Assembly (NCBI GenBank): GCA_963836035.1
Contig: CAWIHX010000005.1
Span: 118,603-182,602, forward strand
Origin: an uncultured Solirubrobacteraceae bacterium
Lineage (GTDB): Bacteria; Actinomycetota; Thermoleophilia; Solirubrobacterales; Solirubrobacteraceae
Length of the DNA stretch: 64,000 nucleotides
Direction of reading: 5' to 3'
A program made the position numbers and the translations under genes. This document shows positions 1 to 64,000 of this stretch, piece after piece. Within the stretch, counting starts at the first letter, position 1; every line of letters starts with the position of its first letter. The notes under the pieces were generated by a model that was not told where the DNA came from, made no database searches, and saw only the letters and a program-made list of their open reading frames with translations.

Positions 1-561
1 GCCGTGGCCGGGATGATCTGGGGCAACACGCCCCGCTCGTTCCCGCCGGCCTTCTCGATCCGCGGATACAGCGTCGGCGGCACGCGGCTGCTGTTCGCCC
101 CGAACGACACCTTCGTCGTCCTGGTGGTGCTGGGCAGCGCGCTGCTGCTGGCGCTCCTGTTCCGGCGCACGACGCTCGGCCTGCGGATGCGCGCCTCCGC
201 GTTCGCGCCCGAGGTCGCCCGCCTGCTCGGCGTCCGCGTGAGCGGGATGCTGACGCTCGGATGGGCGCTGGCGTCGCTGATGGGCTCGCTCGCCGGGGTG
301 CTCGTCGCTCCGTCCGTGTTCGTGGGTCCCAACCAGTTCGATCCGATCCTCGTGTTCGGCTTCACCGCCGCCGTCATGGGCGGCCTCGACAGCCCTGCGG
401 GGGCGCTCGTCGGGGGGCTGCTGCTCGGCCTCGCCCTCTCCTACGTGGGCGGCTACGAGGGCTCCGAACTGGTCACGCTGGCGGCGCTCGTGATCCTGCT
501 GCTGGTCCTGATGATCCGGCCCCAGGGCCTGTTCTCGACGCCGCGGGAGCGGCGCGTATGA
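1..561 (+). CDS. livH: Branched-chain amino acid ABC transporter permease (LivH-like), 5'-truncated by window edge
   Basis: Hydrophobic ORF open from position 1; motifs 'TTLGLRMRA' and 'GGLDSPAGALVGGLLLG'; stop overlaps next ATG (ATGA). Confidence 0.85.
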   Translation, partial: AVAGMIWGNTPRSFPPAFSIRGYSVGGTRLLFAPNDTFVVLVVLGSALLLALLFRRTTLGLRMRASAFAPEVARLLGVRVSGMLTLGWALASLMGSLAGVLVAPSVFVGPNQFDPILVFGFTAAVMGGLDSPAGALVGGLLLGLALSYVGGYEGSELVTLAALVILLLVLMIRPQGLFSTPRERRV

Positions 562-1694
562 GCGCACGGGCCCGTCGAGCGCGGATCCCGGCCGGAGCCC
601 GGGCCCCGGTCATCGCGGTGCTGGCCGCCATCGCGCTCTTCGTCGCGAGCGAGCTGATGGGCGAATACAACGACCTGCAGCTCGCAACGGGCTGCTACTA
701 CTTCGCGGCGCTCGCGGGGCTGACCCTGCTCACCGGGCTGAGCGGGCAGATCTCGCTCGGCCACGGCGCGCTGATGGCGGTGGGCGCCTACACCGCGGCC
801 CTGCTGATCGGGAACGAGCACTGGCCGCTGCTGGCCGCCGTCCTCGCCGCCACGGCTGCGGCGGCGGCTGTCGGCATCGCGCTGGGGGCGGCCGCCACGC
901 GACTGCGGGGTCCCTACCTCGCGGGCGCGACCCTGGCCTTCGCCATCGGCCTCCCCGCGCTCGCGGAACGGTACCCCGGCACGTTCGGCGGCGCGAACGG
1001 CCTCACGATCGAACCGCCGACCCCGCCGTCGTTCCTCGGCGGGGCATTCCCCCTGGAGCGCTGGGAGGCGTGGGTCGCAGGCATCGGCGCCGTCGTCGTC
1101 CTGCTGCTCGCCGAGAACCTCAGGCGGAGCGGGATGGGACGCGCGTTTCGCGCGATCCGCGACGACGAGATCGCCGCCTCGCTGTGCGGTTACAGCGTCG
1201 CGCGGGTGCAGCTGACCGCGTTCGTCTTCAGCGCGGCGTGTGCCGGGCTGGGAGGGGCGATGCTCGCCGTCGTCCTCCAGCTCGCCGCTCCCGGCGCGTT
1301 CCAGCTCCAGCTCTCCCTGTCCCTGCTCACCGCGGTCGTCGTCGGCGGCCTCGGTTCGCTGGCCGGCGCCGCCTGGGGCGCGGCCTTCCTGGTCCTGCTC
1401 CCGGGCTGGAGCAACGACATCGCCCACTCCTTCTCCCTGTCCACGAAGGTGTCCTCGAACCTGCCGCTGGCGATCTACGGCGTCGTCCTGATCGCCGTGA
1501 TGCTGCTGTGGCCGACGGGCATCCAGGGCAGCGTGCGCGCGGCGATCTCACGCCTTCGGCGGATGCACAAGGGGCGGGGCCCGACGACACCGCGCAAGCG
1601 GGAGCAATCGGGACCCACCCGCCCGGGGCCGATGGCCCCTGCCCCGACCGGGGAGGCAGCGCTCAGCAACCAGAGAGGAGACCGAGAGTCATGA
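558..1694 (+). CDS. livM: Branched-chain amino acid ABC transporter permease (LivM-like)
   Basis: 'GQISLGHGALMAVGAY', 'RLRGPYLAGATLAF', 'GRAFRAIRDDEIAA'; ATG at 558 coupled to upstream stop. Confidence 0.88.
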   Translation: MSARARRARIPAGARAPVIAVLAAIALFVASELMGEYNDLQLATGCYYFAALAGLTLLTGLSGQISLGHGALMAVGAYTAALLIGNEHWPLLAAVLAATAAAAAVGIALGAAATRLRGPYLAGATLAFAIGLPALAERYPGTFGGANGLTIEPPTPPSFLGGAFPLERWEAWVAGIGAVVVLLLAENLRRSGMGRAFRAIRDDEIAASLCGYSVARVQLTAFVFSAACAGLGGAMLAVVLQLAAPGAFQLQLSLSLLTAVVVGGLGSLAGAAWGAAFLVLLPGWSNDIAHSFSLSTKVSSNLPLAIYGVVLIAVMLLWPTGIQGSVRAAISRLRRMHKGRGPTTPRKREQSGPTRPGPMAPAPTGEAALSNQRGDRES

Positions 1695-2992
1695 CAGTCA
1701 GAAGTCCGAGAACGTGGGCAGTGGGATGCATGTGCGCGCTCGGGGTGGCCGTCGCCGCCGGGTGCGGCTCGAGCTCGAGCAGCTCGAGCTCGCCCGGCGT
1801 GAACGCCACCAGCGTCACGTTCGGCACCCACCAGCCGCTCACCGGGCCGGCGGCGCCCGGCTACAGCGAGATCGCGCCCGCCTCGAAGGCGTTCTTCGAA
1901 TACCTGAACAGCCAGGGCGGGATCAACGGCCGCAAGATCCACCTGATCTACAAGGACGACGAATACAACCCCAGCAAGACCGTCACGGTCGTGCACCAGC
2001 TCGTGCTGCAGGAAAAAGTCTTCGGGATCTTCGAGGGCCTCGGCACGCCCACGCACACGAAGGTCGTGAGCTATCTGAACACCTCGAAAGTGCCCGACAT
2101 CTTCGTCGCCTCGGGCTGCCCCTGCTGGGACAACGGCACGAAGCAGCCGTACACGTTCGGATGGCAGCCGAACTACACGATCGAGGGCAAGATCCTCGGG
2201 CAGTACATCAAGCAGCACTTCGCCGGCAAGAAGATCGGGGTCTTCTACCAGGACGACGACTTCGGCAAAGGCGGCCTGACCGGGCTCCAGTACGAGCTTC
2301 CCTCGAGCCAGATCGTCTCGACCCAGGCCTACCAGCCCGGGGGCACCAACGTCGCGCCCCAGATATCCGCGTTGAAGGCTGCGGGGGCGCAGGTGCTCGT
2401 CGACTTCACCGTGCCGATCTACACCGCGCTCGGGCAGCTGACGTCCTTCACCCTTGGCTACAAACCGCAGCTCGTGGTCTCGAACGTGGGGATCGACCCG
2501 ACCACCGTCGGCGCGCTGCTCAAATCGTTCTCGAAAGGGAAGGCCGGCAGCGAACTGATCGAAGGCGCGATCACAGACGGTTACCTGCCCTCGACGGCTG
2601 ACGTGTCGAACCCCTGGGTCGCGCTCTTCAAGAAGGTGCACGACAAATACGACTCGAGCGCGCCGTTCGACGGCAACGTCGAGTACGGGATGGCGACGGC
2701 CTACACCCTCGCCCAGGCCCTCCAGGTCGCGGGCAAGGATCTCACGCGGGAAAAGCTCGTCGAAGCGATCAACGAAAGCGGCGCGAAGTTCCGGGGCCCG
2801 GGCCTGGTGCCGTTCAGGTACTCCAAGACCGTCCACGGCGGCTACGGGGGAACCGAGATGGGGCAGATCCGCGAAGGCAAGATCGTCCTCTTCGGCGGCT
2901 CGATGACGACCGAACCCGACTCCAGCTCACCGATCACGCCGTACACGGGGAGCCAGCCGGCTCCACCGTCGAGCGGCGTCTCGGTGCCGTAG
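1691..2992 (+). CDS. ABC transporter substrate-binding lipoprotein (LivK/periplasmic binding protein type 1)
   Basis: Lipobox 'VAAGC' plus Ser-rich linker; 'INGRKIHLIYKDDEYNPSKT'; ATGA overlap with livM. Confidence 0.88.
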   Translation: MTVRSPRTWAVGCMCALGVAVAAGCGSSSSSSSSPGVNATSVTFGTHQPLTGPAAPGYSEIAPASKAFFEYLNSQGGINGRKIHLIYKDDEYNPSKTVTVVHQLVLQEKVFGIFEGLGTPTHTKVVSYLNTSKVPDIFVASGCPCWDNGTKQPYTFGWQPNYTIEGKILGQYIKQHFAGKKIGVFYQDDDFGKGGLTGLQYELPSSQIVSTQAYQPGGTNVAPQISALKAAGAQVLVDFTVPIYTALGQLTSFTLGYKPQLVVSNVGIDPTTVGALLKSFSKGKAGSELIEGAITDGYLPSTADVSNPWVALFKKVHDKYDSSAPFDGNVEYGMATAYTLAQALQVAGKDLTREKLVEAINESGAKFRGPGLVPFRYSKTVHGGYGGTEMGQIREGKIVLFGGSMTTEPDSSSPITPYTGSQPAPPSSGVSVP

Positions 2993-3061
2993 GGGTGCGC
3001 GGGGCCGGCGGTCGGTGCATTCATCGGCCGGCCACCGGCTCGGAGGGGGCGCGTCCAGGGA

Positions 3062-3113
3062 AGCGGTGAGCCGGCGGGTCGTGCGCTGACGCCGCCGGCT
3101 CGCCCCGACCGCT
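3062..3113. terminator. GC-rich hairpin between convergent genes, probable bidirectional terminator
   Basis: GAGCCGGCGG (3068-3077) and CCGCCGGCTC (3092-3101) form a perfect 10-bp inverted repeat; outer AGCGGT/ACCGCT pair. Confidence 0.5.
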
Positions 3114-4801
3114 CAGATGCGGCCGGCCGTCTCGCGGCGCCCGTTCGAGCGCTCGCGCTTGACGTCGTACATCGCGTGGTCGGCCCGTGCCAGCAGCGTC
3201 TCGGCATCGACCGTCGCCCCACGCGACCAGGCCACGCCGACGCTCGCCACGACGTCCGCGGCCCGTCCGAGCGCGCCCGCCGCCGCTGAGACCGCGAGCC
3301 GGTCGGCGAGCACGCGGGCACTCGCCTCGTCCATCTGGGGGCAGACCACGAGGAACTCGTCGCCGCCGAGCCTGCCGACGTGGTCGTCGATGCGCACGCT
3401 CGCGCGCAGATGACCCGCCACGGCACGCAGCAGCTCGTCGCCGGCGGCGTGGCCGTGCTCGTCGTTGACCTCCTTGAAGCCGTCCAGGTCGATGAAGAGC
3501 ACCGCGCGCTCGTCGCCCTCGGCGATGTCCTGCTCCAGCGAGCGGGTGATCGCGGCCCGGTTCAGGCAGCCGGTGAGTTCGTCGTGGGTCGCGCGGCGGC
3601 GAAGCTCCTCGCGCATCGCGATGCTGTCGCTCACGTCGACAAGGCACGCGATCGCGCCGCTGACCTCGCCGCCCTCGTGCGTGAGCGCTCGCAGGCTGAC
3701 CTGGCAGTGCCGGTCGCGGCCGTCCTGACGTCCGGTCACCGCGACCTCGACCTCGGCGTCGCTCCCGGCCCGCAGGAGCTCCGCGAAGGCCTCTTCGATC
3801 GCCAGCCGGTCGGCCTGGGCCACGTTCGCGAGCTGCTGCGCCGCCGTTTCCGCGCGCGGCGTGCCGAGGATCTCATGCAGGCGGTCGTTCGTGTAGACGA
3901 TCTGCGTGTCGCTGTCGACCTGCATCAGCCCGACGGGGACGGTTTCGGCGAGGCGGTCGAGCAGCTGCTCGCGCGCCCGCAGGTCCTCGTGCGCGGCCAT
4001 CTCCTCGGTGATGTCCACCATCTCGCAGACCACGACGGCGTGCTCGGGGTCGGCCAGCAGGTTGTGGTTGGTGACCTCGAACCAGACCCAGCTGCCGTCC
4101 TTCGCCTGCAGGCGCTGGCGCACGCGGCGCGCCGGCCCCGGACGGGCGAGCATCTGCATCCAGTTGTCGATCGCGAGCGCGTGGTCCTCGGGGTGCACGA
4201 ACTCGAGCGAGCGGTGGTTCAGCATCTCCTCCGGCTCCCAGCCGAGGATCTGCTGGACGGCCTCGTCCACGTGGACCAGGAAGCTCAGCTCGTTCTTGTG
4301 GATCGTCGCGAAACGGGGCCGTTGGGCGACGGTCTCCGAGTCGATCGGCTCGGCTGCGGCGAGGGGATCGGAGGAGGCGAGGAGGGTGAAGACGACGCCG
4401 TGGCGCTCGCGCAGATCGAGCGCGTAGAGGATCACCTCGTCGTAGCCTTCGGGGTGGATCGTGCAGCGGCTGGCTCCGAAGTTCAGCGCGCGGTCCCAGT
4501 TCTCCAGCACGGCTTCCCGGTCCTCGGTGCCGATCAGATCCAGGCCGGAGCGGCCTTCGAGGACCTGGTGTTCGCCGAGCCCGACCGACTCCGGCATCGG
4601 AACGTAGATCCCGGCGGAGGTCATCGCCCCGACCGCCGCCTGCGGGTAGACGGCGAGCAGCGAGCGCAGTGTCTGCTCCAGCGCGTCGGCGTCCGCGTGG
4701 GCGTCGCCTGCCGCTTCGAACAGCTGCCCGTCGAGCTCCGGGGGCTCGCTCTGCGGGCGGTCCGGCACCATCGCGTCGTCGCTGATCGGCTCGGTCTGCA
4801 T
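3113..4801 (-). CDS. PAS-PAS-GGDEF diguanylate cyclase
   Basis: 'FVHPED' PAS motif; 'LFIDLDGFKEVNDEHGHAAGD'; 'RIDDHVGRLGGDEF' with intact GGDEF and RxxD I-site; no EAL domain. Confidence 0.92.
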   Translation of the reverse strand: MQTEPISDDAMVPDRPQSEPPELDGQLFEAAGDAHADADALEQTLRSLLAVYPQAAVGAMTSAGIYVPMPESVGLGEHQVLEGRSGLDLIGTEDREAVLENWDRALNFGASRCTIHPEGYDEVILYALDLRERHGVVFTLLASSDPLAAAEPIDSETVAQRPRFATIHKNELSFLVHVDEAVQQILGWEPEEMLNHRSLEFVHPEDHALAIDNWMQMLARPGPARRVRQRLQAKDGSWVWFEVTNHNLLADPEHAVVVCEMVDITEEMAAHEDLRAREQLLDRLAETVPVGLMQVDSDTQIVYTNDRLHEILGTPRAETAAQQLANVAQADRLAIEEAFAELLRAGSDAEVEVAVTGRQDGRDRHCQVSLRALTHEGGEVSGAIACLVDVSDSIAMREELRRRATHDELTGCLNRAAITRSLEQDIAEGDERAVLFIDLDGFKEVNDEHGHAAGDELLRAVAGHLRASVRIDDHVGRLGGDEFLVVCPQMDEASARVLADRLAVSAAAGALGRAADVVASVGVAWSRGATVDAETLLARADHAMYDVKRERSNGRRETAGRI

Positions 4802-4962
4802 CTTCTTCTCTGTCTGGGGGTGGGGTGCTCGTCATCCATCGGCCGCCGAGCGAGCGCGCTGAGAGGTTTCGCCTCGGGTGGACGTTTCGCTATCGCCTGA
4901 GTGCGCCCGCGACAAGCGGGCGATTCCGCTCTGTGGAGCGAAATCGAGCAGGAAAACCGGCT

Positions 4963-5745
4963 TCAGCCGTCGCGCCGGCGGCGCAAGCGCCAGATGTGCT
5001 CCATCGGCCAGCGCCGCGCCCATTCGCGGTCCTCGGCGGAGCGGTAGCTGCTCTCGGCGCCCGCCGGCGGGCGCAGCTCGATCAGATCCTCGATCTCGAG
5101 GCCGTGGCGGCGGAACAGCGCGATCCACTCGCCGTAGGGGAGCTGGAACGCGATCGGCTCGCCGGGTTCTTCGAAGCGCCTGATGCCCTCCCAGTAGTCG
5201 ACCGTGAGCTCGGTGCCCGGGTGCTCGGCGCCCACCGGGAAGACGAGATCGACGATCGGCGTGAGCGCCGAGAATGCGAACAGGCCGCCCGGCCGCAGCA
5301 GGCGCGCGGCCTCCGGCACGCTCAGGTGCGGGTCGGTGAACGTCATCGCACCGAAGTCGCAGAACACGATGTCGAAGCTCTCCGCCCCGAGCCCGGTGGC
5401 CTCGGCGCTGGCGTGCACGAGCGGGAACTCGACGCCGGCGGCAGCCATCAGCTCGCGCGCGTGCTCGAGCTGGCGCGCCGAGTTGTCGAGGCCGGTGACG
5501 CGCGCGCCCCGGCCCGCGAGCGCGATCGCCCACTGGGCGGCGCCGCAGCCGAGCTCGAGCACGTCGAGGCGGGCAACCTCCCCCAGCACCTGCAGCTCTG
5601 CCTCCGAGATCTGCCAGACGCCCCAGGCGGTGCCGCCGGACTTGTCGAGCTGATCGCCGTGCCGGGCCTGGTAGTCGTCGGACACCTCGTCCCAGAGACG
5701 GCGGTTCAGCGCGGCGTGGTCAGTGAGCGGCTGCTCGTCGGTCAT
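4963..5745 (-). CDS. Class I SAM-dependent methyltransferase
   Basis: 'VLELGCGAAQ' motif I; 'RLLRPGGLF'; TAGGCT box 7 nt before ATG. Confidence 0.9.
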   Translation of the reverse strand: MTDEQPLTDHAALNRRLWDEVSDDYQARHGDQLDKSGGTAWGVWQISEAELQVLGEVARLDVLELGCGAAQWAIALAGRGARVTGLDNSARQLEHARELMAAAGVEFPLVHASAEATGLGAESFDIVFCDFGAMTFTDPHLSVPEAARLLRPGGLFAFSALTPIVDLVFPVGAEHPGTELTVDYWEGIRRFEEPGEPIAFQLPYGEWIALFRRHGLEIEDLIELRPPAGAESSYRSAEDREWARRWPMEHIWRLRRRRDG

Positions 5746-5783
5746 CGCGGCGAGCCTAGAACACCGCCTCTAGACTCACCCGG

Positions 5784-7139
5784 GTGCGAACGCTGATCGT
5801 CGGCCACGGGGGGCGGGAGAGCGCGCTGGCCGCGCGCATGGCCGAGCACAGCGAGCTGCACGCGATCGTCGGCCACGAGAACCCGACAATCGTCGCGCGC
5901 TGCGCCGACTCCGGGGGCGGGCACGTCGTCGGCGACGTCTGCGACCCCGCGGCGGTCGCCGCGCTCGCGCGCGAACGCGAGATCGACATCGCGATGGTCA
6001 GCTCCGACGAGCCGCTCGCGGCGGGCGTCGTCGATGCGCTGCTGGCACAGGGCACGCGCGCGGTCGGCCCGACGCGGGACGGCGCGGAGATCGAGTGGAA
6101 CAAGGTGTTCGCCCGTTCGCTGCTCGCCGAGATCGCGCCCGAGGCGGTGCCGCGGCTGCACGTCGTCGGCGACGAGGCGGAGCTGCAGCGGGCGCTCGCC
6201 GACTTCGGCGCGACGCCACTCGCCGTCAAGCCGGCCGGGCTGACCGGCGGCAAGGGCGTGAAGGTGATGGGGCCGCACCTCGCCGACCACGACGAGGCGC
6301 GGGACTACGCGCGCGAGCTGCTGAGCCGCGGCGGCGGGGGGGAGTCGGTCCTGATCGAGGAGCGGATCGACGGGGCGGAGTTCACGATCCAGGCGATCAG
6401 CGACGGGCGCACGGTCGTCTTCCCGCCGTCCACCTACGACTACCCGTACCGGTTCGACGGCGACGAGGGCCCGGGCACCGGCGGCATGGGATCGCTGTCG
6501 CTGGCCTCGCCGATCCTGCCGTTCATGACGACCGAGCACTACCGCCAGGCGTGCTCGATCGTCGCTGCGGTGATCGAGCGCCTCGGAGCGCTCGGCAGGC
6601 GCTTCAACGGGATCATGAACTCCGGCTTCTTCGCGACGGCGGACGGCGTGAAGGTGATCGAGTTCAACGCCCGGTTCGGCGACCCGGAGTGCATGAACAT
6701 CATGAGCCTGTTCGACGGCTCCTGGTCCGAGGTGATGGAGCGCATCGCCGCGGGCGAGCTGAGCGACGCCGACGTGCCGCTGCGCCACGAGGCCTCGCTC
6801 GTGCTCTACCTCGTCTCGCCCGACTACGCGCTGCGGCCGGGCGGCCCGTACGAGTTCCCGCTCGACGTCGAGGCGATCGAAGCCGACGGCTGCCACGTGT
6901 TCTTCTCCTCAGCGGTGCAGGCCGGGGGTGGGCGGGGCTCCATCTTCCGCACGGTCGGGACCTCGCGCGCGGTCGCGCTGGCCACCACGGCGCCGGCTCT
7001 CGAGGACGCCCGGCGGCGGCTGCACGGCTGGGCCGCGAAGGTGCCCGTGCTCGAGTGGCGCAGCGACGTCGGCGACAGCGGCTACCTGGACGGCCTCACG
7101 CGCCTCGCCGCCGCCGAGGGCGCCCACGCCGCCGGCTGA
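5784..7139 (+). CDS. purD: Phosphoribosylamine--glycine ligase (ATP-grasp), archaeal-like motifs
   Basis: 'GHGGRESALA', 'KPAGLTGGKGV', 'GDEGPGTGGMG', 'IEFNARFGDPE'; GTG start 7 nt after TAGACT. Confidence 0.85.
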   Translation: MRTLIVGHGGRESALAARMAEHSELHAIVGHENPTIVARCADSGGGHVVGDVCDPAAVAALAREREIDIAMVSSDEPLAAGVVDALLAQGTRAVGPTRDGAEIEWNKVFARSLLAEIAPEAVPRLHVVGDEAELQRALADFGATPLAVKPAGLTGGKGVKVMGPHLADHDEARDYARELLSRGGGGESVLIEERIDGAEFTIQAISDGRTVVFPPSTYDYPYRFDGDEGPGTGGMGSLSLASPILPFMTTEHYRQACSIVAAVIERLGALGRRFNGIMNSGFFATADGVKVIEFNARFGDPECMNIMSLFDGSWSEVMERIAAGELSDADVPLRHEASLVLYLVSPDYALRPGGPYEFPLDVEAIEADGCHVFFSSAVQAGGGRGSIFRTVGTSRAVALATTAPALEDARRRLHGWAAKVPVLEWRSDVGDSGYLDGLTRLAAAEGAHAAG

Positions 7140-7159
7140 TCGGTGCAAGGATGGCAGGC

Positions 7160-7924
7160 ATGATCGTCGAGCGCTCCACCCACCCCCAGTTCGTATCGAA
7201 CACGTTCCTGGTCGCCGACGGCCAGGGCGGACCGGCCTTCTTCGTCGACGCCGGCGGGCCCGTCGAGCCGCTGATCGAAGCCGCCGAGCGCCTCGACCTC
7301 GAGCCGAGCCACATCCTGCTCACCCACCACCACTACGACCACGTCTGCGAGGTCGAGGTGCTCCGCGAGCGCTGGCCCGATCTCGAGGTGCTGATCAGCG
7401 CGCGCGAGGCCGAGCTGCTGGGCGACGGGGCATCCGGCTACGGGACGATCGAGGCCGGCGAGGAGAAGGAGTTCGGCGCGGTCACGGTGCGGGCGCTGCA
7501 CACGCCGGGCCACACCGGGGGGATGCTCTCCTTCCTCGTCGGCGACGGCTCGGGTCCGCGGGCGGTGTTCACCGGCGACACGCTCTTCAAGGACTCGGTC
7601 GGCGGCGTCAAAGCGCCCGGCCACACGACCTACACCGACCTGCGCGACTCGATCATGGGCACGCTCATGGAGCTCGGCCCCGAGACCGTGATCCACCCGG
7701 GCCACGCCGACGACACGACGGTCGGGCGCGAGTGGGACGAGAACGCGTTCATCCGCGTCTGGCGCGGCATCGACGCCGAGGGCGCCGAGCCGTGCACGGC
7801 GCTCGGCGAGCCGGCTACGCTGGTCCTCCTCGGCGCCGACTACGACGGCGGCACGAAGGCCTGGATCCGCTGGCCGGACGGGGCCGACGACATCGTGCCG
7901 GGCTCGAAAGTCGAGCGCGGCTAG
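7160..7924 (+). CDS. MBL-fold metallo-hydrolase (glyoxalase II-like)
   Basis: 'THHHYDH', 'TPGHT', 'TGDTLF', 'HPGH'; alternative start at 7151. Confidence 0.88.
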   Translation: MIVERSTHPQFVSNTFLVADGQGGPAFFVDAGGPVEPLIEAAERLDLEPSHILLTHHHYDHVCEVEVLRERWPDLEVLISAREAELLGDGASGYGTIEAGEEKEFGAVTVRALHTPGHTGGMLSFLVGDGSGPRAVFTGDTLFKDSVGGVKAPGHTTYTDLRDSIMGTLMELGPETVIHPGHADDTTVGREWDENAFIRVWRGIDAEGAEPCTALGEPATLVLLGADYDGGTKAWIRWPDGADDIVPGSKVERG

Positions 7925-7973
7925 CGGCGAGCGTATGTCCAGGGGGGTCGCCGCCCGGCCCTAGGATGCAGTG

Positions 7974-9380
7974 ATGGCGCGCGAGAACGAGAAGATCCCC
8001 ACCTCGCGCGTGCGTCGCACCGCCACCGTGGCGACGCTCGCCGCGAGCGAGGCCGTCAAGCAGTTCGGCACGAGGGCCGCGAACGTCACGCGCGACGAGG
8101 GCGCCGCCGAGGAGGCGATGTCCCGGCGCCAGCTCGAGACGGCCAAGCAGATCGTCGCGGTGCTGGGGACGATGAAGGGCGCGGCGATGAAGCTGGGGCA
8201 GGTGATGTCGTTCCTCGACGTCGGGCTCGTCCCGGAGGAGCACCGCGAGGAGTTCCAGCGTGAGCTGGCGAAGCTCCGCGACGCCGCCCCGACCGTCTCC
8301 TTCAAGCAGATGAGGAAGGTCGTCGAGGAGGACCTCGAGGAGCCGCTCGACGAGGTCTTCAGCGAGTTCGAGGAGGAGCCGATCGCCGCGGCCTCGATCG
8401 GCCAGGTCTACAGGGCACGGCTCGCGAGCGACGGGCGCGAGGTCGCGGTGAAGGTGCAGTACCCGGGGGTGGCGGCTGCGGTCCGCGCCGACATGCAGAA
8501 CCTGGACATGATCATGCGCCTGCTCAAGCGCATGGCGCCCGGGCTCGACGTCAAGGCGGTGACGAAGGAGATCCGCGAGCGGATCGAGGAGGAGCTCGAC
8601 TACGAGCTCGAGGCACAGAACCAGCGCGCGCTCGCCCGGATCTACTCCGGGCACCCGTTCATCGTCGTGCCGGAGGTGGTCAGCTCGCTCAGCCGCGAGC
8701 GGGTGCTGGTCAGCGACTACGTCCGCGGCGTCGGCTTCGAGCAGCTCAAGGAGGGCTCGCAGGCCGAGCGCGATCGCCTCGGCGAGATCGTCTTCCGCTT
8801 CTTCCTCGGCTGTCTCTACCGCCACCACCAGTTCTCGGGCGACCCGCACCCCGGCAACTTCCTGCTGCTCGACGACGGCCGCGTGGCGTTCCTCGACTTC
8901 GGGCTGTTCAAGCGCATGGACGCCACCGCGGTCGAACTCGAGCTCGCGTGCCAGCGCGCGGTGGTCGAGGACGATCCGGCGACCCTGCACCGGCTGCTCG
9001 CGGAGTCCGGCTTCCTGCCCGAACCCGACCGCGTCGACGCCGAGAACCTGCTGGAGTTCATCCGCGATGCGATCTGGTGGTACACGACCGCCGACCGCGT
9101 CGTCCAGCTCACACCGCAGATCGCGACCACGGTGATGATCGAGAGCTCGGACCCGCGCTCCAGCCACTTCCGCGAGATGCGCCACCAGGACATGCGACCC
9201 GAGCACCTGTTCGGCCGGCGCATGGAGATGCTCACGCTGGCTGTGCTCTCTCAGCTGCGCGCGCGCGGCAACTGGCATCGCATCGCGAGGGAGTGGATGT
9301 ACCGCGATGAGCCCGTGACCGAGCTCGGTCGCCAGGAGACGGACTTCTACCGGCGGACGGGCGTCGGCGCGGCCGGCTGA
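7974..9380 (+). CDS. ABC1/AarF/UbiB family atypical kinase
   Basis: 'MKLGQVMS', 'AAASIGQVY', 'VAVKVQYPG', 'DPHPGNF', 'FLDFG'; TAGGAT box 6 nt before ATG 7974. Confidence 0.92.
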   Translation: MARENEKIPTSRVRRTATVATLAASEAVKQFGTRAANVTRDEGAAEEAMSRRQLETAKQIVAVLGTMKGAAMKLGQVMSFLDVGLVPEEHREEFQRELAKLRDAAPTVSFKQMRKVVEEDLEEPLDEVFSEFEEEPIAAASIGQVYRARLASDGREVAVKVQYPGVAAAVRADMQNLDMIMRLLKRMAPGLDVKAVTKEIRERIEEELDYELEAQNQRALARIYSGHPFIVVPEVVSSLSRERVLVSDYVRGVGFEQLKEGSQAERDRLGEIVFRFFLGCLYRHHQFSGDPHPGNFLLLDDGRVAFLDFGLFKRMDATAVELELACQRAVVEDDPATLHRLLAESGFLPEPDRVDAENLLEFIRDAIWWYTTADRVVQLTPQIATTVMIESSDPRSSHFREMRHQDMRPEHLFGRRMEMLTLAVLSQLRARGNWHRIAREWMYRDEPVTELGRQETDFYRRTGVGAAG

Positions 9381-9413
9381 ACTTCGCGGGCGCGATCGGG
9401 ATAATCAACGCTC

Positions 9414-11522
9414 ATGGATCTGGGCCGCGCTCGCAAGATCCTCAACGTCGCCGACAGCGCGTTCATCTCGATGGACGATCAGGGGTGCGTCACCTACTGG
9501 AACATCCGCGCCGAAGAGACGTTCGGCTGGACGCGTGAGCAGGCGGTCGGCCGCAATGTGATCGAGCTCATCGTGCCCGAGCGCTACCGCGAGGCGCTGC
9601 GCGATGGGTTCCGCCGCTTCAAAGCCGGCGGCGAGACGCGGCTCGTGGAGCGGCGCACCGAGCAGATCGGGGTCCGCGCCGACGGCAGCGAGTTCCCGGT
9701 CGAAGTGATCGTCTCGGCGCTCGAGGAGGACGACGGCCATTCCTTTCACGCCTTCATCACCGACATCTCCGAGCGCGTGGCCCGCGAGGAGGAGCGCAAG
9801 CGGCTGCTCGCCGAGCTCGAGCGCGCGCTCGCCGGCTCCGAGCAGCGCCTGCAGGCGATCGTCGACTCGCTGGTCGAGGCGATCACGATCCGCGCTCCAG
9901 ACGACCGCCTGATCTACGCCAACCGCGCCGCTCTCGACCGCCTCGGGATGGCCTCGGTCGAGGAGCTGGCGTCAGCCGACCCGCGCGCGCTGATGCGCGA
10001 TCACGAAGTGTGGACCGAGGACGGGCGCGATGTGGCGATGGACGACCTGCCCTCGGTACGCCTGCTGCGCGGGGAGGAGCGCCCCGAGCCGATGCTGCTG
10101 CGGACGGTCGAGAAGGCACGCGGGGAGGAGCACTGGGTGCTGCTGAAGGCCGCGGCGGTGCGCTCGGAGGAGGGAGAGATCGAAGCCGCGGTGACGATCA
10201 TCGAGGACGTCACGACGAGCAAGCGGCTGCAGCTGCGCAGCGATTTCCTCGCGCGCGCGGCGACGCAGCTGGCGTCCTCGCTTGACTACCAGCAGACGCT
10301 GCAGAACGTGGCCGGCCTGGCGGTGCCGGTGCTGGCCGACTGGTGCGGGGTCGATCTGATCGACGAGGAAGGACGCCGCGAGCCGGTCGCCGTGGCCCAC
10401 GTCGATCCGGCTCGGGTCGAGCTGGCGAGGCGGTTGCGCGAGTACGAGCCGGAGCACATGCAGCCCGACCGCGGCATCGGCAGGGTGGTCGCGACGGGCG
10501 AGCCGGTGCTCTACAACGACATCCCGGTGGAGCTGCTGCGCCAGGCGGCCGCGGATGAGGAGCACCTGCGGCTGCTGCGCGAGGTGGGGATGCGCGCGGT
10601 GCTGCTCGTCCCGATGAAGATCCGGGGCCGTACGATCGGCACGATCTCGCTCGTCAGCGCCGAATCGGGCCGCACCTTCGATGCCGGCGATGTCGAGTTC
10701 GCCGAGCAGATCGCGGAGCGGGCGGCGCTGGCCGTCGAGAACGCGCGCCTCTACGGCGAACGCGCCGGCATCGCCCGCACCCTGCAGGCGAGCCTGCTGC
10801 CCGAAGCATTGCCGGAGCTGCCCGGCTGGGAGCTGGCGGCGATGTATCGCCCCGCCGCTCAGATGGGAGAGGTCGGCGGCGACTTCTACGACGTGTGGGA
10901 GGCCGGAGAGGACTGGCTGCTGATGATCGGCGACGTGACCGGCAAGGGGGTGCGCGCCGCCGCGGTCACCTCGCTGGTGCGCCATGCGGCCTGGACCGCC
11001 TCCGAATTCGACCCGCGGCCGGCCCACCTGCTGGAACGGGTCAACGCCGCGCTGCGCCGGCGTCCGTCGCTGTCGGTTTGCACGGCGCTCTGCCTGCGCA
11101 TCTCGGGCTCGAGGGTGACCGTGGCCTCGGGTGGCCATCCGCTGCCCTGGCTGCTCGGGGAGGACGGCGTCGTGGAGGTCGGCAACCACGGCACCCTGCT
11201 CGGTGCCTTCGCGCGCGCGCAGTGGCCGGAAGACAGCTACACGCTGGGCCCCGGCGAGTCGTTGGTGGCGATCACCGACGGCGTCACCGACACCGTCGGC
11301 GCGGACGACGAACGCTTCGGCCAGGAGCGGCTGCGCGCGCTCCTCCACGAGGTGAAGGGCGGCTCGCCGGCGGCGATCCGGGAACGGGTGGTCGCGGCGC
11401 TCGAGCGCTTCCAGGTGGGGGCGCAGGCCGACGACACGGCGCTCGTCGCGATGCGTCGCGCGGGCGAAAGAAACGGGACGGGCGGCACGGCGAACGCCGC
11501 CGAGCCGGCGGTGAGGGCGTAG
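9414..11522 (+). CDS. PAS-PAS-GAF-SpoIIE (PP2C) phosphatase, RsbU-like
   Basis: N-terminal PAS ('YWNIRAEETFGW'), GAF ('LADWCGVDL'), 'VGGDFYD', 'IGDVTGKG', 'TDGVTD', 'DDTAL'. Confidence 0.92.
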   Translation: MDLGRARKILNVADSAFISMDDQGCVTYWNIRAEETFGWTREQAVGRNVIELIVPERYREALRDGFRRFKAGGETRLVERRTEQIGVRADGSEFPVEVIVSALEEDDGHSFHAFITDISERVAREEERKRLLAELERALAGSEQRLQAIVDSLVEAITIRAPDDRLIYANRAALDRLGMASVEELASADPRALMRDHEVWTEDGRDVAMDDLPSVRLLRGEERPEPMLLRTVEKARGEEHWVLLKAAAVRSEEGEIEAAVTIIEDVTTSKRLQLRSDFLARAATQLASSLDYQQTLQNVAGLAVPVLADWCGVDLIDEEGRREPVAVAHVDPARVELARRLREYEPEHMQPDRGIGRVVATGEPVLYNDIPVELLRQAAADEEHLRLLREVGMRAVLLVPMKIRGRTIGTISLVSAESGRTFDAGDVEFAEQIAERAALAVENARLYGERAGIARTLQASLLPEALPELPGWELAAMYRPAAQMGEVGGDFYDVWEAGEDWLLMIGDVTGKGVRAAAVTSLVRHAAWTASEFDPRPAHLLERVNAALRRRPSLSVCTALCLRISGSRVTVASGGHPLPWLLGEDGVVEVGNHGTLLGAFARAQWPEDSYTLGPGESLVAITDGVTDTVGADDERFGQERLRALLHEVKGGSPAAIRERVVAALERFQVGAQADDTALVAMRRAGERNGTGGTANAAEPAVRA

Positions 11523-11861
11523 ATGGCGATCGCGGGCCCGCTCCGGATCGAATCCCAGCTCGAGGACGGCCGCGCACGCATGACGCTCGTGGGCGAGCTC
11601 GACATCGCGACGATCCCTCGGCTCGACGCGGCCGTGGACGCGTTGCTGGCACAGGGGCCGCGCGAGCTCCTCGTCGACCTGCGGCCGCTCGGCTTCCTCG
11701 ACTCCTCGGGGCTGCGCGCGTTCATCGTGCTGGCGGACCGCGCCGCCGAGGAGGGCTGGAGCCTGCTGCTCGTCCGCCCGGAGAAGCCGGTGCTCGCGGT
11801 CTTCCAGATCACGCGCGCGGAGGAGAACCTGCCGTTCGTCGACGAGCCGCCGGTGCTGTGA
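11523..11861 (+). CDS. STAS anti-sigma factor antagonist (RsbV-like)
   Basis: 'GELDIAT', 'DLRPLGFLDSSGL' with the phosphoacceptor Ser. Confidence 0.9.
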   Translation: MAIAGPLRIESQLEDGRARMTLVGELDIATIPRLDAAVDALLAQGPRELLVDLRPLGFLDSSGLRAFIVLADRAAEEGWSLLLVRPEKPVLAVFQITRAEENLPFVDEPPVL

Positions 11862-12280
11862 GCGTTGCCCGCGGAGATGAAGCGGGGCCGGTCCGTTCGC
11901 TGCGGCTGCAGCTCGAGCGCGACATCAGCGCCCCGGCGCTCGCCCGCTCGGCGGTCGGCGAGCAGCTGCTCTCGCTCGGCGTCGACGGGTCATTCGGCCA
12001 GACCGTCGTGCTGCTGGTCTCCGAGGTCGTCTCCAACGCCGTGCGTCACTCCAACGGCCCACCGGAGGAGGGGATCTCGCTCGACGCGACCGTCACCGAC
12101 CGCTTCGTGCGCATCGCGGTCACGGACGCCGGCTCCGGGTTCAGCCCGCGTCCGCGCGACCCCGAGCGGCTCGGCGAGGGCTACGGCCTCTACCTGCTCG
12201 CCAAAGCGGCGAGCGCCTGGGGCGTCGACACCGCGGACGGCACGACCGTCTGGTTCGAGCTCGCCCGCGAGGGCGTCTAG
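11858..12280 (+). CDS. Anti-sigma factor / Ser kinase, HATPase_c_2 (RsbW-like)
   Basis: C-terminal part of ORF 10895..12280: 'LLVSEVVSNAVRHS', 'VTDAGSG', 'GYGLYL', 'VWFEL'; GTG overlaps STAS stop. Confidence 0.85.
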   Translation: MSVARGDEAGPVRSLRLQLERDISAPALARSAVGEQLLSLGVDGSFGQTVVLLVSEVVSNAVRHSNGPPEEGISLDATVTDRFVRIAVTDAGSGFSPRPRDPERLGEGYGLYLLAKAASAWGVDTADGTTVWFELAREGV

Positions 12281-13690
12281 CTAGAGCACCTGGACCTGGA
12301 ACAGGCTCGTCGTCCCCGGGCGTCCCGAGGGCAGGCCGGCGGTGATGCCGACGCGCTGGCCGCGCGAGCACCAGCCGAGCTCGACGACGCGGCGGGCCGC
12401 GTCTGCGATCAGGGCCTCGGTCGTCTCGTGGCGGGGCATCGACGCCGCCTGCACCCCCCACATCAAGCCGCATCGGCGGACCGTCTCCCGTCCGGGAGAG
12501 AGCGCGTAGATCGGCACCGTCGGCCTGTGCGCGGAGACGAGGCGGGCAGAGCGGCCCGAGAGCGTCGGGATCACGAGCGCGTCGAGCGCCAGCTCGCGCG
12601 CAGCGTCGCAGAGGTTGTGGGCGATCGTGTAGGCGGGATCCGAGCCGGTGCGTCGCACGCGGGACTCGTTCCAGCGCTCGTAGGGCGCGATCGACTCGGC
12701 CTGCTCGGCGACGGCGGCCATCATCGCGACCGCCTCGACCGGGTAGGCGCCGATCGCGGTCTCCTGCGAGAGCATCACGGCGTCGGTGCCGTCGAGGATC
12801 GCGTTCGCGACGTCGGCCACCTCGGCGCGGGTCGGGCGCGATGAGTTGACCATCGAGTCGAGCATCTGCGTCGCGGTGATCGAGGGCCGCGCCGCCCATC
12901 CGGCCAGCTCGATCAGCTGCTTCTGCACGAGCGGGACCTGCGCGATCGGCAGCTCGATGCCGAGATCGCCGCGCGCGACCATCACGCAGTCCGCGGCGCC
13001 GATGATCTCCTCCGCCCGTTCCACCGCCTGGGGCTTCTCGATCTTCGCGATCAGCGGCAGCCGCGTGTGCTCGCGAACCATCTGGACGTCGTCTGGCGAG
13101 CGCACGAAGGACAGCGCGACCATGTCCACGCCGATCGACTCGCCGTGGTCGAGCAGGCGGAGATCCTCCTCGGGCACCGCGGGCAACGCGTCCGCCGGGC
13201 CGGGGATGTTGAGGCCCTGTCTCGAGGCGACGGCGCCGCCGACCTCGATTTCGGTGTCGACCTCGCACTCGGCGATCCTCACGGCGGTGACGCGGAGGCG
13301 CACCGAGCCGTCTGCGAGATAAAGGATGGAGTCGGGCTCGACGGCCTCCGCGAGGCCCGCCCAGGAGATGCTCATGCGGTGGGCGTCGCCCGGCACGTCG
13401 CCATCGCCGCAGATGATCGTGAGGCGCTCGCCGGGCGTCAGCTCGACCACGTCTGACGCGATCGGCCCGATCCGCAGCTTCGGGCCGGGCAGGTCCTGGA
13501 GGATCGCGACGGGGCGCCCCGCCTGGCCCGCTGCGTCGCGCACGCGGCGCACCGTCTCGGCGTGCTCGTCGAGCGAGCCGTGGGAGTAGTTCAGACGCGC
13601 GACGTCCATCCCCGCCTCGACCAGCCGCACGAGCGTCTGCGGCTCCCGTGAGGCGGGGCCGATGGTGGCGACGATCTTGGTGCGGCGCAT
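12281..13690 (-). CDS. pyk: Pyruvate kinase
   Basis: 'RRTKIVATIGPAS', 'DLPGPKLR', 'IAKIEK', 'MVARGDLG', 'ATQMLDSM', 'MLSQETA'. Confidence 0.97.
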   Translation of the reverse strand: MRRTKIVATIGPASREPQTLVRLVEAGMDVARLNYSHGSLDEHAETVRRVRDAAGQAGRPVAILQDLPGPKLRIGPIASDVVELTPGERLTIICGDGDVPGDAHRMSISWAGLAEAVEPDSILYLADGSVRLRVTAVRIAECEVDTEIEVGGAVASRQGLNIPGPADALPAVPEEDLRLLDHGESIGVDMVALSFVRSPDDVQMVREHTRLPLIAKIEKPQAVERAEEIIGAADCVMVARGDLGIELPIAQVPLVQKQLIELAGWAARPSITATQMLDSMVNSSRPTRAEVADVANAILDGTDAVMLSQETAIGAYPVEAVAMMAAVAEQAESIAPYERWNESRVRRTGSDPAYTIAHNLCDAARELALDALVIPTLSGRSARLVSAHRPTVPIYALSPGRETVRRCGLMWGVQAASMPRHETTEALIADAARRVVELGWCSRGQRVGITAGLPSGRPGTTSLFQVQVL

Positions 13691-13742
13691 GCCTGGACGG
13701 TATCGGGCGCGGAGCCGGAAACCGGGGGGCTAGCATCGGCTC

Positions 13743-13976
13743 GTGCTCCGTCCCACCCGTCCGATGCCCCGCGCCGGCGCGCGCGCCCGCATCTGCCACT
13801 TCGGCGGCGGCCACGAGGCGGCGACGATCGTGGCGGTCCGGGAGGAGGGCCGTCGCCTCGACGTCCGCGACGAGAGCGGCGCCATCCGGGAGTTCGTGCT
13901 CAACCCGGCGACCGCGCGTTTCCTGCCCGCCGGCAGCGCGCAGGGGGAGCGGCTGGAACTGCTGGACGGGGGCTGA
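13743..13976 (+). CDS. Small hypothetical protein (beta-rich)
   Basis: Fills the gap between pyk and the next gene; TAGCAT box 6 nt before GTG 13743. Confidence 0.6.
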   Translation: MLRPTRPMPRAGARARICHFGGGHEAATIVAVREEGRRLDVRDESGAIREFVLNPATARFLPAGSAQGERLELLDGG

Positions 13977-13989
13977 GCCGCGCCGAGCC

Positions 13990-14364
13990 CTAAGGCACCT
14001 GGACATCCGGGAAGCACTCTGCGCAGTGCGCGCGAAGCGTCTCCCGCACCCACTTCCGCTCGCCGGGCGAAGCAAGCCGCAGCCGCCCGAGCAGCTGGGC
14101 CTGACCTTCGGTCGGCACGCCTGAGACCGTCCAGCTCACCGCCAGGTGCTCGAACAGCAGCTCGAACGCGCGCTGCTCGGCGTCCTCGCGCGAGACGCCC
14201 GCCGCGAGCGCGGCTGAGTACTCCCTTCGCGACCCGGGGCTCAGCGCGCCGCGCAGGCGCAGCGTGTTGCCCGCGCCGTCCTCGTAGTCGGTTTGGGGTG
14301 CCCGCCCAGCCGCGCGCGGCGCCTTCGCCTCGCCGGCTGCGCGGCGCCGCGAGCGCTTGCCCAC
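13990..14364 (-). CDS. Hypothetical protein
   Basis: GTG at 14364 directly after the stop of the SnoaL-MBL gene; normal globular composition. Confidence 0.65.
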   Translation of the reverse strand: MGKRSRRRAAGEAKAPRAAGRAPQTDYEDGAGNTLRLRGALSPGSRREYSAALAAGVSREDAEQRAFELLFEHLAVSWTVSGVPTEGQAQLLGRLRLASPGERKWVRETLRAHCAECFPDVQVP

Positions 14365-14365
14365 G

Positions 14366-15652
14366 CTAGGCGGGGGCGTCGGCGGCGCGCAGCAGCGCGC
14401 CGCGCACGTCCCCGGTGAGCGGCTTGGCGTGGCCGGGCCAGGCGGCCGCGGGCTCGAGTTCGGCGAGCTTGCGCATGCTCGCACGGGCCTGCTCGGTGTC
14501 GTAGTTGTAGACCGGGAACGGCACGTGAGGCTCGGAGTCGCGACCCCAGATGTCGAGCGTGTAGAAGCAGTCGCTGACGAGCGCGAGCCGGTCCGACTCC
14601 CGCCACAGGCCGATCTGGCCGGGAGCGTGGCCGGGCAGCTCGATCACCTTGAAGCCGGCGATGTCGTCGCCCTCGCTGACGGTGCCGGCGATCGACACCG
14701 GCCCGCCGTCCCAGGCGTAGCGGTGCATCAGGCGCTGGACCTGGCGGTGCGGCGTCGGGATCCCCGCGAGGCCCTCGGGCCAGTAGCGAAAGCCGCCGCT
14801 GCCCTCCGCGTCGATCACCTCGTCGGGGTGGCAGTAGACGGGAGCGCCGATCGCCGGGGCGGTGCCGCGGTGGTCGGTGTGTCCGTGACCGAGCACGATG
14901 CGGTTGATGCCGCCGCGCTTCGCGCCGGCACGAGCGACCGCGCGGGTCATCGTGCGCGCGCCGGCGTCGAACAACGTCACTCCATCCTCATCCTCGATCA
15001 AGTAGACGTTGCATCGCGCCGGCTGTCCCTGGACGACCCACACGCCCTCGGCGACGAGCTTGGCCTCGCCGGCCATGAGGCCGTCGGTGAGCTTGGTCTT
15101 GGCGTTGAACGCGCGCGTCATGCGCTGTTCGGCAGCCGAGTCCTGCGGCGGCATCATGCCCATCTGGCGCGCGATGGTCATGTTGTCGGTGAAGGCGTCG
15201 TTGGAGACGATCAGCCCGTCGCGCACGGTGACGAGGTCGAAGCCTTCGAGGTCGATCGGGCTGCCGTTCGGCGCGACGCCGCCGAGCGATCCAGGCCCGG
15301 CGAAGGTCCCGCGCATGTGCCACTGCACCCCGCAGCGTTCGCCCTCGGTGGTCGTCGAGACGATCTGGAAGCTGAGGTCGGGGACGGCGTCCATCAGCTC
15401 GCCGAGGAAGGCGCGCACGCCCTCGGGCGCGACGGCGTCGACGCGTCCGCGGACGATGTCGTGGCCGCCGGGCGCCCAGAGCGAGACGGCCTCGTCGAGG
15501 TCGCGGCGGTCGATCGCCTCGAAGTAGCGTCTCGCCACGCTCTCGGCCTTGCTGCCCGAGATGCGTTTGCGCGTCGCGGCCGCCTGCTGCATGTTCGCGG
15601 CCACCTCCTGCACCTTCGTGCTCGCCTCGCCCGTCTTGTCCCGCTCGGCCAT
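14366..15652 (-). CDS. SnoaL-like (NTF2 fold) domain fused to MBL-fold hydrolase
   Basis: N-terminal 'VARRYFEAIDRRDLD', 'AVPDLSF', 'QWHMRGT'; C-terminal 'HGHTDH', 'PGHAPG', 'PGH'; AAGGAGG RBS upstream. Confidence 0.85.
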   Translation of the reverse strand: MAERDKTGEASTKVQEVAANMQQAAATRKRISGSKAESVARRYFEAIDRRDLDEAVSLWAPGGHDIVRGRVDAVAPEGVRAFLGELMDAVPDLSFQIVSTTTEGERCGVQWHMRGTFAGPGSLGGVAPNGSPIDLEGFDLVTVRDGLIVSNDAFTDNMTIARQMGMMPPQDSAAEQRMTRAFNAKTKLTDGLMAGEAKLVAEGVWVVQGQPARCNVYLIEDEDGVTLFDAGARTMTRAVARAGAKRGGINRIVLGHGHTDHRGTAPAIGAPVYCHPDEVIDAEGSGGFRYWPEGLAGIPTPHRQVQRLMHRYAWDGGPVSIAGTVSEGDDIAGFKVIELPGHAPGQIGLWRESDRLALVSDCFYTLDIWGRDSEPHVPFPVYNYDTEQARASMRKLAELEPAAAWPGHAKPLTGDVRGALLRAADAPA

Positions 15653-15699
15653 CCCCGCCTCCTTTACGCCCAGGAAGGGCCGTAGTCTAGTCTCGGCGC

Positions 15700-16692
15700 A
15701 TGCCGGAAGCGGGCAGCCGCCGGGAGGTCGGACGGGGCGAACGGATCCTCCCGGGTGTCTACCGCCTGCGGCTGCCCCTGCCGTGGCCCGGGGTCCCGCA
15801 CTGCAACGCCTGGGCCCTCTCCGCCGGCGACGGCTTCGTCCTCGTCGACACGGGCGTGCACGACGAGGACTCGATGGCGCACCTCGAGCGCGCGCTCGAG
15901 ATGTGCGGCCTGCGTCTCGACGACGCGAAGCTCGTGGTCTGCACGCACGCCCACTCGGATCACTGCGGGCAGGCCGTGCCGATCGCCGAGCGCGCGGGCT
16001 GCGAGCTGTGGATGCACCCGAGCCACGAGCTGATGAGCCGGCTCGTCGAAGACCCCGACGCCGTGCTCGCGAGGCGGCTGGAGGTCGCCCGCCAGAGCGG
16101 CGTCCCGGAGGAGCCGCTGCGCCGCTACGCCGCCGAGCGCGGGCGCTCGGATCCGCTCATCGTCGGGCCGCTGAAGGCCGACCGGGACCTGGTCGAGGGC
16201 GTCACGCTCCTGACCGACCTCGGCGAGTGGGTCACCTACGAGACGCCCGGCCACGCGCCCTCGCACGTCTGCCTCTTCCAGCCCGAGCGGCGCCTGCTGC
16301 TCTCGGGCGACCACCTGCTCGGGCGCATCTCGCTCTACTTCGAGTACGGCTACTCGCCCGACCCTGTCGGCGAGTTCCTGAACTCGCTGGAGGTCGTCGA
16401 GCGGCTCGGCGCGCGCCTCTGCCTGGCCGGCCACGGGCGCACGTTCACCGACGTCCACGCCCACATCCACGGCAACCGCGCGCTCGTCGAGGAGCACCTC
16501 TACAAGGTGCTGCAGGCGCTGGCCGGGACAGAGGTGACGGCCTTCGACGTGGTCGGCGCCGTCTACGGCGAGTCGCTCTCGCAGCAGAACGGCCAGTGGC
16601 TGCTCTCCCAGACGCTCGGTTACCTGACGCACCTGGAGCAGACCGGGGCGGCGCGGCGCATCCCCGGTGAGCCCGAGCGCTGGACGGCATAA
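15700..16692 (+). CDS. MBL-fold metallo-hydrolase
   Basis: 'THAHSDH', 'TPGHAPSH', 'SGDHLL', 'AGHG'; TAGTCT box 6 nt before ATG. Confidence 0.9.
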   Translation: MPEAGSRREVGRGERILPGVYRLRLPLPWPGVPHCNAWALSAGDGFVLVDTGVHDEDSMAHLERALEMCGLRLDDAKLVVCTHAHSDHCGQAVPIAERAGCELWMHPSHELMSRLVEDPDAVLARRLEVARQSGVPEEPLRRYAAERGRSDPLIVGPLKADRDLVEGVTLLTDLGEWVTYETPGHAPSHVCLFQPERRLLLSGDHLLGRISLYFEYGYSPDPVGEFLNSLEVVERLGARLCLAGHGRTFTDVHAHIHGNRALVEEHLYKVLQALAGTEVTAFDVVGAVYGESLSQQNGQWLLSQTLGYLTHLEQTGAARRIPGEPERWTA

Positions 16693-16699
16693 TCCCCAG

Positions 16700-17647
16700 A
16701 TGCGCATCGACGAGATCCTGAGCGCCGACGGCCCGATCTTCTCGTTCGAGTTCTTCCCGCCCAAGACGCCCGAGGGGGAGAAGAACCTATACGCGGCGCT
16801 CGCCGACCTGCGCCCGCTGCAGCCCGCCTTCGTCTCGGTCACCTACGGCGCCGGCGGCTCCACGCGCGAGAAGACGATCGAGATCGTCAAGCGGATCAAG
16901 GAGGAGTGGGGCCTGGAGGCGATGGCTCACTTCACCTGCGTCGGCGCGACCGTGCCCGAGCTGCGGGCGACTCTCGACGAGATGCGCGACGCCGGCATCG
17001 AGAACGTGCTCGCGCTGCGCGGCGACCCCCCGGCCGGCGAGACGGAGTGGACGAAGACCGAGGGCGGCCTCGAGTACTCGCGCGAGCTGGTCGAGCTGAT
17101 CGGCGCCGACTACCCATCCTTGGCAGTAGGCGCGGCGTGCTTCCCCGAGACCCACATCCACGCCACCACCCCCGAGGACGACCTGCGCCACCTCGGCGAG
17201 AAGGTGCAGGCGGGCGTCGACTTCCTGATCACGCAGCTGTTCTTCGACAACGCCTACTACTTCGAGTTCCTCGCGCGCGCCCGCGCGGCGGGGATCACGG
17301 TGCCGATCATCCCCGGGATCATGCCCATCACGCGCGTCGGGCAGATCGAGCGGATGGCGGCGATGTGCGGCTCGAAGATCCCCGAGGAGCTGCGTCGCGA
17401 GCTGCACGCCCGCGAGGACGACGCCGAGGCGGTACTCGACTTCGGCGTCGCCTACGCCACGCTGCAATGCTCGGAGCTGCTCGCCGCCGGCGCGCCCGGG
17501 ATCCACTTCTACACGCTGAACCGCTCACCGGCCACGCGCGCGATCCTGAGCGCGCTGAGGATCGCGAGGCCCTGGGAGAAGGCCGTCTACCCCGGCTCGA
17601 TCTCGAGCCCCTCGGCCACGCGCGGCGAGCCGTCGGCGGCCTCGTAG
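16700..17647 (+). CDS. metF: 5,10-methylenetetrahydrofolate reductase
   Basis: 'SFEFFPPKT', 'SVTYGAGG', 'AHFTC', 'LALRGD', 'ITQLFFD', 'HFYTLN'. Confidence 0.96.
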   Translation: MRIDEILSADGPIFSFEFFPPKTPEGEKNLYAALADLRPLQPAFVSVTYGAGGSTREKTIEIVKRIKEEWGLEAMAHFTCVGATVPELRATLDEMRDAGIENVLALRGDPPAGETEWTKTEGGLEYSRELVELIGADYPSLAVGAACFPETHIHATTPEDDLRHLGEKVQAGVDFLITQLFFDNAYYFEFLARARAAGITVPIIPGIMPITRVGQIERMAAMCGSKIPEELRRELHAREDDAEAVLDFGVAYATLQCSELLAAGAPGIHFYTLNRSPATRAILSALRIARPWEKAVYPGSISSPSATRGEPSAAS

Positions 17648-17865
17648 CGCACGTCCACCGAGTCGTCCTGGCGGTAGGTGCCCACGCCCCAGGCGCCGAG
17701 CAGCCAGCGCCAGCCGCTGATCTTGTCCTTGCGCAGCTCGCGCTCGAAGACGAGCGCCCCTTCGCGCACGCTGTAGTCGACGCCCGCCTGCTGGCGCACG
17801 CCGTTCAGGTAGACCTCATACGGACCGCGGACGTCGCGGGGCAGCTTCACCCGGGAGTTCGCCAT
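17587..17865 (-). CDS. Small hypothetical protein
   Basis: 'YEVYLNGVRQQAGVDYSV'; GATAAT box 7 nt before ATG; overlaps the metF 3' end by 61 bp. Confidence 0.65.
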   Translation of the reverse strand: MANSRVKLPRDVRGPYEVYLNGVRQQAGVDYSVREGALVFERELRKDKISGWRWLLGAWGVGTYRQDDSVDVRYEAADGSPRVAEGLEIEPG

Positions 17866-17890
17866 GGCACGGATTATCGCGCTCGCCCGG

Positions 17891-18649
17891 CTACCCCGGC
17901 GGGGCGGTGCGGCGAATGACTTCGGGGCCTTCCTCGAGCTGGCGCTCGTGCGCGGCGAGCACGATCTCACAGGCGTCCGCCGGCGATTCGACCACCTGGA
18001 CGAGCCCGAGGTCGTCCGCGTCGATGTAGCGGTACCCGAACGGTCCTTCGCGCAGCCACGCCAGCAGGCCATCCCACTCGCCGTCGCCCACCATGATCGT
18101 CGGCACGTGTCGGATCGTGTGCGTCTGGGTCAGCGTCAGCACCTCGAACAGCTCGTCGAGGGTCCCGTATCCGCCGGGGCAGATCACGAATGCGCTCGCG
18201 TAGCGGACGAACATCACCTTGCGCGCGAAGAAGTGCTCGAAATGCAGCGAGATGTCGAGATAGGGGTTGCTGGCCTGCTCGTGCGGGAGCTCGATGTTGC
18301 AGCCGACCGAAAGCGCCCCTGCTTCGCGGGCGCCGCGGTTGGCAGCCTCCATCAGCCCGGGGCCGCCGCCGGTGATGACCGCGAAGCCGGCGTGACCGAG
18401 CGCGGCGCCGAGCGCGCGGGCGAGCTCGTAGTGCGGCGAGCCCGGGGCGGCGCGGGCCGAGCCGAAGACGGTCACGGCGCGTTCGACCTGCGCGAGCGCG
18501 CGGAAGCCGGCCGCGAACTCGGCGGCGATGTCGCGCACGCGGTCGGCATCGGCCGCGCGGACCTCAGGCACCTCGCCGTCGAGCCACATGAGCAGCTCCT
18601 GGTCGAGCGTCGGTTTGCGTCTTTTCGGCCGTCCGCTGTCCGGGACCAT
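17891..18649 (-). CDS. LOG family protein (TIGR00730 Rossmann fold)
   Basis: 'VFGSAR', 'TGGGPGLMEAANRGA', 'HFFARKVMF', 'PGGYGTLDELFE'. Confidence 0.92.
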   Translation of the reverse strand: MVPDSGRPKRRKPTLDQELLMWLDGEVPEVRAADADRVRDIAAEFAAGFRALAQVERAVTVFGSARAAPGSPHYELARALGAALGHAGFAVITGGGPGLMEAANRGAREAGALSVGCNIELPHEQASNPYLDISLHFEHFFARKVMFVRYASAFVICPGGYGTLDELFEVLTLTQTHTIRHVPTIMVGDGEWDGLLAWLREGPFGYRYIDADDLGLVQVVESPADACEIVLAAHERQLEEGPEVIRRTAPPG

Positions 18650-18717
18650 CGGGCTGGAGAGTATTTCGAGGCCGCCCGTCCGCGGGCCGCCGCCAGGCGG
18701 CGTACGCTGCCGGGGCG

Positions 18718-19383
18718 ATGAACGCAGCCTCCGCCGGGATCCCCTACACGGTGAGGCGCTCCACCCGCGCCCGCCGCGTGCGCGTCAACGTGCACGCCCA
18801 CGCGGGCGTGGAGGTCGTCCTGCCCGCACGCGTCCCCGAGCGCGAAGCGGCGGCGGCGGTCGTCGAGCTGCGCCCCTGGATCGAGCGGCGGCTCGCCGAG
18901 GCACGCGAGGCGATGGCCCACGTCGCGAGGCGGGGGAGCACGCTGCCCTACCTCGACGGGACGCTCCGCCTCGTCCCCGAGCCGGGGCGCACCCGCGCGC
19001 ACCGCCGCGGCGAGCAGCTGCTCGTGCCGGTGGGCGACGCGCGGCCGGCGGTCGAGCGCTTCTACCGCCGCCGGGCGCGTGCCGAGATCGCACCGCGCCT
19101 GGACCGCGCGAGCGCCTGCGCCGGGCTCGCCTACAGCGGCCTCGACATCCGCGCGCAGCGCACGCGCTGGGCGTCGTGCTCCTCACGGGGGCGGATGAGC
19201 TTCAACTGGCGCCTGCTGCTCGCGCCCGAGCGCGTCCTGGAATACGTCGTCTGGCACGAGGTCTGCCACCTCGCCGTGCTCGACCACTCGCCGCGCTTCT
19301 GGGCGCTGCTCGGCAGCCACTGGCCGAGCTGGCGCGAAGAGCGCGCGTGGCTCAGCGCGAACGGCGCGACGCTCGTGCTCTGA
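18718..19383 (+). CDS. YgjP/DUF45 family zinc metallopeptidase (M48-like)
   Basis: 'RTRWASCS', 'FNWRL', 'YVVWHEVCHL', 'HSPRFW'. Confidence 0.9.
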   Translation: MNAASAGIPYTVRRSTRARRVRVNVHAHAGVEVVLPARVPEREAAAAVVELRPWIERRLAEAREAMAHVARRGSTLPYLDGTLRLVPEPGRTRAHRRGEQLLVPVGDARPAVERFYRRRARAEIAPRLDRASACAGLAYSGLDIRAQRTRWASCSSRGRMSFNWRLLLAPERVLEYVVWHEVCHLAVLDHSPRFWALLGSHWPSWREERAWLSANGATLVL

Positions 19384-19393
19384 GCGCGGGCAG

Positions 19394-19792
19394 CTAGCCG
19401 AGGACGGGGCCCAGCGGGCTGGTGGCGATCAGCCGCGAGTCCGCGAGCGCGGCGTCGCGGTGGGCGTGCGCTTCCAGGTAGCCCGGGTCGCTTGCCATCT
19501 CGAGGAAGCGCGCGGCCGAGGGGTACTCCACCAGCAGCGCCATGTCCCACTCGTCCTCCGGCCCGATCACGACGTGGCGCGCGACGACCCCGTTGAGCAT
19601 GCGTCCGCCCACTTTGGCCAGGTACGGCGCGGCCTCGCGACCGTAGCGTTCGTAGGCCTCGCGTCCGCTCATGCCCTCGTCGGGAGCGCTCGCGTCCTCC
19701 TTGAAGCGCAGGAGGTTCAGCATCACGACGGGCTCGTCGGAGGGGAGCGAATGCAGGTGCTGGAGCTGGCTCTCGGTGGGGAATATTGACAT
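19394..19792 (-). CDS. DUF1330 domain protein
   Basis: 'VVMLNLLRFKE', 'SGREAYERY', 'LVEYPS'. Confidence 0.85.
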   Translation of the reverse strand: MSIFPTESQLQHLHSLPSDEPVVMLNLLRFKEDASAPDEGMSGREAYERYGREAAPYLAKVGGRMLNGVVARHVVIGPEDEWDMALLVEYPSAARFLEMASDPGYLEAHAHRDAALADSRLIATSPLGPVLG

Positions 19793-19804
19793 GGTGTAAA
19801 GCAC

Positions 19805-20642
19805 CCTAGCGAACTTGGATGGGCGACGACCTTCCTTGAACTCCAGTCAGGCCACAACACCGACAGCGGAGTGACAGACGCTCTGTCTCCAGCGCTCCGA
19901 ACGACACGCGGGGAGGTCTCTCGGGTTGAGAAGCTCAAGGTCGCCGTGGGAACGCCGGCGGGCAAGGCCGGCACCCTCGGCATTGGCTGGGGCGAGTTCC
20001 AAGTCACCTATCAGCCGGGGGTTACCGCTGGCGAGAGCGATCTCCCGAAGGCGCTTTTCGACGCCGTTGAGAGCGTGGTCCGGCACGGATGGGATGGACT
20101 CGTGCTCTTGCTCGATGAGGCGCAGGTCATCCGCGATGAGACCCGCGCGACGGGGCAGCATCCGCTCTCGCGCCTGATCGCATCTGTCTCGTCACTGCAG
20201 AAGGCGGAACTACCGGTCTTGCCGAGCGGGTCGTCATGGAAGTCGGGGATATCCCTACTTCGTGCAACTGTGGGGCGCGGAGCTCTGGGACGCAGCGGAT
20301 GCTGTGGGCGTGTCTGCATCTAGCCAAAGGCTGCTGGATGCGACGCGGTCCGAGATCTTCCGTCGGCTCGATTTCGACTTCTACGAGCCGCGAGTTGACA
20401 CCCTGACGCCCGCTGGGCAGGACGTACTCCTCACCAGCGCAGAGTGCACCTATCCGCCTCTAGTCGTCGCTGGGTTGAACGACGCCGTCAGCAAGACGCC
20501 GGGAAACGTCAACGTCCTCCTCGGCCGGCTCATCGACAGCGGAGTTCTCTACCGAGTGCGAAAGGGACAGTACGAATACACGGCCCCCAAGTTCAGGGAC
20601 TACCTCCTGCGCCGGACCGGAGTTGCGTACCAACTGCCTTGA
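19805..20642 (+). pseudogene. Decayed P-loop ATPase with C-terminal winged helix (AAA_16-like family)
   Basis: Walker B 'LVLLLDEAQ' in one frame, 'LAERVVMEVG' in a second, 'GYPYFVQLWGAELWDAA...YTAPKFRDYL' in a third; no Walker A; atypical codons. Confidence 0.75.
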
Positions 20643-20685
20643 CGGCTTGAAGAGCCCTGCCTCCCCGAGGCCTCCAGCGGTCCCG

Positions 20686-22023
<1,338 letters not shown>

Positions 22024-22111
22024 GGGCCTCTCCTGTCCGTGTCGGTGCTCTGCGACCGATTATGGGGTACGGGGGACGCTCGTCCCGGACGGGCGCGGCG
22101 GCGAGCTGCGC

Positions 22112-22384
22112 TCACACCCGCCGGCCGTGGCGCATCGCGGTGGCGACGCGCACGCGCGGCGGCGAGAGCGGCGCGGGGTCGCCGTGGGGGCCTCTGCGCG
22201 GGGGGCGCGGCGGCCGCCGGCGCGGGCGGTGTGGATGGCGCGGACGTGGCCGCGGCCCGATGCCGCCGTCCTCGTCCATGAAGTTCTCCGGCGTCTGCTT
22301 GACCGCCCAGCGCACGATCAGGAACAGCGCGACGATCGGGATCTTCAAGAACAGCATCAGCCAGAGGAAGGTCCAGACGTCCAC
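22112..22384 (-). CDS. Small single-pass membrane protein with Pro/Arg-rich tail
   Basis: N-terminal TM 'VWTFLWLMLFLKIPIVALFLIVRW'; TATGAT box 8 nt before GTG. Confidence 0.7.
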   Translation of the reverse strand: MDVWTFLWLMLFLKIPIVALFLIVRWAVKQTPENFMDEDGGIGPRPRPRHPHRPRRRPPRPPRRGPHGDPAPLSPPRVRVATAMRHGRRV

Positions 22385-22482
22385 CGTGACCCATCATATA
22401 CCCGGGGAAACCCCGGATCACCGGGGTGGACAACTACCGATGCGCGCCGGTGGGCACCGGAGTAACCCGCGGCTTCGGCGTC

Positions 22483-23454
22483 TCAGCCCCGCATCGCGAG
22501 CGGGGCGCCGCTGAACTGCGTCATCGCGTGCAGATCCTTGATGCGCGCGCCGATCTCGTGGCTCTCGAGTCGTTCGATCCGCTCGGTTCCGAACTCCTCG
22601 ACGTTGTAGGAGGCGAGCACCGTCGCGTGGGCCATCGCGCGGCGCAGCAGATCGTCGCCGAGCGGCTCGCCGGGGTGTGCGGCGATGTAGCCGACGAGGC
22701 CGCCGGCGAAGGTGTCGCCCGCGCCGGTCGGGTCGATGACCGTCTCCAGCGGATAGGCCGGGAGCGCGAAGAAGCCCTCGCGCGTGACGAGCGCGGCGCC
22801 GTACTCGCCCTGCTTGGCGACGATCACACTGGGGCCCGCCCACCCGCCGCCGGGCCCGCCGCCGGGGGGCGACCAGGACAGGATCTCGCGCGCCGCCGTC
22901 ACGAGGTTCGGCTTGCCTGTGAGCTGGCGCAGCTCGGCGTCGTTGAGGATCACGCAGTCGACCTCGGCGATCGCGGCGACGAGCGAGTCGCGGGCGATGT
23001 CGATCCACAGGTTCATCGAGTCCAGCGCGACGAACCTGGCGTCCGGCAGCTGGGCGCGCACCTGGCGCTGCAGGTCGGGCTGGATGTTGGCGAGGAACAG
23101 CACCTCGCTCGCGAGCGCCGCGTCGGGCAGCTTCGGCTCGAAGCCCTCGAACACGCCGAGCTGCGTGTCGAGCGTCTCGCGCGAGTTCAGGTCCCAGCCG
23201 TACTCGCCCTGCCAGAAGAAGGTCTTGCCGCCCGCCACTCGCTCGATGCCGTCGACGTTCACACCGCGCCTGGCCATCACGGCGATCTGCTCCTCGCCGA
23301 AGTCGTCGCCGACCGGCCCCACCACGCAGACGTCGGCGAAGAAGGAGGCAGCCAGTGCGAAGTGCACGGCGGCGCCTCCGAGCATCCGCTCGCGCTCTCC
23401 GAACGGCGTCTTGACGGTGTCGTAGGCGATGGAGCCGACCACGGTGATGGACAT
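22483..23454 (-). CDS. PfkB family carbohydrate/nucleoside kinase
   Basis: 'VVGSIAYD', 'GGAA', 'DPTGAGDTFAGG'. Confidence 0.92.
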   Translation of the reverse strand: MSITVVGSIAYDTVKTPFGERERMLGGAAVHFALAASFFADVCVVGPVGDDFGEEQIAVMARRGVNVDGIERVAGGKTFFWQGEYGWDLNSRETLDTQLGVFEGFEPKLPDAALASEVLFLANIQPDLQRQVRAQLPDARFVALDSMNLWIDIARDSLVAAIAEVDCVILNDAELRQLTGKPNLVTAAREILSWSPPGGGPGGGWAGPSVIVAKQGEYGAALVTREGFFALPAYPLETVIDPTGAGDTFAGGLVGYIAAHPGEPLGDDLLRRAMAHATVLASYNVEEFGTERIERLESHEIGARIKDLHAMTQFSGAPLAMRG

Positions 23455-23546
23455 CGGCGGGCACCTTAGAGCACCGCGCTCGCCGCCGGGCGGTCGGTCG
23501 GCGCACGCGCGGGGACCCGCGGCAGGCACTTAGATAGCCTCGGGGC

Positions 23547-24500
23547 ATGCGCGCGATCCAGATGACCGAGTTCGGGGGGCCGGAGGTGCTGCAGCTCGCC
23601 GAGCTGCCGCAGCCCGAGCCCGGGCCCGGCGAGGTCCTGATCAGGGTCTCGCGTGCGGGGCTGAACTTCGCCGACACGCACACGAGGACCAACTCCTACG
23701 TGCAGAAGGCGACGCTCCCGCTCGTACCGGGAGGCGAGGTGGCGGGCCTGCTCGAGGAAACCGGCGAGCGGGTGGTCGCGCTCGTGGGCACCGGCGGGTA
23801 CGCCGAGTACGTCACCGCGCAGCGCGAGCGGGTGTTCCCGATCCCGGGCGGGGTGGACGACGGCACGGCGCTCGCGCTGGTGATCCAGGGCACGACCGCC
23901 TGGCACCTGCTGCGCACGGCGAGCCGCCTGACGCAGGGTGAGAGCGTCGTCGTGCACTCCGCCGCGGGCGGGGTCGGCTCGCTCACGACGCAGCTCGCGG
24001 CGGCCTTCGGCGCGGGGCGGGTGATCGCGACCGCCTCGAGCGAGGAGAAGCGCGACCTGGCCAGGGCGCTCGGCGCCGACGTCGCGGTGGCGGCCGATGC
24101 CGAGGGCCTGACCGAGCGGCTGGTGGAGGCCAACGACGGCCGCGAGGTCGACGTCGTGATCGACTCCGCGGGCGGGGCGGTCTTCGACGCGTCGATCAAA
24201 GCGCTCGCGCCCTTCGGGCGGATCGTCGTCAACGGCATCGCCACCGGCGAGCAGAACGAGGTGCGGACCGGGTCGCTGCTGCGGCACTCGCGCTCGGTGA
24301 TCGGCTTCTGGCTGTTCCACACCCTCGACCGGCCGGAGATGTTCGGCGAGGCGCTCGCCGACCTGTTCGCGCGGACGATCGGCGGGGAGCTGCGACCGGT
24401 CCTCGGTGCGACCTACCCCCTCGAGCAGGCGCCGCAGGCCCAGATCGACCTTCGCGAGCGGCGCACGACTGGCAAGCTGCTGCTGGACCCCACGATCTAG
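23547..24500 (+). CDS. NADPH:quinone oxidoreductase (MDR/zeta-crystallin family)
   Basis: 'GLNFAD', 'GGYAEY', 'HSAAGGVG', 'TGKLLL'. Confidence 0.92.
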   Translation: MRAIQMTEFGGPEVLQLAELPQPEPGPGEVLIRVSRAGLNFADTHTRTNSYVQKATLPLVPGGEVAGLLEETGERVVALVGTGGYAEYVTAQRERVFPIPGGVDDGTALALVIQGTTAWHLLRTASRLTQGESVVVHSAAGGVGSLTTQLAAAFGAGRVIATASSEEKRDLARALGADVAVAADAEGLTERLVEANDGREVDVVIDSAGGAVFDASIKALAPFGRIVVNGIATGEQNEVRTGSLLRHSRSVIGFWLFHTLDRPEMFGEALADLFARTIGGELRPVLGATYPLEQAPQAQIDLRERRTTGKLLLDPTI

Positions 24501-24541
24501 ATGATCGAGACCGGACCAGCGCACCGCCGGATGCCCCTCTG

Positions 24542-25972
24542 ATGCCCAAGAGCTTCGCCGAGCTCGGCCTGTCCGAGTCGACGCTGCAGGCCCTGCGCGA
24601 CGTCGGCTACGAGTCCCCGAGCCCGATCCAGGAGCAGGCGATTCCCGCGCTGCTCGAAGGCCGCGACGTGATCGGCCAGGCGCAGACGGGAACGGGGAAG
24701 ACCGCTGCGTTCGGGCTTCCCATCATGGAATACGTGGACCCCTCCGAGCAGACGGTGCAGGCGCTCGTGCTCACGCCGACGCGCGAGCTGTGCATCCAGG
24801 TCACGCAGGCGCTGCGCGCCTACGGAGCGCGCAAGGGTGTCGATGTCGTCGCCGTGTTCGGCGGCGCGCCGATCCGCACCCAGCAGGCGCAGCTGCGGGC
24901 GGGCGGGCACGTCGTCGTCGGCACGGTCGGGCGCGTGCTGGACCTGATCTCCCGGCACTCGCTGATGCTGACCGACACCCGCTTCGTCGTGCTGGACGAG
25001 GCCGACGAGATGCTCGACCTGGGGTTCCTGGAGGACGTCGAGAAAATCCTCGCGCTGACGCCGTCGAGCCGCCAGACCGCGCTCTTCAGCGCGACGATGC
25101 CGCCGCCGATCCGCAAGCTCGCCGACCGCTACATGTACGACCCGCAGATCATCCAGGTCGAGGCGGCGACGCTGACGATCGACACGGTGGCGCAGTTCCA
25201 GCTGCCCGTCGAGACGAAGCACAAGCCCGAGATGCTCGTCGAGGTGCTCCACGCGGAGAAACCGGACCAGGCGATCGTGTTCGTGCGCACGAAGATCCGT
25301 GCCGACCAGCTGTTCCGGACGCTGCGCGACCGCGGCCTGAACGTGCGCGCGCTGCATGGCGACATGAGCCAGGGCTCGCGCGACGGTGTGATGCTCGCGT
25401 TCAAGGGCGGGCGCGTGCCCATCCTCGTCGCGACCGACGTCGCCGCGCGTGGCCTCGACATCTCGACCGTCACGCACGTGATCAACTACGACGTGCCGAC
25501 GAGCCCCGACACCTACGTGCACCGCATCGGTCGCACGGGCCGCGTCGGGCGCACCGGCCGCGCGATCACGTTCGTGGAGTCGCGCCAGAAGCGCGAGCTC
25601 GAGGCGATCGAACGGCACATCGGCACGTCGATCGCACGCTGGGAGAAGGGCGTGCAGGCGCAGCCGACGCCGGTGCGCGAGCGCCCCCGCCGGCACTCCA
25701 AGCCACGGGTGTCTCGCCGCGACGACGGCGAGCCCTACGTGAAGCTCGTGCTCGGCGGCGGGCGCGCCTCCGGCCTGAAGGTCGCCGACATCGTCTCGGC
25801 CGTCACGTCCTCGACCGGGCTCGACGGCGAGGCCGTGCGCGACGTGACGGTGCTCGACCGCTTCTCGTTCCTGTCGGTGCCGGCCGGCGAGGCCGATCGC
25901 GTCATCGAGGCGGTCGACGGCCGGCAGGTCAATGGCCACCGCCTGGGCCTCGAGCGCGCGCCGGTACAGTAG
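24542..25972 (+). CDS. DEAD-box RNA helicase with DbpA-type RNA-binding domain (DeaD-like)
   Basis: Q motif 'PSPIQ', 'AQTGTGKT', 'PTREL', 'DEAD', 'SAT', 'HRIGRTGR'. Confidence 0.95.
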
Positions 25973-25977
25973 GCGCC

Positions 25978-26436
25978 ATGTCCACAGCCACGATGCAGAC
26001 CACCGAAGGGCCGATCGTCTTCGAGCTGTTCGACGACGATGCACCCGAGACCGTTGCGAACTTCCGCAAGCTCGCTTCCGACGGCTTCTACGACGGCCTC
26101 ACGTTCCATCGGGTCATCAAGGACTTCATGATCCAGGGCGGCTGCCCCCAGGGCACCGGCACGGGCGGCCCGGGCTACACCTTCGACGACGAGATCAACG
26201 AGCACAAGGTCGTCCGGGGCGCGCTGGCGATGGCGAACGCCGGCCCGAACACGAACGGCTCGCAGTTCTTCATCGTCACGACCGACGCGGCGCCGTGGCT
26301 CGACGGCAAGCACACCGTGTTCGGCCAGGTGACCGACGGCATGGACGTCGTCGACAAGCTCGAGGGTGTCGAGACCGACGGCGCGGATCGCCCGCAGGAG
26401 CCGATCGGGATCGCGGCCATCGAGCTCGCGGACTAG
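25978..26436 (+). CDS. Peptidyl-prolyl cis-trans isomerase (cyclophilin)
   Basis: 'APETVANF', '[13 protein letters not shown]', '[15 protein letters not shown]', '[10 protein letters not shown]'. Confidence 0.96.
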
Positions 26437-26456
26437 GACCCCTCCGCGACGGCTGG

Positions 26457-27047
26457 CTACGCAGCGCCGGCGATCGCCGCCGCTGCGTCGGCGAGGCGGT
26501 CGTCGCCCCAGAAGAGCTCGCCCTGGGCGTAGACCGTGGGGATCCCGGTCACCCCGAGCTCGCGCGCGTCGTCCGTGACCTGACGCAGCCGCTCCTTGAT
26601 CTCGGGGCGCTCGACCCCCTCGCGGACGGCCGCCGCCTCGACGCCGGCCTCGTGTGCGGCCTCGAGCACGACCTCGATGTCGGTCAGGTCGCGTCCCAGG
26701 CCGAAACCCTGGCGGTAGGCCGCCAGCGAGAACTCCCGCAGGCGCCCCAGCTCCTCCGCGACGAGCGTCGCGCGCAGCACCAGCACCGAGTACGTGCCCA
26801 GCGGCCAGTCACGCGGCCAGCGCAGTGGCAGCCCGAGAGCGGCCGCGCGCTGCTCGCATTCGCGCATCTGCGCGTCGCGTGCCGAGCCCTCGCGCATCGA
26901 CCACGGCACCTTCCCGATCGCCTGGATCAGCGAGCCGAACAGGATCGGCTGCCAGCGGGGCTCGGCGGGCAGAACATCCTCGACGCGGTGGGCGCTCATG
27001 TACGAGTACGGCGAGCTGAAGTCGTAGAAGAAGACCGGCGTCCTCAC
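26457..27047 (-). CDS. 2-hydroxychromene-2-carboxylate isomerase / DsbA-GSTK family
   Basis: 'FFYDFSSPYSY', 'GVTGIPT', 'FWGDDRL'. Confidence 0.9.
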   Translation of the reverse strand: MRTPVFFYDFSSPYSYMSAHRVEDVLPAEPRWQPILFGSLIQAIGKVPWSMREGSARDAQMRECEQRAAALGLPLRWPRDWPLGTYSVLVLRATLVAEELGRLREFSLAAYRQGFGLGRDLTDIEVVLEAAHEAGVEAAAVREGVERPEIKERLRQVTDDARELGVTGIPTVYAQGELFWGDDRLADAAAAIAGAA

Positions 27048-27139
27048 GTTGCTGATCGTACGGGTCTCGGCCCCGGTGCCGCGAGCTCGGTCGGAGTAAC
27101 CTTCCTGTCCAGGGTCGAACGAGCGCAGGGGAGGGCCAC

Positions 27140-28693
27140 ATGGCCACTGTCGAGCAGCAGGTACCGGAGATTCAGAACGGCGTCGCGGCGCCCGTGACCG
27201 GCGAGATCCCGGTCGAGAACCCCGCCACGGGGCAGACGATCGCGACCGTCCCGGACATGACGGCCGAGCAGGTCGCCGAGATGGCTGCCCGCGGCCGCGC
27301 TGCTCAGCCCGAGTGGGAGGCCTACGGCTTCGAGGGCCGCGCGCGTGTGATGCTGCGCGCCCAGAAGTGGGTCATGGACAACGCGGAGAGGATCGTCACG
27401 ACGATCATGTCCGAGACCGGCAAGACCTTCGAGGACGCCGAGCTGGCCGAGATCGGCTACGCCGGCAACGCCTTCGGCTTCTGGGCGAAGTACGGGCCGA
27501 GGTACCTCGAGGACGAGCACATCAAGTCCAGCCAGGTGCTCGTGAAGGGCAAGAAGCTCATCAACCGCTTCCGCCCGCTCGGCCTGATCGGTGTGATCGG
27601 CCCCTGGAACTACCCGCTGACGAACTCCTTCGGAGACTGCATCCCGGCGCTGATGGCCGGCAACAGCGTGATCCTGAAGCCGTCGGAGGTCACGCCGCTG
27701 ACCTCGATGCTCCTGGCTGAGGGCATGCGCGAGTGCGGGCTGCCCGAGAACGTGCTGCAGATCGCGACCGGCCGCGGCGCGACCGGCGCCGCGCTGATCG
27801 AGCACGTCGACATGATCATGTTCACGGGCTCGACCAAGACCGGCCGCAAGGTCGCCGAGGCGGCCGCGCGCCGGCTGATCCCCTCCTCGCTGGAGCTCGG
27901 CGGCAAGGACCCGATGATCGTCCTGTCCGACGCCGACCTCGAGCGTGCCGCCAACTTCGCCACCTACTACTCGATGCAGAACGCCGGCCAGACGTGCATC
28001 TCGATCGAGCGTGTCTACGTCGAGGAGCCCGTCTACGACGAGTTCGTCTCGAAAGTCTCCGAGAAAGTGCGTGAGCTGCGCGTCGGCAAGCCGGAGGGCC
28101 CCGGTTCGGTCGAGGTGGGGGCGATCACGTTCCCGCCGCAGCTCGACACGATCAAGAGCCACGTCGACGACGCGGTCCAGAAGGGCGCGCGCATCCTCGC
28201 CGGGGGCAGCGAGGCCCCGGGCGCCGGGCGCTTCTTCGAACCGACGGTGCTCGTCGACGTCGACCACACGATGAAGTGCATGACCGAGGAGACCTTCGGC
28301 CCGACGCTGCCGATCATGAAGGTGAAGGACGCGGACGAGGCGGTGCGGCTCTCCAACGACTCGAACTACGGGCTCGGCGCCTCGGTGTTCTCTCGGAACA
28401 CCGAGCGGGGCGAGCAGATCGCCCGGCGTCTGCACGCGGGCGCGGCGAACGTGAACGACGCGATGATCAACTACACGGTGCTGGAGCTGCCGATGGGCGG
28501 CGCCAAGGAGTCGGGGCTCGGCACGCGCCACGGCGCCGGCGGGATCCGCAAGTACTGCTCCCAGCAGGCGATCGTGGTGACGCCGAAACTGGCCATGAAG
28601 AAGGAAATCTTCATGTACCCGTACAAGTCGCGGACGTCGAAGCTGCTGGCCGGGTTCTTCAAGTTCATGTACGGCCGCGGCAAGCGCGCCTGA
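27140..28693 (+). CDS. NAD(P)-dependent aldehyde dehydrogenase
   Basis: 'PWNYP', 'KPSE', 'FTGS', 'LELGGKDP', 'AGQTC', 'EETFGP'. Confidence 0.95.
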   Translation: MATVEQQVPEIQNGVAAPVTGEIPVENPATGQTIATVPDMTAEQVAEMAARGRAAQPEWEAYGFEGRARVMLRAQKWVMDNAERIVTTIMSETGKTFEDAELAEIGYAGNAFGFWAKYGPRYLEDEHIKSSQVLVKGKKLINRFRPLGLIGVIGPWNYPLTNSFGDCIPALMAGNSVILKPSEVTPLTSMLLAEGMRECGLPENVLQIATGRGATGAALIEHVDMIMFTGSTKTGRKVAEAAARRLIPSSLELGGKDPMIVLSDADLERAANFATYYSMQNAGQTCISIERVYVEEPVYDEFVSKVSEKVRELRVGKPEGPGSVEVGAITFPPQLDTIKSHVDDAVQKGARILAGGSEAPGAGRFFEPTVLVDVDHTMKCMTEETFGPTLPIMKVKDADEAVRLSNDSNYGLGASVFSRNTERGEQIARRLHAGAANVNDAMINYTVLELPMGGAKESGLGTRHGAGGIRKYCSQQAIVVTPKLAMKKEIFMYPYKSRTSKLLAGFFKFMYGRGKRA

Positions 28694-28819
28694 CGGGCAC
28701 GACTTCGGGGCGCACCGAGGTCGGGCCGCAGAGCGAGGGCGAGCCCGCCGTCGCGGCCAGGGGTGGCGCTTGGTCCGGCCAGGCGCCGCAACCTGCCTCC
28801 GAACTGTGACTCGCACAGC

Positions 28820-29218
28820 GTGAGTCACGGTGTCCTCGGTCTCGACCATGCCCAGGTCGCGGCGCCCGCCGGCTGCGAGGCCGCAGCACGGCTGTTCTTC
28901 TGCGAGCTCCTCGGGCTCGCGGAGCTGGAGAAGCCCGAGCCGCTTCGCGCCCGCGGCGGCGTGTGGCTCGCGCTGGGCGACGGGCGCCAGCTGCACGTCG
29001 GCGTCGAGGACGGCTTCCTGCCCTCCTTGAAGGCTCACCCGGCGCTGCGTGTACGCGCGGAGGAGATCGACGCGCTCGCCGAGCGGCTGGCGACCGCCGG
29101 GTTCGACGTGCGCTGGGACGAGGCGCTGCCGGTGCGGCGCTTCTACGTCGGCGACCCGTGGGGGAACCGGATCGAGCTGCTCGCCGTCGGCGTCTCCGGT
29201 GGCCTCTGCGACACATAG
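28820..29218 (+). CDS. VOC/glyoxalase family protein
   Basis: 'LDHAQV', 'QLHVGV', 'KAHPA', 'DPWGNRIELL'. Confidence 0.88.
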   Translation: MSHGVLGLDHAQVAAPAGCEAAARLFFCELLGLAELEKPEPLRARGGVWLALGDGRQLHVGVEDGFLPSLKAHPALRVRAEEIDALAERLATAGFDVRWDEALPVRRFYVGDPWGNRIELLAVGVSGGLCDT

Positions 29219-29425
29219 CTGCACGGTGTCTGGACGTGTCGGGGCAGCCCAGGCTCGGAGTTCGGCAAACAACGCCGTCTTCAATGACCGTCCGCGACTT
29301 TGGCTGGGTTTGTGTTTCTTCCCTGCAAAATTCCACCTGGGTGCAGGGATGATGGCGTAGCTGGCTTTGGGATTAATGCGAAACAAACACAAAAACACCA
29401 GATTGTTCGCTAAACTGCGGCGGCA

Positions 29426-31072
29426 ATGGCGCGCAAACGAGAGCTACTCGGCATCCCTCCCCAACTCGATGAGGCGGGCTTCTGGGCGCTAGTTGGTGTC
29501 CACGAGACCGGGACCGTCGAGTTCAAGGAGGCCACACCTAAAGCCAAGCCGCTGCAGGAGCCGCTCGTCGCCTTCGCTAACTCGCACGGAGGCATGGTGG
29601 TGGTCGGGGTCGAAGAGGCGCGGCCGCACAGGCTCGTCGGCGTCGACTGGACGCAGGACGATGAGGAGAGGGTCCAGGAGGCGCTCCGCCAGACACAGCC
29701 GCCACTCACCGCGGACATAGCGACTGCCCGCGTAGACGGCAAGACCGTCGCCTTCATCCAGGTTCAACGGCCCGACCAAGGATGGGTCCACACGTCGAAC
29801 GGTCGCCTCGTCATCCGGGCAGGCCCAACAAACCGGGCTCTGGTCGGTGACGAACTCGCCCGCTTTGTGAGAGAGCGCGGCTCCGTGCCGGCTGAGGATC
29901 AGCCTGTGCGCGGGCTGAGTGTCGACGACTTGGACGGCGGCGCGATTCGGGAGTACCTCAAGGCGCGACTCGGTCGAGCCCGGGTCAGTCTGGGGCCGGC
30001 ACTAACCGATGTCGGCTTGGCGAACGCCGAGGGCGAACTGCGGCTGGCGACGGACCTGCTGTTCGGGAAGGAGCCGCAGAAGCGCAATCGTCGCTTCGGA
30101 GTCGTTTTCATGCGATTCGAAGGCTCCGTGGAGTGCGGTGCAAAGCTTCGTGAACGCACTGAGTTGGGGGGGCGACTCCCAACGCTTGTCGCTGACGCCG
30201 ACAAGATGATCTACCGGGAGATGCGTCGAGACGCGGTGGTACGCGGGCTGATTCGCGAGGCCGTGCCGGAGTTTCCACCAGTCGTCATCCGAGAGGCGCT
30301 GCTGAATGCTGTCGGCCACCGGGACTATTCACTGCGAGGCTCGGCAATTCAGGTCCGGCTCTTCGACGACGCCCTTGAGATCGAGAGTCCGGGGATGCTC
30401 CCCGCCTACGTGACTGTCGAGAATCTCCGGGATGCGCAGTACTCCCGCAACGAGCGCATCATGGACGTATTCGAGCGCCTACACCTTGTGGAGGAAGCTG
30501 GAACAGGAATCGACAGGATGATTCAGGAGATGGAGGATGCACTTCTTGATCCTCCTGAATTCGAGGAGCGCGAATCGTCCTTTCTCGTCCGCCTTCGTGG
30601 AACGAGCGTCTTCATGGCCGAGGACCGGCTTTGGATCGCGGACCTAGGGATCTCGTTGAGCTCGGACGCAAAGATCGCGCTCGTCTACGTGAGGCGAAAC
30701 GGATCGATTGGAAACGAAGAACTCCGAAACCTTCGCCGCTTGGACCGCGACGAAAGTCGAGCCGTCCTCCAAGATCTTGTCGCGCGTGACCTTCTCAGAG
30801 TGACCGGGAGAGGCCGAGGCGCGAGGTACATCCTGGGCGACGCAGCCGCCCAGGCGCGTGGGCGCGTAACGCTCGACCACAAGCTGTCGACCATCTTGAG
30901 TCACGCACGACGCACAGGCAGCATCGCCAACTCCGACGTGCGGGGCCTGCTGGGTGTCGACCGCGTTGAGGCTCGTGAGCTCCTACAAGAGCTAACCCGT
31001 GCGGGGTTCATGGAGCCTGTCGGTGAGCGTCGCGCGCGTCGATACCTGCCGCTTGACCCGGTCGAAGCCTAG
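29426..31072 (+). CDS. Schlafen/AlbA_2 - HATPase_c_4 - tandem winged-helix protein (COG2865-like)
   Basis: 'ETGTVEFKE', 'VAFANSHGGMVVVGV', 'REALLNAVGHRDYS', 'SPGML', 'RNERI', 'EEAGTGI', two wHTH-like C-terminal repeats; more A/T-ending codons than neighbours. Confidence 0.88.
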   Translation: MARKRELLGIPPQLDEAGFWALVGVHETGTVEFKEATPKAKPLQEPLVAFANSHGGMVVVGVEEARPHRLVGVDWTQDDEERVQEALRQTQPPLTADIATARVDGKTVAFIQVQRPDQGWVHTSNGRLVIRAGPTNRALVGDELARFVRERGSVPAEDQPVRGLSVDDLDGGAIREYLKARLGRARVSLGPALTDVGLANAEGELRLATDLLFGKEPQKRNRRFGVVFMRFEGSVECGAKLRERTELGGRLPTLVADADKMIYREMRRDAVVRGLIREAVPEFPPVVIREALLNAVGHRDYSLRGSAIQVRLFDDALEIESPGMLPAYVTVENLRDAQYSRNERIMDVFERLHLVEEAGTGIDRMIQEMEDALLDPPEFEERESSFLVRLRGTSVFMAEDRLWIADLGISLSSDAKIALVYVRRNGSIGNEELRNLRRLDRDESRAVLQDLVARDLLRVTGRGRGARYILGDAAAQARGRVTLDHKLSTILSHARRTGSIANSDVRGLLGVDRVEARELLQELTRAGFMEPVGERRARRYLPLDPVEA

Positions 31073-31079
31073 TCTCGAC

Positions 31080-31709
31080 CTAGGCCGCGGCGTCCTCGCG
31101 CAGCCGTACGCCGAGCAGCGCTTCGAGCTCCGGGATCGTCGTCTCCGCGCTCGTGTGGTGGATCGTCGCCATCCCCAGCTCCTCGGCGGGGGCGAGGTTG
31201 AAAGGCAGGTCGTCGACATAGACGGCGGCCTCGGGCTCGGCGCCCGCGCGCTCGGCGCCGAGCTCGTACATCCGCACGGCGGGCTTGCGGATGCCCTCTT
31301 CCGCGGAGATCACGACGCCGTCGAACAACTCGTCGAAGAGGTCGTGCGGATAGCGGTGGACTCCCCAGGAGTTCGAGATCAGCCCCGTGCGGATCCCGGC
31401 CTGGCGGGCCATGCGCACCGCGTGGACCATCTCCGTGTCCGGCTCGACGCCCGCGAACAGGCCGTCGATCAGCCCGTCGGGCTCGACCTCCAGCATCGGG
31501 GCGAAGCGCTGCTCGAACCCGGCCTCGTCGAGGTCGCCGGTCTCGAGCGCCACCAGCAGCTTGCGCGCCTCGGGGTCGGTGCGGAAGCGTCCGAGGAGCA
31601 GCTTCGGGTCGATCTCGGCTTTCAGGCAGTAGTCGTGGAAGGACGTAAACAGGTTCGTCGTCAGCACGCCGCCCCAGTCGATCAGCAGCGCCGAGCGCTC
31701 AGGCGCCAT
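31080..31709 (-). CDS. HAD family phosphatase
   Basis: 'LLIDWGGVL', 'ISN', 'GIRKP', 'VDDLPFN'. Confidence 0.9.
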   Translation of the reverse strand: MAPERSALLIDWGGVLTTNLFTSFHDYCLKAEIDPKLLLGRFRTDPEARKLLVALETGDLDEAGFEQRFAPMLEVEPDGLIDGLFAGVEPDTEMVHAVRMARQAGIRTGLISNSWGVHRYPHDLFDELFDGVVISAEEGIRKPAVRMYELGAERAGAEPEAAVYVDDLPFNLAPAEELGMATIHHTSAETTIPELEALLGVRLREDAAA

Positions 31710-32784
31710 GAGCCACCGCCTCGGCCTGTCGGGCCAGCTCCAGCACGCCCTCGCCGAACGTCTTCAGGTAGGGGTCGTCCGTCGTGCCGCTGACGGCGCG
31801 CTTGTAGTTGCCCTCCATGAACACGACGCTCTTCCACAGCGCGAGCGTCGTGTACCAGCGGATGTTGCTCATCGAGCGCCCCGAGCGCTCCTCGTAGCGC
31901 GCGATCAGCTCGCTGCGCGTCGGGAAGCCCTCCGCGCGGGTGACGCTGCCGAGGTCGCCGCGCAGCCCCTCGACGGGATCGTCGGCGTCGGTCCAGAACA
32001 TGCACAGGTAGCCGAGGTCGGCGAGCGGGTCGCCGATCGTCGCCATCTCCCAGTCGAGCACCGCTGCGAGACGGGCGGGCGCGCCCGGTGCGTAGATCGT
32101 GTTGCCGAGGCGGAAGTCGCCGTGCACGATCGTCGCCGGCCCCGACTCGGGCATGTTCTCCGAGAGCCAGGCGGCGACGCTCTCGACGGCCGGGATCTCG
32201 CGTGTCTTGTTGATGTCCCACAGGCCGAGGAAGCGGCGCAGCTGGCGTTCCAGGTAGCCGGTCGGCTTGCCGAACCCCTCGAGGCCGACGGCGGTCCAGT
32301 CGACGGCGTGGATCTCGACGAGGGCGTCGATCAGCTCGTGCGCGGTGCGCTCCCGCTGCTCGGGGGTGTCGAGCGCCTCCGGCATGATCGTGACGATCAC
32401 GTCGCCCTCGACGCGCTCCATCACGTAGAAGGGCGCGCCGATGATCTGCTCGTCGGAGCCCACCGCGAGCACGTCGGGGACGCGCGCGGGCGTTGCCGCC
32501 AGCGCTCGCAGCAGGCGCGCCTCTCGCAGCACGTCGTGCGCGCTCGGCGGCAGCGGCGGGCGCGGAGGGCGGCGGAGCACGAACTCGTCCCCGCCGCGCT
32601 CGATCAGGTAGGTGACGTTCGAGTGGCCCTCGCCGATCGGGCTCGCGCGCACCTCGCCGTGGCCGAGCTCGTGCTCGTCGAGGAAGGCCTCGAGTGGATC
32701 GAGCACGAGCAGAGGAGGACGGCTGTTAGCCTGCCCGTCCTCCGTCGTGCGGACGATGTCGTCTGGCGCGACCGGGGCGCTCAC
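31699..32784 (-). CDS. APH-like phosphotransferase (ACAD10/11 kinase-domain-like)
   Basis: 'GHSNVTY', 'VLRRPP', 'HDVLRE', 'VHGDFRLGN', 'LDWEMATIGDPLADL'; TAGGTT box 7 nt before GTG. Confidence 0.9.
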   Translation of the reverse strand: MSAPVAPDDIVRTTEDGQANSRPPLLVLDPLEAFLDEHELGHGEVRASPIGEGHSNVTYLIERGGDEFVLRRPPRPPLPPSAHDVLREARLLRALAATPARVPDVLAVGSDEQIIGAPFYVMERVEGDVIVTIMPEALDTPEQRERTAHELIDALVEIHAVDWTAVGLEGFGKPTGYLERQLRRFLGLWDINKTREIPAVESVAAWLSENMPESGPATIVHGDFRLGNTIYAPGAPARLAAVLDWEMATIGDPLADLGYLCMFWTDADDPVEGLRGDLGSVTRAEGFPTRSELIARYEERSGRSMSNIRWYTTLALWKSVVFMEGNYKRAVSGTTDDPYLKTFGEGVLELARQAEAVAHGA

Positions 32785-32840
32785 GGACGAGAACCTATAT
32801 CGACCGCAACCTTCCCTGCGCTGAGGTGTCTCAACGGACC

Positions 32841-34289
32841 ATGCCCAGACTCCGCTCCCTCTCACTCTCGCTCCTGCTCGTGCTGATCGGCACGGCCCTG
32901 GCCGTCCCCGCCGGGGCCTCCGCATCACAGGGCCAGACCACCTACTTCGAGGCGGGCGCGACGCTGCTCGACAGCCGCACCCAGGCGAAGGACTTCTCGC
33001 AGATGCAGGCGCTCGGCGTCAAAGCCCTGCGCGTGGAGCTGTCCTGGGCCTCGGTCGTGCCCTCGGCCGGCAGCTCGACCAAGCCTGCGTTCGACGCCAC
33101 CGACCCGGCCTCGTACAACTGGGCGCTCTACGCCCCCGTGATCCAGCGGGCGCAGATCCTGCACTGGCCGGTGCTGGTGACCGTCACCTCTCCCGTCCCG
33201 CGCTGGGCGACGTCGAACAAGAAAGCGCCGTACGTGACGCGCCCGGACCAGCGCGACTTCCAGGAATTCATGACCGCCGCGGGACGCGAGTTCGGCTCGC
33301 AGGTCGCGGTGTGGTCGATCTGGAACGAGCCCAACCACCCGGCCTTCCTGATGCCGCAATGGCGCTCCAACGGCAAGCCGGCCTCGCCGCGCATCTACCG
33401 CGGCCTCTACCAGTCCGGCTACGCGGGCCTCGTCGCGAGCGGGCTCAGCCACCCGAAGGTGCTGTTCGGGGAGACCGCGCCGACGGGCTTCGACACCGTC
33501 AACCCCCGCCGCGAACACTCCCGTGCGTTCCTGCACGACGTCGCGCCGCTCGCGTTCCTGCGCGAAGCGCTGTGCCTGAACGCCCACTACCGCCGCGCGG
33601 GCTCCTGCGGCAAGCTGCAGATGAGCGGCTACGCCCACCACGCCTACACCAAGGCCGTGAACCCGCACTGGGTCAGCTCCAAACGCGACGACGTGACGAT
33701 CGGCTCGCTCTCGCGCCTCTCGCGCGCACTCAACCTCGCGGCGCGGAAACACGCGATCCCGTCACACCTGCCGATCTACCTCACCGAGTTCGGGGTGCAG
33801 AGCTTCCCAAACCACGAACTCGGTGTCTCGGCCGGCAAGCAGGCCGAATACGACGCGATCGCCGAACACATCGCGTGGTCGAACCCGCGCGTCGCCGCCT
33901 TCTCGCAGTACCTGCTCAAGGATGACCCGCTGGGCGGCAAACCGGGTTCGAGCGTCGCCGGCGGCTCGGTCGGCTTCCAGACCGGGCTCGAGTACGTCAG
34001 CGGCAAGCCCAAGCCGCTCTTCGCCGCATGGCCGCTGCCGCTGACCGTGAACCGCAGCCACGGCGGCTACTCGCTCTGGGGCCTCGTGCGCCCGGCGACC
34101 GGCTCGACCAAGGTCACCGTGCTCGTGCAGCGCAAGGGCTCGCGCGCATGGCGGGTCCTGAAGACGGTCAGCACCAACAGCCGCGGCTACTGGGCGCTCA
34201 GCTCGCACACGGCGGGCAGGGCCTGGCGCGTCCGCTGGAAGAGCCCGCAGGGCAAGAGCTACGAGGCGCCGGCCGTCCACGCGTACTAG
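32841..34289 (+). CDS. Secreted clan GH-A glycoside hydrolase (GH5/GH39-like) with C-terminal beta domain
   Basis: Signal peptide ending 'AGASA'; acid/base 'WNEPN'; nucleophile 'LTEFG'. Confidence 0.75.
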   Translation: MPRLRSLSLSLLLVLIGTALAVPAGASASQGQTTYFEAGATLLDSRTQAKDFSQMQALGVKALRVELSWASVVPSAGSSTKPAFDATDPASYNWALYAPVIQRAQILHWPVLVTVTSPVPRWATSNKKAPYVTRPDQRDFQEFMTAAGREFGSQVAVWSIWNEPNHPAFLMPQWRSNGKPASPRIYRGLYQSGYAGLVASGLSHPKVLFGETAPTGFDTVNPRREHSRAFLHDVAPLAFLREALCLNAHYRRAGSCGKLQMSGYAHHAYTKAVNPHWVSSKRDDVTIGSLSRLSRALNLAARKHAIPSHLPIYLTEFGVQSFPNHELGVSAGKQAEYDAIAEHIAWSNPRVAAFSQYLLKDDPLGGKPGSSVAGGSVGFQTGLEYVSGKPKPLFAAWPLPLTVNRSHGGYSLWGLVRPATGSTKVTVLVQRKGSRAWRVLKTVSTNSRGYWALSSHTAGRAWRVRWKSPQGKSYEAPAVHAY

Positions 34290-34328
34290 GAGGGTCGGCC
34301 GCCTTCGAGGGGGAGGGGAGAGGGACCA

Positions 34329-34361
34329 CGTAGGGCGGCCCGGCGCGCGGGCCGCCCTACG
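34329..34361. terminator. Perfect 13-bp inverted repeat, terminator-like; right arm overlaps the next -10 box
   Basis: CGTAGGGCGGCCC (34329-34341) / GGGCCGCCCTACG (34349-34361). Confidence 0.5.
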
Positions 34362-34369
34362 ATGGCTGC

Positions 34370-35242
34370 ATGCCCGAGCTACCCGAGGTCGAGATCACCG
34401 CACGCCTGCTCGACCGCGCGCTCGGCGGCCGGCGCATCGACTCGGCGCTCGCGCCGGGCATCAACGCGCTGAAGACGTATGACCCGCCCCTGAGCGCGCT
34501 CGAAGGCCGCGCGATCGAGGGCGTTCGCCGTCGCGGCAAGAACCTGATCGTCGACGTGGACGGCGATCTCGCTCTCCTGATTCACCTCATGTCTGCGGGG
34601 CGGCTGCAGCTCTTCGACAAGCCCGCCGGCCCGCGCGACCGCACCTCGCGCCTGCTCGTGCGGATCGAGCCGCTGCCCGGAGAGGAGGAGCGCCCGGAGC
34701 TGCGCCTGCGCGAGTTCGGCTCCAAGCAGGCGGCGTGGGTGAAGCTGCTCGCAGCCGGCGAGCTGGACCAGGACGAAGCGCTTGCCAAGCTCGGCCCGGA
34801 GGCGTGGCCGGACCCCGGCAGTGCGGAGCAGCTGCGCGAGCTGCTCGACGCGCCGCGGCCCCTGCACTCGCTGCTGCGCGACCAGCGCACGATCGCGGGG
34901 ATCGGGCGCTCCTGGGTCGACGAGATCCTGTGGGAGGCGCGCCTCTCGCCCTACAAGCGCGGCGCGGACCTCGATGCGCAGGAGGCGGCCGCGTTACGCG
35001 AGGCGATCGTGGCCACGCTCGGTGGCGCGCTGGCCCACTACGAGCAGGCGATCTCCCTGCCGATCCCCGACAAGCTGCCGATGCCGCTGAAGGTCCATCG
35101 CCACGAGGGCGAGCCGTGCCCGCGGTGCGGCGAGACCTTGCGCGCGGTGCACTTCGAGGACTACGTCGTTGCCTACTGCCCCCGCGAGCAGACCGAGGGC
35201 CGCGTGCTCAAGGACCGACGGCTCTCGCGGCTTCTGAAGTAG
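34370..35242 (+). CDS. Fpg/Nei family DNA glycosylase (Fpg2-like)
   Basis: N-terminal 'MPELPEVE', 'RRGK', 'HLMSAGRL', H2TH 'IAGIG', C-terminal 'DRRLSRLLK'. Confidence 0.9.
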   Translation: MPELPEVEITARLLDRALGGRRIDSALAPGINALKTYDPPLSALEGRAIEGVRRRGKNLIVDVDGDLALLIHLMSAGRLQLFDKPAGPRDRTSRLLVRIEPLPGEEERPELRLREFGSKQAAWVKLLAAGELDQDEALAKLGPEAWPDPGSAEQLRELLDAPRPLHSLLRDQRTIAGIGRSWVDEILWEARLSPYKRGADLDAQEAAALREAIVATLGGALAHYEQAISLPIPDKLPMPLKVHRHEGEPCPRCGETLRAVHFEDYVVAYCPREQTEGRVLKDRRLSRLLK

Positions 35243-35249
35243 GGCGGGC

Positions 35250-35280
35250 GCGGCCCCGGCCCTTTGAGGACCGGGGCCGC
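35250..35280. terminator. GC-rich hairpin after the Fpg/Nei gene
   Basis: GCGGCCCCGG (35250-35259) / CCGGGGCCGC (35271-35280), extended by CCT/AGG. Confidence 0.55.
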
Positions 35281-35374
35281 CACCCATCACACCTCTGGGA
35301 CGGGAAGAGGTGCTCCTGACCCGGGGTGCGCAAAACCCCAATCTGAGCCGCGGTGGCGGGGATAGACTCACGCG

Positions 35375-36679
35375 ATGGGGAGAGGCGCTTCTCGGACCGC
35401 GCTGGCGGCGCTACGGCTCCTCCCACGCCGCCGCGCGTGCTCCGTCGCTGCGTCGGCGCTGTTCTGCGTGCTCCTGGCGGGCGCGCTTCCCGCCGCGTCT
35501 CAGGCCGCCGAAATCCCCGGCGACCGCGGCTACCTGATGCCCCAAGTGCCGTCCGGCATCGGCGTGGGCATGGCCCAGAACTACGACGTCAAGGAAAAGT
35601 CGAGCGAGGTGGGCCGGATCGATTACGTCTGGGGAGCCAGCTCTCCGCCCGCCCCTGCGAGCGTCTACAACACGGCGTATCTGAAGTACGCGCGCGACCA
35701 GCTGGAAGTGCACCCGCTCTCGTGGTGGACGGCGAACCATCCCACGTGGATCGAGTACAAGTGCCCAAAGGGCAAGGGTAAACGCAAGAGCAAGCCCGCC
35801 TACCAGTTCGGTCACAAGAACGTCCCGCTGGACATCAGCAACCCCGAAGTGCTGGCCTACCAGTGGCAGGAAGAGATCGAGCCGCGCCTCGCCGAAGGCT
35901 ATGCCGGCATGGCGTTGGACAATCTCGAACTGACGAACGAATCCGGGCGCTGCGGCCACTTCGACGCCGCGGGCACATGGGTCCAGCAGTACACCGGCAC
36001 CTCCGGCGATCCGGCGTTCACGCAGTCGGTTCTGGAATGGCTTGCCACGACGCGTGACGAGATCCACGCCTACTCGCCGACGGCGACGGTCTCGATCAAC
36101 TACTCCTACGATCCGCGCGTCAGCGCGGCGGAGAACATGGCGCTGATGGAAGATGCCGACCTCGTCTTCGACGAGCGCGGAGTGACCAACTGGGGGCAGG
36201 CCGGCAACGACCGTCTGGCGCCCGCGCTGTGGCTCGAGGTCTACGAATCGGCGGTCGCGTTGCAGCGAGAGGGGTCCTGCTACGACCTCAACAACGAGTT
36301 CCCCGGCCTATCGACCTCGATCCCGGGGGGCGAACTCGAATGGGCGATCGCCAACTACCTGCTGATCAAGGGCGACTGCGCGTACATCTCGATCAGCGGC
36401 TTCCGTGGCAAGAAGCTGAACCAGCAGGACTACGGCGTCCTGCACTGGTATCCGCAGTACGAAAGAGCGATCGGAGAACCCGCCGGCCCGGCCGCCGAGC
36501 AGCCCTCCGGCGCCTACCTGCGCGAATTCACCGGTGGCGTGGCGCTCGTCAACCCGACGCTCGCCGCGGCGGAAGTCAGCCTGCCGCCGGGGCAGTGGTA
36601 CGACGCGTCGGGCGAACAACTCAGCGGCTCGACGGAGCTGGCCCCCCAGCAGGGGGCTGTGCTCACGAGCTCGCCGTAG
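35375..36679 (+). CDS. Secreted putative glycoside hydrolase (GHL15-like TIM barrel)
   Basis: Signal peptide; 'LDISNPEV', 'GYAGMALDN', 'VFDERG', 'AIANYLL', 'YLREFTGGVALVNP'; TAGACT box 6 nt before ATG. Confidence 0.65.
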   Translation: MGRGASRTALAALRLLPRRRACSVAASALFCVLLAGALPAASQAAEIPGDRGYLMPQVPSGIGVGMAQNYDVKEKSSEVGRIDYVWGASSPPAPASVYNTAYLKYARDQLEVHPLSWWTANHPTWIEYKCPKGKGKRKSKPAYQFGHKNVPLDISNPEVLAYQWQEEIEPRLAEGYAGMALDNLELTNESGRCGHFDAAGTWVQQYTGTSGDPAFTQSVLEWLATTRDEIHAYSPTATVSINYSYDPRVSAAENMALMEDADLVFDERGVTNWGQAGNDRLAPALWLEVYESAVALQREGSCYDLNNEFPGLSTSIPGGELEWAIANYLLIKGDCAYISISGFRGKKLNQQDYGVLHWYPQYERAIGEPAGPAAEQPSGAYLREFTGGVALVNPTLAAAEVSLPPGQWYDASGEQLSGSTELAPQQGAVLTSSP

Positions 36680-36728
36680 CTTCGCTCTGGGGTAGGGCGG
36701 GGCGCTCCCGGCGGGCTACGATGCCGCC

Positions 36729-37205
36729 ATGATCGAGCCAGGCGAGAAGGCCCCCGACTTCGAGCTCCCCGACCAGGACGGCCGCTCCGTGAAGCCCGGC
36801 GACTTCGCCGGCCAGATGCTCGTCCTCTACTTCTATCCCAAGGCCGCAACGCCGGGGTGCACGACGCAGGCCTGCGGCGTGCGCGACCACCTCACCGACT
36901 ACTCGGACGCCGGCGCCGTTGTCCTCGGCGTCTCACCCGACCCGGTCGCGAAGGTCAAGAAGTTCCACGAAAAGCAGGGCCTGAACTTCTCGCTGCTCGC
37001 CGACGAGGACCACGCGGTCGCCGACGCGTACGGGGTGTGGGTGGAGAAGTCGATGTACGGCAGGAAGTACTTCGGCAACGAGCGCACGACGTTCGTGATC
37101 GGGCCCGACGGCGTCGTCGCGAGCGTGCTGCGCAAGGTCAAGCCCGCCGAGCACGACGAGCGTGTGCTCGCGGCTCTGCGCGACGCTGCCCCGCCGGTCG
37201 TCTGA
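36729..37205 (+). CDS. bcp: Thioredoxin-dependent thiol peroxidase (BCP)
   Basis: 'FYPKAATPGCTTQAC', 'ERTTFVIG'. Confidence 0.95.
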   Translation: MIEPGEKAPDFELPDQDGRSVKPGDFAGQMLVLYFYPKAATPGCTTQACGVRDHLTDYSDAGAVVLGVSPDPVAKVKKFHEKQGLNFSLLADEDHAVADAYGVWVEKSMYGRKYFGNERTTFVIGPDGVVASVLRKVKPAEHDERVLAALRDAAPPVV

Positions 37206-37470
37206 GGGGCTTTCTCACCGTCTGTTGGAAGCGAGTACCCCGGACGCGGGAAACACGGATGTCGCCTGTCTGACTCCGCCTCGATACCGGACGGATGATG
37301 CCGGCGTCGAGACATCAACGATTTGTTAGGGTTTCGCGCGCCGCGGCTTGGCCGTGGGTGCCCGGAAGGGGGGTCGACTTTGGAGGGTCGCCAGCAGTCC
37401 GGGGGTTCATGCCGTCAAAGCTCTCGCACGGGACGGCCGGAGGGGTCTGCCCGCGCACGAAAGGATCTAC

Positions 37471-38334
37471 ATGAAGCGCTGGACACGTCAACCATCTCCG
37501 CGACGGGGGCTCCTCGCCGCCGCCGTGGCGGTCGGCCTGCTGCTCGCGATCGGGGCCGCTCCTGCGGCGTCCGGCGCGGCGACGCTGCCGACTCTCAACG
37601 TCTCGGTCTCGAAGACCGCGATCGCTGCTTCCGGCTCAACCGTCTCGGGGGCAGTCAACATCGTCACGACAGCCCAGAAGGGCCTGAAGGAACCGGCTGT
37701 CATCCTGTTCCTGCTCAAGCCCGGCGTCACGCCGGCTGAATTCGAAGCGTTCGCGAAATCGAAGAAGTTCTCCGACCCCAACAACGCCGACAAGCTCGGC
37801 TCGATCGTCTTCGACAACGAAGGCGTGCCCGGGGGCACGAGCGAAGCGCAGACCGTGCTCGCGCCCGGCACCTACATCCTGCTGAACGCCGAAGGCGAAA
37901 GCCCGACCAACCCGCCGCACTCGGTTCTGACGATCACGGCCGCGCCGGCTCCCGCCGCGCTGCCGGCGGCGCAGGCCGTCGAGAAGACGATCGAGTTCGG
38001 CTTCCGCGGACCCACCACGCTGAAAGTCGGCGAGGTCGTGCGCTTCGAAAACGAAGGCTTCCTCGTTCACATGAACGTCGCCTTCCCCGTCAAGAGCAAG
38101 CGCGCTGCCACCAAGGCGGTCCGCCTGATGAAGGAAGGCAAGGAAAAGAAGGTCTTCAAGCTGGTCAGCGGGCAGCCGTTCAGCTTCTACGGCCCGCTCA
38201 GCACCGACGCCTACCAGCAGGAGACGATCACGCAGAAGCCGGGCTGGTACATCCAGGCCTGCTTCATGGCCACGCAGGACGGTCGCGTTCACACCTCCCT
38301 CGGGATGGAGCGCGCCTTCCACATCGTCAAGTAG
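37471..38334 (+). CDS. Secreted two-domain cupredoxin-like protein
   Basis: Signal peptide with RR; C-terminal 'FLVHM' plus 'PGWYIQACF...VHTSLGM' (His, Cys, His, Met); AAAGGA RBS. Confidence 0.65.
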   Translation: MKRWTRQPSPRRGLLAAAVAVGLLLAIGAAPAASGAATLPTLNVSVSKTAIAASGSTVSGAVNIVTTAQKGLKEPAVILFLLKPGVTPAEFEAFAKSKKFSDPNNADKLGSIVFDNEGVPGGTSEAQTVLAPGTYILLNAEGESPTNPPHSVLTITAAPAPAALPAAQAVEKTIEFGFRGPTTLKVGEVVRFENEGFLVHMNVAFPVKSKRAATKAVRLMKEGKEKKVFKLVSGQPFSFYGPLSTDAYQQETITQKPGWYIQACFMATQDGRVHTSLGMERAFHIVK

Positions 38335-38345
38335 CAAGCGGCGAA

Positions 38346-38382
38346 GCGCCCGTCGCCCCTCGCACGAGCGGGCGGCGGGCGC
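38346..38382. terminator. Hairpin between convergent genes
   Basis: GCGCCCGTCGCCC / GGGCGGCGGGCGC, 13-bp stem with one G-U pair. Confidence 0.5.
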
Positions 38383-38391
38383 GCTGCGCCC

Positions 38392-39423
38392 TCAGCGGAT
38401 CAGCGAGTCCATCCGCTGAGCGCGGATCGTCTCGCGCAAGGTCTCGAGCGCGCCGTGGCGCGGTCGCCAGCCCAGGTCTTTGCGGGCCTTCGCGGCGCTC
38501 ATGATCACCGGCTCGCGGAACGCCGCGATCCACTGCGCCTGCGCTGGCAGGAAGCCCAGCCGGGAGACCATCTCGGCCGCCGCGTCGACCGCGAGCTCGG
38601 GCACGGGGATCGAGTACCAGCCGAGCTCGTCGGCGAGCTGGCGCACGGTCAGCTCGCCCGGCCCGGCGAGGTTGTAGACGCCCGGCTTGCCACGGCCGGT
38701 CGTCGCGGCGCGCATCGCGCTTGCCACGTCGTCGTGGTGCACCAGCTGGAAGGGCACCCCCGGGTCCGGGAGGACCGGGCGCAGGATCGGCACGCCTTCG
38801 AGCAGGCTCAGCACCGGGCCGGGCAGCCGCTCGGAGATCTGCGTGTAGGGGAGGCTGTCGATCAGCAGCGGCGCGCGTGGGCCGGCGACGATGCACGGGC
38901 GGAACACGTAGGCCTGCGTGCGCGAGCCGTACAGCGCGTCGGCGAGCAGCGCCTCGACCTCGGCCTTCTGGGCCGAGTAGTAGTGGCCCGAGGTGCCTCG
39001 GGCCGGGACGTCCTCGGTCAGGGGCTGGGGGTTGTCCTTGTGAAAGCCGTACGCGGCCACCGAGGACGCGTAGATCAGACGTTTCACCTCGGCCGCAGCG
39101 GCCGCTTCGAACACGTTGCGCGAGCCGTCGAGGTTGACGCGGCGGCTGGCCCGCGCGCTGCCCATGATCATGAATGCGAGGTGGATGACGACGTCGGCGT
39201 CTTCGACCAGGCGCGCGACCTTGCGCTTGTCGAGCACGTCGCCCCGGCGGTAGACCACCTTCTTCCAGCCGCGCTCGCGCGGGTCGAAGGGGCGCCGCGC
39301 CATGCCGAGGATCTCGCCGACGTCCCGGGAGCGCTCGAGCGCGGAGACGACGGCCTGCCCCATCTCACCGGTGGGCCCTGTGACGGCGACCGTCAGGGGC
39401 CGGCTTCTAGCGGAGGAAGCCAC
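38392..39423 (-). CDS. NAD-dependent epimerase/dehydratase (extended SDR)
   Basis: 'VTGPTGEMG', 'HLAF', 'SSVAAYG', 'YSAQK'. Confidence 0.9.
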   Translation of the reverse strand: MASSARSRPLTVAVTGPTGEMGQAVVSALERSRDVGEILGMARRPFDPRERGWKKVVYRRGDVLDKRKVARLVEDADVVIHLAFMIMGSARASRRVNLDGSRNVFEAAAAAEVKRLIYASSVAAYGFHKDNPQPLTEDVPARGTSGHYYSAQKAEVEALLADALYGSRTQAYVFRPCIVAGPRAPLLIDSLPYTQISERLPGPVLSLLEGVPILRPVLPDPGVPFQLVHHDDVASAMRAATTGRGKPGVYNLAGPGELTVRQLADELGWYSIPVPELAVDAAAEMVSRLGFLPAQAQWIAAFREPVIMSAAKARKDLGWRPRHGALETLRETIRAQRMDSLIR

Positions 39424-39479
39424 GGAGCGTTTCTATCGCATCCTGGGAGGCCCTGCGCGCGGCGATAGATTGCGAGCCG

Positions 39480-40232
39480 ATGAGCGGTGCCGATGTGGGT
39501 CTGGTCGCCTCGGTGTTCCTGGCCAGCGCGGTCGAGTGCGTCGAGGCGCTGACGATCGTGCTGGCTGTGGGCTCGACGCGCAGCTGGCGCTCGGCGCTTT
39601 CCGGCGTGGGGGTCGCCCTGCTCGCCCTCGGTGTCGTGGTCGCCATCCTCGGCGGCGGGCTCTCGGCGCTGCCGGTCGACCTCGTGCGCGTGCTGGTCGG
39701 CGCCTTCCTGCTCGTCTTCGGGCTGCACTGGCTGCGGAAGGCGGTGCTGCGCGAGGCGGGCCGCAAGGCGATGCGCGACGAGGATCTCGCCTACGACAGT
39801 GAGCTCGACGCCGCGCGAAAAGCGGGGCCCACCCATCCGCAGTCGGGGTGGGACGCCTACTCGTTCTCGATCGCCGCCAAAGGCGTCCTGGTCGAGGGGC
39901 TCGAGGTCGCGTTGATCGTCGTCACCCTCGGCGCGGCGCACGGCAGAACCGGTCTCGCGGCTGCCGCCGCCGGGCTCGCGGCGCTGACCGTGGTGGTCGC
40001 GGGCGTCGCGGCGCGCCGCCCGCTCTCACGGGTGCCGGAGAACACGTTGAAGTTCGCCGTCGGCGCGCTGCTGACGGCCTATGGGGTCTTCTGGGTCGGT
40101 GAGGGCGCGGGCCTCGGCTGGCCCGGAGACGACGCGATGCTCGTGGTCCTCGTCGCGGCCGTGCTCGGCTGCGCCCTGGCCGCGGTCCACGTGCTGCGCC
40201 GCAGCGAGGCAGGGATCCCGGCGGGCCGCTGA
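39480..40232 (+). CDS. COG4280-like membrane protein (duplicated ExxE motif)
   Basis: 'ECVEALTIVLAVG' and 'EGLEVALIV'; about 7 TM segments. Confidence 0.75.
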   Translation: MSGADVGLVASVFLASAVECVEALTIVLAVGSTRSWRSALSGVGVALLALGVVVAILGGGLSALPVDLVRVLVGAFLLVFGLHWLRKAVLREAGRKAMRDEDLAYDSELDAARKAGPTHPQSGWDAYSFSIAAKGVLVEGLEVALIVVTLGAAHGRTGLAAAAAGLAALTVVVAGVAARRPLSRVPENTLKFAVGALLTAYGVFWVGEGAGLGWPGDDAMLVVLVAAVLGCALAAVHVLRRSEAGIPAGR

Positions 40233-40433
40233 GGCGTGCTGTTCGGCATCGCCCACGCGCGCGAAGCGCTCGAGCAGGCCCGGCCGCCGTTCGTGCCGCC
40301 CGCCCCTCCGCGCTCGCCTACTCGCGCCAAGGCCTCTTGCTCGCGCCCGCGGCGATGCGCTGCGCCCTGCTCGCAGGCGGCCTCCTGTGGGCGTCCAGCG
40401 GGTCGCACGGGGTGGCTCCCGTACATTTGAGAC

Positions 40434-41513
40434 GTGTCAATCGCCACGTCGCTCGGGCAGAGTCTCAGCTCGTTCTTCGACGCCGCCGGCAAGTTCTTCT
40501 CGGATCTCGCGGCGGTCCACTGGTGGGCGCTGCTGCTCGGGCTGTTCTTCTTCGGCGCCAACCTGACGATCCGCTCGCGCGCGTTCTTCAACAGCCTCCG
40601 CGCGGCCTACCCGTCGGTGAGCTTCGAATGGCGGCGGATCTGGGGCGCCTACGTCGCCGCGGTCGGGTTCAACAACGTCGTGCCGGCGCGCGGCGGCGAC
40701 GTGATCAAGCTGTTCCTGACGAAGTCATCGATCCCCGGCTCGCGCTACCCGACCGTGGCGAGCGCGTTCTTCGTCGAGTCGGTGTTCGACGCCTGCGTCG
40801 GCGTGCTCGTCCTGATCTACGCCTTCACGCAGGGGATCTTCCCGAAGCCGCCCGACTTCGCGAAGCTGAGCTCGTTCGACATCTCCTTCTTCGCCGAGCA
40901 CTTCCGCTTCACGCTGTTCCTGATCACGCTGCTCGCCGTGATCGGGATCGTCGCCTACGCGCTGCTGTCGGTGCGCGCGCGGGCCTTCTGGCTGCGCGTC
41001 CGCCAGGGGCTGACGATCCTGACCGACAAACGCCGCTACCTGCGCGAAGTCGCCGCGCTGCAGGCGGTCGCGTGGCTGTGCCGCTTCGCGGCGTTCTGGT
41101 TCCTGCTCGAAGCGTTCCGCGTCGGCGCCTCGGTGCAGAACGTGCTGCTCGTGTTCGCCGTCGGCCAGGTCGCCGGCGCAGTCCCGTTCACACCCGGCGG
41201 CGCGGGCGTGCAGCAGGCGCTGCTCGTCAAGGTCTTCTCGACGAAGGCGGGGGCGACCGTGGTCGCCGCGTACTCGGTCGGCCAGCAGATCGCGATCGCC
41301 GCCTTCACCGCCGTCGCCGGGCTCGCGGCCGTGATCTTCATCTTCCGCTTCCGCTCGTTCAAAGAGGTGATCACCGCCGGCCGGGCCTCGCAGCAGGCCG
41401 AGAAGGAAGCCGAGCGGGAGGGGCGCCTGCGGCCCGAGGACCCGCCGCCGCCCGAGCCGCTGGCCGGCGGGCCGGGCCGGGCCGGGAGCGGGCGGGCGGG
41501 CGCTCCTTACTGA
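40434..41513 (+). CDS. Lysylphosphatidylglycerol synthase TM-domain (flippase-like) protein
   Basis: 'NNVVPARGGD', 'PFTPGGAGV'; multi-TM; TACATT box 6 nt before GTG. Confidence 0.85.
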   Translation: MSIATSLGQSLSSFFDAAGKFFSDLAAVHWWALLLGLFFFGANLTIRSRAFFNSLRAAYPSVSFEWRRIWGAYVAAVGFNNVVPARGGDVIKLFLTKSSIPGSRYPTVASAFFVESVFDACVGVLVLIYAFTQGIFPKPPDFAKLSSFDISFFAEHFRFTLFLITLLAVIGIVAYALLSVRARAFWLRVRQGLTILTDKRRYLREVAALQAVAWLCRFAAFWFLLEAFRVGASVQNVLLVFAVGQVAGAVPFTPGGAGVQQALLVKVFSTKAGATVVAAYSVGQQIAIAAFTAVAGLAAVIFIFRFRSFKEVITAGRASQQAEKEAEREGRLRPEDPPPPEPLAGGPGRAGSGRAGAPY

Positions 41514-41779
41514 AGGCCCTCGCGGGCCTCGCGCACCAGCGCCACTGCCTCCGGGAAGACGCGCGCGATCACCGTACGGATCTGCTCGGCCTGTGCCTCG
41601 GCGTTGCCCTGCACGTTCACGCGCGAGACGGCGGCGACCGTCATGTCCACCGCCAGCTTGATCGCGTTGTCGGCCCAGGCCAGGCGCTGGCTGCCCTGCA
41701 TCTGCTCGGCGAACTCGGCCAGCCGGCGCTGGATCTCATCCGGGTCGCCGAAGATGTCACCGAGGCCACCGCCCTCCAT
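41507..41779 (-). CDS. Small hypothetical protein
   Basis: Helical 90-aa ORF; TATGAT box 6 nt before ATG. Confidence 0.7.
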   Translation of the reverse strand: MEGGGLGDIFGDPDEIQRRLAEFAEQMQGSQRLAWADNAIKLAVDMTVAAVSRVNVQGNAEAQAEQIRTVIARVFPEAVALVREAREGLQ

Positions 41780-41805
41780 GCTCAGATCATAGACTGCCCT
41801 GCTCG

Positions 41806-42735
41806 ATGCCCAGCGCAGCGGAGATCCGCGAGCAGACCAAACGCGAGCTGCACCGGCGGGGGCGCCTCGCCGTCCCGGCCTTCGCCGGCGGCTTCCTGTA
41901 CCTGCTGAGCGCGATCGTCATCAGCTCGACGCTGAACGGGCTGCCGACGGTCGGCCCGCTCCAGGGACTGACGCCGACCGTGAACGGGGTCGCGGAACCG
42001 GCGATCAGCCCGCGTGCCCCCGAGGTCAAATACATCTCCCATCACGCCTTCCCGCTCATCGCCGGCAGCCTCCTGGCGGCGATCGCGATCGTGGCGCTGG
42101 TGCTCGTGCTGCTGCTGCTCTTCGACGCGGCGTCGTTCCGCCGCCCCGAGACGTGGCCGCCCTCGCGCATCCTCGTGATCGCGGGGGGCGGCACGGTCGC
42201 CGCCGCGAGCGTCGCCCACGAGCTCGTGTACGCGATCGAGACGCACAACTTCGCGGTCGGGCACGACCTCTCGCGCCACGCCGTCGAACAGGCCCTGACC
42301 AAGGGCGCGGCCAACCAGGTCGTCGCCTACCTGTCGCTGTTCGCCGGGCTCGCGCTCGTGGTGGGGATGGTCGTCGTGCTGCTGAACGCGCTGCGGACCG
42401 GCCTGTTGCCCCGCTGGATGGCGTTCCTCGGCATGTTCAGCGCGCTCTTGATCCTGCTCCCGAACGTGGGCGCGACGCTCCAGCTCGTGCCGGCGTTCTG
42501 GCTCGTGATGATGGGCGTGCTGCTGAGCGGGCGCTGGCCGGGCGGCGACCCGCCGGCATGGGAGGCCGGCGAGGCCCGCCCGTGGCCCAGCCGCGCGCAG
42601 ACGCAAGCGGAGCGCGCAGGGCGCAAGCCCGCGCCGGCCGCCGCCGGGGCCACCGGCGGCGAGGTGGCGCCTGCGCCCACGACGCCGTCCCCCTCTCCCT
42701 CGACGTCCGCGCGCAAGCGCCGCCGCAAGCGCTGA
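41806..42735 (+). CDS. Hypothetical multi-pass membrane protein
   Basis: About 6 TM segments; basic C-terminus 'RKRRRKR'. Confidence 0.75.
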   Translation: MPSAAEIREQTKRELHRRGRLAVPAFAGGFLYLLSAIVISSTLNGLPTVGPLQGLTPTVNGVAEPAISPRAPEVKYISHHAFPLIAGSLLAAIAIVALVLVLLLLFDAASFRRPETWPPSRILVIAGGGTVAAASVAHELVYAIETHNFAVGHDLSRHAVEQALTKGAANQVVAYLSLFAGLALVVGMVVVLLNALRTGLLPRWMAFLGMFSALLILLPNVGATLQLVPAFWLVMMGVLLSGRWPGGDPPAWEAGEARPWPSRAQTQAERAGRKPAPAAAGATGGEVAPAPTTPSPSPSTSARKRRRKR

Positions 42736-42749
42736 GGGCGCTCTGCGCC

Positions 42750-42774
42750 GGGGTGTCCGCTTTCGGACATCCCC
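42750..42774 (+). terminator. Hairpin/palindrome upstream of satP-acs (terminator or operator)
   Basis: GGGGTGTCCG / CGGACATCCCC, core palindrome TGTCCG-N4-CGGACA, followed by GCACTTT. Confidence 0.4.
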
Positions 42775-42898
42775 GCACTTTCCGGACTGCCGTCTCGATT
42801 GGCCGCCGACGGCGTGGGTAGGTATGCGACGTAGGGAACGAGGGAGGGACCGTTCGGGTGCCTGAGCCTCGCTCGTATGGCGATCGAAGGAGCTAGCA

Positions 42899-43566
42899 AT
42901 GGCTGCGACTGCCCCGATCCAACGAGACCCGACCGCCGGCACGACGGTGCGAGTCGAGACCCCCGTCGCCGGCTTCAAACCGGCAGACCCCGGCCCCCTG
43001 GGGCTCGGGGCGTTCGCGATGACGACGTTCGTGCTGTCGATGTTCAATTCGAATCTCGTCAGCAACAAGGGCGCGCCGGTCGTGCTCGGGCTGGCGCTCG
43101 CCTACGGCGGGCTCACGCAGCTCCTCGCGGGCATGTGGGAGTTCCGCACCGGCAACACGTTCGGCGCCGTCGCGTTCTCCTCGTTCGGCGCGTTCTGGAT
43201 CTCCTTCTGGGCGCTGAACGTGTTCTACGCGAAGGACATCACCGGCAACGTCGGCCACGCCGTGGGCGTGTACCTGTGGGCATGGGCGATCTTCACGGCC
43301 TACATGACCGTCGCCGCACTGCGTGTGAGCGGCGCGGTGCTGCTCGTGTTCGTGCTCCTGACGGCCACGTTCATATTGCTGGCGATCGGCGCTGTCGGCG
43401 CCAACGAAACGGTCACCCACTGGGGCGGCTACATCGGCCTCGCGACCGCCGCGGCCGCCTGGTACGCCTCCTTCGCTGCGGTCGTCAACGCGACCTTCGC
43501 GAAGACGGTGCTGCCGGTGATCCCCCTCAACGTCGGACGGACGCGGGCGCAGGTAGAGTCCGGGCG

Positions 43567-43570
<4 letters not shown>
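42899..43570 (+). CDS. satP: Acetate uptake transporter (GPR1/FUN34/YaaH family)
   Basis: 'ADPGPLGLGAF', 'YGGLTQLLAGMWE', 'GNTFGAVAFSSFGAFW'; directly upstream of acs. Confidence 0.88.
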
Positions 43571-45561
<1,991 letters not shown>

Positions 45562-45727
45562 ATGATCTGAGCCGGCGGGCGATACCCGCGGCGCGCGAGC
45601 AGAAACTCGTGCAACAAATGCTGCATGGCTAAAGTCGCGACCGCCGCTACGCGATAGGAGCGGTGAAGCAAGCTCGCAGCAAAACGAGCCACGGAGGGGG
45701 CGGAGACTAGAAGCGCTTCCCCGCGTG

Positions 45728-45809
45728 CTCCCGACAAAGGCACTCTCGCCGTGAGGCGAGGTCGCAAAGCCAGGGGTCTCCTCGCGAGACAGCCCAGCTA
45801 CCGAAGGAG
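45728..45809 (+). ncRNA. c-di-GMP-I (GEMM-I) riboswitch
   Basis: CGACAAAGGC-ACT-CTCGCC GTGA GGCGAG-GTC-GCAAAGC-CAG-GG-GTCTC/GAGAC-AG-CC-CA-GC-TACCGAA: GNRA-capped P2, GCAAAGC junction, P3 with tetraloop-receptor-type segment, ACCG 3' end; abuts the RBS of the next gene. Confidence 0.85.
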
Positions 45810-45815
45810 ATCGAC

Positions 45816-47654
45816 ATGCACCTTCCGGCTCGCCGGTTCGCGCTCTTCCTCTGCATCGTCTCACTGCTGACGCTGCTGCCCACCGCCGCATCCGCGGCGC
45901 GGCACCACAGCCGCCAGGCACGCTCGTTCGCGGCCGCCCTGCGCGCCGCATCCGCGCGCTCGAAGGTCGACGACCGCCGTCTGGTCCGCCGGGCCCGCGC
46001 GCTGCGGACCTGCCTGCGCAGCGGCGCTCCCTGCACCCGTCTGCGCCACCGCGTGCAGCACGCGGGGCGCACCTTCACCGCCGCCCAGCGCAACCTCGCG
46101 GCGAAGGCGCGCCACGCCGCCAGCGCAGGCGCGGCCAGCTACGGGCCCACCAGCGCCCCCACGCTGCACGCGAACGGGGTCAAGCTGAACTGGAACGCGA
46201 TCGAGCGCGCCGGCGGCTACGTGGTCGTCAGCGCGGTCCCCGGTCAGCCCTACCACTACGAATACGTGAAACAGAGCTCGGACACGCCGCCGCCGGTCCC
46301 CGGCCAGACCGTCGCCTACGCGGTTCGCACCGCGGTCCGCAACTCACACTGGTCGAACATCGTGAAGATCAGCTACCCGGCCGCGCCGCCCGCCCCGACG
46401 CCGACGCCCCCCGCGGGTCCGCCGGCCGAAGAACTGAACCTGAAGGCGGCCCCGGCGCTGCACGTCTCGGGCCAGACGCTGATGTGGAACCTCGTCGCCA
46501 ACGTCAGCGCCTACATCCTCGAGACGAAGGTGCCGGGCCAGCCCGAAGCCTTCACGGCCGTCAGCGGCACCTCGACGACGCCGCCCGCGGTCCCCGGCAA
46601 GACCGTCACCTACAGCGTCCGCACCGCCGTCGACGGCAGCGCCTGGGCGCCCACCGTCACGATCACCTATCCGGCGACTCCCGCCCCGAAAGAACCCGCT
46701 CCGGCGCCGAAAGAAACGAGCTTCTCCGTTCTCGGCAGCGACGGCTTCGAGCCCGGCATCAACTCCGGCACGAACCCGCAGGACTTCACGGGCGCCACGA
46801 TGCTCGGCGCGAAGGTCGTGCGCATCTCTCTGGCGATCGGCGCGCCGGCCTCGGCGCTGGAATACGCGGTCGCGAACTACGCCGCCAAAGGCATCCGCGT
46901 GGCGCCGCTGGCGTCCTTCTACGGGCGCATCCCGACCCCCGCCGAAGCGCAGAACGTCGCCAGCTGGGCCGCCGAGTTCGGCCCCGGCGGCACCTTCTGG
47001 GCCAAACGGAGCGACGGCAACCTGGCGATCCAGACGATCGAGTTCGGCAACGAGACCTCCTATGGCTACCAGTACGGCGACAGCGCGGGGGCACCCTCCT
47101 ACCAGGCGCGCGCGCAGACCTACGCCGTCCGGCTGAGGGAAGCCGCCGAAGCGATCGGCGCGACCGGCATCAAGGTCGGTGTGCTGGCCGTCGCCGACGA
47201 CCCCTCGGGCAACTGGATGAACGGCATGTTCCAGGCCGTCCCCAACCTCGGCAACTACGTCTCGGGCTGGGTCACCCACCCGTACGGGACCTACGGCAAG
47301 ACCAAGCTGCTCGGCGTGCTCGCGCAGACCGCCGCGCACGGCGCGCCGTCGAACATCCCGATCGACATCACCGAGTGGGGCCTGTCGACCGACAACGGCG
47401 TGTGCGTGGCCGAAAACTACGGCTACAACCCGTGCATGACCTACGCCGAAGCTGCCGAACAGCTCAAGCGCAGCGTCGCGGAAATCAAAACGATCGCCGG
47501 CAGCCGCCTGCGCATGTTCATGCTCTACCAGGTCCGCGACCAGCAGGTGGCGGGCGCGAGCAACGAACGCGAGGCCTTCTTCGGCCTGCTTCAGCACGAA
47601 GACCAGTCGAAGGGCGCCTACACGACCGCAGCGCAGGAACTGCTCGCCCTCTAG
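45816..47654 (+). CDS. Secreted protein: basic helical N-terminus, two FnIII-like repeats, clan GH-A catalytic domain
   Basis: Signal peptide; two ~77-aa repeats ('APTLH...YAVRTAV...ISYPA' / 'APALH...YSVRTAV...ITYPA'); 'IEFGNE', 'THPY', 'ITEWG'. Confidence 0.75.
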   Translation: MHLPARRFALFLCIVSLLTLLPTAASAARHHSRQARSFAAALRAASARSKVDDRRLVRRARALRTCLRSGAPCTRLRHRVQHAGRTFTAAQRNLAAKARHAASAGAASYGPTSAPTLHANGVKLNWNAIERAGGYVVVSAVPGQPYHYEYVKQSSDTPPPVPGQTVAYAVRTAVRNSHWSNIVKISYPAAPPAPTPTPPAGPPAEELNLKAAPALHVSGQTLMWNLVANVSAYILETKVPGQPEAFTAVSGTSTTPPAVPGKTVTYSVRTAVDGSAWAPTVTITYPATPAPKEPAPAPKETSFSVLGSDGFEPGINSGTNPQDFTGATMLGAKVVRISLAIGAPASALEYAVANYAAKGIRVAPLASFYGRIPTPAEAQNVASWAAEFGPGGTFWAKRSDGNLAIQTIEFGNETSYGYQYGDSAGAPSYQARAQTYAVRLREAAEAIGATGIKVGVLAVADDPSGNWMNGMFQAVPNLGNYVSGWVTHPYGTYGKTKLLGVLAQTAAHGAPSNIPIDITEWGLSTDNGVCVAENYGYNPCMTYAEAAEQLKRSVAEIKTIAGSRLRMFMLYQVRDQQVAGASNEREAFFGLLQHEDQSKGAYTTAAQELLAL

Positions 47655-47700
47655 AGCCTCATGCGAGACGGCGCCCGCGGCTCCAGAGCTGCGGGCGCCG

Positions 47701-49215
47701 TCAGCGCACGAACAGCACTTCGCTCGAGGGGCTGCCGCTGAGGCTGACCAGGCCGCTCACCGGCACCCGCGGTTCCCCGGTCGCGACGAAGCGCGTGACG
47801 GCGAAGGCTTCGTTCTTGTCCACCGAGGCGAGCCGGAAGCCGCGCGGAGCCCGCAGCTGGACGTAGGGCGCGTAGGGCGCGCCGGAGGTGTGGCGCGTGC
47901 GCAGGTGCGCGAAGGCGATTTCGCGCACCTTCACCTGGGGCGTGGCCGGGGCGCGCAGCGGTCCGAGGTAGACCGAGAGCGGCGAGCCTCCGTACCGTTC
48001 GACGACGAGCACCCGGGCGTAGGCCGGGCGCTTGGGCAGCGCTTCGGCGACACCGCGCCAGTCGTCGCGCTGGTAGCCCGGCAGCAGGTTCGTCGCCACG
48101 ATCACCGCGGTCGAGATCGCGCACAGCACCGTGCCGATCGCGGCGCCCAGGCGGCCTGCGGCCGCGCAGCCGATCCCGATCGCGATCAGGACCGCGTACG
48201 GGATCCACGCGGCGATCACGTTGCGCCCGTCGAACACGTCGATCAGGTGCCCGGCCGCGAGCAGCAGCGGCAGTGCCACGCCGACGGCGGCGACGATCGC
48301 GGCGTCGCGGGCGCGGTCGCGCTCGGCGCCGCGGGCGCGGGTGAGCAGGAGCCACAGCGCGCCGAGGACGAGCACGCCGCTGATCACTGCGGTGGCGATC
48401 TGCAACGGGCCGTAGAGGCCGACGAGGAACTGCTTGGCGGTCTCGCCGATCCTGGAGACGAGCGAGGATTCTTCGATCCACTTGGCTTTGCCGGAGTTGC
48501 GCTGGTCGATCGCGAGCGGCAGCAGCGCGATCCCGGCCACGGCGACGGCCGCGACCGGCGCCAGCACGCGCCGCCAGCCGAGGCGCCGGGCGAGGATCGC
48601 CGCCTCTCCCACGAACAGGAACGCCGCGAAGTAGTGGGTGAGCAGGGCGAGCACCGAGAAGCCGCCCCACCACGCGAGGCTGCGCCCGTCGCGGCGGACG
48701 GCAGCGCGCTCGAAGAACAGGAACGCGAGAGCGCAGAAGAGGATCAGCAGGGCGTAGGTGCGCGCCTCCTGCGAGTAGTAGTACATCGCCGGGCTCACGG
48801 CCGTCAGGGCCGCCGCCCACCCGGCGACGCGGTCCGAGACCTCGCGGCCGCATGCCCACACGACGGGGATCGTGAGCGTGCCGGCGAGCGCGGAGAGGGT
48901 GCGGAAGCCGATGGGCCCGGTGCCGAACAGCTTCGTCCACACCCACGCCAGCGAGTAGTAGAGCGGGGGCGTCGACTCGCTGGAGGAGAGGTGGGAGATC
49001 ATCGAGGAGAAGGAGCGGTGGACGAGCGCGATCGTGATCGACTCGTCGCCCCAGATCGACTGCACGTCGAGGGTCGCGAAGCGCAGCGCGGCGCCCGCCG
49101 CCGTCAGTGCGACGACGACGAAGAGGGGGGAGGGCCGCCAGCCCGCACGGGTTCCCGGCGCACCGAACTCCCGCGCGCCCGAGTCGGGCCTCTCGGCTCG
49201 TGCGCTCATCGCCAT
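47701..49215 (-). CDS. GT-C fold glycosyltransferase (GT39/PMT_2-like)
   Basis: 'QSIWGDE', 'TPPLYY', 'YYSQEARTYAL', 'LTHY'; TATCCT box 7 nt before ATG. Confidence 0.88.
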   Translation of the reverse strand: MAMSARAERPDSGAREFGAPGTRAGWRPSPLFVVVALTAAGAALRFATLDVQSIWGDESITIALVHRSFSSMISHLSSSESTPPLYYSLAWVWTKLFGTGPIGFRTLSALAGTLTIPVVWACGREVSDRVAGWAAALTAVSPAMYYYSQEARTYALLILFCALAFLFFERAAVRRDGRSLAWWGGFSVLALLTHYFAAFLFVGEAAILARRLGWRRVLAPVAAVAVAGIALLPLAIDQRNSGKAKWIEESSLVSRIGETAKQFLVGLYGPLQIATAVISGVLVLGALWLLLTRARGAERDRARDAAIVAAVGVALPLLLAAGHLIDVFDGRNVIAAWIPYAVLIAIGIGCAAAGRLGAAIGTVLCAISTAVIVATNLLPGYQRDDWRGVAEALPKRPAYARVLVVERYGGSPLSVYLGPLRAPATPQVKVREIAFAHLRTRHTSGAPYAPYVQLRAPRGFRLASVDKNEAFAVTRFVATGEPRVPVSGLVSLSGSPSSEVLFVR

Positions 49216-49282
49216 GGGGGACAGGATAGGTTCGGGCGCGGAGGCCTTGGACGGGTGCTCTACGGATCGGGCGAATGGCCAC

Positions 49283-49300
49283 CTAGGGGAGATTCCCTAG
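49283..49300. promoter_or_regulatory. Inverted-repeat box, putative site for the adjacent NarL/LuxR response regulator
   Basis: CTAGGG-GAGATT-CCCTAG, perfect 6-bp arms, ending 22 bp before CATGAT (49323-49328). Confidence 0.55.
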
Positions 49301-49335
49301 CTGCCAGGGGACCGAGCGGTGCCATGATCTCTGCC

Positions 49336-50556
49336 ATGTCCACCGAGCAGGCCGCCATCGCGCGCGGTCGCCCGCCACTTCGGCGCCGGCCGGACGAAGG
49401 GCTGTTCGGCGGGGTCTGCGCCGGCGTCGCTGCGCGCCTCGACCTGAACGTGCGCTTCGTCCGCATCATGGCCGTGCTGCTCGGCGGCGTGGGTGGCATC
49501 GGGCTCGCGGTCTACGCGCTCGCGTGGGCGCTCGTCCCCGTCGCGCCGGAGAGCGAGGGCGCCACGCGGCACTCGGGGGGTGCGCGCGAGGCCCTGATGA
49601 TCATCCTCGGCGTGGTCGCGGTCCAGTGGGTCCTGCGCCGGCTGGGGCTGGGGCTGGGGCAGTCGGTCTTCTGGCCCGCCGTGGTCGGGGTCTGCGGGCT
49701 CGCGCTGGTGTGGCGGCCCACCGTCGGGCCGCCGCCCGCCGCGCCGAGCCCCATGGGCGGCCGCCGCTCGCTGCGCGGGGCGCTGAGAGGGCTCGCGCGA
49801 CTCGACGCGCCCCGGGTCATCCTCGGAGTGCTGATGGTGGCCTTCGCCGTCGCCGCGCTGCTGCACAGCTTCTCGGTGCTCCACAGCCTCGGCACGGCGA
49901 TCGGCGCCGTCGCGATCGTGGCGGGCGTCTTCGGCGCGCTGATCGTGCCGTGGTTCGTGCGGCAGGCGCGCAACCTCGGCTCCGAGCGCGCCGCGCGCAT
50001 CCGTGAGCAGGAGCGCGCCGACGTGGCCGCGCACCTCCACGACTCCGTGCTGCAGACGCTGGCGCTGATCCAGACGCGATCCGGCGAGCCGCAGGAGGTG
50101 GCGGCGCTGGCACGCCGCCAGGAGCGCGAGCTGCGCAGCTGGCTCCACGAGGGGCGCGCTGCTCCCCACGCCGACACGGTCGCCTCCGCACTGCGCCAGG
50201 CCGCCGCGGAGGTCGAGGAGCTGCACCGGGTTCCGATCGAGGTCGTGACGGTCGGCGACAGGCCGCTCGACCCCTCGCTCGAAGCGCTCGTGCTCGCAGC
50301 GCGCGAGGCGATGACCAACGCCGCGAAGTTCTCGGGCAGCAGCCGCGTCGACCTGTTCGCCGAGGTCCGGGAGGGTGACGTCGAGGTCTTCGTGCGCGAC
50401 CGCGGCGTCGGCTTCGACACCCAGGCGGTGCCGCCCGACCGGCGCGGGCTGCGCGACTCGATCCAGGGCCGGATGGAGCGCCACCGCGGGCTCGCCCGCG
50501 TTCGGAGCCGGCCGGGCGAGGGGACCGAGGTCGAGCTGCAGGTGGGCGCAGGGTGA
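49336..50556 (+). CDS. PspC-domain sensor histidine kinase (HisKA_3 type)
   Basis: PspC 'GLFGGVCAGVA...YALAWALVP'; 'AHLHDSVLQTLALI'; 'EAMTNAAK', 'RDRGVGF', 'GEGTEV'. Confidence 0.92.
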   Translation: MSTEQAAIARGRPPLRRRPDEGLFGGVCAGVAARLDLNVRFVRIMAVLLGGVGGIGLAVYALAWALVPVAPESEGATRHSGGAREALMIILGVVAVQWVLRRLGLGLGQSVFWPAVVGVCGLALVWRPTVGPPPAAPSPMGGRRSLRGALRGLARLDAPRVILGVLMVAFAVAALLHSFSVLHSLGTAIGAVAIVAGVFGALIVPWFVRQARNLGSERAARIREQERADVAAHLHDSVLQTLALIQTRSGEPQEVAALARRQERELRSWLHEGRAAPHADTVASALRQAAAEVEELHRVPIEVVTVGDRPLDPSLEALVLAAREAMTNAAKFSGSSRVDLFAEVREGDVEVFVRDRGVGFDTQAVPPDRRGLRDSIQGRMERHRGLARVRSRPGEGTEVELQVGAG

Positions 50557-51254
50557 GCGCCGGGTCCAGGCCGCGGGTCGTGATCGTCGACGATCATCGT
50601 CTCTTCCGGGCGGGGGTCAAGGCGGAGCTCGGGGAGCTGGTGGACGTGGTCGGCGACGCCGGCACCGTCGAGGACGCCGTCGCGACGATCGCGGCGCAGC
50701 GCCCGGACGTGGTCCTGCTCGACGTCCACATGCCCGACGGCGGCGGGGCGGAGGTGATCCGCCGCTCGGCGAGCGGCGAGGCGCCGCCGCGGTTCCTCGC
50801 GCTGTCGGTCTCCGACGCGGCCGAGGACGTGATCGCGGTGATCAGGGCGGGCGCGCGCGGTTACGTGACGAAGACGATCTCGGGGCCCGAGCTCGCGGAC
50901 GCCGTCGCGAGGGTCTCCGAAGGCGACGCGGTGTTCTCACCCAGGCTCGCCGGGTTCGTGCTCGACGCGTTCGCCGCCGCGCCCGCGGGGCGGGCGCATG
51001 GGTCGAGGACCCACCAGCCCGGGGCCCACCCGCCCTCGGACCCCGAGCTCGACCAGCTCACGCCCCGCGAGCGCGAGGTGCTGCGGCACATCGCACGCGG
51101 CTACATGTACAAGGAGATCGCCCGCACGCTGGGGATCTCGGTGAAGACGGTCGAGGCCCACGTCTCGGCGGTGCTCCGCAAGCTGCAGCTCTCGAGCCGC
51201 CACGAGCTGAGCCGGTGGGCCGTGCAGCGCCATCTCGTCAGCTTCGACAGCTGA
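50553..51254 (+). CDS. NarL/LuxR family response regulator
   Basis: 'IVDDH', 'LLDVHMP', 'GYVTK', HTH 'LTPREREVL...SVKTVEAH'. Confidence 0.95.
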   Translation: MSAGSRPRVVIVDDHRLFRAGVKAELGELVDVVGDAGTVEDAVATIAAQRPDVVLLDVHMPDGGGAEVIRRSASGEAPPRFLALSVSDAAEDVIAVIRAGARGYVTKTISGPELADAVARVSEGDAVFSPRLAGFVLDAFAAAPAGRAHGSRTHQPGAHPPSDPELDQLTPREREVLRHIARGYMYKEIARTLGISVKTVEAHVSAVLRKLQLSSRHELSRWAVQRHLVSFDS

Positions 51255-51312
51255 CGCGGGCGGTGGTTTACTACGTAGTGCGATATAACGTGGCACGTAG
51301 CTAGAAGTTCCA

Positions 51313-51330
51313 CTAGGGGCAATCCCCCAT
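51313..51330. promoter_or_regulatory. Second copy of the inverted-repeat box, upstream of the ABC operon
   Basis: CTAGGGGCAATCCCCCAT, 13/18 identical to 49283-49300; ends 22 bp before AAGAGT (51353-51358). Confidence 0.5.
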
Positions 51331-51389
51331 TGAGACCGACGGACCTCGGCGCAAGAGTTCTCCAGGCCCCGCAACCCGGAAGGAGTGGC

Positions 51390-52382
51390 ATGGCAGCAAG
51401 CGCAGAGCACGAGCGTGAGGCGTCCGGCGCCGCCGCGATCGAGACGCACGGCCTGACAAAGCGTTTCGGCGAGCGAGCCGCGATCGACAGCGTCGACCTG
51501 CAGGTTCCCCGCGGCTGCGCGTTCGGCTTCCTCGGCCCGAACGGCGCCGGGAAGACGACGCTCATCCGCACGCTTCTCGGTCTCACGACGGCGAGCTCGG
51601 GCACGATGAGCCTGCTCGGGCTGCCCGTCCCGTCCCAGCGCGTCGCGGCGCTGCGCCGCGTCGGCGCGATCGTCGAGGAGCCGCGCTTTCACATGCACCT
51701 GACCGGGCGCGAGAACCTGCGCGTGGTGGCGGCCGCCCGCGGCCCGGAGATCCGCTCGCGGATCGAGCCGGCGCTGGCGCGGGTCGGCCTCACCGCGCGT
51801 GGGGGGGACCGCGTCGCGAAGTACTCGATGGGCATGCGCCAGCGGCTCGGCGTCGCTCGCTGCCTGCTGGCCGACCCGCAGCTGCTGATCCTCGACGAGC
51901 CGACCAACGGTCTCGACCCGGGCGGTATCCAGGAGTTCAGGGAGATGATCCGGGCGATGGTCGAGCAGGAGGGCCGGACGGTGTTCGTCTCCTCCCATCT
52001 CCTCGACGAGGTCGAAAGGACCTGCGACGCGGCCGCGATCGTGGATCGCGGCCGCGTCATCACGCAGGGACCGGTCGCCGAGCTCGCCGGCGGGAGCGCG
52101 AGGAGCGAGCTGATCCTCGAGCTCGACGACCCCGACCGCGCATTGGCGCTGCTGGACGTCGACGAGCAGATCGTCGCGGTGCGCCGCTCGCACGAGGGGC
52201 TGCGCGTCGTGCTCGCGGCCGGCGACGGCGAGTACGGGGCTGCGGCCGCTCGCCTGAACGCGGCGCTTGTGACGGCCGGGATCGGCGTGATGCGGCTCGA
52301 GCCGGTCCGCCACAGCCTCGAGCAGCGCTTTCTCGAGATCACCACGAGGTTGGAATCGGCCGATGAGGAGGTGCCGGCATGA
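51390..52382 (+). CDS. ABC exporter ATP-binding protein (BcrA-like)
   Basis: 'GPNGAGKTT', 'YSMGMRQRL', 'ILDEPTNGLD', 'SSH'; AAGGAG RBS. Confidence 0.93.
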   Translation: MAASAEHEREASGAAAIETHGLTKRFGERAAIDSVDLQVPRGCAFGFLGPNGAGKTTLIRTLLGLTTASSGTMSLLGLPVPSQRVAALRRVGAIVEEPRFHMHLTGRENLRVVAAARGPEIRSRIEPALARVGLTARGGDRVAKYSMGMRQRLGVARCLLADPQLLILDEPTNGLDPGGIQEFREMIRAMVEQEGRTVFVSSHLLDEVERTCDAAAIVDRGRVITQGPVAELAGGSARSELILELDDPDRALALLDVDEQIVAVRRSHEGLRVVLAAGDGEYGAAAARLNAALVTAGIGVMRLEPVRHSLEQRFLEITTRLESADEEVPA

Positions 52383-53173
52383 GCGCCGCCGTCGCCACGC
52401 AGATGATCGGCGCCGACTTCCTGAAGCTGCGCAAGCGCCGCGGCACGCTTGCGTGGTCGCTGCTGCTGATGCTCGTGCCGCTCCTGCTGTACTTCATCGT
52501 CAGCGCCGCTCAGCACTCGTCGAACCCGGCCGAACACGCTCCCGCAGGCGGCGTCAACGGGTACCAGGACGCGCTGCGGATCCTCGCCGTCTTCTTCGGG
52601 CCGCTGGCGGCGATCCTGATCGGCACCGATGCCGGCGCGGGCGATGTCGCCGCGGGTGTGTTCCGCGACCTCGTCGTGACCGGGCGCTCGCGACTGGCCC
52701 TGTTCGCCACGCGTGTGCCGGCCGCGATCGCACTCACCTGGCTGGTCGCGCTGGCCGGCTATGCCGTCGCGACGATCGGGACCTACGCGCTCGCGGACGG
52801 CGCGGCCACGCCGGACGCTGCCGCGATCCTCAACGGGCTCGGGTTCACCCTGCTCTCGACGGGCGTCATCTGCGCGGTGGCCGTGGGCTTCTCCTCGCTG
52901 ACGGCCTCCAAGCCCGCCGCGATCGTCGTGCTGATCGGCTGGCAGCTGGTCGCGAGCCCGATCCTCGCCAACATCACCTCGCTCGGGAGCGCGCGCGAGC
53001 TCGTGCTCCGCGAAGCGATCGACCACTTCAGCCCCGTGGGGCTCGGCGACCGGCCGGGGCGCGGCGGGGAGACCCTGACGCTGAGCCCCGGCACCGCGGT
53101 GGTCGTGATCGCCGCTTGGCTCGCCGTGTTCCTCGTGCTGGGTGCGTGGCGCACACGCACGATGGACGCATGA
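52379..53173 (+). CDS. ABC-2 type permease
   Basis: Six TM segments; ATGA coupling to the ATPase gene. Confidence 0.85.
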   Translation: MSAAVATQMIGADFLKLRKRRGTLAWSLLLMLVPLLLYFIVSAAQHSSNPAEHAPAGGVNGYQDALRILAVFFGPLAAILIGTDAGAGDVAAGVFRDLVVTGRSRLALFATRVPAAIALTWLVALAGYAVATIGTYALADGAATPDAAAILNGLGFTLLSTGVICAVAVGFSSLTASKPAAIVVLIGWQLVASPILANITSLGSARELVLREAIDHFSPVGLGDRPGRGGETLTLSPGTAVVVIAAWLAVFLVLGAWRTRTMDA

Positions 53174-53274
53174 GCGGCTCCGAGCAGTCTCGCGACGGCG
53201 CGGGTCAGAGGGCTGACATGCAACCCGATCTGCTGCCGGGGGGCGCCGAGGCCCGGCCCGCTACCCTCGGGCCG

Positions 53275-54015
53275 ATGAGCGCAATCGATCACCGGGGCGA
53301 GATCGTCGCCGCAACCGACCTGCACCGCCGCTACGGCGAAGGCGAGGCCGCCGTCGAGGCGCTCGACGGCGTCACCGTCTCCATCCCGGAGCAGCGCTTC
53401 GCGGCGATCATGGGCCCGTCTGGCTCGGGCAAGTCGACCTTGATGCACAACCTCGCCGGGCTCGACCGGCCGACCTCGGGAAGCGTCCGTCTCGCCGGCG
53501 TGGAGCTGACCGAGCTCGACGACGGCGCCCTGACGAAGCTGCGCCGCGACAAGGTCGGCTTCATCTTCCAGACGTTCAACCTGCTGCCGGTGCTCGACGC
53601 CGAAGAGAACATCGTGCTGCCGCTCTCGATCGCCGGGCGCACCGTCGACAAGGAGTGGTTCGACACGCTCGTGCAGACCGTCGGCATCGGCGACCGCCTC
53701 AAGCACCGGCCGGCCGAGCTCTCCGGGGGCCAGCAGCAGCGGGTCGCGGTGGCCCGCGCGCTCGTCTCGCGCCCGTCCGTGGTGTTCGCGGACGAGCCCT
53801 CGGGGAACCTCGACTCCAAGTCGTCCGACGACGTGCTCGGCCTGCTGCGCCAAGCGGTCGACCAGTTCGAGCAGACCGTGGTGATGGTCACTCACGACGC
53901 GCACGCCGCCTCGTTCGCCGACCGCCTGCTGCTGCTCGCCGACGGGCGCATAGTCCACGACGGGGAGGCGGTCAGCACCGAGCAGACGCTCGACCTGATG
54001 AAGGCGCTGAGCTGA
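53275..54015 (+). CDS. ABC transporter ATP-binding protein (LolD/MacB-type)
   Basis: 'GPSGSGKST', 'GFIFQTFNL', 'LSGGQQQRVA', 'ADEPSGNLD'; TACCCT box 7 nt before ATG. Confidence 0.94.
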   Translation: MSAIDHRGEIVAATDLHRRYGEGEAAVEALDGVTVSIPEQRFAAIMGPSGSGKSTLMHNLAGLDRPTSGSVRLAGVELTELDDGALTKLRRDKVGFIFQTFNLLPVLDAEENIVLPLSIAGRTVDKEWFDTLVQTVGIGDRLKHRPAELSGGQQQRVAVARALVSRPSVVFADEPSGNLDSKSSDDVLGLLRQAVDQFEQTVVMVTHDAHAASFADRLLLLADGRIVHDGEAVSTEQTLDLMKALS

Positions 54016-56597
54016 TGCTGCGCCTGGTGCTGCGCGGCATGGCGCAGCGCAAGCTGCGCGTGGCGCTGACGGCGATCGCGATCGTGCTGGGTGTCGCGCT
54101 GATGGCCGGCACCTACATCCTGACCGACACGATCAACAACTCGTTCGCGCAGATCTTCCAGACCGCGAGCAAGGGCCACGACGTCGTCGTCACGCCGGCC
54201 CAGATCCTCGGCCGCAAAGTACGGGCCGAAGTCTCCCCGGTCACGCAGGAGATGCTCGAAACGGTCCGGCGCACACCTGGCGTGGCTGAAGCGGCAGGGG
54301 CCATCTTCACGCCCGGAACGCTCCTGGACACGCACCGCAAACGTGTCACCTCGCCGAACGCTCCGGCCTTCATCGGCTCGGTCCAGCCGCCGCGTTTCGA
54401 GTCGTTCAAGCCCGTGCACGGCACCTTCCCGCAGGACGCCTCGCAGGTCGCCGTCGACGAAACGACAGCCAAACGCGGGAACCTCCACATCGGCGAGCAG
54501 ATGATCGTCGCCGGGACCGCCGCCACCGCTCACTACACCATCGTCGGGATCCTGCGCTTCGGCGGGGGAGCATCCTTCGGCGGCGCCGGAGCGGCACTGC
54601 TGGTGCCCTCCGAGGCGCAGCGCCTGCTGGGCGAGGTCGGCCGCTACGACCAGATCAACGTGGCCGCGAAGAGCGGCGTGACGCCGGGGCAGCTGCGCGA
54701 TCGTGTCAGGGCCGAGCTGCCGTCGGTCGTCGACGTGCGCACGGGCGCCGAACAGGCGAAGAAGGACACCTCCGACCTCGAAGCCAACCTCGGCTTCCTG
54801 CGCACGTTCCTGCTGATCTTCGCCTACGTCGCGCTCCTCGTCGGCGCCTTCATCATCTTCAACACGTTCTCGATCACGGTCGCGCAGCGGACCCGTGAGT
54901 TCGGCCTGCTGCGGACCCTGGGCGGCTCGCGCGCCCAGATCCTGCGTTCGGTCGTCTACGAAGGCCTGTTGCTCGGCCTGATCGGCGGCGCCCTCGGGCT
55001 ACTCGCCGGGATCGGCATGGCGCCGGCGCTGAACGAGCTGTTCAAGGCGTTCGGCGCCGAACTGCCGGACTCCGGCACGGTGCTGGAGGCGCGGACAGTG
55101 ATCGTCTCGCTGCTCGTCGGGGTGATCGTCACGCTGCTCGCGGGCCTGCCCCCGGCGCTGCGTGCCACGCGCGTGCCGCCGATCGCCGCTATGCGTGAGG
55201 GCGTACAGATCCCGCCCCGCCCGCTGCCGACGCGCAGGCGGCTGATCCTGACCTACGTCGCCTACCTGGTGGTGATCGCCGTGCTGATCGCGGTCGGCGC
55301 CGCGGGCGTCGGGATCGTGCTGTTCGTGATCCTCGCGATCCGCGGGGTGCGGCTGTTCCTGCGCCTGCGCCGCGGCGGCGAGCGCCCGGAGAAGCGCTAC
55401 CGCGTCGTGCCCGCGCTCGGGCACGCGCTCGGCTCCCTCGTGCGCTGGCGCGGCATCACCGGCCGGCTGGCCGAGGAGAACTCGATCCGCCAGCCGGGGC
55501 GCACGCTCGTCACGGCGATGTCGCTGACCGTCGGGCTCGCGCTGGTCGCCTTCGTGGCCGTGCTGGCCTCCGGCTTCAAGGCCACGATCGACCACGCGGT
55601 CGACCAGTCGTTCGCCGGCAACCTGATCGTGGAGAACTCACAGTCCGGGAACGAACAGGGGATACCGCCGGGTGTGGCCGGAGCCGTCCGCAAGGTGCAA
55701 GGGGTCGGCAACGTGACTGCCGTGGCGTTCACGGTCGGCCGTCTGAAGGGCGAGTCGAGCAACCAGACTGTGACGGCGATCGAACCGGAGTCGTTCGCCA
55801 AGACCTACCGGATCGAATGGAAGCACGGCTCGGACGCGACCCTCTCCGAACTGGACGAAAGCGGCGCGATCGTCACCGAAGAGTTCAGCAAAGCGCACCA
55901 CCTGAAGGTCGGCTCGACCTTCACGCTGCTCACCCCCACGGCCCAGCACGTGACGCTGCAGGTGCGCGGCCTGATCAGGGAAAACGCCGGGCTGCTGAAG
56001 GGAGTCACGGTCGCACGCAGCGTGGCCGCGAAGCACTTCGGCCAGCGCGAAGACGCGGTCGTGTTCGTCAGCTACGCGCCCGGCGCATCCGACGCGCAGG
56101 TGCAGCCGGCCGTCGACAGCGTCCTGAACGCGCAGTACCCCCAGACCCGTTCGCGCACGGCGGCGCAGTTCAAGCAGGACCTCGCCGGCCAGGTCAACAG
56201 CCTCCTGACGCTGATCTACGTGCTGCTCGCGCTGTCGGTGATCGTGTCGCTGTTCGGGATCGTCAACACCCTGATCCTGTCGATCTACGAGCGCACCAAG
56301 GAGCTGGGGATGATGCGCGCGATCGGCACGAGCAGGCGCCAGATCAGGCAGATGATCCGCTACGAGTCGGTGATCACCGCCTTGATCGGGGGCGTTCTCG
56401 GGCTGGTGGTCGGCGTCGTCGGCGCGGTGCTGACCACGACCTTCGCGCTCTCGAACTCGGGCTACGTGCAGTCGATCCCGTTCGGCACGCTGGTCGTGCT
56501 GCTGCTCGTCGCGGCCCTCGCGGGGGTGCTCGCGGCCCAGGCGCCGGCGCGGCGCGCGGCGCGGCTGGACATGCTGCAGGCGATCTCGACCGAGTGA
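54015..56597 (+). CDS. FtsX/MacB-family permease with duplicated ectodomain+TM units
   Basis: 'IFNTFSITVAQRTREFGLLR' and 'VNTLILSIYERTKELGMMRAIG'; TGATG coupling. Confidence 0.92.
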   Translation: MLRLVLRGMAQRKLRVALTAIAIVLGVALMAGTYILTDTINNSFAQIFQTASKGHDVVVTPAQILGRKVRAEVSPVTQEMLETVRRTPGVAEAAGAIFTPGTLLDTHRKRVTSPNAPAFIGSVQPPRFESFKPVHGTFPQDASQVAVDETTAKRGNLHIGEQMIVAGTAATAHYTIVGILRFGGGASFGGAGAALLVPSEAQRLLGEVGRYDQINVAAKSGVTPGQLRDRVRAELPSVVDVRTGAEQAKKDTSDLEANLGFLRTFLLIFAYVALLVGAFIIFNTFSITVAQRTREFGLLRTLGGSRAQILRSVVYEGLLLGLIGGALGLLAGIGMAPALNELFKAFGAELPDSGTVLEARTVIVSLLVGVIVTLLAGLPPALRATRVPPIAAMREGVQIPPRPLPTRRRLILTYVAYLVVIAVLIAVGAAGVGIVLFVILAIRGVRLFLRLRRGGERPEKRYRVVPALGHALGSLVRWRGITGRLAEENSIRQPGRTLVTAMSLTVGLALVAFVAVLASGFKATIDHAVDQSFAGNLIVENSQSGNEQGIPPGVAGAVRKVQGVGNVTAVAFTVGRLKGESSNQTVTAIEPESFAKTYRIEWKHGSDATLSELDESGAIVTEEFSKAHHLKVGSTFTLLTPTAQHVTLQVRGLIRENAGLLKGVTVARSVAAKHFGQREDAVVFVSYAPGASDAQVQPAVDSVLNAQYPQTRSRTAAQFKQDLAGQVNSLLTLIYVLLALSVIVSLFGIVNTLILSIYERTKELGMMRAIGTSRRQIRQMIRYESVITALIGGVLGLVVGVVGAVLTTTFALSNSGYVQSIPFGTLVVLLLVAALAGVLAAQAPARRAARLDMLQAISTE

Positions 56598-56690
56598 GAC
56601 GCGACAGGCGAGGTGGGTCGGGTCCTGCGCCCGACGCCGGTCCTCGGCGGCCGCCGGGCCCCTCGCGGGCGCGTCGATAAGCTGGCCGCG

Positions 56691-58524
56691 ATGGCCGCAG
56701 CGGCGAGAACCGGCACCGACCCCGAGCTGCAGCACGCGAGCTGGGACCTCGAGCCGCTCGTCTCGGGGGAGGGCGAGGAGGGGGTCAGGCGACGCATGAG
56801 CGAGGCGCTCGAGCGGGCCAAGGCGTTCGCGGGGCGTCACGCCGGCAAGCTCGAGGAGCTCGACTCCGCCGGCCTCGCGGCCGCGATGGGCGAGCTCGCC
56901 GACGTCCAGGAGCTGGTGGGGCGCGCCGGCTACTACGCGGCCCTGCGCTTCTCGACCGACACCGCGGACCCTGCCAACGGCGCGCTGATGCAGTGGGTCC
57001 AGGAGCAGGAGACGGCGATCCAGACGACGCTGCTGTTCTTCGAGCTCGAGTGGGCCGCCCTGCCCGACGAGCGCGCCGAGGAGCTCCTGTCGGGCGAAGG
57101 CCTCGACTACGTGCGCCACCACCTGCACAACGTGCGCCGCTACCGCGAGCACCTGCTCTCCGAGCCCGAGGAGCGGATCGTCACGGAGAAGTCGCTGACC
57201 GGCGCGAACGCCTGGAAGCGGCTGTTCGAGGAGCTGACCTCGGTGATCGAGGTCGAGCTGGCGGGCGAGCGGCGAGGGCTCCGAGCCGTCGCGGGTGCCG
57301 CTCGACGTCGCGCTCAGCCGTCTCCAGGACGCCGACCGCGAGGTGCGCCGGACGAGCGCCGAGGGCGTCACGGCCGCGCTCGCGCCCGGGCTGCGCACCC
57401 GCGCGTTCCTGTTCAACACGCTGCTCGCCGACAAGGCCACCGAAGACCGGCTGCGGCGCTACCCGAGCTGGCTCGCGGCGCGCAACCTGGCCAACGAGGC
57501 CAGCGACGAGTCGGTGCAGGCGCTGATCTCCGCGGTCCGCGCCCGCTATGAGATCCCGCGTCGCTGGTACCGGCTGAAGGCGCGCCTTCTGGGGCTCGAC
57601 CGGCTCGCCGACTACGACCGCATGGCCTCGGTCAGCGAGGACGACGAGGTGACGTTCTCCTACAAGCAGGCGAAGGAGATCGTGCTCGACTGCTACTCCG
57701 GCTTCGCGCCGGAGCTCGGCGCGCTCGTCAGGCGCTTCTACCAGGAGCACCGCATCGACGCACCCGTGCGCCCGGCCAAGCGGGGCGGGGCGTTCTGCGC
57801 CGGCACCGTCCCCTCCGAGTTCCCCTACGTCCTTCTCAACTACACCTCGCGCAGGCGCGACGTCCTCACGCTCGCGCACGAGCTCGGCCACGGGGTGCAC
57901 TTCGCGCTCGCGGCCAAGCAGGGCATCTTCCAGCAGCACACCCCGCTCACCCTCGCCGAGACGGCCTCCGTCTTCGGCGAGACGATCGTGTTCGGCAAGC
58001 TGCTGGAGGCGGACACCTCGCCGGCCTCGCGGCTCGCGCTGCTGGCGGAGAACCTCGAGGACACGATCGCGACCGTGTTCCGCCAGGTGGCGATGAACCG
58101 CTTCGAGGAGACGGTGCACACCGAGCGCCGCGAGCAGGGCGAGCTCTCGGTGGACCGCTTCGGAGAGCTGTGGGCCGAGAGCCAGGAGGAGCTGCTCGGC
58201 GACTCGGTGGAGGTCACCGACGGCTACCGCAGCTGGTGGTCCTACATCCCGCACTTCATCGGCAGCCCCGGCTACGTCTACGCCTACGCCTACGGTCAGC
58301 TGCTCGCGCTCTCCGTGTACCAGCGCTACGAAGAGCTCGGCGACGAGATGGTCCCGAGCTACGTGCAGATGCTGGCCGCCGGCGGCTCGAAAAGCCCCGA
58401 GGAGGTCGCGGCGATCGTCGGTATCGACCTGACCGACCCGGGCTTCTGGGACGCCGGGCTCGACCTCGTGGAGCGCCAGCTCGCCCAGGCCGAGGCGGCC
58501 GCCGAGCAGTCCGGCCGGCTGTAG
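56691..58524 (+). pseudogene. pepF: Oligoendopeptidase F (M3B) split by a frameshift at about 57264-57271 (real lesion or sequence error)
   Basis: N-terminal 'WDLEPL' in one frame; 'KRGGAFC' and 'LAHELGH' in the +1 frame; TAAGCT box 7 nt before ATG 56691. Confidence 0.85.
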
Positions 58525-58534
58525 GGAGCGCGGT

Positions 58535-60106
58535 CTAGAACAACCCGAGCGCCGAGCCGGTGTGGCGCACGAGGTCGAACAGCGGCTGGGGCACGATCCC
58601 GAACACGACCGTGCCGACGCCCGCGAGCAGCGCGACCGCCACGATCTCGGGCTGGCCGTCGCGCGCCAGCTGGAAGCCCTCGGCGTCGAGCTCGCTGGAG
58701 CCGCCCGCGAGCGCGGGCAGCCCGCCGGGGCCTTCGGCGCCCGGCGTCGGCACGCCCGGCCGTCCAGGCGCCTCGCGCCACCACATCGTGGCGATCACGG
58801 GCAGGTAGTAGCCGAGCGAGATCATCGAGCCGATCACGATCACGATCCCGAGCCACGCGTAGCCGCCTTCGACCGCCGCCTGGATCAGGTAGATCTTCCC
58901 GATCAGCCCCGCGGTCGCCGGCAGCCCGGCGAGCCCGAGCATCGCCAGCGTCATCGGCCAGGCCAGCAGCGGCCGTTCGCGCCCGAGGCCGGAGATCGCG
59001 GTCATCGAGTCGCCGAGGCCGGTTTCGCGTTCGCGCGCGACGATCGGGGCGAACGCGGCCATGTTCATCACGAGGTAGACGATCAGGTAGAGGACCGTCG
59101 CCTGCACGCCGAGCTTGGTCGCGACGACGACCCCGGCGAGCATGTAGCCGGCCTGCCCGACCGAGGAGTAGGCGAGCATCCGCTTCAGCGAGGACTGGCC
59201 GAGTGCGCCGACGTTGCCGACGATGATCGTGATCGTGGCGAGCGCGGCCAGCGCCGGGCCCCAGCTGGCGTGCGCTTCGATCAGCGCGACGTCGAAGAAA
59301 CGCAGGAACGCCCCCATCGCGGCGACCTTCGTCGTCACCGCCATGAACGCCGTCACCGGCGTGGGCGCGCCCTCGTAGACGTCGGGCGTCCACTGGTGGA
59401 ACGGCGCGATCGAGGCCTTGAAGGCGAGCCCCGCGACGCACAGCGCGATCCCGGTGAGCGTGAGCACGTCGGTCGAGAGGCCGCCTTCGCCGAGCTTCGC
59501 GGCGATCGCCGTGTAGTCGGTCGCGCCGGTCGCCCCGTAGATCAGCGCCAGCCCGTACAGCAGCGTCGCCGAGCCCACCGAGCCGACGATCAGGTACTTG
59601 AGCCCGGACTCGAGCGAGTGCTCGCGCATCATTTCGACCGCGCACAGCACGTACAGCGGGATCGAGAGGAGCTCGAGCCCGGTGAACAGCGCAACCGTGT
59701 TCTGCGCCGCGACCAGCATCACCATCCCGGCCAGCGAGCTCAGCAGCAGGGCATGGAACTCGCCGTGCGCCGCTTCGCGCGCGGCGTTCGAGCGCCACGC
59801 GAGCAGCACGGTGCATGCCCCGCCCGCGACCAGCACCAGCGTGAGCACCTGCGTCAGCGGGTCGATCCGCAGCGCGCCCGAGATCAGCGAAGTGTGTTCG
59901 CCCCACTGCCAGAGCGTGAGGCCGAGCGTCGCGGCGAGCGACACCAGGGCGAGCGCGGGGACGAGCTGGCGGCGCACCCAGCCTTTGCCGACCAGGCCGA
60001 CGAGCAGGACGACCGCCGCGCCGCCGAGCAGCGCGAGCAGGGGGGAGAGGCCGGCCCAGTCGATGTGCGGGCCTTTGAGGTGGGTGGTGGCGAGGAGGGT
60101 GGTCAC
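58535..60106 (-). CDS. nuoN: NADH-quinone oxidoreductase subunit N
   Basis: 'ESGLKYLI', 'FKASIAPFHQWTPDVYEGAPTP', 'KRMLAYSS'. Confidence 0.96.
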   Translation of the reverse strand: MTTLLATTHLKGPHIDWAGLSPLLALLGGAAVVLLVGLVGKGWVRRQLVPALALVSLAATLGLTLWQWGEHTSLISGALRIDPLTQVLTLVLVAGGACTVLLAWRSNAAREAAHGEFHALLLSSLAGMVMLVAAQNTVALFTGLELLSIPLYVLCAVEMMREHSLESGLKYLIVGSVGSATLLYGLALIYGATGATDYTAIAAKLGEGGLSTDVLTLTGIALCVAGLAFKASIAPFHQWTPDVYEGAPTPVTAFMAVTTKVAAMGAFLRFFDVALIEAHASWGPALAALATITIIVGNVGALGQSSLKRMLAYSSVGQAGYMLAGVVVATKLGVQATVLYLIVYLVMNMAAFAPIVARERETGLGDSMTAISGLGRERPLLAWPMTLAMLGLAGLPATAGLIGKIYLIQAAVEGGYAWLGIVIVIGSMISLGYYLPVIATMWWREAPGRPGVPTPGAEGPGGLPALAGGSSELDAEGFQLARDGQPEIVAVALLAGVGTVVFGIVPQPLFDLVRHTGSALGLF

Positions 60107-61791
60107 TGGCCCGCCCCGCCTTCGATCGTGGCGGCACCGGTGCGTTCACGGGCCGGTGGCGCGCTGAACAAGGTGTCGAGGTCGGTGGTGGCGCCGGTTC
60201 GTGCCGAGAAGGACGCACATTCCGGAAGCGTCCCGCACACCGAGAAGATCTCCGACGCGGCAACCGCTCCCTTGACCGACGATTCGCTCTTGTGCAGCGC
60301 CACCTGCGGATACACCGCGAGGAACACGATCACCGCCACGATCGGCACCAGCACGAGCCCGTCGCGCAGCGTGATCTCACGCGACTCGACCTGCTTGCCG
60401 GCGCGGTTGTGCATCGCGCGGATGAACAGCCGCAGCGCGTACACACTCGCCATCACGACGCCGGTGAAGGCGATGATCGCGATCGCGAGCTTGGCTTTGA
60501 AGACGCCGAGCAGGATCAGGAACTCGCCGACGAAGTTCGACGAGCCGGGCATCGCCAGCGTCGCGAGCGCGACGATCAGGAAGATGCTCGCGAACACGGG
60601 CGCCCGGAACGCGATCCCGCCCATGTCGCGGATGTCTTCCGAACCGCCCGCGCGGCGGGCGAGCAGCGCGGAGATGAACAGCAGCGGCGCGACGACGAGC
60701 GCGTGGTTGACCATCTGCAGCAGCGCGCCCTGGGCGCCCTGCGAGTTGAGCGCGAAGATGCCGAGCGTGATGAAGCCGAGCTGGGCGACCGAGGAGTAGC
60801 CGGCGATCAGCCGCACGTCGGTCTGCGTGAACGCCTGCAGCGAGCCGTAGACGATCGAGGCGAGCGCGATCAGCAGCAGCAGCGTCTGGAAGTGCACGGA
60901 GGCGCGGGGGAACAGCGTCAGCACGATCGCCAGGAAGCCGTACGCGCCGACCTTCGAGAGCACGCCGGAGAAGACCATCAGCACCTCGATCGGCATCGCG
61001 CGGTAGCCGTCGGGCATCCAGCCGTGCAGGGGGAAGGCCGGCATCTTCACGAGGAAGGCGGCGGCGAACAGCAGGAAGATCCACTCCTGAGATCCGGTTG
61101 CCAGCGGCGCATGTTGAAGGGCGGTGTAGGCGAAGTCGAGGCTGCCGCCGTTCTGCTGGGCGGCCAGCACGCCGGTCGCGACCGCGCCCGCGAGCATCAG
61201 CAGCGAGCCCACGAGGGTGTAGATCACGAGCTTCGTCGTCGCGCGCATGCGCGTGGAGCCCTCCGGGTCGCGGCCCCAGCCCCCGATCAGGAAGTAGAAG
61301 GGGATCAGCATCAGGTCGAAGAAGGCGACGAACAGGATCAGGTCCTGCGCGAGGAACGCGCCGAGCACCGCCGACTCGGCGAGCATCAGCTGGAAGTAGA
61401 AGCTGCGCGCGCGCTCGGGCGGGCCGGAGGGGCGGACGTTGCTGGCGAGCACCGCGGCGGCGAACAGCAGTGCGGCCATCGCGATCAGGGCGACGTTCAG
61501 CCCCGTGACGGCGAGCTTGTAGTGGATCCCGAGCGAGGAGATCCACATCGTGTCCGTGACGTGCTGTGCCCCGCCGCCCGGTGTGTAGTCGACGAGGTAG
61601 GCGATCGCGAGACCGAGCGTCGCGAGGCTGCCGAGAAGCGCCGCGATCCCGGCCGCCGAGGTGGGGCGGCGGATCTCCCCGCCCGGTGCCGTCGCCGGCG
61701 TCGCCGCGCGGCCCGCGCGTCCGGGCGGCAGCATCGCGCCGAGCAGGCCGAACGCGAGGGGGAGCCAGAGGAGGATCGAGAGGGGTGGCAT
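60103..61791 (-). CDS. nuoM: NADH-quinone oxidoreductase subunit M
   Basis: C-terminal part of ORF 60103..63138: 'VKMPAFPLHGWMP', 'LSKVGAYG', 'IAGYSSVAQLG', 'PGSSNFVGEF'. Confidence 0.95.
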   Translation of the reverse strand: MPPLSILLWLPLAFGLLGAMLPPGRAGRAATPATAPGGEIRRPTSAAGIAALLGSLATLGLAIAYLVDYTPGGGAQHVTDTMWISSLGIHYKLAVTGLNVALIAMAALLFAAAVLASNVRPSGPPERARSFYFQLMLAESAVLGAFLAQDLILFVAFFDLMLIPFYFLIGGWGRDPEGSTRMRATTKLVIYTLVGSLLMLAGAVATGVLAAQQNGGSLDFAYTALQHAPLATGSQEWIFLLFAAAFLVKMPAFPLHGWMPDGYRAMPIEVLMVFSGVLSKVGAYGFLAIVLTLFPRASVHFQTLLLLIALASIVYGSLQAFTQTDVRLIAGYSSVAQLGFITLGIFALNSQGAQGALLQMVNHALVVAPLLFISALLARRAGGSEDIRDMGGIAFRAPVFASIFLIVALATLAMPGSSNFVGEFLILLGVFKAKLAIAIIAFTGVVMASVYALRLFIRAMHNRAGKQVESREITLRDGLVLVPIVAVIVFLAVYPQVALHKSESSVKGAVAASEIFSVCGTLPECASFSARTGATTDLDTLFSAPPARERTGAATIEGGAGQ

Positions 61792-61796
61792 CGTCC

Positions 61797-63812
61797 TCAG
61801 CTCTGCAGCAGGAAGTAGAAGCCGATCGCCGCGACGCCCAGCACGAGCAGCGCCGCGTAGTAGCGCACGAAGCCGCTCTGGATCGCGCGCACCGCGGCGG
61901 AGGAGGCGCGCACGATCCCGCTGGTCCCGCCGACGAGCGTCTCGTCCACGACGCGCGGCTCGAACACGTCGCGCGCGAAGCGCCCGGCGGCGAGCGCCGG
62001 CTGCACGACGGCGGCGTCGATCAGCTCGTCGAAGTACCACTTGTTGACGAACAGCTCGTAGAGGACGCCGGCGCGCTCGCGCACGCGCGCGGCCGTGCCC
62101 GGTTCCTTGACCCACACGCGGTAGGCGATCGCGATGCCCGCGAGGCCGAGGACCGTCCCGAGGATCAGCCCGAACACGAGCAGGCCGTCCTTCGTGTGGA
62201 CCGTGTAGAGGCTCGAGCCGGCGAAGGCCGGTTCCAGGAACTTCGTGATCACGTCGTCGACTTCGGGGATCTGGATCAGCCCGGCCCCGATGGCCCCGAC
62301 CGCGAGCAGCGACATCGAGACCTTCATCGGGAGCGCCCGCTCGGCGATCGCGTGGTGGGGTCCCGGGAAGCCGACGCCGGTGTCCTCGACTTCGCCGGTG
62401 GCCGGGTTGGTCGGGTGCTCGGCGTGGTGCAGGTGCCCTTCTTCGAGCTCGCGCGCCTCGGGCACCGGGTCCCCGTAGAACGCGCGGAAGATCATCCGGA
62501 ACGTGTAGATCGCGGTCATGAACGCGCCGATATAGCCGAGCACGTACAGCGCCCAGTGCCAGCCGCCCAGCTCGCCGGTCACGAGCAGGATCTCGTCCTT
62601 GGAGAAGAAGCCGGAGAACGGAGGGATGCCCGACAGCGCGAGGCCGCCGATCACGAAGCAGCCGAACGTGAACGGCAGCGCCCTCCGGAAGCCGCCCATG
62701 CGGTCCAGCGACTGCTCGCCGGCCATCGCGCCGATGATCGAGCCCGCGCCCATGAACAGCAGCGCCTTGAAGAAGGCGTGCGTCATCAGGTGGAACATCC
62801 CGGCGGCATACGCGCCGACGGAGACGCCCATGATCATGTAGCCGATCTGCGACATCGTCGAGTACGCGATCACGCGCTTGATGTCGGTCTGCGTGAGGGC
62901 GATCGTGGCGGCGACCAGCAGCGTCGCGCAGCCGACCGCCGCGCCCACGTCCTGCGCCGCCGGCGCCAGTTCGAACAGCGGGTGCATGCGCGCGATCAGG
63001 TACACGCCGGCCGTGACCATCGTCGCCGCGTGGATCAGCGCGCTGACGGGCGTCGGGCCTTCCATCGCGTCGGGCAGCCATGTGTGGAGCGGGATCTGCG
63101 CCGACTTCGCGAACGCGCCGACGAGCAGGAGCAGGCACCCGGCCGTCAGGTCACCGTCGCCGTGAGCCCCGAACGCGCCGTGCGCGGTCGCGCTGAACGT
63201 CCCGAGCATTTCGAGCGTGCCCGTGTGCTTGAAGATGAAGTAGGTGCCGAGCACCAGGCCGACGTCGCCGACGACGTTGATCACGAACGCCTTCAGCCCG
63301 GCCTCGGTCGCGGTCCGGCGCCGGTACCAGTAGGAGATCAGCAGGTACGAGGCCGCCCCCACGAACGCCCAGCCGACGATCAGCAGCAGGAAGTTCCCGG
63401 CCAGGACCAGGAGCAGCATCGAGAAGACGAAGAAGTTGAGATAGGAGAAGAACCGGTCGAACCCCTTGTCCTCTTCCATGTAGGAGATCGCGTAGAGGTG
63501 GATCAGCGTCGAGATGCCGGTGACGATCAGGATCATCCAGACCGACAGCGGGTCGACGAGGATCGCCATCTTCGCGTTGATGCCGACCGTCGTGGCGTAG
63601 TCGTAGAGCGAGGAGACGAGCTGGCGGTGGGCGGGGTCGTGCCCCTGCAGCGAGATCAGCGTCGCGACCGCCGCCACGAACGACAGCGCGATCGCCGCGG
63701 TGCCGATCCAGCCGGCCGTGTTGCCCTTCAGCCGCCGGAAGCCGAACGCGCTGATGAGCGTGCCCGCCAGCGGGAAGGCGAGCACGAGCCAGCCCCAGGT
63801 CGTCGTGCTCAT
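61797..63812 (-). CDS. nuoL: NADH-quinone oxidoreductase subunit L
   Basis: 'KSAQIPLHTWLPDAMEGPTPVSALIHAATMVTAG', 'HAFFKALLF'. Confidence 0.96.
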   Translation of the reverse strand: MSTTTWGWLVLAFPLAGTLISAFGFRRLKGNTAGWIGTAAIALSFVAAVATLISLQGHDPAHRQLVSSLYDYATTVGINAKMAILVDPLSVWMILIVTGISTLIHLYAISYMEEDKGFDRFFSYLNFFVFSMLLLVLAGNFLLLIVGWAFVGAASYLLISYWYRRRTATEAGLKAFVINVVGDVGLVLGTYFIFKHTGTLEMLGTFSATAHGAFGAHGDGDLTAGCLLLLVGAFAKSAQIPLHTWLPDAMEGPTPVSALIHAATMVTAGVYLIARMHPLFELAPAAQDVGAAVGCATLLVAATIALTQTDIKRVIAYSTMSQIGYMIMGVSVGAYAAGMFHLMTHAFFKALLFMGAGSIIGAMAGEQSLDRMGGFRRALPFTFGCFVIGGLALSGIPPFSGFFSKDEILLVTGELGGWHWALYVLGYIGAFMTAIYTFRMIFRAFYGDPVPEARELEEGHLHHAEHPTNPATGEVEDTGVGFPGPHHAIAERALPMKVSMSLLAVGAIGAGLIQIPEVDDVITKFLEPAFAGSSLYTVHTKDGLLVFGLILGTVLGLAGIAIAYRVWVKEPGTAARVRERAGVLYELFVNKWYFDELIDAAVVQPALAAGRFARDVFEPRVVDETLVGGTSGIVRASSAAVRAIQSGFVRYYAALLVLGVAAIGFYFLLQS

Positions 63813-64000
63813 CCCTGGAGCTCCCGCAGCTCGTCGACGTCGATCGGCAGCCGCCGCCTGTAGATCGCGACGATCATGCCGAGCCCGATGCAGACCTCGC
63901 AGGCGGCGACGGTCATGACGATGATCGCGAGGATCTGGCCGTCGCCGTTGCCCCACATGCGCGCGAAGGCGATCAGGGCCAGGTTGCCGCCGTTGAGCAT
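63809..64000 (-). CDS. nuoK: NADH-quinone oxidoreductase subunit K, 5'-truncated by window edge
   Basis: 'MTVAACEVCIGLGMIVAIYR'. Confidence 0.92.
   Translation of the reverse strand: MLNGGNLALIAFARMWGNGDGQILAIIVMTVAACEVCIGLGMIVAIYRRRLPIDVDELRELQG

Follow-up and report, generated by a model that had tools for sequence, protein, structure and literature searches.

A single gene for a Schlafen/AlbA_2 nuclease domain, a GHKL ATPase and two winged helix-turn-helix (wHTH) units, set between convergent core genes of an uncultured Solirubrobacteraceae bacterium, raises the question of what such a protein does on its own. An earlier note on the same DNA, a stretch of 64,000 nucleotides called the window below, had read the gene as horizontally acquired and as a candidate single-gene defence nuclease. 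We compared this reading with several alternatives, and the features involved are collected in the table.

Table. Features at the Schlafen locus, in window coordinates
Feature	Position	Strand	Remarks
ALDH core gene	27140-28693	+	left flank of insert
Inserted segment	28694-31079		between convergent core genes ALDH and HAD
Glyoxalase/VOC-like ORF, 151 aa	28763-29218	+	weak sub-cut-off Pfam Glyoxalase match
5' region travelling with the gene (promoter/operator region)	29340-29425	+	aligns with upstream DNA of non-syntenic homologues
Inverted repeat AACAAA-N14-ATTGTT, putative private operator	29382-29407	+	arms conserved across loci
TAAACT, candidate -10-like (TAnnnT) box, 9 nt before ATG	29411-29416	+	position conserved across loci
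Schlafen-GHKL-2xwHTH gene, 548 aa	29426-31072	+	ORF list, Pfam, homologue alignment, predicted fold
Schlafen/AlbA_2 nuclease domain, residues 27-138	29504-29839	+	Pfam, invariant residues, fold matches
Catalytic motif E27-x4-E32-x-K34	29504-29527	+	inside Schlafen/AlbA_2 domain
GHKL (Bergerat-fold) ATPase domain, ~residues 283-395	30272-30610	+	PF13749, invariant residues, PDK2-like predicted fold
Winged helix 1, ~residues 413-470	30662-30835	+	AF2 helix-helix-helix-strand-strand pattern; internal repeat with winged helix 2
Winged helix 2, ~residues 483-542, DIP2311-like_C	30872-31051	+	PF22168, fold matches
HAD core gene	31080-31709	-	right flank of insert

Judged from its sequence, the protein is an apparently catalytically competent Schlafen nuclease joined to a GHKL ATPase and two wHTH units. 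Pfam placed SLFN_AlbA_2 (PF04326) at residues 27-138 (E = 2e-17, 64.3 bits against a cut-off of 25.3) and, directly after it in the one chain, HATPase_c_4 (PF13749) at residues 305-390 (E = 2.6e-27, 95.1 bits against 26). DIP2311-like_C (PF22168) followed at residues 496-540 (E = 4e-9, 37 bits against 27). The two wHTH units shared 38% identity over 55 residues (E = 1e-10), so that the tandem repeats, like the HATPase_c_4 core, were as the earlier note had described them. The NCBIfam scan returned zero matches.

Published Schlafen nucleases define the motif E-x4-(E/D)-x-K, which reads E27-TGTV-E32-F33-K34 here; E27, F33 and K34 were invariant in 24 homologues, with E or D at position 32. The SAFAN "Schlafen box" and its Gly/hydrophobic core were present as well (V48-A-F50-A-N52-SH-G55-G56-MVVVG61), and F50, N52, G55, G56 and G61 were invariant in the same set. 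The E-x4-EFK and AFANxxGG motifs, first seen intact in the translation, are thus conserved among these homologues. E81, the sole invariant acidic residue downstream of the nuclease motif in these homologues, is a candidate third metal ligand. The Bergerat ATP site consists of an N-box (E290-x3-N294) and a Gly-rich lid (E356-E357-A-G359-x-G361); E290, N294, D314, D315, G323, E356, E357, G359 and G361 did not vary among the 24 sequences. In the AF2 model the N-terminal domain (pLDDT 82) is predicted to adopt the Schlafen C-lobe fold: its top 33 Foldseek matches were all 3LMM/2KYY, SLFN13/11/14/12/5 or SAMD9, and it matched 5YD0 with E = 2.4e-6. The modelled GHKL domain resembled PDK2, and the modelled wHTH units matched the tandem winged-helix proteins AlkX/YcaQ, SelB, ScpB and MarR.

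A recent horizontal acquisition of the gene, as the earlier note had supposed, is strongly supported because same-genus genomes have an empty site, GC3 is low and the homologues are non-syntenic. ALDH and HAD/APH were kept in 30 of 30 same-genus genomes, and none of the 30 had a Schlafen orthologue at the site. Vertical conservation in this synteny, which had been named beforehand as the refuting test, was therefore not what these genomes displayed. Flank coordinates in the 30 genomes, together with a DNA alignment against the empty site of one of them (G012), gave an ALDH-HAD distance of 9-60 bp in about 20 genomes, against 2,386 bp here; in other genomes the same site carries unrelated cargo. 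The Schlafen stop at 31072 and the end of the convergent HAD ORF at 31080 leave the 7-bp gap that had been noticed before. Codon use was indeed atypical, with a GC3 of 0.729 compared with 0.869-0.965 (about 0.94) in the 11 neighbouring genes taken as baseline. A genome-wide GC3 ranking was discarded, since wrong-frame shadow ORFs, which are typical of genomes of 70% GC, had got into the crude ORF set. Repeat search and empty-site alignment gave no convincing terminal repeats or target-site duplication around the insert. The gene was also free of tandem or phased repeat arrays around it.

The insert also holds a VOC-like ORF, whose Glyoxalase match (E = 0.0025) falls below the Pfam cut-off. It was rejected as a functional partner, since no homologue neighbourhood contains it and its GC3 of 0.895 is in the host range. 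When ten flanking proteins were compared with PADLOC models, a conserved DEAD-box helicase alone gave matches, of the generic helicase-core type. With specific matches in none of the ten, and no defence genes within about 6 kb in the window, the gene is the solo gene that it had been taken for.

The protein belongs to an Actinomycetota-restricted subfamily, and its homologues of 57-76% identity lie in differing neighbourhoods. Three of them adjoin transposase or integrase genes; one lies next to IS genes, Hachiman HamA and a helicase, one next to a phage-type integrase on an element that also carries HipA and AbiJ/Abi_C, and one next to a DDE transposase. The neighbourhood check put forward in the earlier note therefore gave a divided answer: known defence genes (Hachiman, AbiJ) occurred in two of nine subfamily neighbourhoods and toxin-antitoxin (TA) pairs in two more. 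Five of the nine look like ordinary housekeeping contexts. No conserved neighbouring target gene was found across the nine. The common unit comprised some 85-180 bp of 5' DNA and the ORF, and past the stop codon similarity was lost. It occupied unrelated intergenic sites, often 7-10 bp from the next gene and mostly lacking an integrase. Two homologues (P0026 and P0027) share one recR|ask site, a sign that stable inheritance of the cassette is possible.

In 12 of 13 loci the 5' DNA that travels with the gene keeps one order: AACAAA-N12/13-TTTGTT is followed by CTAAnnT, and the start lies 7-10 nt further on. The arms of the palindrome were kept in 12 of the 13 and the spacer varied; a CTAAnnT or TATAGT box stood at the equivalent position, again in 12 of 13. 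Within the 3.48 Mb genome the pattern AACAA-N13..16-TTGTT matched once (0.3 expected), and there was no second copy of the palindrome. TTGACA/TATAAT-type promoters did not turn up in a generic sigma-70 scan, so the -10-like box is a candidate called from its conservation; its position suggests a leaderless or near-leaderless mRNA. The palindrome probably serves the protein's own wHTH units as a private operator, although a host factor could be the binder instead. Because a conserved private palindrome lies at the promoter, the wHTH tail may really bind DNA, at least for self-control. This softens the opinion that such proteins are usually mis-annotated as transcriptional regulators; moreover, their database names are mostly "ATP-dependent DNA helicase RecG" (JGI) or "ATP-binding protein", with "DNA helicase" in phage records. 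A second, smaller palindrome, CCCTGCA-N14-TGCAGGG, was seen at 29321-29348, of which only the right half (TGCAG) aligns with homologues.

Our best reading, which we hold with about even confidence, is that the gene forms a self-contained acquired single-gene cassette, a stand-alone "Schlatpase" (see below) with a duplicated winged-helix tail, engaged in tRNase-type defence. Its own promoter, with the AT-rich palindrome, would drive the gene, and the wHTH tail would probably bind the palindrome as a dimer and keep expression low. The trigger, most plausibly foreign nucleic acid or protein, would be sensed through the same tail. Through oligomerisation the single-lobe Schlafen domains would then pair up and form a bilobed, active nuclease, whose E27/E32/K34 site might cut tRNA, stop translation and abort replication of a phage or other mobile element. 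We infer autorepression, ATP-driven oligomerisation, the tRNA substrate and the role in defence by analogy with the systems compared below.

It is possible, though unlikely, that the protein is chiefly an autoregulated DNA-binding protein that controls transcription or serves as a chromatin/nucleoid factor, and in which the Schlafen and GHKL domains provide ligand or ATP control of DNA binding. Such a role would suit the two conserved wHTH units with folds like those of MarR, ScpB and AlkX, the conserved palindrome over the promoter region and the lack of defence neighbours at the locus. It would also suit two observations of Perez Taboada et al. (Nat Microbiol 2026, PMC13056530): 30.4% of pSlfn genes lie away from defence genes (69.6% lie within 10 kb of them), and the tested HisKinase-type fusions did not protect. 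However, the invariant nuclease triad and SAFAN box would be hard to explain if the nuclease were idle. The palindrome is unique in the genome and a regulon is therefore lacking, the nine neighbourhoods share no target gene, and the gene is accessory and recently acquired.

Repression and defence might also be coupled directly, an idea that we regard as quite doubtful. The operator-parked wHTH tail would both repress the gene and hold the nuclease inactive, until invading DNA or a phage factor, by competing for or remodelling the wHTH units, freed the protein and ATP-driven oligomerisation armed the tRNase. If true, operator-parking would explain in general terms how the most abundant class of prokaryotic Schlafens is activated.

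Still less probable, in our opinion, is a selfish, addiction-like or self-mobilising cassette, in which a tightly self-repressed toxic nuclease persists or spreads to its own benefit, any defence effect is secondary and the protein might even help to move the cassette via the palindrome. The sharp limits of the unit and its scatter over unrelated intergenic sites, most of them without an integrase, would agree with this. Yet the searches gave no terminal repeats, no target-site duplication and no further copy of the palindrome, and the Pfam scan detected no recombinase-like domain in the protein. The ordinary transposase or integrase genes beside three homologues could have moved them, and the common recR|ask site is compatible with stable inheritance. 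That the protein acts in the manner of RecG, as a DNA helicase or in repair, is what the database names and the words "recG C-terminal" in the Pfam description of PF13749 would have; this is hardly credible and was rejected on domain content, the ATPase being of the GHKL/Bergerat fold and Pfam and NCBIfam scans having found neither an SF2/RecA-like helicase core nor a RecG wedge domain; the name is a historical annotation artefact.

The locus shows a recent acquisition in clean natural form, with an empty site kept in about 20 sister species and with intact catalytic and ATP-site residues. Since the cassette is also compact (about 1.73 kb including the conserved promoter palindrome), it is a convenient unit to clone and test.

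Among known systems, the pSlfn HisKinase-HTH class of Perez Taboada et al. combines the same Schlafen nuclease motif, E-x4-(E/D)-x-K, with a histidine-kinase-like ATPase and an HTH, a composition found in 19.2% of 5,930 catalogued pSlfn proteins (PMC13056530). The present protein differs in its duplicated wHTH, its Actinomycetota-restricted subfamily and the lack of defence neighbours. For the pSlfn family as a whole, a link to defence is supported by the 69.6% of genes that lie within 10 kb of defence genes and by several protective architectures. The validated defenders in that paper carry other sensors, an Ig-like domain in RorSlfn5 and DUF262 in EcoSlfn7; the HisKinase-type fusions, from Enterobacterales, were not among the two protective constructs in E. 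coli (PMC13056530). No stand-alone Schlafen-GHKL-HTH protein is known to protect, and the class is without demonstrated function.

The closest mechanistic parallel is the "Schlatpase" supradomain of the SLFN-pAgo RzAgo (Kuzmenko et al., bioRxiv 10.64898/2026.05.29.728809), which has the same PF04326 and PF13749 domains and equivalent nuclease and ATP-site residues, E314 and N318 corresponding to E290 and N294 here. In RzAgo, ATP binding by PF13749 (E314/N318) drives tetramerisation, and the SLFN lobes thereby come together in pairs as an active tRNase; Schlatpase proteins are for the most part small, and some of them end in an HTH while others lack it (bioRxiv 10.64898/2026.05.29.728809). RorSlfn5 (PMC13056530), RzAgo (bioRxiv 10.64898/2026.05.29.728809) and CbCash all depend on the E-x4-(D/E)-x-K triad. 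Unlike RzAgo, the present protein has two wHTH units in place of the Argonaute core and therefore lacks guide-dependent sensing; tetramerisation and tRNA cleavage would be expected here by analogy. The N-terminal part (positions 55-435) of the PADLOC SLFN-pAgo model PDLC02394 matched residues 41-391. PADLOC-DB v2 gave only partial matches to multidomain models (pAgo, Aga-SIR2, E1-E2) and no stand-alone one, so that the PADLOC check suggested earlier yielded no system model over the length of the protein.

A homologue along the whole length is DIP2311 of Corynebacterium diphtheriae (PDB 3LMM, structural genomics; COG2865), at only about 21-23% identity; phmmer gave E = 2.9e-21 for residues 40-541 and Foldseek E = 1.9e-30. 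DIP2311 is itself uncharacterised, so the match gives the fold, not the function. The last comparison is with the eukaryotic Schlafens SLFN11/13/14 and the tRNase domain of SAMD9. The eukaryotic proteins have two lobes per chain and an SF1 helicase-type ATPase, whereas here there is one lobe and a GHKL ATPase; a bilobed site would therefore need oligomerisation.

The architecture is thus already catalogued, as "pSlfn HisKinase-HTH" or as "Schlatpase" plus HTH. Both 2026 papers have Schlafen-GHKL(-HTH) as the commonest class of prokaryotic Schlafens, and over half of all prokaryotic proteins with a Schlafen domain belong to it: one survey gives 58.6% of 103,533, another 34% plus 19% of 5,930. 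What is new in the present analysis is the conserved 5' palindrome that travels with the Schlafen gene, which offers a concrete way into the role that the HTH tail plays in such proteins.

The Schlafen gene stands apart from its surroundings in composition: its GC3 was 0.729, compared with 0.869-0.965 across the 11 adjoining genes, and the GC profile dropped to 0.616 within it, in agreement with the atypical codon use remarked on in the earlier note. In a search of 41 related genomes, the closest counterpart of the protein within the genus shared just 37% identity and lay at another location. The flanking aldehyde dehydrogenase (ALDH) gene and HAD/APH pair (31080-32928) were found in all 30 same-genus genomes searched; by comparison of coordinates, some 20 of these have ALDH and HAD separated by 9-60 bp, versus 2,386 bp in the window. 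The gap measured, for example, 37 bp in genome G012, 48 in G006, 58 in G004, 43 in G003, 32 in G019 and 21 in G046; in G042, G020 and G043 it was 9, 13 and 18 bp, respectively. Alignment of the window to the empty site of G012 showed the insert extending from one stop codon to the other. Horizontal acquisition, proposed earlier from the sequence, is thus supported directly by the low GC3 and the empty site in same-genus genomes, where the vertical conservation in this synteny that would speak against it was not found.

Other genomes carry unrelated cargo between the same two genes (see table), which marks the ALDH|HAD junction of convergent core genes as a variable hot-spot. Insertions recurred in this spacer within the genus, in the window (28694-31079) and in G005, G009, G013, G017, G018, G024, G041 and G044. 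The HAD and APH phosphotransferase ORFs share 11 bp (31699-31709) and are kept together throughout the genus, a pattern suggestive of translational coupling in an operon. The glyoxalase-like ORF upstream of the Schlafen gene is not a conserved partner of it.

Features of the window, cargo at the ALDH/HAD site of other genomes (G) and neighbourhoods of homologous proteins (P)
Feature	Position	Strand	Description
ALDH	27140-28693	+	core gene
Glyoxalase-like (VOC-like) ORF	28763-29218	+	same insert
CCCTGCA-N14-TGCAGGG	29321-29348		small palindrome
Palindrome arms	29382-29387 and 29402-29407
TAAACT box	29411-29416
Schlafen gene	29426-31072	+	548-residue ORF
SLFN_AlbA_2	residues 27-138		Pfam, E=2e-17
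HATPase_c_4 (PF13749)	residues 305-390		Pfam, E=2.6e-27
DIP2311-like_C	residues 496-540		Pfam, E=4e-9
HAD	31080-31709	-	core gene
APH	31699-32928	-	phosphotransferase
G018, G005			GGDEF + HD-GYP membrane protein
G044			IS1380-like transposase + NYN-like fragment
G041			secreted proteins + PIN-toxin-like ORF
G013			small membrane protein
P0002			adjoins DDE transposase + rplJL operon
P0003			adjoins phage-type integrase; edge of element with HipA and AbiJ/Abi_C
P0077			adjoins IS genes + Hachiman HamA/helicase pair
P0005			within polysaccharide cluster
P0026, P0027			common site between recR and ask; P0026 has HEPN/NTase pair 8 kb off
P0069			housekeeping genes
P0108			housekeeping genes; PIN/PhD pair 4 kb off

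All three Pfam domains exceeded their curated cut-offs; an NCBIfam scan of the protein returned no matching model. The sole solved structure matched by sequence was DIP2311 of Corynebacterium diphtheriae (3LMM, uncharacterised; residues 40-541, E=2.9e-21), and a full-length AlphaFold2 model built from 24 homologues (pLDDT 82.8, pTM 0.70) matched it along its entire length (Foldseek E=1.9e-30). The middle of the model resembled GHKL kinases such as PDK2 and its C-terminus tandem winged-helix proteins (AlkX/YcaQ, SelB WH2-4, ScpB, MarR). Residues 1-160 were also modelled on their own (pLDDT 82.4), and the top 33 matches of that model were exclusively DIP2311-type (3LMM, 2KYY) or eukaryotic Schlafen/SAMD9 tRNase domains, among them SLFN13 (5YD0, E=2.4e-6), SLFN11, SLFN14, SLFN12 and SLFN5.

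Every element noticed earlier from the sequence proved to be real. In an alignment of 24 homologues of 57-76% identity, nuclease residues E27, F33 and K34 were invariant, position 32 being E or D, as were the Schlafen box A-F50-A-N52-xx-G55-G56, residue E81, a candidate third acidic ligand, and the Bergerat ATP site of the HATPase core (E290-x3-N294, D314-D315, S321-P322-G323, E356-E357-A358-G359-x-G361). The tandem winged helices make up the final 135 residues; over 55 residues the two are 38% identical (E=1e-10). Together the nuclease residues give E-x4-(E/D)-x-K, a motif that SLFN11, RorSlfn5, CbCash and RzAgo cannot do without. Both nuclease and ATPase look competent.

In a collection of 5.8 billion proteins, the closest relatives were 74-76% identical, with many more at 57-66%, and were named 'ATP-dependent DNA helicase RecG' or 'ATP-binding protein'. 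Among some 185,000 species representatives, only five had a relative above 50% identity, and these were spread across Solirubrobacteraceae/Solirubrobacterales, Gaiellales, Acidimicrobiales and Pseudonocardia; below them came a Chloroflexota group at 33-39% that lacks the second wHTH. The eight homologue neighbourhoods examined were each unlike the window and mostly unlike one another. At locus L041 (12496-16696), 2.3 kb separate a 59% homologue from a Hachiman-like pair made up of HamA and a 1,139-aa DEAD/Helicase_C/HIRAN helicase, and IS genes (rve, HTH_Tnp_1) lie in the interval; the entire block is an insertion with a comEC/holA-like region on one side and rpsT on the other. At L045 (1-9759), the gene of a 75% homologue sits immediately downstream of a phage-type integrase, at which an integrative element ends; the element carries HipA, AbiJ_NTD3/Abi_C, two HTH_3 proteins, an AAA_25 protein and an HTH_17 excisionase-like gene. 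P0002, likewise 75% identical, has a 45-codon ORF immediately behind it in each of two independent contigs (L028 3803-3940, L029 1950-2087); the window has no counterpart, the Schlafen stop lying 7 bp from HAD. Temperate actinophages and 186 plasmid records carry distant relatives of 25-33% identity. Those of Mycobacterium phage Squirty (gene 31, NC_026588.1 26345-27442) and Gordonia phages (gene 38, ~30306-31391) are Schlafen-GHKL homologues (~31%) annotated 'DNA helicase', 'RecG-like' or 'HTH protein', and may act in defence or exclusion on behalf of the prophage.

Another observation concerned the DNA 5' of the gene, which aligns with that of homologues in unrelated neighbourhoods; the similarity ends at the stop codon. 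Thirteen independent loci gave the consensus (AAATGCG)AACAAA - 12/13 variable nt - (T/A)TTGTT - 3-4 nt - CTAAnnT - 7-10 nt - start codon. The palindrome arms were conserved in 12 of the 13 and the spacer was not; L048 has the symmetric variant AACAAT...ATTGTT. AACAA-N13..16-TTGTT matched once in the 3.48 Mb genome, at 29382-29407 (0.3 expected by composition). The TAnnnT box would serve as the -10 element for an mRNA that is leaderless or nearly so, and the palindrome as a putative private operator, most simply for the protein's own wHTH tail. Because this tail probably binds DNA at its own promoter, 'regulator', which the earlier note regarded as the usual mis-annotation, is not purely wrong; the 'RecG helicase' name of relatives is. 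No tandem or phased repeat arrays were present around the gene in the window. Upstream of the conserved region, in AT-richer spacer, CCCTGCA-N14-TGCAGGG may be the terminator of the VOC-like ORF or the left edge of the cassette; its right half (TGCAG) alone aligns with homologue loci. For P0069 (L043 ~9977-10001), the true start probably lies 24 nt upstream of the called one: starting at an in-frame ATG ~9 nt past the conserved CTAAGAT box, the protein regains the N-terminal extension of other family members.

Defence models gave no specific match among the 10 flanking proteins in the window. Family-level evidence and two or three of the nine neighbourhoods in the subfamily make a defence role a reasonable inference, against which one weak negative in E. 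coli bears (PMC13056530). In that study by Perez Taboada et al., 'HisKinase' (34.0%) and 'HisKinase-HTH' (19.2%) were the commonest of 55 pSlfn compositions; Enterobacterales HisKinase fusions were tested, but the only fusions to protect were one with DUF262 and one with an Ig-like domain. The name 'Schlatpase' for the SLFN + PF13749 unit comes from Kuzmenko et al. (bioRxiv 10.64898/2026.05.29.728809); of the 103,533 prokaryotic Schlafen proteins in their survey, 58.6% contain it, and the majority of these are small, with or without a C-terminal HTH. In the Argonaute fusion RzAgo, ATP binding leads to tetramerisation, and within the tetramer the one-lobe Schlafen domains pair up to make an active tRNase (same preprint). 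Schlafen tRNases in immunity are further backed by cA4-activated Cash proteins and an Enterococcus Schlafen. Our literature search turned up no work on a Schlafen-GHKL-HTH protein of the stand-alone kind. The architecture described here is one already catalogued, the 'HisKinase-HTH' of PMC13056530 or a Schlatpase with C-terminal HTH; what the locus adds is clean empty-site evidence, an insertion hot-spot and a conserved private palindrome.

Follow-up and report, generated by a model that had tools for sequence, protein, structure and literature searches.

The aptamer and its ligand pocket

The stretch of DNA analysed here (the window, 64 kb) holds on its forward strand a predicted riboswitch aptamer, 45730..45806, directly in front of a gene for a 612-residue protein (45816..47654), with a candidate promoter and two predicted hairpins upstream and a convergent glycosyltransferase gene downstream. 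When the window was searched with the Rfam covariance models, a single match was obtained, a c-di-GMP-I aptamer of clan CL00126 that was best described by RF03167 (65.3 bits against a gathering score of 59; E 3.5e-13, computed over the whole 64 kb); an overlapping weaker match of the same clan was removed by clan competition. Gathering-level Rfam matches were also obtained just upstream of the orthologous gene in 13 of 15 related loci. With a home-made covariance model, which is a sequence-like profile and was used solely for harvesting homologues, the aptamer was found at ~72 of 80 Solirubrobacterales loci encoding the same protein. One homologue, L026, carries a degenerate aptamer of 28 bits.

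Pair statistics were calculated for 69 distinct homologous aptamers from an independent MAFFT alignment, using a structure string that was generated and checked by script. Covariation support for the P1/P2/P3 three-way junction was found in these homologues: 90.7% of the cells were paired, compared with 29-49% in slid registers, double-sided changes were seen in 45 cells vs 5.7 in shuffles, and P2 showed compensatory CG<->UA changes in 15 and 24 sequences. Judged from its sequence and covariation, the RNA is a true riboswitch of c-di-GMP class I, and a canonical one. A sequence-only reading of this DNA had proposed such a GEMM-I aptamer and had assigned the G20-equivalent to AAAGGC and the C92-equivalent to TACCG. 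Both assignments (G45739 and C45801) were confirmed, and the proposal is borne out by the Rfam match, by these two nucleotides and by A47.

All parts of the aptamer lie on the forward strand. Model alignment places the G20-equivalent at 45739, a G in 69/69 homologues. It is followed by P2 (45740..45765), with the pairs G45740-C45765 and C45741-G45764, an internal loop ACU/GUC, a stem of 45745-50 with 45755-60 and a GUGA tetraloop at 45751-54. The C44-equivalent within this helix (45763) is the interhelical partner of G45792, the G83-equivalent, and the two are C-G in 68/69 homologues. The A47-equivalent stands at 45766 (A in 69/69), and P3 (45768..45799) extends from A45768-U45799 through C45780-G45786, with bulges at A45772 and A45791/G45792 and a loop at 45781-85. 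The C92-equivalent at 45801 is C in 67/69 and U in two (L025 and L073). In Vc2, G20 contacts G-alpha of the ligand and C92 is the Watson-Crick partner of G-beta (PMC5888326, PMC4744006), and the C44-G83 pair has been called universally conserved in GEMM riboswitches (PMC4744006). As the alignment shows, none of the nucleotides known for ligand contacts or tertiary pairing is lost from its equivalent position: G20, A47, C92 and the C44-G83 pair are all present. Since the G20/A47/C92 triad is canonical, we regard it as an ordinary predicted c-di-GMP sensor.

The aptamer is like RF01051 and Vc2 of Vibrio cholerae in its three-helix junction, its triad, its C44-G83 pair and the GNRA tetraloop on P2. 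It differs in that the Shine-Dalgarno (SD) sequence is fused to P1, and in the details of P2 and P3. The RF01051 consensus has an 11-nt CUAAG/UAUG tetraloop receptor in P3, which is absent here; a plain GUCUC/GAGAC helix stands in its place, and its UCU/AGA part is invariant in the 69 homologues. The tetraloop is GAAA in RF01051 vs G(C/U)GA here, with GCGA, GUGA or GCAA, all GNRA-type, in 69/69 homologues. Under the known GNRA-helix rules, which we apply to the UCU/AGA helix, a plain helix may serve as the tetraloop receptor. The P2 internal loop, ACT (45742-44) / GTC (45761-63), had been called unusual. It does differ from the AAA/GAC of RF01051, which is also the consensus of RF03167, but the form A-C-Y / N-Y-C is the norm for the order, with C at the second position in 67/69 homologues.

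The top-scoring model, RF03167, describes a 'GGC' variant, and we derived the meaning of this name from a comparison of both Rfam consensus sequences, in which a change of A47 to G is the sole binding-site difference from RF01051. Like RF03167, the window has a P3 that lacks the receptor and a P1 annotated as ending in ...CCGAAG, yet at the distinguishing position it has A (CGCAAAG vs the consensus CGCGAAG), as do 69/69 homologues, and an automatic 'GGC variant' label would therefore mislead. RF03167 scored higher than RF01051 for the window and for 6 of the 13 related loci, while seven were assigned to RF01051 (40-52 bits, threshold 35), so that orthologous aptamers vary between the models (59-65 bits with RF03167 vs 40-52 bits with RF01051). 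The top score of RF03167 is probably due to the common receptor-less, GC-rich P3 and not to the binding pocket. This is relevant to automated annotation: a 'GGC variant' call can reflect likeness of the scaffold in an aptamer with a canonical pocket. The 3',3'-cGAMP riboswitches (GEMM-Ib), such as Gs1761 of Geobacter, share the fold and the clan, but they have A at the G20 position, which is G here and in all 69 homologues. The G20A mutant of a c-di-GMP aptamer binds cGAMP (PMC7288161).

The earlier description of the locus as an undescribed system was an overstatement, as this class of RNA is well known. What is new here is the gene partner of the riboswitch and its candidate promoter. Literature searches gave no paper on c-di-GMP riboswitches combined with a glycosyl hydrolase, and none on such riboswitches in Solirubrobacter.

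The regulated gene and its neighbours

The gene behind the aptamer (45816..47654, forward strand, GC3 0.91) was delimited as an open reading frame and translated. In its 612-aa product a signal peptide and a helical region are followed by two domains of the beta-sandwich type, and residues ~305-612 at the C-terminus form a clan GH-A (beta/alpha)8 barrel. No sequence match to the protein was found by phmmer and profile searches of Pfam, NCBIfam and PDB; hints to Glyco_hydro_cc and Cellulase appeared at E ~0.08 only, in 1-2 of 30 members. The domain family is rare (~520 clusters among 1.8 billion representatives), and in distant relatives it is found joined to GH5, CBM32-like and PKD domains, an indirect hint that it may hydrolyse a glycan.

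The barrel domain was modelled with AF2 at high confidence (pLDDT 93.3, pTM 0.91), and a Foldseek search with this model gave 406 PDB matches at E <= 0.001. The top families were GH39, GH53, GH26, GH5, GH2 and GH1, and all strong matches were GH-A. Two motifs, E409-F-G-N412-E413 and T519-E520-W-G, do not vary among 30 homologues. The first lies where strand 407-410 ends and the second where strand 516-521 ends, the places taken in GH-A enzymes by the acid/base (N-E, behind strand 4) and the nucleophile (E, behind strand 7). On the structural model, the product is a secreted, so far unclassified clan GH-A glycoside-hydrolase-like enzyme; a secreted glycoside hydrolase had indeed been foreseen. 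A family of proteins that so far bore no label but 'hypothetical' now gains a regulatory signal.

The best structural match was PslG of Pseudomonas aeruginosa, the GH39 hydrolase of the Psl exopolysaccharide (PDB 4zn2, 5bx9, 9g17), which aligned to the catalytic domain with a Foldseek E of 1e-11, a query-normalised TM of 0.6 and 16-17% identity. Structures of GH53, GH26, GH158 and GH5 scored nearly as well. PslG likewise has the GH-A barrel, with both catalytic residues placed alike (the acid/base behind strand 4, the nucleophile behind strand 7), and is exported, as is predicted here. It is without the N-terminal helical region and the two beta-sandwich domains of the window protein, and the genomic partner here is a GT-C gene and not a psl-type cluster. 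No sequence profile places the protein in GH39 or in any Pfam GH family.

The convergent gene downstream encodes a GT-C glycosyltransferase (PMT_2; 47701..49215, reverse strand; PF13231, E 8.6e-14, 52.5 bits vs a cut-off of 26.1). An alternative reading frame at 47651-49282 was rejected as the wrong frame (GC3 0.56 vs 0.94 for 47701-49215). A GT-C gene adjoins the hydrolase gene in 50 of 80 related loci, co-directionally downstream in 35 and convergently in 15, and the proposed link between the two is thereby stronger than could be seen from the window alone. By gene order, the adjoining GT-C gene is usually co-directional with the hydrolase gene, in an apparently operon-like arrangement, and the enzyme may work together with this glycosyltransferase on a cell-surface or extracellular glycan. 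The idea of a matrix-dispersal enzyme is speculation; the common pairing with a GT-C gene fits glycan remodelling and dispersal equally well. A link to the GGDEF cyclase of the window (3113-4801, minus strand) was not upheld either: it lies 41 kb away with unrelated housekeeping genes between, and hence nothing ties it to the riboswitch locus.

The candidate promoter and the leader

A candidate sigma-28/WhiG-type promoter was recognised by its motif on the forward strand ~98 nt upstream of P1. It reads TAAA-N16-CGCGATAG, with TAAA as the -35 element (45630..45633) and CGCGATAG as the -10 element (45650..45657), the latter having a central CGA as in GCCGATAA. Two forward-strand leader hairpins were predicted downstream of it, the first (GCUCG-loop-CGAGC) at 45672..45689 in constrained folds and the second at 45692..45723, directly 5' of P1. 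A hairpin of different sequence occupies the position of the second in L010-L013 as well. A scan of 45450-45950 found no sigma-70 promoter. Transcript evidence was also sought, and the sequence was found only in soil and rhizosphere DNA metagenomes (word shares at most 0.19).

The promoter motif is conserved in position. In 14 related loci CTAA..G and GCGAT are invariant and the spacer varies. The motif (T[AC]AA|CTCA)-N16/17-NNCGA was present in 50 of 74 loci (shuffles: 2.6 +/- 1.6), with a cluster at -81 to -108 relative to P1; positional conservation was seen in ~41 of the 74, where ~2.6 would be expected. The published WhiG2 consensus is T(A/C)AA-N16-GCCGATAA (PMC12871210), and the candidate, in the form TAAA-N16-nnCGATAn, fits it: TAAA, the N16 spacer and CGA match, and positions 1-2 of the -10 element are CG where the consensus has GC, giving two mismatches. 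The published search rule for WhiG (T(A/C)AA-N16-GCCGA with central CGA, within 200 bp of the start codon) allows one mismatch, and because of the two -10 positions the window motif fails this strict rule by one mismatch. Many relatives match the WhiG consensus exactly, with GCCGAAAG.

RsiG loaded with c-di-GMP sequesters WhiG, and the Thermoleophilia, of which the Solirubrobacterales are part, encode WhiG and a single-motif RsiG (PMC12871210, PMC8325347). Compared with this RsiG-(c-di-GMP)-WhiG switch of Actinomycetota, the promoter in the window is assigned purely by motif and positional conservation. Transcription would start ~60 nt upstream of the aptamer, and the candidate promoter suggests that two c-di-GMP locks of the same sign may act on the hydrolase gene.

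Expression platform and proposed direction of switching

P1 is formed on the forward strand by CUCCCG (45728..45733) and CG-AA-GGAG (45802..45809). According to the Rfam alignment C45732 and G45733 belong to the core of P1, and CUCC (45728-31) is an anti-SD-like extension, which can pair with the SD sequence GGAG (45806-09), 6 nt (ATCGAC) before the ATG at 45816-45818. The sequence details given in the sequence-only reading (CTCC, GGAG, the 6-nt spacing and the ATG) were all correct, and its placing of the SD within the 3' strand of P1 agrees with the coordinates and with CCGAAGGAG, which is near-invariant in the 69 homologues, with the start codon 5-12 nt downstream. The pairs of the P1 extension are formed in 43-67 of the 69 homologues, depending on the pair, and all four in 30/69 in the present register vs at most 13 in any other register. 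True covariation in the extension cannot be seen, since the ribosome dictates what the SD must be.

In constrained folds with the aptamer enforced, the SD of the window paired with 45728-31 at a probability of 0.94-1.0. Across the 69 homologues the mean SD-P1 pairing probability was 0.62, with values of at least 0.9 in most close relatives of the window and weak pairing (0-0.4) in distant clades with the 5' strand CACACG. In unconstrained folding of the window the SD paired with UCUCC in the 5' strand of P3, and RNAfold therefore gave similar SD accessibility for the free and the aptamer-enforced RNA; thermodynamic folding alone does not discriminate the direction of switching. No intrinsic terminator was found in the scan of 45450-45950 or between the aptamer and the ATG, a gap of only 10 nt with no room for one. 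An upstream anti-sequestor, in which GGAG at 45693-96 would pair with CUCC at 45728-31, was considered and dropped; the simpler hairpin at 45692-45723 leaves CUCC free.

Because the 5' strand of P1 is extended by CUCC, a closed P1 would bury GGAG 6 nt from the AUG. The OFF direction is favoured by this architecture, by the conserved anti-SD-like 5' strand and by the candidate WhiG-type promoter of the same sign, which makes a translational OFF switch the best-supported mechanism, and a plausible one, as far as the sequence can tell. Binding of c-di-GMP would lock P1, hide the ribosome-binding site and block initiation of translation; at low c-di-GMP, P1 would breathe, the 30S subunit could bind and the enzyme would be made. 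We thus consider it likely that the locus is a canonical c-di-GMP-I riboswitch in the leader of a secreted GH-A-like gene, with the ligand-bound P1 hiding the SD. It would be a clean natural case of a c-di-GMP-I aptamer in which P1 itself is the SD sequestor, a minimal translational platform.

The same elements could be read as a translational ON switch, in which the SD is trapped by UCUCC of P3 (45777-81) until c-di-GMP stabilises P3, and pairing by the short P1 extension does not suffice to keep the ribosome out. Unconstrained folds allow for this, as GGAG pairs with 45778-81 at a probability of 0.26-0.85, varying with the transcript ends, in a fold within ~1-2 kcal/mol of the aptamer fold, and in V. 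cholerae the c-di-GMP-I riboswitch Vc1 acts as an ON switch (PMC4744006). The alternative helix, however, exceeds a probability of 0.5 in only 7/69 homologues, and close relatives, L002 and L021 among them, do not have it; it was rejected as a conserved OFF-state element. The constancy of UCUC/GAGA is explained within the aptamer, where these strands pair as the P3 helix opposite the P2 tetraloop. Moreover, P3 is transcribed and able to fold before the SD exists, and P1, which the aptamer requires, itself contains the SD. An ON switch would also be self-defeating behind a WhiG-type promoter silenced by c-di-GMP, and we regard this direction as unlikely.

Control mainly at the level of the transcript, by Rho-dependent termination or mRNA decay, would make polarity effects useful in the 35 related loci where a co-directional GT-C gene follows, and the degenerate L026 aptamer (28 bits) might speak for a decaying relic without regulatory effect. 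Against these readings stand the 10 nt between aptamer and AUG without a terminator, and the strong purifying selection on the aptamer throughout the order, in which no functional nucleotide has been given up. We consider both improbable, and effects on the transcript would most simply follow from blocked translation, hence being compatible with translational control. A ligand other than c-di-GMP, either that of the 'GGC' variant or cGAMP, is very improbable: the higher score of RF03167 in the window and 6 of 13 loci and the ACU/GUC instead of AAA/GAC loop could be cited for it, but A47 is retained in the window and all 69 homologues, without the one pocket difference, G20 is not the A of cGAMP-type aptamers, and the score of RF03167 probably stems from the P3 scaffold; orthologues move between the models.

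Taken with the candidate promoter, the preferred OFF switch would mean that c-di-GMP-loaded RsiG sequesters WhiG and the gene is shut off at both transcription and translation. It is possible, if rather doubtful, that the GH-A hydrolase gene of the Solirubrobacterales, usually in an operon with the GT-C gene, is subject to two c-di-GMP locks, independent and alike in sign, WhiG/RsiG and the riboswitch. If so, they would form an AND-gate in which the enzyme is synthesised only at truly low c-di-GMP, and would represent the first convergence of a sigma/anti-sigma switch and a riboswitch on one gene, joining the RNA-based and the protein-based c-di-GMP output routes of Actinomycetota. The programme that runs at low c-di-GMP (dispersal or pilus) would then include a new module for glycan remodelling. 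We know of no reported WhiG target that also carries a c-di-GMP riboswitch. A related arrangement is Cd1, a c-di-GMP-I OFF riboswitch in front of the flgB-sigD operon of Clostridioides difficile, which works by transcription termination and is likewise tied to a sigma-28-family regulon. Cd1 precedes the gene of the sigma factor, whereas here a sigma-28-type promoter would drive the riboswitch-gated target, and control would be translational.

Aptamer class and conservation

When all Rfam families were scanned against the 64-kb window, the sole match above the gathering score was c-di-GMP-I-GGC (RF03167, clan CL00126), a full-model match at 45730-45806 on the forward strand (65.3 bits, threshold 59; E 3.5e-13). 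A permissive Rfam scan of the 341 bases around the aptamer gave nothing further beyond noise. The sequence-only reading had proposed a c-di-GMP-I riboswitch here, and its landmarks were all found when the sequence was read directly: CTCC at 45728-31, GGAG at 45806-09 with the ATG six bases on at 45816, and the pocket bases G45739 within AAAGGC and C45801 within TACCG.

The consensus of RF01051 (...GGGACGCAAAgCc...) has a P3 with a CUAAgg / cuAuG receptor, and that of RF03167 (...GGGACGCGAAgCc...) has a plain P3. Within the ligand pocket they differ at one base only, the first A downstream of GACGC, corresponding to A47 in the prototype Vc2. In Vc2 the ligand is contacted by G20, A47 and C92, and C44-G83 is a universally conserved interhelical pair (PMC4744006; PMC5888326). 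Because the A47 position alone separates the two pockets, the label ‘GGC’ most likely denotes G20-G47-C92. The window reads CGCAAAG in this region and its pocket is therefore the canonical G-A-C, so a true ‘GGC’ variant was rejected. RF03167 seems to outscore RF01051 in the window owing to the common receptor-less P3. Six of the orthologous aptamers passed the RF03167 threshold (59.6-65.4 bits) and seven defaulted to RF01051 (40-52 bits). The RNA in the window belongs to the c-di-GMP-I class. A cGAMP-type aptamer was likewise rejected, as G20 was G in 69/69 aptamers.

Homologues of the downstream protein were detectable in 623 cases; every named one is annotated as a ‘hypothetical protein’ and comes from Solirubrobacteraceae or Solirubrobacterales. 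With one genome scanned per species, 80 related loci were obtained. In 13 of 15 loci sampled with Rfam an aptamer lay directly 5' of the homologue, and a home-made model placed one in 72 of the 80. Six aptamer-less loci with intact upstream sequence encode shorter paralogues starting near residue 113, and some genomes with such a paralogue also contain a riboswitch-bearing copy. In a MAFFT alignment of 69 distinct aptamers with an explicit structure, 90.7% of the cells were paired, compared with 29-49% in slid registers, and compensatory changes in P2 (CG<->UA and UA<->CG) occurred in 15 and 24 sequences. The pocket was nearly invariant (A47 was A in 69/69, C92 was C in 67/69), as were the interhelical positions (C44 in 69/69, G83 in 68/69), and the P2 loop was GCGA, GUGA or GCAA in every sequence. 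The P2 internal loop, ACT (45742-44) / GTC (45761-63), had been read correctly, but it is the lineage norm rather than unusual as had been claimed: A23 and C44 are fixed, the remaining four positions are mostly pyrimidines, and AAA/GAC was found in just 1 of the 69.

Several loci stood out. The C92-equivalent is U in L025:3773-3859 and L073:3371-3457 (CCATCGAAGG), with G20 and A47 retained, and ligand specificity could be altered or relaxed in these two RNAs. The degenerate aptamer at L026:3868-3954 (28 bits) has lost the J1/2 AAAGGC; the orthologue that follows it and the GT-C gene are otherwise intact, and the RNA looks like a riboswitch in decay. A Conexibacter MAG (L064) carries tandem paralogous hydrolase genes, each with its own aptamer (1661-1746 and 3758-3845); riboswitch and gene were duplicated as a single unit. 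A contig labelled ‘Chlamydiae bacterium’ (L015, CAJCHW010000064.1) has a Solirubrobacterales-type aptamer, hydrolase and GT-C gene; this MAG contig was probably mis-binned or mislabelled.

Direction of the switch

Across the homologous aptamers CCGAAGGAG was near-invariant, and the start codon followed GGAG by 5-12 nt. The Rfam P1 of the window already includes G45806, the first base of the Shine-Dalgarno sequence (SD), and CUCC at 45728-31 pairs with the whole GGAG at 45806-09 when an AA bulge is allowed for. These four P1 extension pairs were formed in 43, 46, 67 and 53 of the 69 sequences; all four were present together in 30/69, compared with at most 13/69 in any register further upstream. 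True covariation is impossible here because the ribosome fixes the SD. With the aptamer helices enforced in ViennaRNA, the SD paired with 45728-31 at a probability of 0.94-1.0. The mean over the 69 homologues was 0.62, with high values in the window's clade and low values in distant clades with the 5' strand CACACG. No terminator-like site was found near the aptamer, and the gap between aptamer and AUG is only 10 nt.

The most likely mechanism, which we favor with some reservation, is translational repression via P1, as the sequence-only reading had proposed: binding of c-di-GMP would lock P1, bury the SD and repress translation. Riboswitches whose P1 includes the SD follow a standard design. 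The RNA could in principle act as an ON switch instead, with the SD held by UCUCC of the P3 5' strand. The unconstrained fold of the window does prefer this pairing, at an energy no more than 1-2 kcal/mol from that of the aptamer fold, but the alternative helix was dominant in just 7/69 homologues and was missing from near-identical relatives, and for these reasons we treat it as incidental.

The hydrolase and its neighbors

The gene under the predicted OFF switch (45816-47654, forward strand) encodes 612 aa with a GC3 of 0.91. By inspection, its N-terminus, MHLPARRFALFLCIVSLLTLLPTAASA/A, looks like a signal peptide, with basic residues first, then a hydrophobic core and an AxA site. No sequence match was found in Pfam, NCBIfam or PDB, also with a 30-sequence profile. 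The AlphaFold model consists of a helical segment, two beta-sandwich domains and a C-terminal barrel, which modelled alone reached a pLDDT of 93.3 and a pTM of 0.91. In a Foldseek search against the PDB, the structure nearest to the barrel was PslG, the GH39 Psl-exopolysaccharide hydrolase of P. aeruginosa (E 1e-11, TM 0.6), followed by GH53 galactanases, GH26 lichenase, GH158, GH5, GH2 and GH1, all of them clan GH-A at 10-17% identity. The homologues share two invariant motifs, E409-F-G-N-E413 where strand 4 ends and T519-E520-W-G where strand 7 ends, a layout that matches the acid/base and nucleophile arrangement of clan GH-A. The claim of a secreted glycoside hydrolase is thus well supported at the fold level. 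An exhaustive search for the domain returned just 521 cluster representatives among 1.84 billion, and the family appears to be unclassified. Larger relatives have the domain fused to GH5 ‘Cellulase’, F5/8-type-C and PKD domains.

The convergent gene at 47701-49215 (reverse strand) encodes a GT-C glycosyltransferase, as judged from its PMT_2 domain. Its proposed tie to the hydrolase was borne out, a homologue adjoining the hydrolase gene in 50/80 loci: directly downstream and co-directional in 35, with gaps mostly of 5-100 nt, and convergent in 15, which make up the window's clade. The co-directional order points to a predicted two-gene operon headed by the riboswitch in most species, and the survival of the pairing through inversion speaks for the two working as a functional couple on the same glycan.

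The upstream neighbor, an acetyl-CoA synthetase gene, shows linkage in the window's clade alone. The window encodes a single GGDEF protein, a PAS-PAS-GGDEF diguanylate cyclase with an intact GGDEF motif (3113-4801, reverse strand). It had been counted as part of the system, but it lies 41 kb from the riboswitch, with purine, glycolysis and other housekeeping genes between, and no linkage is evident. A 434-aa protein 9 kb upstream (35375-36679, forward strand) gave a weak match to GHL15, hypothetical glycosyl hydrolase family 15 (E 2.3e-7), and would be a further carbohydrate-active candidate. Downstream of the GT-C gene, a LuxR-type response regulator (50553-51254) and an ABC-2 transporter pair (51330-53173), all on the forward strand, are syntenic in the window's close relatives only (9 loci).

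Candidate promoter and leader

Alignment of the leaders from 14 loci of the window's clade revealed two invariant islands, CTAA-G and GCGAT, 16-17 nt apart in variable surroundings. They correspond to a candidate sigma-28/WhiG-type promoter at 45629-45657 (forward strand), with TAAA (45630-33), N16 and CGCGATAG (45650-57). Published consensuses are CTCA-N16/17-GCCGAACT for WhiG1 and T(A/C)AA-N16-GCCGATAA for WhiG2, with conservation highest at the central CGA in both (PMC12871210). We call the promoter a candidate because its -10 falls one mismatch outside the strict published rule. Searching 160 nt 5' of each aptamer in 74 loci for (T[AC]AA|CTCA)-N16/17-NNCGA gave the motif in 50, about 41 of them within a narrow band at -81 to -108 from the aptamer; shuffles gave 2.6 +/- 1.6 and control windows from coding regions 7. 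The usual -10 was (C/G/A)CCGAAAG, most relatives having CTCA/T(A/C)AA-N16/17-(G/C/A)CCGAAAG.

The anti-sigma factor RsiG must carry c-di-GMP to sequester WhiG, and single-motif RsiG-WhiG pairs occur in Thermoleophilia, Conexibacter and Patulibacter among them (PMC8325347). Both genera are Solirubrobacterales. If the promoter is real, c-di-GMP would shut both transcription and translation of the hydrolase gene, and this shared sign lends the OFF direction additional, circumstantial support. A literature search found nothing on the riboswitch-hydrolase/GT-C target, its order-wide conservation or double c-di-GMP control. The order-wide conservation of the riboswitch-hydrolase arrangement is new, as is the predicted target, a PslG-like family of clan GH-A that appears unclassified and is coupled to a GT-C enzyme; double control of the hydrolase is a possible third novelty.

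Palindromes occur just upstream of the candidate -35 (GTGCA-N8-TGCAT at 45609-45625 in the window), and inverted repeats resembling GGACAtccGTCC occur in other clades, about 100-130 nt before the aptamer; a regulator may use these sites as an operator. A few bases 3' of the -10, many clades (e.g. L074, L080 and L012) share TGCAN-N2-3-CT(C/A)AAG, degenerate in the window (45664-45679), which could be a start-site region or a binding site. Directly 5' of P1 lies a GC-rich hairpin without a U-tract (45692-45723), and a hairpin of different sequence occupies the same position in L010-L013.
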